Assembly (NCBI GenBank): GCA_965153455.1
Contig: OZ234493.1
Location: 17,598,213-17,662,212, forward strand
Source of the DNA: Sphagnum compactum
Lineage: Eukaryota
Reading direction: 5' to 3'
Length of the DNA stretch: 64,000 nucleotides
Shown: positions 1-64,000 of the stretch, piece by piece
Layout of the letters: every line of letters begins with the position of its first letter
How positions within the stretch are numbered: the first letter of the stretch is position 1
The notes under the pieces: generated by a model
The model's input: only the letters and a program-made list of their open reading frames with translations
Told to the model about the DNA's origin: nothing
Databases searched by the model: none
Program-made: the position numbers and the translations under genes

Positions 1-2034
1 TACTACTATACAGCTTTCTTTCTCAGTCTCAAAACAGACCAAGAATGCCTCCATGTATTCTGGAGGGCCACTTTCTCTCATCTGTGCAGTGTGGACCAAG
101 AAGAAGGGATCATGAGTTTGGACCAAAAGGATTCAAATTGCAGTTTACCTGGTCTTGGCATCTAATGTAAATGCTATGCCCAACACCAGGTACTATCATA
201 TGTGATCACCATGAAGCATAAGTAGCACTCCACAAACTGGCAAGTGACCAGTATACACGTTCTACCATAGTTACTGCTGCTGGTCTTGCCAATTTGGTGG
301 CTTCATATTAGAAAGGTGGCCAGCCATAGCAGGTTTTCTACTGCAGCTATCCAGGGCAGAGCACAACAGCTCTCAATTCTCATTTGCCAATTGTTGTCTT
401 TTGATGACTTCACAGAGAAACAGTGTGGGGTAGATAAAAAAAACAGTCTGCTACTTTTCGTGTTGGTTGTCACTAATGAAATTCACAAACGGTGAAGTTT
501 GTTTGTTTGTGTTTCTTTTGGTGGAGGTGGAAAGTGGCATATGGAACATGGAAACAGAATGCAAGGGTCCTTGTGTATGTGATTGAAGCAACTGCATCAC
601 AATGCTTATAAACTGCACCTAGGAATATGCATTCCAGGACACTGGGTTTTCTATGTTGATGGATATTTTGCAATCACTGCTGGTAACTGTCTTGTGCTCC
701 TCCTTTTGTCACCTACTTTCACCCATCCAAGGTCACCACAATTCCCATGCAGGGGAGATTCAATGTCGTCTTGTAGCATGCCAAGATTGGCATGCTTTTT
801 TTTTGCACAAAACCAACCGTCCATAACCAGACAGCCAAAAATGGTGTTCATCCATAAGAATTCAGGCATGCTTCTCTATTTGTTTCTACCTAATGAAGAA
901 ATGTGGTGATTTCTATCAAAATTTTATTGATAATCTGGCAATATAGAAGCCCACCAAATCAGAGATTTTAGCACTTTGTATTTCTTTTTCGAATTCACCA
1001 CATCATGTATTTTGCACTAATAAAACTGTCCATTCCTAGTATTTCTGTAAGGGTGGATATAACTACAGAAGCTAAAACAAATTAGAACAACTCAACTACT
1101 CAGGAATCAAAATTTTACAAACAAGATTTGAACTAAACAAAATAATCAAGGAATTTATTTATTTTGAAACCTGTTATGGGTCAAGGATGAATGTCAGAAA
1201 AAAACATTAAAGTTTAATTTTTGGATTACCGGGATTGTTATTTGTACTATTTCCATTGTAATGTTTTGGATCTTTTCCTGTTCAAAATTGCATACATATG
1301 CAAGGCTTGAGTTTTCAAGTTACACCACATCAGGTCAGTTTGGCATTTATGCATCGAATTGAACACCCAAATGCATGTGCAATTCTTCAACACAAAAACA
1401 ATTTTCCCAACAACACTGTATTGGCATGCAAAAGTTAAGATTGGGGGCACCTACCAGGAATCAAAGGACAGAGACAATCTCAATGTTGTCTTTGATCTGT
1501 TTGGAGGAGAAAATGAACATGCATATTCAATTTACCCACACACACCTCCACTTCTCTTCCGCACACAATGGTGATGTTGAGACATCACTTTTTTCACATT
1601 CAAACAACAATAGTAGGGTCTCTGGTACAGACTGTGACAATGCCACAGATATTCAAGGTTTCACTTCAATATGGATATAACTAGGTCTTCTAGAATTGGT
1701 AATTCTCGTTGCTATAGACGTAGTCTTCCATACTTATGAAGCTGCAGAGGACAGTTTCACATTTAACAAATTGAAGGTAAAATGTTGTCATTTCCCGAAT
1801 GACATAGTATAAACCAGTGCACTCGTCGTTGCAAATTAGACTTTAAAGTCATTATCTGCTACAGCTTTACGGTTTAAACAATTGAGGCAGAAAATGGTGT
1901 TATCTGTCAATTGCATATGTACAAACAATCTGCTTTTTGCCTACTGAATGCTAATGAGGAAAACTCAAGCAAACTACATCAATCCATATGTACACAAGCA
2001 GGCATGTTTTCTTTGTCAAAGGTTTACCCTTTCA

Positions 2035-5000
2035 TCAGTTTGCAAAAAGCTGTCCAAGTGCATTGTAAAGGGGAGTGGCAGCTCTAGGTGGTGGGACTTC
2101 TCCCATCAAAATATCAATGGCAGTAATACTCGAATTGCCATAAAACCGTCCATTGGTTGAAGAACGAGTGGCCACCACATTGCCTTCCAAAGAGCATCCA
2201 ACAAATGCGCCTACACAAGTCAAGAAAATGTGTCAGAGAATCAAGCATTTTGAAAACTGCCATGAAAGCCTTTGGAGTCCCTAACATATTTTTTGTATAG
2301 TCCCTGCCTCCTGAGAAACAAATTTCATTGCAGGGCCACAAATCCTGGGATCAACATTTCAGGAGATACAAGCTGTTACAGAAATCAACTATGCCTTCAC
2401 TACACAGATTATGATTTTCTCAAAAAAAACGTAACTTTATAAACAAAACAAAGAGGTAAAAATCAAGAGACCAAGGCTCATTCTACAACATTATTGTGAT
2501 GAGAAACCTCAAGCTGACCCTTCAGTTTAGCTTGCCTGGTGGACGTAAAAGGAATGTTTGGGCAAGAGAACCCAAAAAGCACATAATGTATCAATGAACT
2601 TTCAAGCTGTCAGAAACTGTTTTGGAAGATAGGAAAAACTTCATGTGGGAATAAAATGTACTGAATATATGTGATCAAAAAAACTGTTCACTGACTCACT
2701 GACTCCAGCTACATGACAATACAAATGTGGTGGGATTCAGTAGCTGTCAGGGTGCTGAGTTAGAGTCTAGATTTTTCTTTCCAAATGAACATTCCTGTGT
2801 GAGTCATTTCAAAACACTTGCCTGAGAGTCACCAGGATGAATGACAACAGCATTGAGCCCATTATCTATCATATTTAGAAAAGTACAATTGACATTTTAT
2901 GGTCCATATCAAATCTCACCTTTGCTGCGGCTATAGGTATAGCAAGCGGTAGTCCCTCCATCACCTGCCCGCAAATCAGCTTCAGCAACTCTGCCTATTG
3001 GACCTGCTGCAATGCTAAGGCCAGCACCCATAGCCAAATGGACCTTCCCACTGAATGCTTTCACAGCCTCCACATTCCGCAACACTATGATGAAATCTGT
3101 CAACTCCCCACCTGCCTGCAAGATCCAGAAGGGTGTACATATCCATCACCACACAGCCCTCCATGGTCACCATACCAAGTCTCGTACAAAATAATTATAT
3201 CATCAGAGAAATGTCTCCACGAAAACACTATGTACATAACTGTTATGTCAGTTCCAGTCAAAAACAAACACAACAAAAATGTGTACAGTTATAGCATTGT
3301 GACTGTCACTCACAAAGTATTAGACCCTCACCTTCATTGTGGATGGCAGTGACTAGCTGCCATTACTCCATTGACCTCAACAGCTCCTGACAATGGTTGT
3401 AGATCAGTATATAATAGTCTGCTAAAAATTTGGGTAAACAATTCTAAAAAACTCTGCTCCTAAATTTCAGTTGCATTTCCAAAGGAATGGGAAGCTATGC
3501 TACCCAACATCATAACATAGCATCCAGTGTATTATCGTAGATGTATTGCATGACCTCAAACATCCATTACATCTGTAACCACTAGACTCTGAATGGTACA
3601 CCAATTGTGAAAGAGAGGGTCACGGAGATCATGTGTGCTTGAATAAACTTTTTCACCTCTTCAACAAAAGTACAAGAATCTCATAATTTTGTACGACCCA
3701 CTGTCACAAGATAGTATAGCAAGTCCTACGGACCCTGTGATAAAGAGGTGTTATCTATTGTCTTTCCCACACTGGAGATGGTTTGTACCCCTTCTATGCC
3801 AGAAATGACATAAGATGGACATCTCTAGCACATTACTAGTCGAAGACAAAGGAACAAGAGTGCAACTTGGCTATGGTCATTTCTTTATTCAGGTCCAATA
3901 TGTCTTTCACTGGACATAAGTGATGTGTCCACGAGTCCATAACAGACATGTCTTACGCTACGCCCACAGCTGATTTAACCATACCAGCATGCTTTTGAAA
4001 TTGTCATGGAGGACTATTATACAACCCTACTCAAGAAAAACAACTGCATGATAACAGACTGCCACATTGCAAGGAAATGTGAGAACTACAAACCTGAGCG
4101 CCCCAACCAAGACCACAGGAGGCAATAGCAGATGGTGCAGACCACGTGCCATCACTTTTGCGCGCCACCACTAGGCCTGTTCCCATCTTATAGGTGACCA
4201 TGAGCCCCACCTTCAAGACAGTTAAAATTGCCAGCCCTTTTGCTCCATCCAACACAGCATCAGGAATAGACTTATCAGGACCTTCTCCAACCTGCAAAGC
4301 AACATCATTGTCCAGCAAATACATGCATGTCAAATCCTAGAGAATTTCTTTGTCTTTGACCTTTGCTGTGAATTTGGATCTGTGTTACTGCCACTGGTTC
4401 ACTACCACAAAGAAGGAAATTAAGTAGGCATGTCTGCAGAGACCTGCTGTAATTAAGTCCTTGTAATGCCCTAACAAGCTTCTTCAAACACCATAGGTGT
4501 GAGTGTGAGTGGTTTCACAACCACAAACCTACCATATAGTAGCTGCGGAGGCTATTAGTTGCCTTGTAAATTTCATGCTCCATGGTAAGGCCAAGAGGAC
4601 TATTAATCCAAGCCCGCATACAACTCATATCAGTAACGTCATAAACCGCTGATTGGGCAGCATTGCTCACTCGGTCAACCAAAAACTGTTGAATGGGCTC
4701 TAACCTTTCCCAGCAAACATCACAAACTCTTTGTGGGTCTCGCTCCTGAAATTTCACAGGTAACAAACTCCGTCCAGAGGAGCACCTCCGACAGAAGATG
4801 CCTCCACAAAACCGACAATGATGCCGGCCACATGACAATGCCCGGAAATTTGTTGAACACTGCATGCAAGCTGATGCAGCACTGTCAGGTACCCACTCTG
4901 GAGGTTCTGCATCAAAAACTTCCCGTCGAGCATGAACATCAAGATCAGAACCTGTAATAAAAGGTGGTGCACTTGGAGTGTGACAATGGGCCAATGGATA

Positions 5001-5762
5001 CTCTGGTGTAACCTACACAAATCAACAGAAGTTCATGTGAGTTACATGAGAATGTGCACAGACATGACATGTGCTAAACAGCTGAACATATTGAAGATGT
5101 CTTGGAGATTTGAACAGTCTTTTCAAAGATTCAACTCCAAGCCAACATGCCTGAAATCCAATAGTGTCTGAATGGATGATAGGATGCAGTCCAAGCTTAG
5201 GCACTCAAAGATGCAGCTTTTGGAAGCAGAAAAACATCAGGTGAAAGCATGATACCAGTCCACTCCTTGAAGAGTATCGGTGTGAAAGCTCTGGCCATGT
5301 TTGTGTGGACATATCTTCATTACTCATCTGTGGCGCATTCCTCCCAGCAATAATTTGTATAAAGCCATTCAATACATTCCACAGGTTCACTTCTGGAAGT
5401 GAATCCCGTGCTTCGTCATACTCAGCCCGATCTGTAAACCACCCACCATCTTCTGCAAATGCATTGCGCCCTTGTGAAACTGAACCTACTCCTGCAAGCC
5501 TGTTGGGTGGTACTGAGACTGGAATCCATGCCCCTGTTTCTTCAGGGAGAGGGAAGTCATAGATTAGTCGCCGGTTTTGAGACCTTGCTCTTGGGTCTCT
5601 TATTGCGAAAGTTGGTGAATTGAACTCCAAAGAAGCCGATTGTTGCTCAGAATCTCCTTTGGATCTGACAGCTTCACCAGTCCAACTCCTTGAAGACCAA
5701 TCATATTCAATCCCCACAACTGGAGTTCTTGAACCATAGACTATTGACTCACCTTCCTCCAT
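2035..5762 (-). CDS. CFS1: FYVE + SYLF (Ysc84/DUF500) domain protein, CFS1/FYVE2-like autophagy/endosomal adaptor, ~518 aa, 5 coding exons
   Basis: Exons 5256-5762, 4533-5012, 4094-4291, 2920-3115 and 2035-2210 join in frame at GT-AG junctions (1557 nt). FYVE motifs W-VPD..C..C, RHHCRFCGGIFC and RVCDVC; SYLF motifs GTGLVVAR..WSAPSAI, GAQAGGELTDF and SKGAFVGCSLEG; PSAPP motif in exon 2. Confidence 0.9.
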
Positions 5763-5787
5763 GTTTCAGCTGTCAACAAGAATCTAC

Positions 5788-6615
5788 CTGAAACAATAAA
5801 GCAAGCAGCAGCTTGTTAACACAGTTTGTGCCCAGTGTGATTTTGTTGTTGTGTACGATCCAAGGCTCCCACGGACATATTTTGCTCATATGATTCAACA
5901 CTCATTGATGATGATGATAAGCAGCTCTGCAATTCTACTCGCATAACCATGCCTGTCTGTTAATGAAATATTTCACCTGTCACAAATAGATCTGGAGTTT
6001 CAGACTCAAATGTACAGAACCCTAGAGTGACAGGTACCACTTACTAGGACCATTTCATACTTGTAGCAGAAGTCTCTCGACATAAGGGTTACAACTTAGA
6101 AGGTCTCACTCTCTTGTCATGATGATGTGGCTACATGCGCTGCTTAACCCTAAGGTCTGAGGGCTTGCAAAATGAGTACATACTCCACAACAACAACAAC
6201 AAACTTTTCCATCGTTCTTCAAGGTAAGGAAGTTGTTAGAAGAATTGCTGCTTTTTGACCTACAAAAACTCGAAACTTACAGAATATAATCAAGCATAAC
6301 GCTACTATGGCTCATGAAAGCGACTCCGCTCTCTCATTCCCCAAACCCTAATAATAGCAGCTCGCCATTTCTTACCACTTTTTGACCTCTCCATGCCAAA
6401 AAAATTCTACCGTTGCACACAATGAAACCCTGGTGGAGCAAATCAATTCATCAAACTGTTTTTTTTTTAATGGAAAAACAAAGCTCGGAGAGCTCTTGAC
6501 CACAACCCCCGCAAAGGAACACAAAACAGAACATGAATCTCCATCCTAAAGAACTCTCAAACTTTCAAGAAACGGCGTACGAAGACCATTAAGAAGAAGG
6601 AAAGAAGAAAAAAAC
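5788..6615 (-). other. Probable 5' UTR intron of the FYVE/SYLF gene, with a CT-rich non-coding first exon at about 6616-6900
   Basis: Minus-strand acceptor tttattgtttcag ends 25 nt upstream of the ATG; donor CAAG|GTTTTT at 6615; the upstream region is CpG-rich and CT-rich on the minus strand. Confidence 0.6.
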
Positions 6616-6984
6616 CTTGGTGGCGTATGAGATAGAAAAAAAAGTCGCAGAAAAATTAGGTGATTCTCTCGAATTTGCCCACTCGACAATAGCAATCAAG
6701 CGTGGTGGACTCTCCGGAAACTTGCGAAATCTCCTGGTTGGCGAGCGAGCGAGAGAGAACCCAAAGTTCCGTCCCTCTTGCGGGGTAGAGAGAGAGCAGG
6801 CCAGCGAAGGAAAAAGAGGAACAACAAGGGAAAGATAGAAAGCAAACACGCGAGAGAGAGAAAGGGAATTCGTCTTCAGAAGGACGTCGATCGCACACGG
6901 GAGGAGAAGCAATGGAGTGCTGGAGAAGAGACGAAAAGACGAACAGAACCGCCGGCAGGTATCACGCCGTGACAACCCCAGCGT

Positions 6985-7122
6985 CTGGCGGTTCCTTGGA
7001 TTTTTAAAGGATCGCCGGTTCCGGTTCTTTTAATTTTAAAGAATCGCCCGTTCCGGTTCTTTCGAACCCCTTAAAGAACCGACGGTTTCGTGAAAGAACC
7101 GACGGTTTTCTTGAAAGAACCA
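6985..7122. repeat. Inverted/direct AAAGAACC(G)/(C)GGTTCTTT motif cluster, probable end of a DNA-transposon-derived repeat
   Basis: Repeated ccggttc(tt) and aaagaaccgacggttt motifs in both orientations; related, more decayed motifs at ~14000-14310. Confidence 0.5.
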
Positions 7123-7223
7123 AATCAAATAACTTATCAAGATCACCTCCAAGTCACCTCTCTCTTGAGCTATTTCTGCCTTTTTCATTTGATTTCATCA
7201 AAGACACACCAAACTCTTATCAC

Positions 7224-7977
7224 ACGAGTGAGGGCAACCCGTGGCTACGCCACTCCAGCCACCCGTGGCACCTCGCCGGGGCCCCCGCAGCGGCTGCCCT
7301 GGCCTCTCCTACCTACCTTCCTACCTACCTACCTACCTACCTACCTTGACTTCTCACCCTGCTTTTCTACCTGCCTATCTGGCTCTCCTTCCTTCCTACC
7401 TATCTACCTACCTTGTGTTCTTACCCACAATTTCCACCTACCTGGCTGGCTCTCCTTTCTTCTTAGCTACCTACCTTGTCTCCCTACCCACCTTTTTTAC
7501 CTACCTGGCTGCCTCTCCTTCCTACCTACCTATCTTGTCTTCTTACTCACTTTTTCTACCTACCTGGCTACCTCTCCTTCCTACCTCTTTTTCACACCTA
7601 CCTACCTGCCTACCTACCTACCTCCCTTCTTTTCCTACCAACTGTCTGTACCAACCAAAAATTTAAGGCAGTTAAGTAGGTAGGTTTAACTTTTAATATA
7701 TTAGACTGCCCTGCCCGCATTTTTTTGTCTAGACGGACAGACAGACACCTTATGGGAACAAACTGGAAACATGGTGCCAACATCCCAATCCCAAAAAAAA
7801 AAAAAAAAATCTCACACCCCCCGCCCCGCCCTCCCGCCCTCCAACAACAAAATGGGCAAAAACTGGGCTCTCTCGGGTGCGCATGTTGTTAATAACTTTT
7901 ATTATGTCTGCCCTGCCCGCAATATTTTGGACAGACAGACAGACAGACAGACACCATGTTAGCTTTAATATATAAGA
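7224..7977 (-). mobile_element. Non-autonomous Helitron-like element(s) with (TAGG)n and (CTGT)n microsatellites and two nested 5' ends
   Basis: Minus-strand starts TCTTATATATTAAAG (~7977) and TCTAATATATTAAAAG (~7705); GC-rich 3' region ending ..CCACGGGTTGCCCTCACTCGT at ~7224; (ctac)n tract 7308-7621; (gaca)n at 7735 and 7930-7950. Confidence 0.5.
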
Positions 7978-8445
7978 TTGCACTCTTCGAACCAGATTCC
8001 TGACTCCACAGAAACACATGACGAAACACCATGACACTCATACAAATTTCCAACCAAAAACCCATAACCCTTGTACACAATCACAACAAAAATGCTCTCA
8101 CCCACCCATCACACATTAGACTCCATGGCAACAGAAGCTAGGGCACAATTCAACATCATGCGATGACCCTCAAATCATGCAATTGTGGAAACATTGCTAA
8201 AGAACCCCCAGAGTTCTCGCCAATGCACGTCTCGTTCCCAAAACATACTCACTTCCACTCATCTCTCTTAAACAAACCCATTGACATTGACAAGTGGAAT
8301 TAACGCAGGCAAGCTCTTCACCCCTTATGGCTTTTCATCACATGCCAATGCCTCTAAAGAATCTAACATTACTCCTAGTCAACAGTTCTAAATCCTCCAC
8401 GTAGCATAAAGAAAACAAAGAATCCAAAATCACAGACTATCCATT

Positions 8446-8633
8446 TGTAAAATGTTTTATTCAAAGTAAAGAGTTGTACACACAAAAACTCACTGTTGGG
8501 AACAAAACAATTCATGGGAGAGATAACCCATGCAAATTATATATAAAACTATTGCACTAAGAATAAAAGTACACACTAAAACTTGATAAAATTAATCTAA
8601 CTAATGATGAGGTCTTGACCAAATCATCCTACA
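8446..8633 (-). repeat. 3' LTR of the Copia element
   Basis: tgtaaaatg...catcctaca; direct repeat of 13408-13597; adjacent to the PPT. Confidence 0.92.
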
Positions 8634-11600
8634 CCCCCTCTTGCTCATGGCAGCATTAAACTCTATTTTATAACGACAAATATTGTGTTGGATAGAAAAG
8701 CACAAAAAAAATTAATTTATTATTATTATTATTATTATTATTTATAAAGGAAATTAAAATTCACCTCATCCCCTCTAAATCCAAGAATAGGACTACATAA
8801 TTTTCATACAATTCGGCATATGCAGTTTGTCTCATCTAGTCTCAAATTTGGTCCGTCCCACTACCTTCATGAGTAGATCCACTAGTTGGTCAATAGTAAG
8901 AATGTAATCAACATCCTCGTTCAACTTGTTGGCATGCAAAATGCCAATCTTTCTCAAAGTGTTTAAATTTGTCGTGGAAAACAAGATTCTTAGTAAATTT
9001 TATTGCACTTTGATTATCACACTTGAGAATGGTTAGGCCAACAAATCCAAAGCCAATATCATCAAGTAGCCCATGAAGCCATAGTCCTTCACAAGCACAA
9101 TTAGACAAGGTTCAGTACTCGACTTCACAACTAGATTTAGCAATCATAGTCTGCTTTTGGGTCTTCCATGAAATGGGAGAGAATCCAAGCATGAAGATGT
9201 AAGTGCTTTTGGAACATTGATCATCCACATTTTGAACAAAATCAACATCAATGTAACTGCGCAATGTGTTCTCTTCCCCTTCTATGTAATAGATTCCACA
9301 TGAAGGGTAACAACAGAAATAACGAAAGATAAAAAACATTGTTTGAAGATGGGCAACTTCAAGTGCTTGCATGTATCGACTAATGACATTGACAACATAG
9401 GCAATGTTGAAATGCATGTGAAAAAAATATAAAAGCTTACCCACAAGTTGTCAATATGGAGTGGGATCAACAAGAGCAGTGTCCATGACACGTTTGAAAA
9501 TAACTCCTTCATGGATAGGCACATAAGTTGGGCGACAATCCAACATTTGGGCTTTGCAAAGAATGGTGAGACAAAAGTTTGTTTGATGCAAAAGAAAGTT
9601 GTGATGTGTTCATTAAAATTAAACACCAAGATAACGTTGAATGTTCGACCAAGTTTCGTCATGGCAAATTCAGTCCTTAGAGCAGAAACGATGGTTTGGA
9701 GCAAGGCATGATTGCTACCAATGATGAGTAAATCATCAACATAGAGAATCAACAAGACTATAGAGGAAGTAGTAGCAAGAATGTAGAGGTTGCATTAGCA
9801 TCACTTTTGCAAAGGCCAATGTGGCAAAAATATTGGTCAATGTGAGTATACCAAGAGTATACCAAGCTCGAGGGCTTTGACATAGCCATAAAGATCGCAT
9901 CAAAGGTGACAAAGCTTTTGCTCTTGTCTAGGCATGATAAATCCTTCTTCATTGAAAAAATCATTCAGAAAGGTTATTTGGACATCAAGATGTTCAATGC
10001 ACCATCCATTGTGTGTGGCAATGGCAACTATTGTACGAATAGTTTCCCATTTGACAACTGGAATGAAGGTTTTTGTGTAATCCAAACTAAGACGTTGTTC
10101 AAAGTTGTGTGTAACTAATCAAACCTTGTATCGGACCCCATCACCAATGACATTTGGTTTTTTCTTGTACACCCAATGAGTTGTGATGGCATGTTTGCCG
10201 AGAAAAAGGTCCTCCAATGTCCATGTTTGAATTGCTAAAATGGAATGGTATTTGTCTTGCATCATAGCTTGTTCGTTATAGGATTTAAAAAAACATTTTG
10301 ATACTAAAGATCTTCGCCATCATCTTCAATAGCACCAATGAACATTTCGGTTGTTGTTTTGAATTCACAAAAAACAACGAAATCTTTGAGCCACTGATTA
10401 AGGTGGCGTTGACGTGAGCATCGTCATAATGACATTGTGTTAATTGGTGTAGAAAATAATATCACTGAAGTTGGTGTTGTTGATTCGGTCGACATCAATG
10501 TGGTACAAGCACCATGGACATTGACAGTGCTAGCACTATTGTTGCCATTGGTTTGGTGAGCACCCTTGATTCCGTTAAAGGATATAGTTGCAAATGTTGG
10601 TGAGAAGTGATGAAGGATGGAAATGTCAAAGCCGGAATAATTGGCGATGATGAATTTGGCAACGGTGACACTAGATCAACACCTCCAGCTGTAACAACCC
10701 ACAGATAATTGAAATCTAGTGTTGAAATTGGTGCAAACACGACACGCAAAGGTGGGTCATTAATGTTATCAAAAACAACAACAATATCATTGTTTTAGAC
10801 GATTGGATTAAAAGTCTCCATAATCTTGACATCTCGAGAAATAATGACCTTGCGAATGGATGGCTAATAGCAACAATAACCTTTGACCTCGTCATCACAT
10901 GATTAGCCAAAAAAAACTCCTTAGGTGTCTTGTCATGGTGAAATTTTGTTGATCTCAAATTTAGCACACAACATGTAGCTTGAATAACTTCTCCCCATAA
11001 GAATTGAAGCAATCCTTTATCAAAGATAAAACATTAAGTGATGTCAAGCAAAGAGCGATTACACCTCTCAGTCACATCATTATGTTGAGGGGTGTATGGT
11101 GTAGTAAATTGTCTTTTGATGCCAACATTAGCACAATAGGTCAAAAAATGGTGTGAAATGTATTCACCATAATTATTTGTCCAAAGTGCAAACTTATTCG
11201 TTGGGAAATACATGTTTCAGCCTCTTGTTAAAAAAGATGAAACTTGTTGAGGACTTCATCTTTGTGAGCCATGAAATACACCCAAGTTTTCCTAGAGTAA
11301 TCGTCGATGACTTGCTCACAAAGTAGCATGTTCTTACCAAACATGGCATTCAAAATGGCCCACACACATCTAAATGGATTAACTACAAATTCTCAATGGC
11401 CCTATTCTTAGTAGCCTTTGAAAATTTAGTGCAAGATTACTTCCCATGCAAATAACATGCACAAGGCCTATTAAAGAGTTTCATAAGGGGTAGTCCAATC
11501 AATGTTCTAGATTAGATCATTTGGTGAAGCCTATCCTTGTGAAAATGGCCAAATCATTTATGCTAGATCTCCCCTTTGGTGAAACCAAAAGGAATAATTA

Positions 11601-13407
11601 AATTGACCTCCCCTAAAGGATTGACCATTGTTTGTCCTTAAAGTTGGTAATAAACCTTTTCCATTTCTCTCTCAACAAAAGCAACAAGTTATCTAGTATA
11701 ATGGTTTCATAGAAAATAGCCTTCCAACATAAATTCAACACTATGATTTTTAATAGTGATGAACCCAATAGAGAGCAAATTCTTTTAGATTGTAGGAGAG
11801 TATAAAACGTGAGGTATACTCTTAACAACACCGTTAGAAAATTGGATATTAACATTGTGAATGCATGCAATGTCATGTCCTTGGCCACTAATTGAACAAA
11901 GGTCGTTGTCGTTCACGTGCTGCATGCTAAAGAAGATTGCAAGATTATCGTTTATAAGGCGAGTGGTTCCAAAATCCAAGTACCATGATGATAATAAAGG
12001 TGGTGGAGACTCAACTTGATTGAGATCAACTGAACAAATAGCCAAAGCATTAGTAATTGTCAAATTGAAATATTTTTGTTCATTAATAGTACCAAGCTTT
12101 TAGTTAGACTAAAGTTCAATTGTGTAGGCTTCAATGTTGTTACCCAAATCGACAAAATCTTCAACCTCCTCTTCAACATTAAGTTTTTCCTCGGAACAAG
12201 AATTTCGTCTACTGCATTAACTTGTCCATGCAATCAATTCCTCTTTTTTTTAAGCTTAAACTCCAAGTCCTTCATTTGGTTAATCATCGCTTGAATTTCA
12301 CATTCACGTTTCAGATGACCCTTTTTACCACAACAATTACAGATGATTGACCTTGGTTGGTTGGTCCCCCGTGGTCTATAACATGGTTGATAATTGTTTG
12401 TTGAATTATGACTAAGTTAGTTTGTGGTTGAAAAAGAGTTGGTGTTTCAACAATTGTTGGAATTCCTTCCTTGTGGCATCGAATGATGATAGTTGTTGTT
12501 CAATCCTCTAAAAACAACATTTGGGTTTTGTCGAATTTGAAGTCAATGATTCCTTGAATCGCCAAATGTATTCTTGTGACCTTCCACCGCAAGTGCCTTT
12601 CCATTGTTTTCTCCAACAAGCTTTAAAACAATCTATTTGTTCAGTAATTTAGCTTCGAAAGCCTCGTAAATTAGAAGTTTATCATTCTTAGTTTACATAT
12701 CTTTGAACATGTCACACTCCTTGGGCAAATTTCAGAGCGTATAATGGAGAATAATATCCTTAGGTAGTGACACTCCAATTTCTTCAAGTTGATTTGCCAC
12801 ATTTTATATTTATGTTAAATGAACATCCATAGTAATATTGTCAATCTTTTTTCAATTGAGAAATTTATCAATTAACATGACTTTTCTATGCACCACATTA
12901 GACTCACAATGATCTTAAGAGCCTTCTAGTAAACAAACGAATCAAAGCATCATTTGAACAAGTTCATAACAAAAAAATTTGCATTATTATTAAATGCACT
13001 CATCGTTTTTTACCATCCAATGATCTCCTGGTCATTAATCGAATTAGCAAATTTGGTCACATAGTAGGAGAACAAGTTGTCTTGTTGAAGTGCATGTTTC
13101 ATTCTATATGCCCATATGCCATAATTAGATGCCCTTTCCAATTAATAAGCCTCTAGAATTTTTTGGTTCACCACCCATCATAACCATTGTGTGTTGTAGC
13201 GGTTTTTGTTTACTACTAGATCTTATTGGTGTCTCTTGTATGGTCTACTTTCTAGACATTTTAATTAATCTCTCGCAAATAATATAGAATTTCAAGACAA
13301 ACATTGTTATGGGAAGTCACCCACTCACAAGCTACACTCCTTAGCTGGTCACACTAATTTGAGGAAAATATAAGCTCACAATCCTAAATCAAACGACTCT
13401 AATACCA

Positions 13408-13597
13408 TGTAAAATGGTTTATTCAAAGTAAAAAATTGTACACACAGAAATTCACTATTGGGGACGAAACAATTCATGGGAGAGATAACCCATGCAGTTT
13501 TATATACTTAAACTACAACACTAAGAATATAAATAATAACTAAAACTTGATAAAATTAATATAATTAATGATGAGGTCTTGAGCAAATCATCGAACA
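13408..13597 (-). repeat. 5' LTR of the Copia element
   Basis: tgtaaaatg...catcgaaca; adjacent to the PBS at 13395-13407. Confidence 0.92.
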
Positions 13598-16002
13598 CCA
13601 TCTCCAAACTCAAACCTTATACTATCATACATACCCAACCAAAAAAACAACACCATAATTTATCTACAGCTTTAGCCTCCTCAATACCCTGAAGAGCTCC
13701 CCCTCCACAAGTCCTCATAATGCGCAAATGACAACCTCGCCACGCTTGAATTCCTCATTAAGACATTAAAACAATCCATCCTCCCAATCCATACAACCAC
13801 AAACGCTTGAACTTATCCAAGACATTACTTTCACCATAACTAAAATCTATCGCATACAATTGCCCCACCTCTTCTTTCAATGATGAAAAACAAAAAGGTG
13901 GTAAACTTTACCGACACCACTGATAAAAACACCCCACACTAATGAGCAATACACCTAAGCCCTAAATCCACATCATGCTAGTTTTTCTATAAACAACATT
14001 AGAATCAAATAACCATCAGTCTTGGTTATTTCAAACATTTAAGGAACTCTTAGTTTTCATGAGACAACCAAAAATGAATTAGAGATTTTATGGTAGGTTT
14101 TTTGAGTTTTTTTCAAAACAATTGAGAATCATGGTTGTATACCAAAACCAAGTCTTTGAATTTTTTTAATAATTATGGTTGTGAATTTTAAGAACCGCCT
14201 TATAATTGCCAAGGGTCTATTGTTGAAATACACTAGTGTTTTGGGGGTATTTGAATGTATAAAGAATTGTGAGTTCCTTTTCTAAATTATTTTAGAATAA
14301 AAGAATTGTTGATTTCAAGTTTAATATTAACAAAATAATTAAGTATCTAACTAGTAGTAGCATAAAATATTTAAACTATTAAATAAAAAATAATTTGTTG
14401 GATAATAATAAATTTTAGTTATACATTTCATTTCATTTAATTATAAATTATAAATGATGATTAATTAGTAATTATATATCAGTAATAAGTTATATATATT
14501 AATTAATTAATATTTTAAATATTACTAATTATTGTTATGAACTAATTAATCAACTTGTAACAAGTAGTAATTATTATTTATATTGAATATGGTAGGTAGT
14601 TCTACGACTTAACTATTTAATTGTTTACTTATCAATTTACCTAACTTATGTAACCACAATATATGCAAAATGTATATTTCATATGCCTTAAATATAATAT
14701 AATTAAATTCATGAACATAAAAATATTCCATATAATATAATTCAAAACATTTTAATATACACCAAATGTATAGGTACATCACATAGAAGTAACCAAGTTG
14801 CGACTGCTTTTGCAATTAACTGGATAAAGGTTTTTTTTTGGATGAAAAACTCAACATGCAAGGATGTGAAACCAAATAGTTGCAAATTAGTTACACCATA
14901 GTCGCAAGAAATGTAATAGATTGAAATGGATGGTTACTAGTTGTAAAATGACAAAATATAGTTGCAAATGACATTTAATCGCATAACATAATCATAAATT
15001 GAATGATTGCATATTATAAGATTATTTTTAGTGGAATAAGTTAGCTATCAATGTAGCCAAGTTTTTTTTTTCATCTTTCATTTCCTAAAATGTTTGTTAG
15101 ATTATAATTGTTGGATGGTACTTGCAACAAGAAAGTAATTACAATTGCATAAAAAAGGTAGCTACAATATGAAAGTGGTAAGTTGGTGATGTATTTTCTG
15201 TGACAAAGGTACTATCTAAGGATTGGAAGGTAACTATCTTCTAGCCCTCCATTTCCAATTATGCTTTTATAAAAAGATGCATTTCCAAATGTTATTATTA
15301 TTATTTCTATTTAATTTCTATTTGGCAACCTTTTTTTCATGATAATAGTTCAACTACCAATTTCATAGTTTTACATGCATTATGGATACAATTGGAAAAT
15401 CTTGAATGCAAAATATGTATTTACCAAGATGATTTTGTGACTTTCAGATTATGACAAGGATTTATTGAAGTTTGAATAATAATTGTCATGGGAAATTCAA
15501 TAAAAAAACAAAAATAAAATTTTGAGGGGAATTGAATTTTGAACAAACATGTATAAAATTTTCAAATATATGTCACAATATGTGTTCAATGGTTCATGCC
15601 ACATTAATTACAACCAAATGAATGTTAGGTTAACATGACATCATTTAATGTAATGACCTTTGGTTGTTAATTCAAAAAAAAAATTTAAATTCATGAAGTT
15701 GTTGATGTTTTTGTGGAAGGTGTGGGTTAATTTTTCTATAAACAACAAAGGTGGGGTGTTGTATGGATGTGAGGAATTGTAAAACCATTGCTTAAGGAAT
15801 GTGTGTTCCTAATTCAACAAACTATAAAATGGTTGTAGAATTATTGCATGCGAAATGATGGTGAAATGAAATTATTTATACAATTCATCATGGAAGATTA
15901 TTTTATTCAAAAAATTAAGATCCCAAACAAATGGTCATTGGGATAATCAAATGTGTTTTAATGTTATTTTAATGCCATTTGTTAGATATTTATTTTAGGA
16001 TA

Positions 16003-17328
16003 CACTACCAGAATCCTTAGTTTTTCAAACAATCCAAGTTGACTAATTAAATTTTTTTTACTAGTGAACATGTACATTTTGATTAGAGGCTAGGGGCTTG
16101 GATGACATGTGTATTTTTTGAATAGTCAATTTGGTTGAAATGACCTATTTGACTATTTGTTAACTTGGACATTTTATCAAATTGGACAAAAACTTGACCA
16201 CCTTGATTAAAATGGCCAATGACGTTTAGCCAATTGGAACATTTAGTCAAGTTGGACATAAACAAATGACAACTCTAGTTAAGATTGCCAATGTTATTCC
16301 AGTCAAATGGGGCATCCTACCTACCTATCTACCATATTCTACAACCTTCCTACCTACCTACCTACCTATCAACCTATTGACCTACCTACTCAACTGCCTA
16401 CCAACCTATTTATCTACTTACTTTCTTACTTATTTTCATATTTACCTACCTACTACAACCTACATACCTACCCACCCATTCACTTACTTACCTACCTACT
16501 ACAAATTATTCACCCACCCACCCACCTATTTACCTACCTATTATAATCTACTCACCTAGCCACCCACCCGCCCACTTACCTATCGGCTTACCGACTTGCC
16601 CACCCACTCACCTATTAATTATTGCCTGCCTACTTACTTAGTTACCCACCCACCTACCTCCCCACCTACTTATTTACTTACCAGCCACCCGTTTATCGGC
16701 TTACCCACCAATTCGCCCACCTATTAACGACCTACTTACCTAGCTACCCACCCACCTACTCACTACCTACTTATTTACCCACTCACCAACCCACCCACCT
16801 ACCTCCCACAACATACCTACCTACGTACCTTGTAATCTTGTAATGATGCATCATAATAAACATGTGAAATAAAAAACTTGACAAAAGTTGAACACTTTTT
16901 GATGGTGTGGTCAATTCATTAAGAATTTGGTTTATCATTGGGGAGGTCAAGGGTTCAATTCCTAATATTTGTAATCTATGAATATGCTTAGGGGGTTAAG
17001 GTAGGTTGGTTAAGCTAGGCTAGGCTACCACCTATTTACTTACATTTTTATAACCTACCTGCCTCCATGCTTGCCTACAAATTATTATTTTTATAATAAT
17101 ATTAAAATACATTATTTAAATCATTTGAATAGTCAAATGGTGCAATATTCATTAGTCAAAATGACTAGTCAAATGGTCCTGATTCTGCTAGTCAAAATGA
17201 CCACCCCAATCACATTAAATATGTTAAAATCCACTTGTCCAAAATGATTGGGGGTTTTTTTGCCCCCCCCCCAATCTGGTTTTTTTGACCAAAATTCTGA
17301 ATTTGAAAAACCAAGAATTCTAGTAATG
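16003..17328. mobile_element. Non-autonomous CACTA (En/Spm)-type element with an internal (CTAC/CCAC)n degenerate microsatellite
   Basis: Left TIR cactaccagaatccttagtttttcaaa versus reverse complement of right end cattactagaattcttggtttttcaaa; 3-bp flanks ata/aca; subterminal tagtcaa/ttgac repeats; tacc-rich tract 16315-16830. Confidence 0.75.
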
Positions 17329-17782
17329 ACAATTAATGTTTATAATTTGCCAGTGTAGTTGGAACCCTACACAATGTGAAAAAGGTTCCAATTTTTGTGT
17401 GTTGGAGGGTTTATCCCCACATTGTGGTTTTCAAATATTATTTTTTGTGTTTTGAAATTTTAGAACACATACGAAAAACATGTTTTGATGTTGCTTTGAA
17501 CTTGGATTCGTGTAATGTCCATATTTGTGTGCATGTTTTCCTGTTTGTGGCTTTATTAATTTCAATAATGTTATGTGTCAATTTAGTAATTCATGACAAA
17601 TTTAACACATGGTTAACGTCATAGTTTTAAATAATTTGTTATAATTTTAATGATGCATATATACACACATTTGATATGTTTAAAATTATTTTACAACACA
17701 TCAAGTGCACACAATAATAGTTTTTAAAACTCAAATTTGAAAGCATGGAATGTTCATCATAAAAATGATCTAAATTCATTTT

Positions 17783-17936
17783 CATTACTACAAAATGTGG
17801 GTGCAGTTCACTAGTCTCCATTCACTAGACTAGTGAATTCACCACTTCTTCACTGGTCCCCGTTCACTACAACTAGTGAATTCACTCAAAATCCAGTGAA
17901 ATCACTTGGCGTACAGGGACAACTTTTGTTGTAGTG
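17783..17936. mobile_element. Small CACTA-type MITE (154 bp)
   Basis: Ends cattactacaaaa / ttttgttgtagtg; ttt on both flanks; internal palindromic ttcactag/ctagtgaa repeats. Confidence 0.6.
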
Positions 17937-19479
17937 TTTCAAAGCATGTTTATGAATCCCTAACAATGGCCTTAGTTTAGTTTTAAAACATAATGAATTT
18001 GATTTATAGCATGAATGGTGACAATCAAGGCTTATGAAAAGTGTAAAGACAACCTTTGGATGACACTCAAAAACATTTTTAATGCATTTTCAAAACATAG
18101 GCAACAAGTGACCCAAGGTTAATCAATTAGTAACAAATTTTGTAATGTTTTCTTTTGTTGGATATATTGTGATTCTACACAAAACCCATTGAAAGTTTAA
18201 ATGGGTATGTTTTTTCATAGCTTTTTCATCAATATCTTATAATTTTACATTAAAATAATTTGATGATATATATGTCAAATAATGAAAATTTTAAACAATA
18301 AAAATGTATTGTCTATCCATTACAAAAAAAAATTATGATCATACATAAGCATATCACATTTTATAATAAACTTTGAATTGTACATTTACCAAAATTTTCA
18401 ATATATTTAAAGAGTACACAATTCACAATTCATTATATGGATTATCTAAATTCATAGATGGGGCTTAATTTATTTTTTCAATAACCTATTCAACTTGGGT
18501 TCCATCATGGTTGTAGGTTTAAATAAGATTAAATAAGTTGTAGCATTTGTCCTTTGGTGATAAAAATGAAACTACTATGTGTACATTATTACTTTTTTCA
18601 AGATTTTTAAAATATTGGAAAATTTTAAAATTAAAGGATCTATCTACATTTACATGATGTTTTACTAACATTTATAAACATAGTTTGAATTTAATTTTTC
18701 TTTTGATGTCTAGGGATGTGTTTATTATTTGAATGATCTTGAATTGTTGTTTTTTGTAAATGGATAGTTAACCAAATCATGAAGATTTCATTTTAAAAGA
18801 ATGTAGGGGAATTCCAATTTCACATGTTCATAAAGATTACCCATCATGAAATTCAAATTTGTATGTGGCATTTTGTTGGCAATATGGTCACCAACAAAAA
18901 GGTGGTGCTTCTACTTCTTGTGCTAAATATGGGAACCTTCCCTGTTCATTCATGTTTTGCTTCAACTAGTTGCCATCAATTTTTTTGCCATAGACATGCA
19001 AGAAGGATTCATGAAGTAGCTACAATCCAACATGCTATGTTGGAATGTTAGGTTCTATAATTAACTTGAACAAGTTTTGTGCATCTTAAAAAAGGCACAA
19101 GAGGTGGATGCTTCATTTGACATAGTAACTTTCCATGTTGAAACACTTGTTACCACCATTTTACATCATGCAAATTTTAATAGCCACAAAATCTCAAAGC
19201 TTAAAATTTTGTATAATCACATGTAAACACACTATGCAAGTTTTTCAATGAGAAGTTATTAACATTCATTAATTCTCATAGCTAGATCTAGAGATAAACA
19301 TACTTTGTGTAGCCAATTGGATACACACATCCAATTTTTTAAAAACCACATGGGCATGCCATCTACAATACTTATAAAACTTTTTTGAAAAAAAATTAAA
19401 AAAATTGCATGCAACCCAATGCACACATTACAACTTTTAAAGTTATTAATTGGTGTAAGAAAATTGAAACTTAAAATGA

Positions 19480-19884
19480 CTAGTGTGACTTGTGTTGTTA
19501 ATGGCCCAAGTTTGAATTTGTTATCCAACTAATTTTTCTTTCCAAACAATTCTTAAAATTCAATGTATTTTGCACCACACATCTAAAAATTATGAAATCA
19601 TTAAAAAAAATTCCCAACCTTCACTGAGGGCTTTCCAATAATACAAAGAGGATGGCCTAATTTTCCTAAAAATTTTAGTTTTATTTTGCTAAATTTTATT
19701 TGACAAAATCATTCAATATATTCAATAAGTCTTGTACCACATGTCTAAATGTTAGAAAACCAACTTGATGCACTTTAAGTTCATCAAGGGCATTCCAATG
19801 ATACCAAGTGCATAATGGGGGGCACCATGGGTTGGAAGATTTCAACATGACAAACAAAACAAACAAATTACCGTCCTTAATAGA
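19480..19884 (-). mobile_element. Non-autonomous Helitron-like element
   Basis: Minus strand begins TCTATTAAGG followed by (TTTG)n and ends ...CACAAGTCACACTAG|T; internal imperfect direct repeat gggc.ttccaat.atac at ~19627 and ~19788. Confidence 0.5.
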
Positions 19885-20689
19885 CAAAATATTCTTTCAA
19901 TGTCCCAAAGAAAAAAAGAGTATTAGTGATAATATATTTCCTTGTTTTATATTTTTACCTCGTTAAACAATTCCCATATTTCAAGGTCATGGGCAAAGGG
20001 CCCCCATCTACTTGATAGCCTTGTGTAAGATTATGTGTGACTTGCATGTATATATGTATGTGGCAAAAAAAAAAAAGTATTAGTACGCCAATTCCAAATA
20101 ATAACTTGAATTAAAATTTCAAAACTTAAATACTAAGAAAATGATTTATCAGAAATGGTGAAAAATGTTAAAAACTATGAAATGTTAGAAATGCAAGTGA
20201 ATTGATTAAAAGACGCTTGTGAATGTCAAATTTGAGTTTCAACTCATCCCTTTTGTTTGAGTGCATGGAGCTAAAGAACATGTTGAAATCTTTCAAATTG
20301 CAATGTATCATATTAAAAAGTTTATCTTATACCTTTTGTAAAGCCTTTGAGAATGTGTTAACCAAAGCAAATGTTCAATACATAAAATGTGATACAAGAT
20401 AATAAATAAAATCCCTCTCTCTAAATTTCTAAAAAATCTACTCAACTTGTAGAGGACTAGAAATCATCAACAATTGCGAATGTGGTTGCTTGATATGCAT
20501 TCAACCACTTGAGGAAGCTACTTGGTTATTGGAAGTCCAATATACCATACTACGTCCAATATACCAAACTATGACACCCACTAATGTGAAGGTTAAATCC
20601 ACAAAGGGAAGGAGTTGCTATTTGAGATGCACAATCAAATTTGGGGGTGTGGATCAATGTTGCAACTTGCAACCCATGTGCGACTTTTT

Positions 20690-20900
20690 TACTATGCACC
20701 CCGTTGTGCACAAATTTGTGCATACCAAATAATCAACCTCTTCATCCATAATCTTGTGCACGTGTTGTGCATCCCAAATAGTCAACCCCTTATCGACAAT
20801 CTTGTGCGCATAAAGTGCATCCCAATAGTCAACCCCTTTATATACATAATCATGCGCACATATCATTCATCCAAATATTCAACCCTTTTATCCGAAATCA
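20690..20900. repeat. Degenerate tandem repeat, ~48-bp unit, about 4 copies
   Basis: Recurring tcaacccctt..ataatcttgtgc..gtgcatcccaata units. Confidence 0.7.
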
Positions 20901-21032
20901 TTAATCAAGAACCAAATCTTATCATAAGTCCAAAGTCTAAACGTCATAATATTATGAGGTGATAGGAGTAGGATGAATTTTATGCCTACTACTTTGGAGT
21001 AGGGGAGAGCTTACAGGGTACATCATCTATAG

Positions 21033-21408
21033 GAGCATGACCACCGGTGCTCAGTATGTGACCCTGCAAAATATTCCTCATATCCAAGTTTAGTTATTTA
21101 CTTTTTTGCAACTCCGCTCATAAGACCGAAGGAGGGACTGTTCAAATAGGTGGGAACTACTAATAGCAAACCACCTCGACCAATCATTATGATTCGTTGA
21201 TAAAAAACAGGGAGCAGCAGTCATATAAGATTTATCACACTCTTCTCTAGCTGTGCTCAGCTTTGCTGCGCTTTTTACGAGCGTCCACAAACTGAGCAAA
21301 ACGTGCAGGAGAAAAATCCAATTTCCTGAGCCAAACCGGCATAGGTTGACTTTGTTTTCCTCGATTTTAATGTGCAGGGTCACATACTGAGCACAGGTGG
21401 GGATGTTC
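21033..21408. mobile_element. MITE with long TIRs (PIF/Harbinger/Tourist-like)
   Basis: ccaccggtgctcagtatgtgaccctgca (21041-21068) is the near-perfect reverse complement of tgcagggtcacatactgagcacaggtgg (21373-21400); outer ends gagcat/atgttc. No clean TSD seen. Confidence 0.75.
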
Positions 21409-21739
21409 TGAGATCTTCAAGTGGCCTCCAAATGTGCCCAGACCTTTTCAGAATGCCTTGTGATGGGATGTAATACGAGATACAAAGTCACCATGGAAGG
21501 CCCACCAAATCTATTTGACATCATGATCCACAAATGGGACACCATTGAAGACAAAAAAGTCCACTAGGTAACATGAGTGAAGGTGCCCATCTCTAGGACA
21601 AGGCTCAATAGGCTAGGCTATGGGTGGTGAAGCCTTTTTTCCTTTGTTAAATTGACAAGAGAAAAAAATGATCTAAATTTGTCTCATTAATCTACTAAAT
21701 AATTTTTTTCAGTTTATTTAATGAGAAAAAGGACAACCC

Positions 21740-22320
21740 TTAAGTTTTGCCAATTAAACTATGTTTGATTGAGTTGTCAATAATAATAAAGAAAAACCCA
21801 TTTAAATTTAAATCTGATTATTTGAATTAAGAAAGAGTAGGTTACCCTCAGTTTGCCAACTAAATGTGACTGAAATGGATGTTGTATAAATTAAAAATGC
21901 ATTAGAAACTTTAATTTGCAAAAGATTGTAAAATGCAATGAAGTGTTAACTAATGATAACATTCGAATACACTTAACTTGGCCACTACATCATTGATTCA
22001 AATGATTCTTTCATTAATAATTGAAAAAGACTATTATTAGTTTGTCAATTTTGAAATTTCTTAAGTAACTTCAAACTACAAATTTATTGAAATTTAAAAA
22101 AAAAAGAAGTTGGCAAGAAAAAAATGACAATTTTTGTACTAAAACTAAATATATAGCATTTAGTTTGCCAACTAAAACACAATGAAATTACTTCTTAATA
22201 AATTAAAAAAGCACTCAAAATTTGCCAACTAAATTATGTTTAATTAATTCAGAATTAGTTAATTTGCCAACTAAAAGCATAATGAAATCAAATCTTTAAT
22301 AAAAGTTTTGCCAACTATTT
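21740..22320. repeat. Dispersed TTTGCCAACTAAA motif repeats in AT-rich DNA upstream of UBP12
   Basis: Copies at ~21747, 21852, 22164, 22221, 22263 and 22307, plus an inverted partial copy at ~22108. Confidence 0.6.
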
Positions 22321-22381
22321 AATTAGGGCTCTCAACCTAAATAGGAGGCTATAATATTGGACTCAAAATGAAATGCAATGA

Positions 22382-22410
22382 ATATATATATATATATATA
22401 TGTATATATA
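22382..22410. repeat. (TA)n microsatellite
   Basis: Directly visible. Confidence 0.9.
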
Positions 22411-22697
22411 AGTCTATTTTGTTAAGTCTTTACACAGAAAGTATACCAAATTGTCCTGGGAAAAAAACATTTCTTCGGAGGAAAAGAAAAAAGAAAATAG
22501 GATGAGGCACTACTAGCTAGGGTTAGGAAATATTGCCTTCCTTTCTTTCTCTCTTACCTTTTTCCTTCTCTCTGTCTCTTTCTCTCTCTCTTCCTTCTGT
22601 CTCTTTTGCGTTTTGCTTCCTTCCTTTCTCTTCAATCTCCGGCGCTCAGATTCGCGAACTTCTTCTTGTGTGCAATCTCCACCACCAGGGCGCAACA

Positions 22698-38667
<15,970 letters not shown>

Positions 38668-40198
38668 AGGAAGAAAATGGGATGCCACCACATGTTTGGG
38701 CCACAAAAGACTGAATGGGAATTGATATCACCTGTTATTACCAGGATTCATGCAGAAGGTGGGCTTGGTATATATATGAACAGGGAAGAAGATGCAGAGA
38801 CGAAGAAGAAGTGGGGGTTATTTGGGGTGTGTTTGTGTGGGGTGGTGGCTGCAGCTTGAATCGATTAATGGATGGGTGGGAGATTTCTGCAGGGACTGTC
38901 TTTTTGGTCATTGAATCATTGTTTCTATTTAGCCAAATTTTAAGTTGCTTGGGGTTGCTTCCCATGGCTTATGGCTTATGGGTGTCAGTCACATCGCTTT
39001 GCCTAGTGGGCCTAGATGCTGAATTGTTAGAGAGTCGCACCTCATTGTTGTTTTTTCATTCTTTTCATCGCGTTTTACAATTCCTGGACTCTCTCTGGTT
39101 GTGCACTCACAGAACTAGAAATTGAAACCTCACAGAACTAGAAATCACTCCCCACCAAAAAGACCATTCTTCTGTTTCATGAAGAAGATGTGTTACCTTA
39201 TGGTTCTCCTCCTCATCCTCTGGTAGTGTTTTGTCTTGATTTATGACATGATTTTCTAGATTATTTCCTGGTGTGTACACCAATTCTTACTACAGAGTCT
39301 GTTTAAAATTTCTGCTTGATCCAGCCACTAACCCTTTTGTTGCTTTTATCTTAGGCTCTTCTTTGCTCATTCCCCTCTTTTTTGAGGGATATGTTTTTAA
39401 AAATAAAAAATCCAGACTCTTTGTGCAAAAGGTTGATAAAAGTTGGCTGTTCTGAAATTCTACGATGACTGGAGTACACCTTCGAAGTTAATGATTATGG
39501 GAATATCTCTGTTTGTGGCAAGTTGTGCTATCTCCTGTTCTTAAGAGAATTCATGCCCACAAGGCACTAGCCTCATGACATATCCATGATCTCACACACA
39601 TTCAAGTTCAAGTAGTAGTGAATATATATACAAGGACAAATTGCAGTGCTGATGTAATGAGAAAGTAACAAATCTTTTCTTGGAGAAAGGTAAGGAGAAA
39701 TATTAGAAGATTTAAGAACTCTAGTTGGGCCTCTTTGTGTGGACAAAAAGATGTTAAATAAAATCTTCAAGTGTGCTGAGAAGGTGCGGATGAAAGAAAT
39801 TAGTTCTTCTGCATGTATACATGCCTACATGCCTTCCAAGTTTGTAAGGAGAAAAGTTAGGACGAAAACAAATTTTCAAATGAACTATAGTTGGGCCTCT
39901 TCTGTTGACAAAAACATAGTGAATAGAACCTGAGAAAGTTATGCATTTGAAATCCAAAAACCTTCAAGTCTGCTGAGAAAATTATGGACTTAAAAATTTA
40001 ACAACCTGTGCATCTTGGGTTGAAGGAAAGAAAGAGAGACAGAAATCATCAGGAGTTTCATTTAACGCTTTTACCTCTCGTCTTTGGTCATCTTCGCATG
40101 TGTTTCACACTGCAATAAGTCGCATCATAGTGTCTGGCTAAGGAACATTCTCACTTGGAACGATATAAATAACGGAAAAATTCGACCGCAGTCATCTG

Positions 40199-40280
40199 GT
40201 GCTCGTGCCGGAGTGGTTATCGGGCATGACTAGAAATCATGTGGGCTTTGCCCGCGCAGGTTCGAATCCTGCCGAGCACG
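40199..40280 (+). tRNA. tRNA-Ser (anticodon AGA), 82 nt, long variable arm
   Basis: Acceptor stem GTGCTCG/CGAGCAC+G; D loop GGAGTGGTT; anticodon arm catga-CTAGAAA-tcatg; variable arm gggc-ttt-gccc; GGTTCGAATCC; TATA-like tataaat at ~-35; T5 terminator at ~40306-40310. Confidence 0.97.
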
Positions 40281-40586
40281 GGGGGGGTTTGCCTCAACAA
40301 CTTGCTTTTTATCATTTCTGTCAATATTATTATTGCTGTGTTTCGAAAACCAAGAGGACTAAAGTCTGCAGAAGAAAAATACACCAACTTCCAGCAGGTT
40401 TTTTCTTCCTTCTAAAATCTGTGTTTCAGAGTGCAGACAAAGAAGAGGAATCCCTGCCAAAAGATTCTCCAACTTATCATCCCTCTCTCTCTCTTTCTTT
40501 CTCTCTCTCCTACAATCACAAGTGAATTTGGGCTTTCTGGCCCGGGCGCTGTTTGGCCCACTTAATGACGCTAAATTGTAAGTATG

Positions 40587-40980
40587 TAAGAATTGGAATC
40601 AGCTCCATAGCAAAGCTTTTGTGATCAGTAAAGCCTGTGTACCATCTCTTGTACAGAAGCCATAAGAGAATTGAAATCAGCTGCATGTAGCAAAAGCTTT
40701 TTTATCAGTAAGCTTCTCTACTATCTCTCTTACAATCATAAGGGAATTGGAATCAGCTGTATAGCAAAAGCTTTTTGGTCAGTAAACTTCTCTACCATCT
40801 CTCTTACACAGTCATAAGAGAGTGAAATCAACTGCATGATAAAAGCTTTTGATCAGTACAGCTTCTCTATCACCTCCCCAGTTGCCCTTACAATCATACG
40901 AGAATGGAATTAGCTGCAGAGCAAAAGCTTTTGATTGGTAAGCTTCCCTACCATTTCCCTTGCAATCATAAGAGAAAGCT
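40587..40980. repeat. Minisatellite, ~75-bp unit, 5 copies
   Basis: Units read gaattggaatcagctg..agcaaaagctttt..atcagtaagcttctctaccatctctcttacaatcataag; each has an (A)AAAGCTTT(T) palindrome. Confidence 0.85.
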
Positions 40981-41659
40981 GTCCTGTCTCCAGAAGTTTT
41001 TTGGGGTTGTTTGCTGTTCCTGAGATTATTTTTTATTTTTTGTTTCCTTTTGCTCTTCTACATGGAGTTGAAACTTACTCGATGTCTTATGCATCACATT
41101 TACAGGAAAGTGCATGTTCTAGCTCTTGAATTTTGGGGAGGGGGAGAAAGGGAGTCCACAGAGAAGAGATCAGGCAGAAGTGATGATACCTACAAAGGAT
41201 GTATGAAGTTCTTCTTTAAACTTCCTCCTTCGTTCAAGGAATTCCACAGTTCAATAGTTGCTGCAGGATGCGCCAGTTACTAATGAGAAGCATGGACTTC
41301 TTTTGGGGATAGATTTGTGGAGCAATACTTATAGAAAGATGCTAGCCATAAGATTATTCTCATCCCTGCTGATTCAAACAAATGAAAGACTCATGTGGAA
41401 TCAAAGTCATAGCAGGTTCCAACAGAAAACAATACAGGATTGGGTATAATTGGTTTTGAGGCTACATATAGAAAGGCATTACAGAAACACTTCTTGCTGT
41501 TCTGTAAGTGAACCTTCCAGAATTTAAAGTTCAGCTGGTTAATGCAGGGAAGGAAATATCACCACAATTCCAAGTAGGCAATGCCCTTACTTTGCTGTCA
41601 ACTGTGAACCAAAGCTCAATTGAATCCGACATCAGACAAACCTCAATTCAACAGACTGT

Positions 41660-41660
<1 letters not shown>

Positions 41661-41702
<42 letters not shown>
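41661..41702. repeat. (CT)n microsatellite
   Basis: Directly visible, about 21 units. Confidence 0.95.
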
Positions 41703-41705
<3 letters not shown>

Positions 41706-41867
41706 GTAAAATCAGTATGTGGTTTCCAAAGAACAATCCAAGTTTTGAAGTTTCTATATTTCTCAGCACATTCATCATCCTCTTATAAAGTTCAGGTTTG
41801 AATCATGTCAAACCTGTAATTCTATGGGAAGAAAAGAAAAACTGCCTATTTATATGAGGAATCTGAT

Positions 41868-44237
41868 TCAAGCAACAGTGAGGTCATCAGTGTAATGAAC
41901 ATGGAGAACTGGTATTAAGAAATCGAGTTCCATGCCAGCCTCACCAAAGTCTTTGGACTCATTGATTACCCCATTATCACTCAGACACTGGGGCATATCC
42001 AAGAGAGAAAAAGCTTTGGACTTGAAATCCACAATCGCTTTCCATTCATAGCTCATCGCATGTGCATTGTTATCTGCATACCGGATCAAAATCTCAGAAA
42101 TGGATTCTTCACACGGCACCTGAAAAAATTATGCCAGATAAGAACAATTATGCTCTGAGTACAAAACAACATTTTAGCTGTTGTGTTACAACAGTGTAAC
42201 CGTGGAAAAAAATTCATGGTTCTGAGTTACCCAATGTTAGTCTCTTCTGTTTCTTGAGCACTAACATCCTGCAGTCATCTGCTCAAGAAATTCAGAACCC
42301 TTTCGGAGGTTGATTATAAACTTCAGGGATTGATTTGTGCTTCAGAGGTCTACCTTCAACATTCCAGGGTATAGACACAGATCAATCACAACAGCCAGCA
42401 TGACTATGAGTTCACATGTTGACTTTGTTTCCTAGAACCCATTACAGGAAAACTTCTAGGTGTCAAGAAATTTGAATTGCTGAATTCAGTGCATACCTCC
42501 ATGGTGTATGTATGGTCGAGGAGAACATTTTTTATGCGTATCAGGCGAGTTTGGTAGCTCAGCTGCCCAATTATGTAAGCAGGATCTTGCCACCATGGCT
42601 TCTCATAATCCATTGCATAATCTGTGCGAGGATCAAGCGGTGGAATATGTGTGAACCTTCCCTGTACACATCTGAGATCCCTGTCAAGTTTTTCCCCTTC
42701 CTAGGTCATGTAAAATGAACCCAGGATGGTTCATCAACATCTAGTACTACAAGAAGAAAAGAAGACTTCTCTCCTGTTCTGTTGTTTCGTTTGACAATGT
42801 TTTCTAGAAGGAGGGAACTCCAAAGGATTTTGAAACTGTAAAACATTCAGAGAAGAAACAGTGCTATGTTTTTCTGCTGTGATCCAGAAAGAGGGCATTA
42901 TCCTCTTTCTTAACATCAATACGCAAGGTCAATTTGGTAGAATGGGGGACAGGAGAATACTGAGGGAAGGAATTGCACCAGGGGAGTGTAGAAAGTGTTG
43001 ATCCGCATCACAGGATGAAAATACATAACAACTTGAAGCTCATCAGTTAGAAAGCTCCTTGGTTCAAACCAGTGGCTTACATCTTTCCCAGCATTCCTAA
43101 CAATCAGCTGTCCACACACACAAGTGCAGATCCTTTTAATTCTCAAAACTAATCTGCTTTCAATAACTTCAAAGATACACTGTGAACCACATTGCAGTGT
43201 AATTCCATCCTTTCTCATATCAAGCCTGTAAGGTGGCACTGTTGAGTAAAATCCCATTAGACACATTCAGTGTTAACCAGATTACAGTCTAGAAGTTGAA
43301 GCTGCTGCTGCAACAAGTCCCATGCTGAACCATACCACCATTTCTGGTCAGAAAGTCACAATGACTCTTGTCATCATCAGAAGCAATTTTGCAGCAATCG
43401 TGCTGGAATGGCTGCATTGCAGTATGAAAAAAAATTCTGCTTGCTGGAACACATTTAAGGTGTAACTTAAATTCTTTGTGTCAGTTTACAAAGTTTAGGG
43501 AAATGGATATGGATGCACTGGGGATTGTTCTTGAAAGATGTTGCAACCAACACTGCTTGCAAGAAGTGTGCTACAACAACAGGATCAAGAGTAAAATCTA
43601 TTTCCCAAAGAGGAACCCATGTACCCAACATCCCAAATCCACGACAATAGCAGAGGTCTCAGAGGAGGAAACATTTTTGGCATTGGGTTCTACCAGAAAG
43701 TAGAGAGTCATGAGAGCAGAAGAAGAGTTTTGTTTGTTTGTTTTCCGACCTCATTAAGGACTTCAGGATTTTTGGGGAGTAAGGAGGTCAAATCATATAC
43801 AATGCCCTGGATGGTTATCCAGCAATCAGCAATTGTGCAATGGGTTCCAACTTCTGCAGCTGTGTACCACCTGCAACACACAAAGAATGAATGGGATTAG
43901 CCCCTGATTGGATCAATCATACATACATACATACAATGGAGCAGCAGACAGATTGCAGCAGCAGCATCAGAGTATGTGCAAGGGCACAGTTGCAGAATCA
44001 TGCGACAGAGGAGAAACAACATGCACGAAATAGCAGCAATGGAAACATTTGGACGAGGCAAATCTTTTGTTCTTGTCCGGAGAATTGTTTGAGCAGCAAA
44101 AGAAGAGCATTACATATAAACACACATAGTTTGTAAGAATTTTTCAAGGAGGTGAAGGATTGGAATCACCCGCTTTGACGCCTTTTGGTACTCTTCGCAT
44201 TCCGGAGTTCCATGTATGGAACAACGGCCATCTCCAT
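41868..44237 (-). CDS. CYB5D1: Cytochrome b5 domain-containing protein 1 (CYB5D1-like axonemal protein), ~244 aa, 5 exons
   Basis: Exons 44170-44237, 43750-43870, 42979-43107, 42497-42661 and 41868-42119 join in frame (735 nt). Motifs WYTAAEV.THCT..DCW...G.VYDLT, NAGKDVSHWF, YTP.GRF.HIPP, PWWQD, IRIKNVL, Y...NAHA.SY.WK and C-terminal HYTDDLTVA. Confidence 0.88.
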
Positions 44238-45117
44238 TGTGAAGTTTTTTTTTAATGAAGAAAAGCGATGGTTGAACAGAGAGACTGTGGCAAAGAATGG
44301 CCAAAGAGTGGCGGAAGAGTCTCGAGAATTCTTCAACAATCCGGCAAAGAAAAACGAACAAAAAGAAAGGGGAACAAAAAAGGCTCTCTAAGAGACAGTC
44401 ACTGCAGTAGTTGCGACAGAATGCGAAGTGCGGAAGCAAATGTTTGACGCATCAAAAGGTCATGGTCGTCTCAGTTAGTACAAAGATCCGTGGCAAGGAG
44501 ACAGAGAACGGGAGAACATTTTCTCGAAAATGTGCGTCATCGCAGAGCGGCGGTGGAGATGTTTAAACGCGGCCATGAATGAAAGAAAGCAGTAGAGACA
44601 GAGCTCAGCAGCAGCAACGCAGCAAGAGAAAAGCGCGGAAGTTATCCTACACCAGGCAACGGCGTCCAGAAGAACAAAATCGTGCCATTCTGATGCCGCT
44701 GATGATCTTGGGACATTCGCTCTCCATAACACTACTACTGTTGATCCAGGAAGCAAGTATCAGTGATCAAAAACAGCTGCTGCTGATGATCTTGACGTGC
44801 ATCTGTCCAAGAGTGTTGATTCAAGAAGAACGAAGCAGCAATCAAAGGCTTATGATGAGAATGCTCCAGTTTCCTCTTGTATTCATTCAAAACACAGAGC
44901 GATTTACACAATTGAACAATAGTGGAAGGCCTAGCAAGGACTTCTTCATAAAACAATCTACTACTAGCAAATCAAATCTGAATCTATGTGCCCACGATGT
45001 GTGGGGCATCTGTACTGAGCCACCCCCAATCTCATGAGCAAGATTGAGCAAGAGGAAAGGAGCCATCACATCCTGCAACATAGAACTTGCTAAATCTGAT
45101 CATGATGATACTAGAAT

Positions 45118-48100
45118 CTAGAAATTCTCTTTATCCGATGCTGGAGGAGAGCTCCTGAAGCCAGCAGAGGCTGGTGGATGCATTGGAAGCTTTAAGTTCA
45201 ATGGAGCATTGGGTTGTTGAGGTTTTTTCTCCCAGCTCATTGTCTGAATTGGAGGAGCTGATGGTCCCTTATTCTGGTGCTGCTGATTCAAGGGAGTGAG
45301 AACCGCACGCCTTGCAATGAAGCCTGATGATAAAGAGTTCAGATTATTATCCCCAGTGCTGAAAGGTCTTGCTTCAGCTGCCACTGCAGCGCTTGATTCG
45401 GTGTGTGGCTTCTTTCGCACCTGAACACAAAACCTCTGTTCGTTTCAATCTCTTTTGCTCAGCCCATGACTAATAACAGCAGCAAGGCGAAAGCTATGGC
45501 CTATGGGAAAAGGCTAAGATCCACACTCTCAAATCAGAGACAGACTCATCACAATAATCACCTCTTCATATGTGACTTTCGCTTGGAACTTGTTCAAGAA
45601 ACTCAATAAGTTGATCTGAGAAGCATATTGGAGTGAGTGACTGAGTGAATAAAGCAGGGAGAGGTACATAGTACATACCGGGAGCGTCAAAGCCTCTGGA
45701 CGAGACTGGAGAGTTGCTGATGGTGGTGGAGGATCTTCACAAGCATTGGATGTGTAGAGATCATTTCCAAGGCCTCTTGACATCTGCAACTTCTTGAACA
45801 GTCTACCAGTCTGCACTCAAAATTACAGTCTGAGATTTTCAGTACCCAAGGCATTGTAGTTTGTGATGGGCTGAAATTATCATCACAATGGATTGTTGGC
45901 TGTATCAGAAGTTGTACATCAAATCAAGACCTCAAGCAGAGCTTCCCAAAACATCTTCTCTGAACAATCACTAAATTATTTGTCACAATCACAACAAACA
46001 AGCGGGAATCAATGAATAGCACATGCCAGCATCTTAAGTTCCTGAACTGATTTTCCCACAGCAGGTGGTGCATCTGCCATTTGGGTTTCCTTGTTGGGCA
46101 TGGCTGATGTTGTTGGTGGTATCATAGTTGCTCCAAGTTTCTGTCCACTTAAGACCTCACCCTGCTCAGAAACCAGCTCCAGCTCAAACTTTGCTGTTTG
46201 TCCCTCCAGCTTATCCAAATTAGCCTGCAGGTCATTAAGGAGGCAGTGACAAAGGCAACACTTTGATCCTCAGTATTGAATACTACTACTCTAAGATGCA
46301 GTTGTTTGAGAGAGGATTAGTGGTGGTGCTCTTACAGTTTCTAAATTGCATGCTGTGATAATACCAATATGTATTGTTTCTGGCGTAATCAATCCTGCCA
46401 CAATGTGAAGTTTATCGGAAGTACAGTATTGAAAATGGCAAACTGATGCAAGCACAATGTATCAAGGTCCAGGATGGATATGTACAAGCATGAACAATGA
46501 GTACCTTAAGATCAATTATAGCTGCTTCCTTTGTCTTGAGGATCTCTTGAAGCTTTCTGATCTCTTCCCAGAGTGCCTGCAATCAAACAAAAAATTGTTA
46601 TCTGCCAGTCATTGAACTCATAAACTCAGTTGTTGAATAAAGTCAAAAGACTCAAGAGCCTTCAACCTCTGTGTTAACCCAAATGAACTATGTTCTCAAG
46701 GCAAGTTGGAGCTCATAAATCATAGATGGAGAATTGAGATCAAAGAAACAAGGTAACAAGCAATTCTCAATGCCCGTGTCAATTTAGTTCAGTTTCTAGG
46801 CATGGCCAAACCTTATTATTTTGCTCTGCTTTCCTCACTTGCAGCTGCAATGTCTCATTCTGGGAGATGACCTCAGCCACCTGCTTTTGTCTCTCCAATT
46901 CTTTCTCTGGTCTTGACTCATTCCTCTTCACCATTTGAAGCTCATCTTCACAATTTTGACATTGCCTTCTGCATACATGGGAGAGACAGATTGTGACACT
47001 ACATGGAGATGTGTCAGGACTGAATGTGCAAATTACAACGTATGAGTTTTCCACATACAAGTCCAGAAGGGTATACCTGAGATTCTCAACCTCCACATGG
47101 AGTTCCACAACTTCTAACCTAGATGCTGCAAGACTAGATTCTGCATTCTGTCGCTGTTCTTTGAGCTCTATTATGTCCACCTCTGCATCTTCCCAACGGC
47201 CCTGGAATACTTCCATTCGGTTGCGTACAGCATCCAATCCTACTTCAAGCTTTAAATTTTGAGTGAAGTAGTCATCATTTTCCTGCAGTCAAAGTTGAGC
47301 AAAATTTTAGGTCTATTGAAAGGTTTGTCACCCTTGAACAATACATGTTGAAACACGATCATGTGTTTTGGCAACAAAACTGTTTTAGGGCAAGGTCTGA
47401 GTTTTGTGAAATGTTTGATGTTAAGAAGGCCTACCTTTTCCAGAAGAGATCCTTTGTCTTGTGCTTGTTTGAGCTCCTTCGTACTGTCTTGCAGCTGCTT
47501 GTTGAGCTCCTCCATTCTAACATCAGAATGAAGAATCTTGAGGATTAGGTGTCAGAAAATGGTGAGGTTATGGAATAAAATGACAAGGTCATCTGATGCT
47601 TTTCAACCTGAGACCCATGCACAGCAAAGAGTGTGAAATGCTGAGAGGGGATACTCTCTTTTACCGTGAGTTCAACTCTGCAGTCTGCAGTCTCAAGGAC
47701 TTCCTTTCCAAGCTAACTTTGTCTAGTTGTGCTTGAAGCTCATCAACTTCCAAACCAAGTGTCTTGATATTCATTCCAGCATTATCAAGCTCTGATAAAA
47801 GTGTTTCCTTGACACCAATGGCACTGCGCAGCTGTAGCTGAAGCTTTTCCACCTGTGAAGGAACTGTAAAGTGAGAACACACTGATTGGATCCTTGTAGC
47901 TTGTGCCTCTGTGTGTCAATGTAGTGTCCCTCCACAACAAGAAAGATGTAACAGATACAGCAATTCTAGGTATTAAAAAACTTAAATGTGGAACAAGATT
48001 CATCGTGATCTCAAATGTTTCCTTGTCAGAAACTCTTAGTCAAGGTTCCATTGTGCACTTTATGTATAAATGCCACTGGTGAAGTTTGTAGCATACCTGA

Positions 48101-51100
48101 CTTTCTGCCAAGGAGGCTGCTTGCCCTTTATTTCTACAATCTGCTTCCAGTTTAAGAACATAGTCCTCAAGCTCTTGTTGCTTTTGCTCCTTCATGAAAA
48201 ACAAAAGAACAGTCAACAAGTCTGTCACAAAGCACAGATGCAGGGAATCCACAAACTAACTTAAGCACAGAGATAATAGTCAGGACATAAATGTCTGTCC
48301 TTACTCAGAATCAGGAAATTGGTACCAACCAGTGCAAAAACGTGTTCAGCACATGGAGCTCGAGCAATTTCAGCCATACTCTGCTCGAGCATCTCGTTCA
48401 GCTGCAGTACCTCCTCAGAAAGCTTCATTCTCGCATCATGTTCTCCTTTCAGTGTGGAGTTTGCATACACAATCTGCTCCTCCAGGTCTTTGCAATTTAC
48501 CTGGCTTCTCTCAAGTTTTTCTTTCTCAAAAGCAATTGCTTCCTCCAGCTTTCTCTGGCACTCTTGCTGGTCTTCAAGACTGGTGCTCAACTCCTTAACC
48601 TGCACCATGCACTGTTTTAGGACATTGCACATGCAAATTCTCTGCACAGCTGAAAATTCACAGCCAATAATAAAATCTGAACAGTATTTCAGGGAGGTGC
48701 AGGAATATACCTGTTGCTCAAGCAAAAGTGAGTTCTCAGTACTTTCTTGCAGTGCTTGCTTCAGCTTGCACATTTGTTCTTGGAAAGAATCTTCTGCTTT
48801 GAGAGCAGCCTCTTGCAGTTCCTTAAGCTGTTTGACAGTATCCATGTGAAAAAGTTATTCACAAGCATTTGTTGCATGAGATGAATGTGAATACCATCTG
48901 TTATGCAATCAACCTCCTAGTCAATTTGTTAGCAACAAAGAATATACTTGTTTCTCATTATGGCCAATTTTTATGGCACTATCCTGAAGTGTTTGCTCCA
49001 ATTTCACCACTTGCTCTTGTAGACAGTCTTTTGCAGTAACTACATCTTTGTAAGATTTCTGTAGCTGATACAAATCCAAGAACATGTCAACATTCTGCAA
49101 ACAAAGTCAGCTTTAAAAGCACTGTAATCAAAGATTCTCTAAAATTCTCTGCACAGCTGAAAATCCACAGCCAACAGAAAAACTGAACGCCACATATATT
49201 TTGGAACCGTGAAGGCATATACCTGTTGCTCAAGCAAAAGTGAGTTCTCAGCACTTTCTTGCAGTGCTTGATTCAGCTTGCACAGCTGTTCTTGGAAATA
49301 GTCTTCTGCTTTGACAGCAGCCTCTTCTAGTTCCTTGAGCTGTTTGACAGTGTACATGTGAACAAATTATTCACAAACAATCTTTGCATGAGATGAATGC
49401 AAGCACTCTAAAATTGACCCAATTGTTATGCAATCAACCTCATTATCACTTTGTTAGCAGTGAAGTACATACCTGTTTCTCATTATGGCTAATTATTATG
49501 GCACTATCCTGAAGTCCTTGGTCCAATTTCACCACTTGTTCTTGTAGACAGTCTTTTGCGGTAGTTGCATCTTTGTAAGATTTCTGGAGCTGATACAAAT
49601 TCAAGAACATGTCAACATCTCACTAAAACCAAAGTCACCTTCAAGAGCATTGTAACAGATTCCCTATGCATCAGAAATATGGAATGCATCTGGATAACCA
49701 ACCTGATCAAGCTGGTTGATAAGTTGTGTTATCTCCTGGTCAAGTCTTTGGCACTCTGCATCATGATTGCTTCTCAGTAGAGCCCATGCTGCCTTCTCAT
49801 CCTCAAACTCAAAAAATGCATCTGTAAGTTGCTGCATACATATACCAACAATCCAAATGTCAAGAATCTATGTGTCAACAGTCTCTGTGTCTTTTGCTCT
49901 TGAAAGAACAAGAGATCTCCGTGTCCATCACGAGTACAAACATAAGTCCACTGGATCAACCTCAGAATAAGATATCTGTGCAAAAGAAACTCCCTTTTGA
50001 TGATGTCACAAAAGGAAAGTCGGGCCCAAGGTTGGAGGGTAAAAGAAACCAGTCTATCAACACCAATCATTTTGAGCTAGAATTGTTTCTGTGATGATTC
50101 TCTAGCATAATATTGTTCTGAACCTTTAAGTTAGCATCTTCTCTTTATATTCACCTGGGTCAACTTGTCTTTCTCCAAAGCAAGGTCCTTTGCCAGTTTT
50201 TCAGCATCTTTGGATGCAGTTCCACAATCCTGCAGCTTCAGTACCTGGATCAAGGAGTAAAGCGTTATCAAGAGCACACCATGTGACATGATGTAGCAAC
50301 AATTCTCCACATACAAGAAGAATAATGAACCCCTCTTGCTACATCTGCAACAAGAACACATCTGCCCATAAAAATCATTTACCACCTAGAAATTAGGCTT
50401 TTGTTCATGCATTGGCTCTTTTAGAATTTAGAATTATGTTATCCTTCATAAGCCACTGACATGAAAGATATGATGATTTTAGCAGGTGATTAAATTAAAT
50501 ACCAGTGACAAATGTTCTGCTTGCAGAGCTTCTAATTCAGCAGCAGTAACCCTCTGCTGCTCCAAAGCCACTTCTAACTCTTTGGCAACCTTCTCCATGC
50601 CATCAGCTGCAGATTCTTTCTCTTGACCCAGGACAGTAATTGCCATCTCTGCCTCAGCAAGTTTCTCCTTGACGGCCGTCAAGTCACATTCCATCTCAGA
50701 CATTGCAAATTCAAGTTTTGCATATGTGTCCTGCCAAACAAAGCATGCCCAAATTAGATTCAATGGGAAGCTAATAAGAGAGCCAGAACACAACCATGGC
50801 AGAGAGAGTCAATTCTCATTAAGTGGAGGACCACACAACCAGGTTAAACTCCATGATGGACTGGAGAAACAACCAAGCCTTGTCTAGGTGTTCGCACCTG
50901 TGAAAGCTGCAGGTCAAAAGAAGTCTTCTCAAGTTCAATAGTTTTCATCTGCAAGGCATGTTCTGCAGTTGACAACTGGGCCTTAGTTTTGTTGAGACCA
51001 GTTGCTATAGATTCCCGCCGTTTGTCAACAATAGATTCACGCTTATTGAGCAATGCCGTACTCTGTCGCAGCTGCTTCAATTCCCGATCTATGTTCACTT

Positions 51101-54100
51101 TCTCAGCCTGTAAACCCAAATCCAGGAGCATGAATCGGCAGAAGCCTCCACATGGAAGAAATGAGCATAACCAAAGCAAAGAATCTGGAGACTTCAAGAA
51201 CATGATTTTCTGGAGAGAGCTCAAAGAATTTTACCTCAACTTTGCTTTTTTCAATCAAGGTTGATTTAAGCTTGGCCTCGATGTCTTTCATCTTGACTTT
51301 TAGCTTCTCAAGCTCCTTTCCCAGTCCATCACGTTCTTTTTCTAGAGCAGCTGGAGCTGACTTTGCAGCATTCAACTCCTTGCGGAGCACCAGGATGTCT
51401 GACCTCAATTGAGCTGCCTCTGTGAAATGCAACTGTTTCTGCACCTGAAACCACATGCAGAAACAAATAAAAGTTTCTGAGCATAAGGTGTGTTGCACAA
51501 GATACATACTTGCTCTACAAATTACTTAGTGCAATGCCTATGTGGCAATAAGCAAACTGCTGAACTTAATTGATATGCACCCGACTCACCTCCTGTTTGT
51601 TATTTGCCTCTATTGTAGCTGATCTTTGCAATACCAGCTCTGCTTCCCTCTCTGCCAAGGTCTTTTCCATTGCACACTGCAACTCACACAACAACTTATC
51701 AGACCCAATTCAGAACTTCAGTTGGGTGCCACTCTTATACATTTCTGAACCAAACATCAATATCAGTCAAACACAATAGTGTACCAAAGAGATTGTTGAC
51801 ATCATGTTGCAAGACTTTACTATGGATCTCGTTACATTAAATTATCAACATCATGCAAGGACCACGAACCTTTTCTGCTTCCAACTGTTCAATGTTCTTT
51901 TGTAGTAAAGTTTGCTCCTTGGAGTTCTCTGACAGAATGGAGTGAACCGCTGCCAACTGTTTTTCCTGATCATCAATCTCCAGGTTTGCTCGAGCTAGTT
52001 TGGTTTCAAACTCACTCAGCTCCACTTGCTGCATCTCAAGTTTATGCTTAAGACCCTCCATCTCTGAGTTTTCATTTACAAGCTCTGATATCCTATCTGT
52101 GAGCTGGGTTTCTTGCTGCTCCATCTTTTCAGCAAGCCTATTCATGTCATGTTGTATAACTTCACATGATTTTTGCAAATCATCTCTCTCTCCCTCCACC
52201 TTCCTAAGAGTGGATTGCAACAGCTCCTGCTTCTTCAAAAGGGCAAGCTTCTCTTCAGAATTTTCGAACACAGATTCCTCCAGTTCATGCACTCTGACTG
52301 CCAACTCTTGCTTCACAGCAGCAAACTGTGTTTCAAGGTTCTGCATGTCAATGGAAAGCATCTCAAGAGTTGCATTTTTCTGAGATAGAAGTGTGCCCAT
52401 TTCTTCATTTTCAACCCTAGAACTACTACACTCAGACCTTGCCAGCTCCAGGTTCTTCTCCACCAACTGGAGCTCACAAGTTCTTGACTCCAAATCTGCC
52501 TTGGCAGCAGCTGCCTCTGATTTGAGATGTACAATCTCCTCTTCAAGAAATTGCCGTCTGTCTTCTGTCTCAGACAACCTCAATTGCAATTCCTTTGTGA
52601 CCAGTGCGGCTTGAGCAGCTGCAGAATTTGCCTCCTCCAATGCACTAACTACTTCCTCATTGTCCCGCCTCTGCCTTGCCAACTCTTCATCAAGTGCCTT
52701 CAGCTCTTCTTGAGCCTCATCATTTTGTTTCTTGATTAGCATTCTCTCTGTCTCTGCCAAAGCTACTGTCACTTTCAATGCATCCTCCTCTCTTTGAAGA
52801 CGAAGCTTCTCCTCCTGAAGTGCATCCAATTCTGCTTTTGCACTAATCTTTTCTGCAGTTGTGGCTTGAAGCTCCTGTGAAACTAACAGTAAGAAGCATT
52901 TAAGCATGATAACTACATGGACAACTTTTGGACATGGGCACAGAAAGCTGCTCTCTTTTATCTGTTCCCACTCATCCTTGCCATACAAAGCTGAAGAAAA
53001 ATAGCACATCATGATGGTCCCTTGCACTAGATAAAATGAAAAGGTGATGGTCTGCAAGGAATACATGCTGACCTGTGTGAGCTTCTCCATCTCTCGAGCA
53101 GCTTCAGCGATTAATGCTTCAGTACTTTGGAGAGAAGTTTCACTTTTACCAAGTTTTTCAACCTGTTTGCATAACCAAGATTCAGTGTAGTATATGAAAA
53201 CAGCATCAAATTAGAGAAGTAGACCATGAAGAGATCTCCACTCACTGACATCCCACCATAGCATGTCAATGAGAACTGCTTCTCAAACTTGTTGATTTTC
53301 ATGAAAGCATATGGAGAATTCATTAATCTAAAGATCACTCCAAAACCAATGACCTGGCATCAAGGGAGTGCATGTACTTCATTGAAGTCATGAATATACC
53401 AGTATGCTGTGTTCATGCTCAAGAACGTTCACTTTGATTCTCAGGGATGCCATCTCCTCAGCTGCTCTCTCTGCATTCTCAGTTGCTATTTCCTTTCCTT
53501 GACTTAAAACAGGTGACACATGTTCAGCCTCTGCAAGTTTCACTTCTGGTGACTCAGAGATAGCTGTTCCCTCAGCCGTTGAATGCTCATAGTTGGCATT
53601 GGAGTCCTATAATGGGAACACAAAACATCAGAATCTTCCACAACATCCCCTTAATGAAACTTCTGATACAGAAGACTGCAATCTGCACTTGCACAACTAA
53701 AAATGGATGCAAGCACAGACAGAGATGGAATATCTTTATGGACAACTTGACAGCCAAAGCCAGGAGCTTGGAGCTGATAGGAAACTGCAATCTGCGCTTC
53801 TTAAACAGAATGCTATCAGTTGTCAGCTGTGCAAGTAAACATGATACTGTTCTGTTCCAAAAGTCCAGACTGCACTCTCCAATTGGCTTCCACAAGCTCA
53901 TGGCCTTGGCTGTCAAGTTGTCCATAAAGAAGTTCCATCTCTGTCTGCACTTGCTCACATTTTACCATCAAGACCTCTCTTTCCCTCCACAACTTGAAGA
54001 CAGCTTACCAGCTCTTCTTCCTTCCAATTGAAAGCAAGCTTCTCTTCAGCATGCATTTGCTTGGCTTTGTCCCACTCAGATGCACTCTTTGCCATGGCAG

Positions 54101-57100
54101 TTCGAATCGACTCATTTTCTGCTTGAACAGCCTGAAACTTTTGCTGAAGTGCCTGGGATTCCACCTCTTTTTGTGCCAAAAAAGAATCCATGACTCTCAA
54201 TTGCTCAACCACTGCAAGAGTGTCAGTTTGTGCCGACTCCAGCTTGTTCTGAGCTTCTTTGAGTTCTTGCCTGCGCTTTCCTTGAAGGCGATCCATGTCA
54301 GCTTGGGCCTGCTTGGATGTCTCTATGAGTGCATCCCTTTCTCCCTCAAGCACCTGGATAGTTACCTGCATTGTCTCACCCTTCTGAATCATGTGTGCCT
54401 TCTCAGTTGCAGCCTCTTGGAGGGCTTGCTCCAAAACCTTTACTCTCTGTTCAAGGGAATGCCTCTCTACATCCTCTGTTGATGCAAAGGCTTCGGCTTC
54501 TAAATCCTTGAGATTGTGCTCAAGCACTTGAAACTCTTTGTCTCGCTGCAACAAAAGTTCCTGTAGTTTCACCACTTCATTGGTTGCACCCAGAATCTTT
54601 GCATTTGCAGATTCCAACTTTGCCTCGGCCTGTTCAAGTTCTCCTTGTTGCTTCCTGACCTCCACTTCGAAGGCCTTTAATTCTTTGTCTGCTGACTTGG
54701 AAGCCTGACAGAAGGTGTCTCTTTGATTCTGAACTGCTTCAAGGGCCAACTGTAATGCTGTGTGCTCCTTCATCAGTGCTGTAAATCTGTTCTGAGGTTG
54801 CTCCAATGTTTCATTTAAAATGGAGCTTGATAATTTGACATCCAACAGAGCATCCTACATGCACAACAAAATACAGTTAGGCACATATTAGGAGAACTAG
54901 GACATGTGCAGGGAAGCACCCTGTCTAATGGAAAGTTCGGGTTCATGGGCTGTGCCTGGAAGTATCTCTGGTAGAGTGCAAAAGATTGAGTGGTCTCTGC
55001 AAATGTTGATTGTAGAGAATCTGCTATAGACATGCCAGCCTCCACTTCGCATTTTAGTTCGTCAAAGGAGGAAATCAACTCTGTTTGCAGTATCAATGCC
55101 TTCTCATTATCATTTTGCAGCCTTTTAATCTCAACCAAGGCCAAACTGAGCTGGTGCTGTGCAATGGCAGCTTCTTTCCTTGTGTCATGCAGCTCTTTCT
55201 TCACCTACTCACAAGCAGAATCTGATGGTCAGCATTTGAAGTTGTGAAAGGTGCACCTATAAACTATCTGAGAGGGCACAAGGGGAAAACATATTATTAC
55301 CATAATCAGAGAGTCTTCTGCAGCAATTGACTGGACCTTAGCCTGATCTGTCAGACTATCCAGCTCCTGCTGCATGGAAATTTTCTCCAGCTCCAGGTTT
55401 TGAAGCTGCACAAATGCTGCCTGACGGATTACACTTCATGAAAAACCAATGTATCAGTCCTTAGATCTCTCCAGGTGGAGTTGCTGTAAGAATTTCTTAC
55501 TTTGTTTTGCTATCCAGCACCTATCTTTATTAGACAAGACTTACAAAACCTTGAGGAACTGCATTCTACCTCCTCAAGATACTCTCGTGCTGTGATGGCA
55601 TGACAATTTGCCTCTTCTGTGAGACCATCCAACTCCTTCTGCATGTATGTTTTCTCCATCTCCAGATTCCGAACCTGCTAACATCCACTTCGATATTTGA
55701 GAGGGATGTCAATTCTTGAACTTCAATATGGAGAAGTAAATCATTTGCTGATGTTTCTGAGATTGATGTAGACCAACAAAATGCCAAAAACCAAACACTA
55801 CATCGCCCTTATGAAAACAGTAAAGCCTAAAAATTATAGTCAACAAATTATTTGAATAGGCCACTCAAGCAAAGTCTCCACACACTCACCACCTTGCTGC
55901 CAGGATTCACATATTATGATATACCTGAGCTCTGAGCTGCTTGAGGCTGGAATCAGCTTCACAACCATCCAAGCTTCTAACTCTTCTCTGCACCTCAGGA
56001 GCTTGCAGGAAATTATCATCCAGCTTTCGGACCTTGCTTGCAGCCATTTGGGCATTGACCAATTCCTTCTTCAACTCCTCAATTTCAATCATCTTTTCCT
56101 GCATCTGCCAAAGAAATGCCAGTACTTAACAATAGCACAAATTGAATTTGATGCAATTGGGTGTCAGACAAGAACCGATGAACTGTTGGAACAGTCGCCC
56201 ATCTAAAGGGACCATAAATTCCAAGGATCATGGCCAAGAAGGTGTACTTCTCACCTTAAGTGCACTGTCATACTGGAGGTCATCATATTGTGCTTGTAGA
56301 TAACCAATCTCCTGCTTAAGCTGCAAAATCCGTGCCAGATCATCACTTAAAAAGAACTAAACAAAATGTTTCCTATGCAGTGTCTCTCAATGCCCATGTC
56401 TCTATATCCTCTTTCGACTAGTCCTACATTCCCCCCAAATTATTGAGGTCATTGATCAGACTGAAAGTTTCAACTGAGCACTTATAAGAGCATCAGAGCA
56501 GTTCTTTAATCACAGAAGCAATCCCCAGCAACCCAAGAGCTGAGCTAGATGAATACCAAGAGCTCAGCTTAAGCTGCTTGGGCAACAAAGAGGAGGATTC
56601 GCAACTCACTTCAAGTGTGATCTCTTTATCTACTGACGCTCTTCTTCGCCGTTCACCTACATTGACCAGATCAGGCTCCAAGAATGTATTGTCCGAGTCA
56701 CTATAAGCTTCCATAGTTGGAGTTTCGACAGCCCCGTCTTCCTCTTCCTCTTTGAAAGATGAGAGCATGGTGTCTTCTTCCTCACAGAGCTTCTCAAATG
56801 GAGGTGGCAAACAGAGCTGCCTCTCCCTCTTTGTCGGAAGGACTGAAGAACCAAAAGGCCCCCGAGAAACCTCCTTCTGAAATGGCCTCCTCATCTCATG
56901 GAGCTGCAAAAGAGATCGATAAAAGGATTTTGCGGTTGCATGTGTGTCAAAGGGACAACTCTACATTCCACCATCAAGAACATCCTATCTTGCATATCTC
57001 TACAACAGAAATGTGCCTACTCCACAGGAAGCTATCTATGCAATTTTCACAAGCATTCAACAAAGAGCTAAGTCATGCAGCTACTAAGGTTTCCACAGGG

Positions 57101-60100
57101 GCACCAGCCTATGAGGCACTGCATATATGCACCTCAACATTGTCAGGAGCTTCTGCAGGAATTCGTGGGCACCATGTTTCACGTCGATTGTTCTGAAAAA
57201 CACCAGTAGATAAAACTGTTATGAGGTAAAGATCTGCATTGACACAAGTGCTTGATACCAGTGCTGCACTCTCATAACAAACTTGTTTTTAGAAAATCAT
57301 ATCAGAATAGTTTTCTGTGGTGAACCTTTTTGCTCCGCTTATCAAAGTCCCGATCATCCACAGCAGAGTTAATGACCATGGTGCTGAGGTTCTCAATCTT
57401 CTGTTCCTGCTCCCTTAACCGGCGCTCACGCTCAGCTTGCGCCTTCTTCTCTTCTTGCAGCTCTAAAGCCATTCTCTCTCTATCAAGTTCAGTCTGAAAG
57501 CCAGGACAGAAAACATGATGAACACATACTCACCTCTTGTCAAAACAAGCCACTGCAATGTTTTCAACAAACACAGTCTCTAAACATTACTCAAGTACAG
57601 AACTTTGACATTTATTACAACTTTACCTTCAGCAAAGCATTTCGTAGGTGAAGAACCTCCTCCTCCCAGTGCTCTGAGTGTGACTCCTGTGATCAGAATG
57701 CACCATGCTTCAGTATAGGGCATAGGTTAGACAGATATCATGAGAGAGATAATTCACAGATCAGGGACTGTACCTGTAACTTTGTCCGGAGCTCTTCAAT
57801 TTCCTTTTTTTGACGCTTTAGCAGGGCTGCATCTGTCATAATCTGCATTACACAATTTCAATGGTACCACTTGTTTCAACTTCAAGTGGATGTCCAGAAA
57901 ATGTCATCAGCAAAACATAGCAATGTACCCCCATAGTGGAAGCAAGCATGCACCTCACCTCATTTACTTGAGCACAATTGGTGACACGGTTGGCTCTACT
58001 TGCAAAATAGAGAGTACCCTTAGTTTCATCTGTGTGTACCTACAAACCAGAAATACACTTCAGAAACAATGATTCATGAAAGCCTTCCAATCCTTAGCAA
58101 ACCTGTATTAGCCACATGTCTTATGACCCTGAGATCCAAGGAAGGACCCACATAAAGAAGAAGAGTCACTCTTACCAGTGCAGGTGTGACATTGCAAATA
58201 ATGGCTGTTTTTGCATTGCCCCCCAGAGCTGGCTGTAATATTCTTGTTAATTTGCTGTCGCGGTAGGGTACATGGCCACTGCTAAGAGAAAACAAACATG
58301 ACCAATTCTGAAAAATAGCTAAATACTGCTGTCTCATCAATGCCTTGCACACAGACTGAAGCACAGATAGGATCCTCTCCATCAATTATTCACATCCTGA
58401 AAATCTGCATCGTTCCCTGAGGCTTAGGCAACCACACAAGATTTGGTTCACAACAGGCTTCACAGGACACTAACCCCTGTTTCTGTATGCCTTCACTGAG
58501 TTTATTGATCACTGTCCCTAGTGTCATCAGGCTCTTGTTAATATGTGTGCCTTCTTTCAATCGAGCTCCCTCTGCACCACTTTTGGCAACACGCTCGGAA
58601 CCTGCCAAGTCCACCAGGTTCTGCTCACACAGCAACAGGTTGTATGAAAAACTGTTAGGCCAATTTTGGGGTGCAACAAACCCCATCCTCCAAAGCAGAA
58701 CATTCCATCATAATAGACCAGTTCCAAAGTGGGTTTTTAACGGAAGATTCAAACTTAGACAGCCAATTGATACAAGGCCTTACCAGAACTGAAACCCTGA
58801 CAGCATCACAGACTTGCACAGAATTGTTGCCACAAGGGTCATCCTGACTCCTGTCCCTGCTCTCAATCACCTGCAGAAGGTGATGTTTGAAACTGCACTT
58901 GTCACACAACCCACAAACCTAACCAGGCTGATGTACGAGGTTTAGATCTTCAAGACAATACCATGAGAATGCCCAATTGCCTACCATGCGGAAAATAGTA
59001 TGTGACCTGCTGCTGTACACATTCATATTCGTTTCTCCCACATGCCGGTGATCTGCATCAACTCAGGGATGCATGTATATGAACATATTCTTCAACTATA
59101 CATTTAATTGGTAGATTTTCACCTAATTAGAGTGAAATCAGTCACCCAAGGGAATCTCAAACATGAGTGAAGAAATACTTGATGACGATCAACAATGATA
59201 TGAACCTTTGGATGAGGAATATGTTCATACTTTCACCAAATTCCATGAGCTCCAGGACCTGCTCAGGACTGACCACGATCTCTTCTCTTAAGCCTGCTAC
59301 AAAAATTCCTCGCTGTGGACAATGAACACAGAACATAGGTAATTACATTGTCTTCATCCACCCCTCTTCAATGTATAGATATACATTTAACTTGATGCAA
59401 CTACCATTGAAAGTGAATTATGGAACCTGAAAAAGGATTTCATTATAATTAGAATTTGTGTACCTCAACATTTTCATGGATCTGTAGCTTTTGTGCCTCT
59501 GGAGCCAACAGATCATTGATTTCCTCATTGTAAATCTCCATGTACGAAACCCGCAACAGAAACTCACGGGTGTCGACCTGCACAATTCAATAGCATGTTT
59601 TGATCATTAGCATTTTCACAAAGAAGAAGAAGAAAAAGAAGACACTCATATTGCTGACACTTCTCTTTAAGTCTGGAAAGAAGGAAACTTACAGCTTGGA
59701 TGTTTCTGAAGACTTCATGGACAGCCAAGGGAATGATACCGGGTTCCTGAGGTGACCCTCGCATCGTATAGGTCTTTCCACTACTTGTCTGTCCATATGC
59801 AAACACTGTGCCTGGAGAGAGAGAGAAAGAAAACCCACAAACTTAGATAAGCAGCCATGAATGGACATGACCTTTTATTACCAACAGTACAATCAAGGTA
59901 TACAAATTTGCAAGCTTGCTCAGACTGCATGGCCATACTACACAAGGAAAAGAAAGGGAATCAATCTCAGGACAGAAAGATTACCATTGAAGCCTTGTAC
60001 AGCTGATCCAATGATGTCTTTGGTATGTGCTTCATAAATCTCAAGTGTTGTTGCATCAGATCCAAATACTCTGTCTGCATTCCAAAAGCATAGCCAATGT

Positions 60101-60657
60101 GGAAAACCATGAAGAAGACCATTGGTTGCACAGTCCAGCATGTATGTTCATGCTGGATAACCTAGAGTTCCCTGGAAAACCTAGAGTTGTGCAGGTCCAG
60201 AGAACAGCCGCATTCTGTGCAAAATTCTAATGGACAATAAGAAGTTAATGCGCTTCCTGTTGAGTGCGGGAAGATTGCTCCTATGATTGTGAGACTTCAG
60301 AGAAATTCCAGAGCCTCAATACAGATGCAATACATAGCTACCAATCAAACTCCTGACAACTATATGCTCAAACAAATGCGCGCAAGTTTGGCCATGAGAG
60401 TGAACACGCAAATCGTATTTCAGAGAATCAATGCACGAGGAAGGAAGGAAGGAAGGACGAAAAGGTTTTCTTTTCTTTTTTCTTTTGGTATTGAATGAAG
60501 AGAAACACTAACCAAAAGTGTAGGACTGGCCAGAAATTGAAGAACCAGAAGCGTTGCAGAGTGCGATGGAATTGGGACCAAGCTTCCACGGACTTCCTTT
60601 AGCTGCTTCCGCCTTACTCAGAGGCCGCACCCTTACTGTGACTGAAATCTTCTCCAT
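45118..60657 (-). CDS. Kinesin-7 (CENP-E-like) motor with a very long coiled-coil stalk, many exons
   Basis: Starts [12 protein letters not shown] (60657); P-loop [63 protein letters not shown]; then many phase-0 E/Q/K/L-rich exons; last exon 45118-45420 ends SDKENF*. Confidence 0.92.
48711..49589 (-). repeat. Tandem duplication (~515 bp) of a two-exon cassette in the kinesin stalk
   Basis: Four 117-nt exons: 49473-49589, 49223-49339, 48948-49064 and 48711-48827; the introns are also similar between the two copies. Confidence 0.9.
53709..53954. repeat. Long inverted repeat (hairpin) in a kinesin intron
   Basis: Arm gcaagcacagacagagatggaatatctttatggacaacttgacagccaaagcc.. (53709-53810) pairs with ..ggccttggctgtcaagttgtccataaagaagttccatctctgtctgcacttgc (~53849-53954). 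Confidence 0.9.
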
Positions 60658-61141
60658 TTTCTTTGTTTTTTACCTGTTCAGAAACTTCAATCGAAGAAGC
60701 TCGCGTTTCGCATTTTGTGTCTCCGATCCCCTCAAAGCACCACTTGGGAAGCTCCAAATCCAAAAGAGGGAAAGAAAACAGCAGCAGTTGCGACTGCGGA
60801 ATTTGAACTGCAACGAGACGTTGCGAAGCTCTTCATTTGCCGCCTTCTTCTCCCGAGGCGCGCTCTCAGATAGCCGGAAGGGATGCCGGAGGGGACGCCG
60901 GACCGGCATCCGCTACGGCAGTCCGGAGACTACCGGAGCTGTCAGCTCCGGCATCTGCTACGACAGATCGGAAACTGCCGAAGCGGCAGCTCCGGCACAG
61001 TACTTAATCTTTTTTAATAATGAGATAAAATGAAGTCAAAAAAATAATTAATTCTCACCCAGAACTTAAAAGATGAAGAAAGAAATTAAATTTTTTTTTT
61101 TTTTTTCTTATATCAGTCAACCATAAGTGAATTAACTATAA

Positions 61142-61512
61142 TTAGTGTGAACCCGGTGCATAATGCACCCATCGAGCTCCCCCCCCCCCGCCCGATCCTT
61201 CGATCCCTCAATCCAGTCGAGAATTCAAAATGAAATTTGAATTTTGGTACAATCCTGACCCAGACTGGTGAGTGTGTGTGTAGTTATTTTTGTACTCACA
61301 ATAATTCATCCACCCAAAGGCCAGTGCAATTAATGCAACGATAATTAACTTCCTGCTCTTTGTCCGTGCTGACCCCCCTCGCCTCGTTCCTGCTCTTTGT
61401 CCGTGCTGACCCCCTCGCCTCGTCACCTGTTGCTTCATCGGCCTCTCCCTCCCCACCCCCCAAAACTCCTGTCCCGAACAAACTGACAGACTTAATGAAT
61501 TAATATATAAAA
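61142..61512 (-). mobile_element. Non-autonomous Helitron-like element upstream of the kinesin gene
   Basis: Minus strand starts T(T)TTATATATTAATTC..GTCTGTCAG and ends with hairpin GGTGCA-TTA-TGCACC followed by GGGTTCACACTAA|T (CTRR); internal ~37-bp tandem duplication at ~61349-61422. Confidence 0.55.
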
Positions 61513-62780
61513 TAAGTGATGCCTGTGTTGTAAACCTATCAAATATAATTTTGTGATGATTTCTCAGTATTCATTCACCCTGTCTTTTTTCTCCTTGTTT
61601 TTTTCCCCTGAGCGCCTCCACTGCTGCTACATATATTTTCACTGCTCCTACCTGTACAGCTATTATAATTCCTCTCGAACCTAGTGCCTTCAATTGTCAC
61701 ATTCAATTGCTAACCTACATGATGATTTAAAGAAGTGGAATGACCATATTACCCTTACCATTATGTAGTTTGCAATTCGAAAAAAAAAATTGATTAAATT
61801 TTAATAAACTTTTATGGAAATGTAATTCAATGAAAAAAAATTCTTAATGTAATTTGGAAGGCACCCGAAACCCTATATCCATGAAAAAACTAAAAGCTCA
61901 CAATAATTTTTTGAAATTGATGTAAAAATTTGGGAAGTCTTACATTTATATTTGGATGAATTAGTGGATTACTAAATGTAACCTGCCTTATAAATACATT
62001 AAGAATTCTCTCCAAGGTTGTTACGCCCATAAGGCCTTAAGCTTAGAGATAGGTGCAAGATCCCTCTCACTTGTACAAAAATGTGTAAGAACCATCATCC
62101 TCATACACCTCGTTATTTGCATTAATAACAACGTTTTCTTTGTGTTTTACACTAGCCTAGAGGGAAATTTTGAAATAGTTGTTTAGTATTAATTAGTTTC
62201 AATAAATATTTGCAAAAATTATCCATTGAAAATAATTTAAAATTTGTAAAAAATATTTATTAAAAATATTTACAAATTGTTGAAAATACATATTAAAAAC
62301 ATATATAAACTATCAAAAACATTTGTTGAAACATTTATTTGGTAACATTTGTCGAAGCTTGAAGTTAAGTTTTCGCACTCATTTGCTAAAACCCCATAGA
62401 ATAATAGTTTTTTTTTCAATTATTGCTGGGTCCCTATGCCATTGGCCCAAGTATATTGAAAATCTCTTACAAGTTCACCCATACCCAATATTATTATGGT
62501 TAAAGCGGGTTTAATTTAAGAGTTCTTATAAAACACAAATATTGTGAGAAAATCATTTTTTAAAGTTTTGATTATTTTATAGATAAAAAAATATTTTCAA
62601 TTTAATAAATCATTATTTGTTGGTTTTAAAATTATGAAACATCGAATACACATAAAGTTGTATCAAAGGTTTTTTGACAATACCAAAAAAGACCTGTAAG
62701 GTTCCATTATTTGGGAGGGTTAGAACTAATGTTGGTCAAACATCAAATTATAAGGTTCACATTAAGATATCTATAGGCAT

Positions 62781-62799
62781 TATATATATATATATATAT
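62781..62799. repeat. (TA)n microsatellite
   Basis: Directly visible. Confidence 0.85.
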
Positions 62800-64000
62800 G
62801 TAAGCATAAGAAATTTCTAACAATATATTTGTCAAAACATATATGGATTTGAGTTTTTTTTTTTGAAAAAAGTGTCATACATTCCTACATATGTTAGCAA
62901 CACCTACTTACAACCATTGTTGTCACCACACATACAACACATAACATAAAAATATCTGAAATGTTATACCATATCCAAATCAAAATTGAAACGATCATGA
63001 ATTTTTTCCAATCACACAAGACCATACACATTTTAAAAATGACATAACTTGTGAAGGAATTGAACCTCAACTAATTATTAAAAACTTTGCCCAATGTAAC
63101 ACATTTGGTTTACTCCAACCACACCCCACTAAAAACCAATTCAATTACCCTACACAAAAACCCCACCTTTACAAAAACTCAGTCCATATTCAACTCCTAT
63201 AAATTGTGTTTTTTAAAACCTTCTTTTGGATACCTATTACAAAATCCATAAACATTGTGCTTAAGAGACTTCTAGTCCTTCTAGATTCCCACAAATGCAA
63301 GTTTCATTTCCATCTCTTAATCATTCAACCCTTGAAACATAAACCTATAATTTCCCAAGCATATCAAGCTCAAAGATTAGAAAGCCACTAGACCAATTCT
63401 TAATTTTTTAGAGATTTTCATCGCCTTCAATAATGCTTATACATTAAGAAAATCTTTGAAATGAATCCTACAAACTACATTAATTTTCTATGCGAAACGA
63501 AATGAATTTGAAAAACTTGAAGAACAAAACAACAAAGTATGGACATTTTTCTCATAAACGATCATTTCTACACACACCTAGCATGCAACAACAAACCAAC
63601 TCCTTAAAAATTCCTTGTTTCTTCACTTATATAAATCCGTAAGTTGTTAACCAAAGAAAGACACAAGTTCATCCTCCACACGTTTCCTTGTTCCACTTCA
63701 CATCACGCTATCCTCCACATTTTAATTATTCTCCATCACACTTAGCCACTTTCTCCATCACAAATGGCTTGTCTTTGCTTCTTTAAAACAACCTTCATCA
63801 TACTTGTTCAATAACCAAAAGTAGAAAAATGAAGTCACTCGACTCTCTTTTTCACAAACAAGAAAGCTAAACCCTAAAATAAATGATTAACCATCGTTAT
63901 CCAACACCGAAATTACCAATAATGAAAAGTTGATGCCACTCCATCAAGAACATCCATCGTGTTCTCTAGGTCTAGAATGAAACCTTAAATTTAGAATTAT

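Follow-up and report, generated by a model that had tools for sequence, protein, structure and literature searches.

The intron under study lies in a kinesin gene on the minus strand of the window, the 64,000-nucleotide stretch of Sphagnum compactum DNA that was analysed. This kinesin, whose N-terminal motor is joined to a long coiled-coil stalk, has two paralogues in Sphagnum, one of which is the gene at hand. The large stalk exon (54009..54854, minus strand) has an open translation of 282 codons in phase 0, and is 65% identical to residues 759-938 of the paralogous protein P0015 (Sphagnum fallax KAH8968815.1). Its upstream edge is seen in RNA contigs of both RNA runs, with a junction from 54853/4 to 54955/6. 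The next exon (53400..53606, minus strand) is likewise open and in phase 0. It has 69 codons, starts with DSNANYEH, carries RNA junctions at both edges and shows 58% identity to P0015 residues 1065-1135. Between the two exons lies the hairpin-bearing intron (53607..54008, minus strand), a GT-AG intron of 402 nt. Its neighbours are short introns of 101 and 237 nt.

Splicing of the intron was followed in RNA contigs. In a metatranscriptome RNA contig of 725 nt with 25 differences (X17 record 4), position 53605 is joined to 54008 and 402 nt are skipped; when the cut is moved by 1, GT..AG ends are obtained on the minus strand, which places the intron at 53607-54008. The junction was present in one of the two RNA runs and is supported by this one contig, from a close relative that is 96.5% identical; the X15 contigs do not extend to it. 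The new 5′ splice site GTAAGC (54003..54008, minus strand) is thus used in RNA. The donor CTG|GTAAGC and the exons 54009-54854 and 53400-53606 had been put forward in the original prediction, and both the X17 contig and the neighbouring junctions agree with them. RNA-contig depth inside the intron is zero in both runs, which was not counted as proof of efficient splicing, and the DNA contigs X7 and X8 are continuous through the intron. A Sphagnum tenellum gene model (P0014, 93% identical) omits the region entirely and is uninformative on the junction.

An inversion and a frameshift inside an intron could be artefacts of assembly, and nothing was found in support of this explanation. The whole 2301-nt stretch 53000-55300 is carried without indels by two independent single DNA contigs, X7 with the same organism label from another study (8 substitutions) and X8 with a second organism label, from another species (27 substitutions). 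Both are intact through the inversion and the frameshift. The misassembly that had been raised as a doubt together with the prediction is therefore refuted, and its probability is negligible.

Coding ancestry of the intron

The intron had been predicted to hold former coding sequence in its 5′ part, followed by an inverted copy. Comparison with P0015, with six metagenome loci of the paralogue (L001-L006) and by blastn of the arms bears this out. The segment is kept as an exon in P0015 and in all six loci, so the paralogue retains it as coding sequence. Collinearity with P0015 runs past the donor and on into the intron (54083-53976; 67% identity, 55 bits), and beyond the frameshift residues 937-984 of the protein match 53983-53840 (48% identity, 41.6 bits; sum E 3e-17). 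The tblastn match switches from frame -3 to frame -1 where a GA run has lost 2 nt, at the step from 53984 to 53983 (53983..53984, minus strand; columns 78-79 of alignment A1). This break of the former reading frame corresponds to the frameshift that had been noted near 53980. At the donor, alignment A1 has GTAAGC in the window versus TTAAGC in L001 and L003, and the G at 54008 is the T of a leucine codon, TTA, in the paralogue.

The ancestral arrangement can be read from L001, which encodes 284 of the 285 residues P0015 851-1135. It consists of an exon to 3345, an intron at 3346-3468, an exon at 3469-3621 and an intron at 3622-3738. A HMMER search with the exon against 1.84 billion representatives gave 11 matches at E up to 0.001; they were short fragments or stalk repeats, with no full-length orthologue among them. 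P0005, P0006 and P0013 were inspected from these matches and P0005 alone was informative: in this more distant relative an open frame on a 21-kb contig is collinear through the segment. The predicted likeness of the intron peptide to other stalk exons turned out to be weak (E 0.062 and 0.31 in the 64-kb search) and was not used; the decisive match is that to the paralogue.

Starting from the donor, the former exon tail, now intronic (53835..54008, minus strand), is collinear with the L001 exon from 3082 to ~3262, and a portion of it (53835-53963, minus strand) forms arm A, the sense arm of the hairpin. It is followed by arm B (53699..53834, plus strand), an inverted copy of the exon tail that is antisense within the kinesin transcript. 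By blastn, 54086-53852 matches L001 3004-3240 in forward orientation, and for arm B (53834-53699) the reverse-oriented counterpart is L001 3273-3129 (72.6% over 146 columns, E 8e-21). The plus-strand translation of arm B also matches P0015 (28.5 bits, E 0.006). Between arm B and the old intron tail lies a filler of 39 nt (53660..53698, minus strand), in which 53690-53663 is a direct partial re-copy of inner arm B (53799-53774; 24 of 28 columns, score 18, reached by none of 300 shuffles). Homology of the filler to the end of the small exon was rejected (score 10, equalled by 59 of 300 shuffles), and local alignment with shuffles gave no similarity above chance between the filler and the deleted part of the paralogue. 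The last part of the intron (53607..53659, minus strand) is the 3′ end of the ancestral 117-nt intron (3622-3738 in L001), with a likely branch-site region, a pyrimidine tract and the AG, and is now the acceptor side; 53659-53562 matches L001 3685-3783 by blastn (71.7%, E 2e-13). L001 3274-3684 (~411 nt) has no counterpart anywhere in the window.

A miniature inverted-repeat transposon or another mobile element inserted into the gene was considered as the source of the hairpin, whose size of ~265 nt and palindromic shape resemble such elements. Both arms, however, have their homologue in the same coding segment, which is single-copy in the paralogue, and the paralogue loci hold the forward copy only. 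No second copy is present in the 64-kb window, where other matches of 53700-53963 were none better than E 0.02. As the arms derive from the gene's own exon, a mobile element is close to refuted and would be very improbable.

Judged by these alignments, a former coding segment was scrambled by a local inverted duplication and is now spliced out as an intron predicted to fold into a long hairpin. The arms are opposite and abutting and come from one single-copy segment, sequence beside them has been lost, and a templated filler occupies the far junction. Intronisation of coding DNA, as first proposed, stands for the 5′ part and the new donor; it does not stand for the acceptor and the last 53 nt, which an older intron supplied. 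Splicing removes the segment, and its homologue is coding in the paralogue and in the relative, but the two splice sites do not both lie within the former exon. On this comparison, the event is an exon-tail intronisation fused with an existing intron, via inverted duplication-deletion, and not a simple in-place conversion.

Predicted hairpin and its possible roles

The inverted-repeat arms 53700-53770 and 53893-53963 are 71 nt each, 87% complementary and spaced by 122 nt. Aligned with its own reverse complement, 53700-53963 gives 75.6% over 270 columns (E 8e-46), and among the 4 inverted repeats of at least 35 nt in the window none is larger than this near-palindrome. The sense (minus-strand) RNA of 286 nt (53690-53975) folds at -160.9 kcal/mol, compared with -81.8 +/- 5.0 for shuffles (z -15.9), and none of 200 shuffles was equally stable; for the plus strand the values are -147.1 kcal/mol and z -15.6. 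The computed fold predicts a pre-mRNA hairpin (53691..53974, minus strand) with 117 base pairs. Its outer stem has a 22-bp helix (53954-53933 with 53730-53709) and a 30-bp helix (53930-53901 with 53762-53733), parted by a 2x2 internal loop, and these helices coincide with the hairpin that had been anticipated at 53709-53954. No such hairpin is found in the paralogue, where the homologous 286 nt fold with z -0.58; inverted repeats in the paralogue are limited to one 23-nt pair in L001, with none in L003.

The two arms were compared with each other and between samples. Arm A and arm B differ in 29 of 127 aligned columns (16 arm A-specific, 10 arm B-specific, 3 other), and a divergence of 23% indicates that the event is old. 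Between the two organism labels 27 of 2301 positions differ, including 4 of 402 in the intron and 14 of 1053 in the two flanking exons. Transitions that preserve G·U pairs number 9 in the sense RNA versus 7 in the antisense (p 0.8), giving no signal of selection at the RNA level. The variable stem sites 53735, 53780 and 53865 each break a pair in one sample and none is compensated. Neither the polymorphisms nor the G·U counts on the two strands thus point to selection for pairing. The outer stem is nevertheless better kept than the inner part, with 10 of 71 versus 19 of 56 columns differing (Fisher p 0.011).

Arm B also contains a 26-nt stretch (53744..53769, plus strand) that is identical to the coding exon in all six paralogue loci (L001 3173-3198). 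The perfect reverse complement of this exon stretch is therefore present in the kinesin pre-mRNA. At this site arm B of the window has no mismatch to the paralogue exon and arm A has 2. A perfect run of 26 nt was reached in 0.6% of match-pattern shuffles (P 0.006), a figure that applies to a run noticed post hoc. Constraint, acting on the hairpin or on a small RNA, could lie behind the identity of the outer stem or the 26-nt match; both could equally stem from uneven mutation or from an uncertain alignment around the centre of the palindrome.

In a rival reading the hairpin would be a source of small RNAs, as a proto-MIRNA or as a hairpin-siRNA locus. The near-perfect outer stem of 54 bp would be diced by Dicer-like enzymes, and small RNAs of the antisense arm would direct cleavage of the paralogue mRNA; the host's mature mRNA, from which splicing has removed the segment, would escape. 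The long, nearly perfect stem and its folding energy fit such a role, as does the 26-nt identity, and the host's own exons have no match to the intron beyond chance. An inverted duplication of the target gene is also a published model for young plant MIRNA genes (outlined in PMC3237417 and PMC1790633). The Rfam scan of 53300-54300 (4227 families, E up to 1), however, gave 0 matches and hence no described miRNA family. Against the small-RNA role also stand the fact that changes preserving G·U pairs are not in excess on the strand that is transcribed, the three pair-breaking stem sites and the after-the-fact choice of the 26-nt run. A small-RNA source is accordingly considered unlikely on the sequence as it stands. 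Criteria for plant MIRNAs, which reportedly include a foldback limit and precise miRNA/miRNA* excision, are attributed to Axtell and Meyers in 2018. The foldback here, 286 nt with 22 + 30 bp around a 2x2 loop, falls within a limit of ~300 nt, has few mismatches and lacks large asymmetric bulges. As modelled, the 54-bp near-perfect stem bears less resemblance to a typical pre-miRNA than to the precursor of long-hairpin siRNAs.

The hairpin may instead have been kept as an aid to splicing. In the modelled geometry ~280 nt would be looped out by pairing, with ~34 nt from the new donor to the stem and ~84 nt from the stem to the acceptor, so that the 402-nt intron would act like one of ~120 nt. 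In the fold of the flanked intron the main stem closes at 53974/53691 and the last ~80 nt, including the pyrimidine tract and the AG, stay outside it. The short adjoining introns and the better preservation of the outer stem are consistent with this role. Yet no compensatory changes were seen and the polymorphisms break pairs. In addition, the minimum-energy fold pairs the donor and its flanks weakly with other intron parts, in a manner that differs between the MFE and centroid structures, and a length of 402 nt would not obviously overtax the spliceosome of plants. Retention as a splicing aid thus appears improbable.

Origin of the hairpin intron and comparison with known systems

Directly observed are the splice junction, the deletion, the frameshift, the change at the donor and the common coding segment to which both arms are homologous; the following course of events would account for them. 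A local fold-back rearrangement, an inverted duplication plus deletion, would have struck the stalk-coding region. The loss of ~411 nt would have removed the final 24 codons of the big exon, the 123-nt intron and the 51-codon exon after it, and 63 nt from the start of the 117-nt intron. In their place would have come an inverted copy, 136 nt long, of the exon sequence immediately upstream, and the 39-nt filler re-copying part of that copy. The strong donor, 264 nt upstream of the old donor position, would owe its origin to one T>G change in a leucine codon. Joining of the new donor to the old acceptor in phase 0 would then remove 402 nt and leave the stalk 139 residues shorter. The hairpin would be a by-product of the rearrangement, most likely without a dedicated function and slowly decaying. 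We infer the order of these steps, the lack of function and the template-switch mechanism; the arms have diverged by 23%, so junction microhomologies are no longer readable with confidence and the mechanism is read from the layout only. In L001, positions 3132-3154, where the copied segment has its outer end, form a 23-nt inverted match (83%) with 3548-3570 of the small exon; this match is absent in L003, and the window junctions are too diverged to read. Taken as a whole, the fold-back event with a new donor, an old acceptor and a functionless, decaying hairpin is considered the likely explanation.

Few cases of an exon becoming an intron are well resolved, and seldom can every mutational step be seen. 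At this locus each step is readable against a paralogue with the old structure (donor change, frameshift, inverted duplication with deletion and re-use of the acceptor) and the junction is supported by RNA. The case shows that 139 residues can be lost from a coiled-coil stalk, and that a destructive rearrangement is tolerable once the damaged part is cut out through a new splice site. It also offers a place in a bryophyte to test whether a coding inverted duplication yields small RNAs against a related gene. In a more specific and unlikely scenario, drawn from the sequence, one copy after gene duplication would have made part of its own stalk exon an intronic hairpin; processed by Dicer-like enzymes, it would let the host silence the paralogue while remaining immune itself. 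If true, a MIRNA-like regulator would have been caught at birth in an intron, and the origins of introns and of miRNAs would be joined to the way in which a conflict between paralogues is resolved. In titles and abstract openings of the literature on intronization with inverted-repeat hairpins no such case was found, which is not a claim of absence from print. Among the matches listed for Sphagnum small RNA and miRNA, none was by its title on Sphagnum hairpin loci.

The preferred fold-back origin has parallels in template-switch events of the FoSTeS/MMBIR type and in hairpin-capped break repair, which produce inverted duplications, adjacent deletion and short templated insertions. As in these events, the inverted copy abuts its source with almost no spacer, ~411 nt are deleted, and the filler re-copies nearby sequence. 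Unlike the reference cases, the event at the kinesin locus is old and its mechanism rests on the layout.

Hairpins of plant MIRNAs also occur in introns, for example MIR838 in an intron of DCL1, and yield defined miRNA/miRNA* pairs. The kinesin hairpin similarly lies in an intron of a protein-coding host and is co-transcribed with it, but is a predicted structure with no matching Rfam family. The inverted-duplication model of MIRNA origin was reportedly introduced by Allen and colleagues in 2004 with MIR161 and MIR163. It is taken up in an update (PMC3237417) and, in outline, in PMC1790633. The present locus resembles this model in that a backwards coding copy lies beside its source and forms a long foldback with extended similarity to a paralogue. 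It differs in that the foldback is within the parent gene's own intron and one arm is the parent's disabled exon. The predicted stem is longer and more perfect than in established MIRNAs.

Proposals of intronization are said to go back to Irimia and Roy and to Catania and Lynch. Intronization, the turning of exonic sequence into an intron, is outlined in reviews and surveys (PMC3443670, PMC2740785). The kinesin intron is like such cases, since an exon of the paralogue and of a distant relative is spliced out here and the donor arose by a point change in former coding DNA. Unlike them, the 5′ side alone is new, with the acceptor and 53 nt inherited from an existing intron. The new intron has moreover swallowed a whole small exon and another intron, and the change is tied to a visible rearrangement rather than to point mutations alone.

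Host gene and splicing of the intron

On the minus strand, ~60660-50500 runs collinear with residues 1-1738 of the Sphagnum fallax protein KAH8968815.1 (P0015), which carries a Pfam kinesin motor domain; identity between its motor part and the window is 52-98% in the pieces that align. The host gene encodes a kinesin whose motor is N-terminal and whose coiled-coil stalk is very long. At only 64% identity in the large stalk exon (54009-54854, minus strand), P0015 is a paralogue and not an orthologue; the Sphagnum tenellum model P0014 reaches 93% identity with this exon. P0014 jumps from ...IRTAMAK to a far-downstream stalk segment and lacks ~460 residues between motor and stalk that both the window and P0015 encode. 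P0015 stops abruptly at ...LSLLNS, and the gene in the window goes on beyond. Both public gene models look incomplete. The minus-strand open frames 48264-48854 and 49142-49366, which belong to the same kinesin stalk, have near-identical first ~45 residues, and this suggests tandem duplication of a stalk exon.

Splicing and sequence integrity were addressed by comparing contigs from two metatranscriptome and two DNA runs over 53000-55300; the stretch is also present in public runs labelled moss metagenomes, which together with the two Sphagnum proteins places the window in a Sphagnum moss. An RNA contig of 725 nt (run X17, record 4) joins 53605/6 to 54008/9 and skips 402 nt with GT..AG ends on the minus strand, so the intron borders are exactly those of the original prediction (53607-54008). 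The contig comes from a close relative, given its 25 differences. This junction was seen in one RNA run, and no contig of the other run reaches there. The downstream neighbour intron (53163-53399) is supported by RNA contigs of one run, and the upstream one (54855-54955, minus strand, 101 nt) is skipped by contigs of both. The ends listed for the latter, CC..TG, change to CT..GC on shifting the cut by one of three ambiguous places; the exon reads ...TTCCAG, followed by GCACAG...TGTAG and then GATGCT, and the intron appears to be of GC-AG type. Misassembly had been raised as a concern, and the sequence proved to be no artefact: DNA contigs from the same organism label in a different study (X7) and from a second organism label (X8) span the full 2301 nt without indels, with 8 and 27 substitutions respectively. 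At least two taxa thus carry the hairpin described below in their genomic DNA.

Former coding sequence within the intron

In a tblastn search of the window with P0015 residues 901-1080, three relevant matches were obtained. The first crosses the donor (...KEEDFLSCLQLVEGER aligned across 54083-53976, 55 bits). The second continues in a changed frame at 53983-53840, with EREALMKK...EQEKVV against EREVLMVK...EQNSIM (48% identity, 41.6 bits), and the sum E of the two is 3e-17. The third covers the same residues in inverted orientation on the plus strand (53710-53829, 28.5 bits, E 0.006). As predicted, the 5′ part of the intron is former exon, since the protein similarity continues through the donor. 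A scan of metagenome contigs yielded six confirmed loci of the paralogue among 148 pattern matches. One of these, L001, encodes 284 of the 285 residues of P0015 851-1135 and therefore represents genomic DNA of the paralogue. Its big exon, ending ...EAQK, runs to 3345 and is followed by a 123-nt intron (3346-3468), a small exon of 51 codons (3469-3621), a 117-nt intron (3622-3738) and an exon starting DSN (from 3739). A more distant relative, P0005 (37% identical, encoded by an open frame of a 21-kb contig), is collinear across the same segment; coding is therefore the older state.

Alignment of the window with the paralogue loci shows GTAAGC where the paralogues have TTAAGC, and thus a single T>G change created the donor. 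The same alignment shows that a GA run has lost 2 nt at 53984/53983, which shifts the old frame and accounts for the frameshift proposed near 53980. The exons on either side of the new junction are both in phase 0 there, and the protein loses 139 stalk residues (88 + 51). The core reading, an intron composed of once-coding sequence and an inverted copy of it, was confirmed. It is refined in one respect: of the two splice sites the donor alone is new; the 3′ end of the intron derives from an old intron, and a second intron and the small exon were absorbed.

Hairpin structure, age and possible roles

The near-palindrome lies at 53700-53963, with outer arms of 71 nt each (53700-53770 and 53893-53963) that are 87% complementary; against its own reverse complement it is 75.6% identical over 270 columns (E 8e-46). 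No second sequence resembling it was found within the window. The minus-strand sense RNA (286 nt) has a predicted folding energy of -160.9 kcal/mol, compared with -81.8 +/- 5.0 in shuffled sequences (z -15.9; 0 of 200 folded as well), and the plus-strand RNA of the region one of -147.1 kcal/mol (z -15.6). The predicted hairpin has 117 pairs, and in its outer part a 2x2 internal loop separates helices of 22 bp (53954-53933 with 53730-53709) and 30 bp (53930-53901 with 53762-53733). The homologous 286 nt of the paralogue show no more folding stability than shuffled sequence (z -0.58), with no comparable inverted repeat there. No Rfam family matched the hairpin region.

The hairpin is the largest of four inverted repeats of at least 35 nt in the window. 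The second best (21033-21073 and 21368-21408) has arms of 41 nt that are 85% complementary and separated by 294 nt; it may represent a further hairpin or a small mobile element. Elsewhere, a series of minus-strand open frames at ~9100-12400 with stretches resembling integrase and reverse transcriptase, among them YVDDLLIIG, looks by eye like a decayed Ty1/copia-type retrotransposon, and long plus-strand open frames of PTYLPTYL-like repeats (7075-7680 and 16230-16840) are probably short tandem DNA repeats, not genes.

Over 127 aligned columns of the sense arm (A), the inverted copy (arm B, 53699-53834) and the paralogue, all three agree in 77, the paralogue stands apart from both arms in 21, arm A alone differs in 16, arm B alone in 10, and 3 show other patterns. 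The arms diverge by 23% and the two organism labels by 1.2% (27/2301 positions), and the duplication would be about twenty times older than the split of the labels, if rates are alike. Selection on RNA structure was not detected in the G·U-preserving transitions (9 in the sense RNA, 7 on the other strand, p 0.8), and the variable stem positions 53735 (X7), 53780 (X8) and 53865 (window) each break a pair, none of the three being compensated. Label-to-label differences gave no sign of such selection either: among the 26 of 27 listed, 4 fall in the intron (402 nt) and 14 in the two flanking exons (1053 nt); of the latter 9 are non-synonymous and 5 synonymous, and constraint on the stalk is therefore weak.

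Some features hint at more than a scar, and it is conceivable from the sequence that the intron is a source of small RNAs silencing the paralogue. The outer stem is better kept than the inner (10/71 against 19/56 columns differ, p 0.011), and 26 nt of arm B (53744-53769) are identical to the coding exon in all six paralogue loci, a run found post hoc and equalled in 0.6% of match-pattern shuffles. Arm B is antisense within the kinesin transcript, so the pre-mRNA holds a perfect complement of the paralogue's mRNA, and the segment is absent from the host's own mature mRNA. Looping-out of the hairpin could also ease splicing: in the predicted structure of intron plus flanks (-202.4 kcal/mol, z -12.4) the stem takes ~280 nt out of the path between donor and acceptor, leaving ~34 nt after the former and ~84 nt before the latter. 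A miRNA-like role is improbable. The likeliest reading, which we hold with some confidence, is a tolerated rearrangement scar that was rescued by a new splice site and happens to fold.

Origin of the rearrangement

At the DNA level, window 54086-53852 matches L001 3004-3240 and window 53659-53562 matches L001 3685-3783. Between them, 53834-53699 aligns in opposite orientation with L001 3273-3129 (72.6% across 146 columns), which bears out the proposed inverted copy completing the hairpin. L001 3274-3684 has no counterpart within the window. From this layout, ~411 nt were swapped for a 136-nt inverted copy, its source lying immediately upstream, plus a 39-nt filler. This removed 24 codons at the end of the big exon, the 123-nt intron, all 51 codons of the small exon and 63 nt at the start of the 117-nt intron. 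The filler repeats, in direct orientation, some of the inner sequence of arm B (24/28 columns; 0 of 300 shuffles score as well); derivation from the deleted paralogue sequence was considered and rejected, no similarity being found.

L001 3132-3154, at the position corresponding to the outer limit of the copied segment, is 83% complementary over 23 nt to 3548-3570, part of the small exon absent from the window's gene. This is a possible trace of rearrangement microhomology; another paralogue locus, L003, is without it.

The arms abut with almost no spacer, and judging from the alignment ~12 bases appear to have been lost from arm A at the centre. Fold-back and template-switch repair events leave a reversed copy in direct contact with its source, a neighbouring deletion and templated filler. 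Because the same three features occur together here, the rearrangement in the kinesin gene would be best explained as a repair event of this kind.
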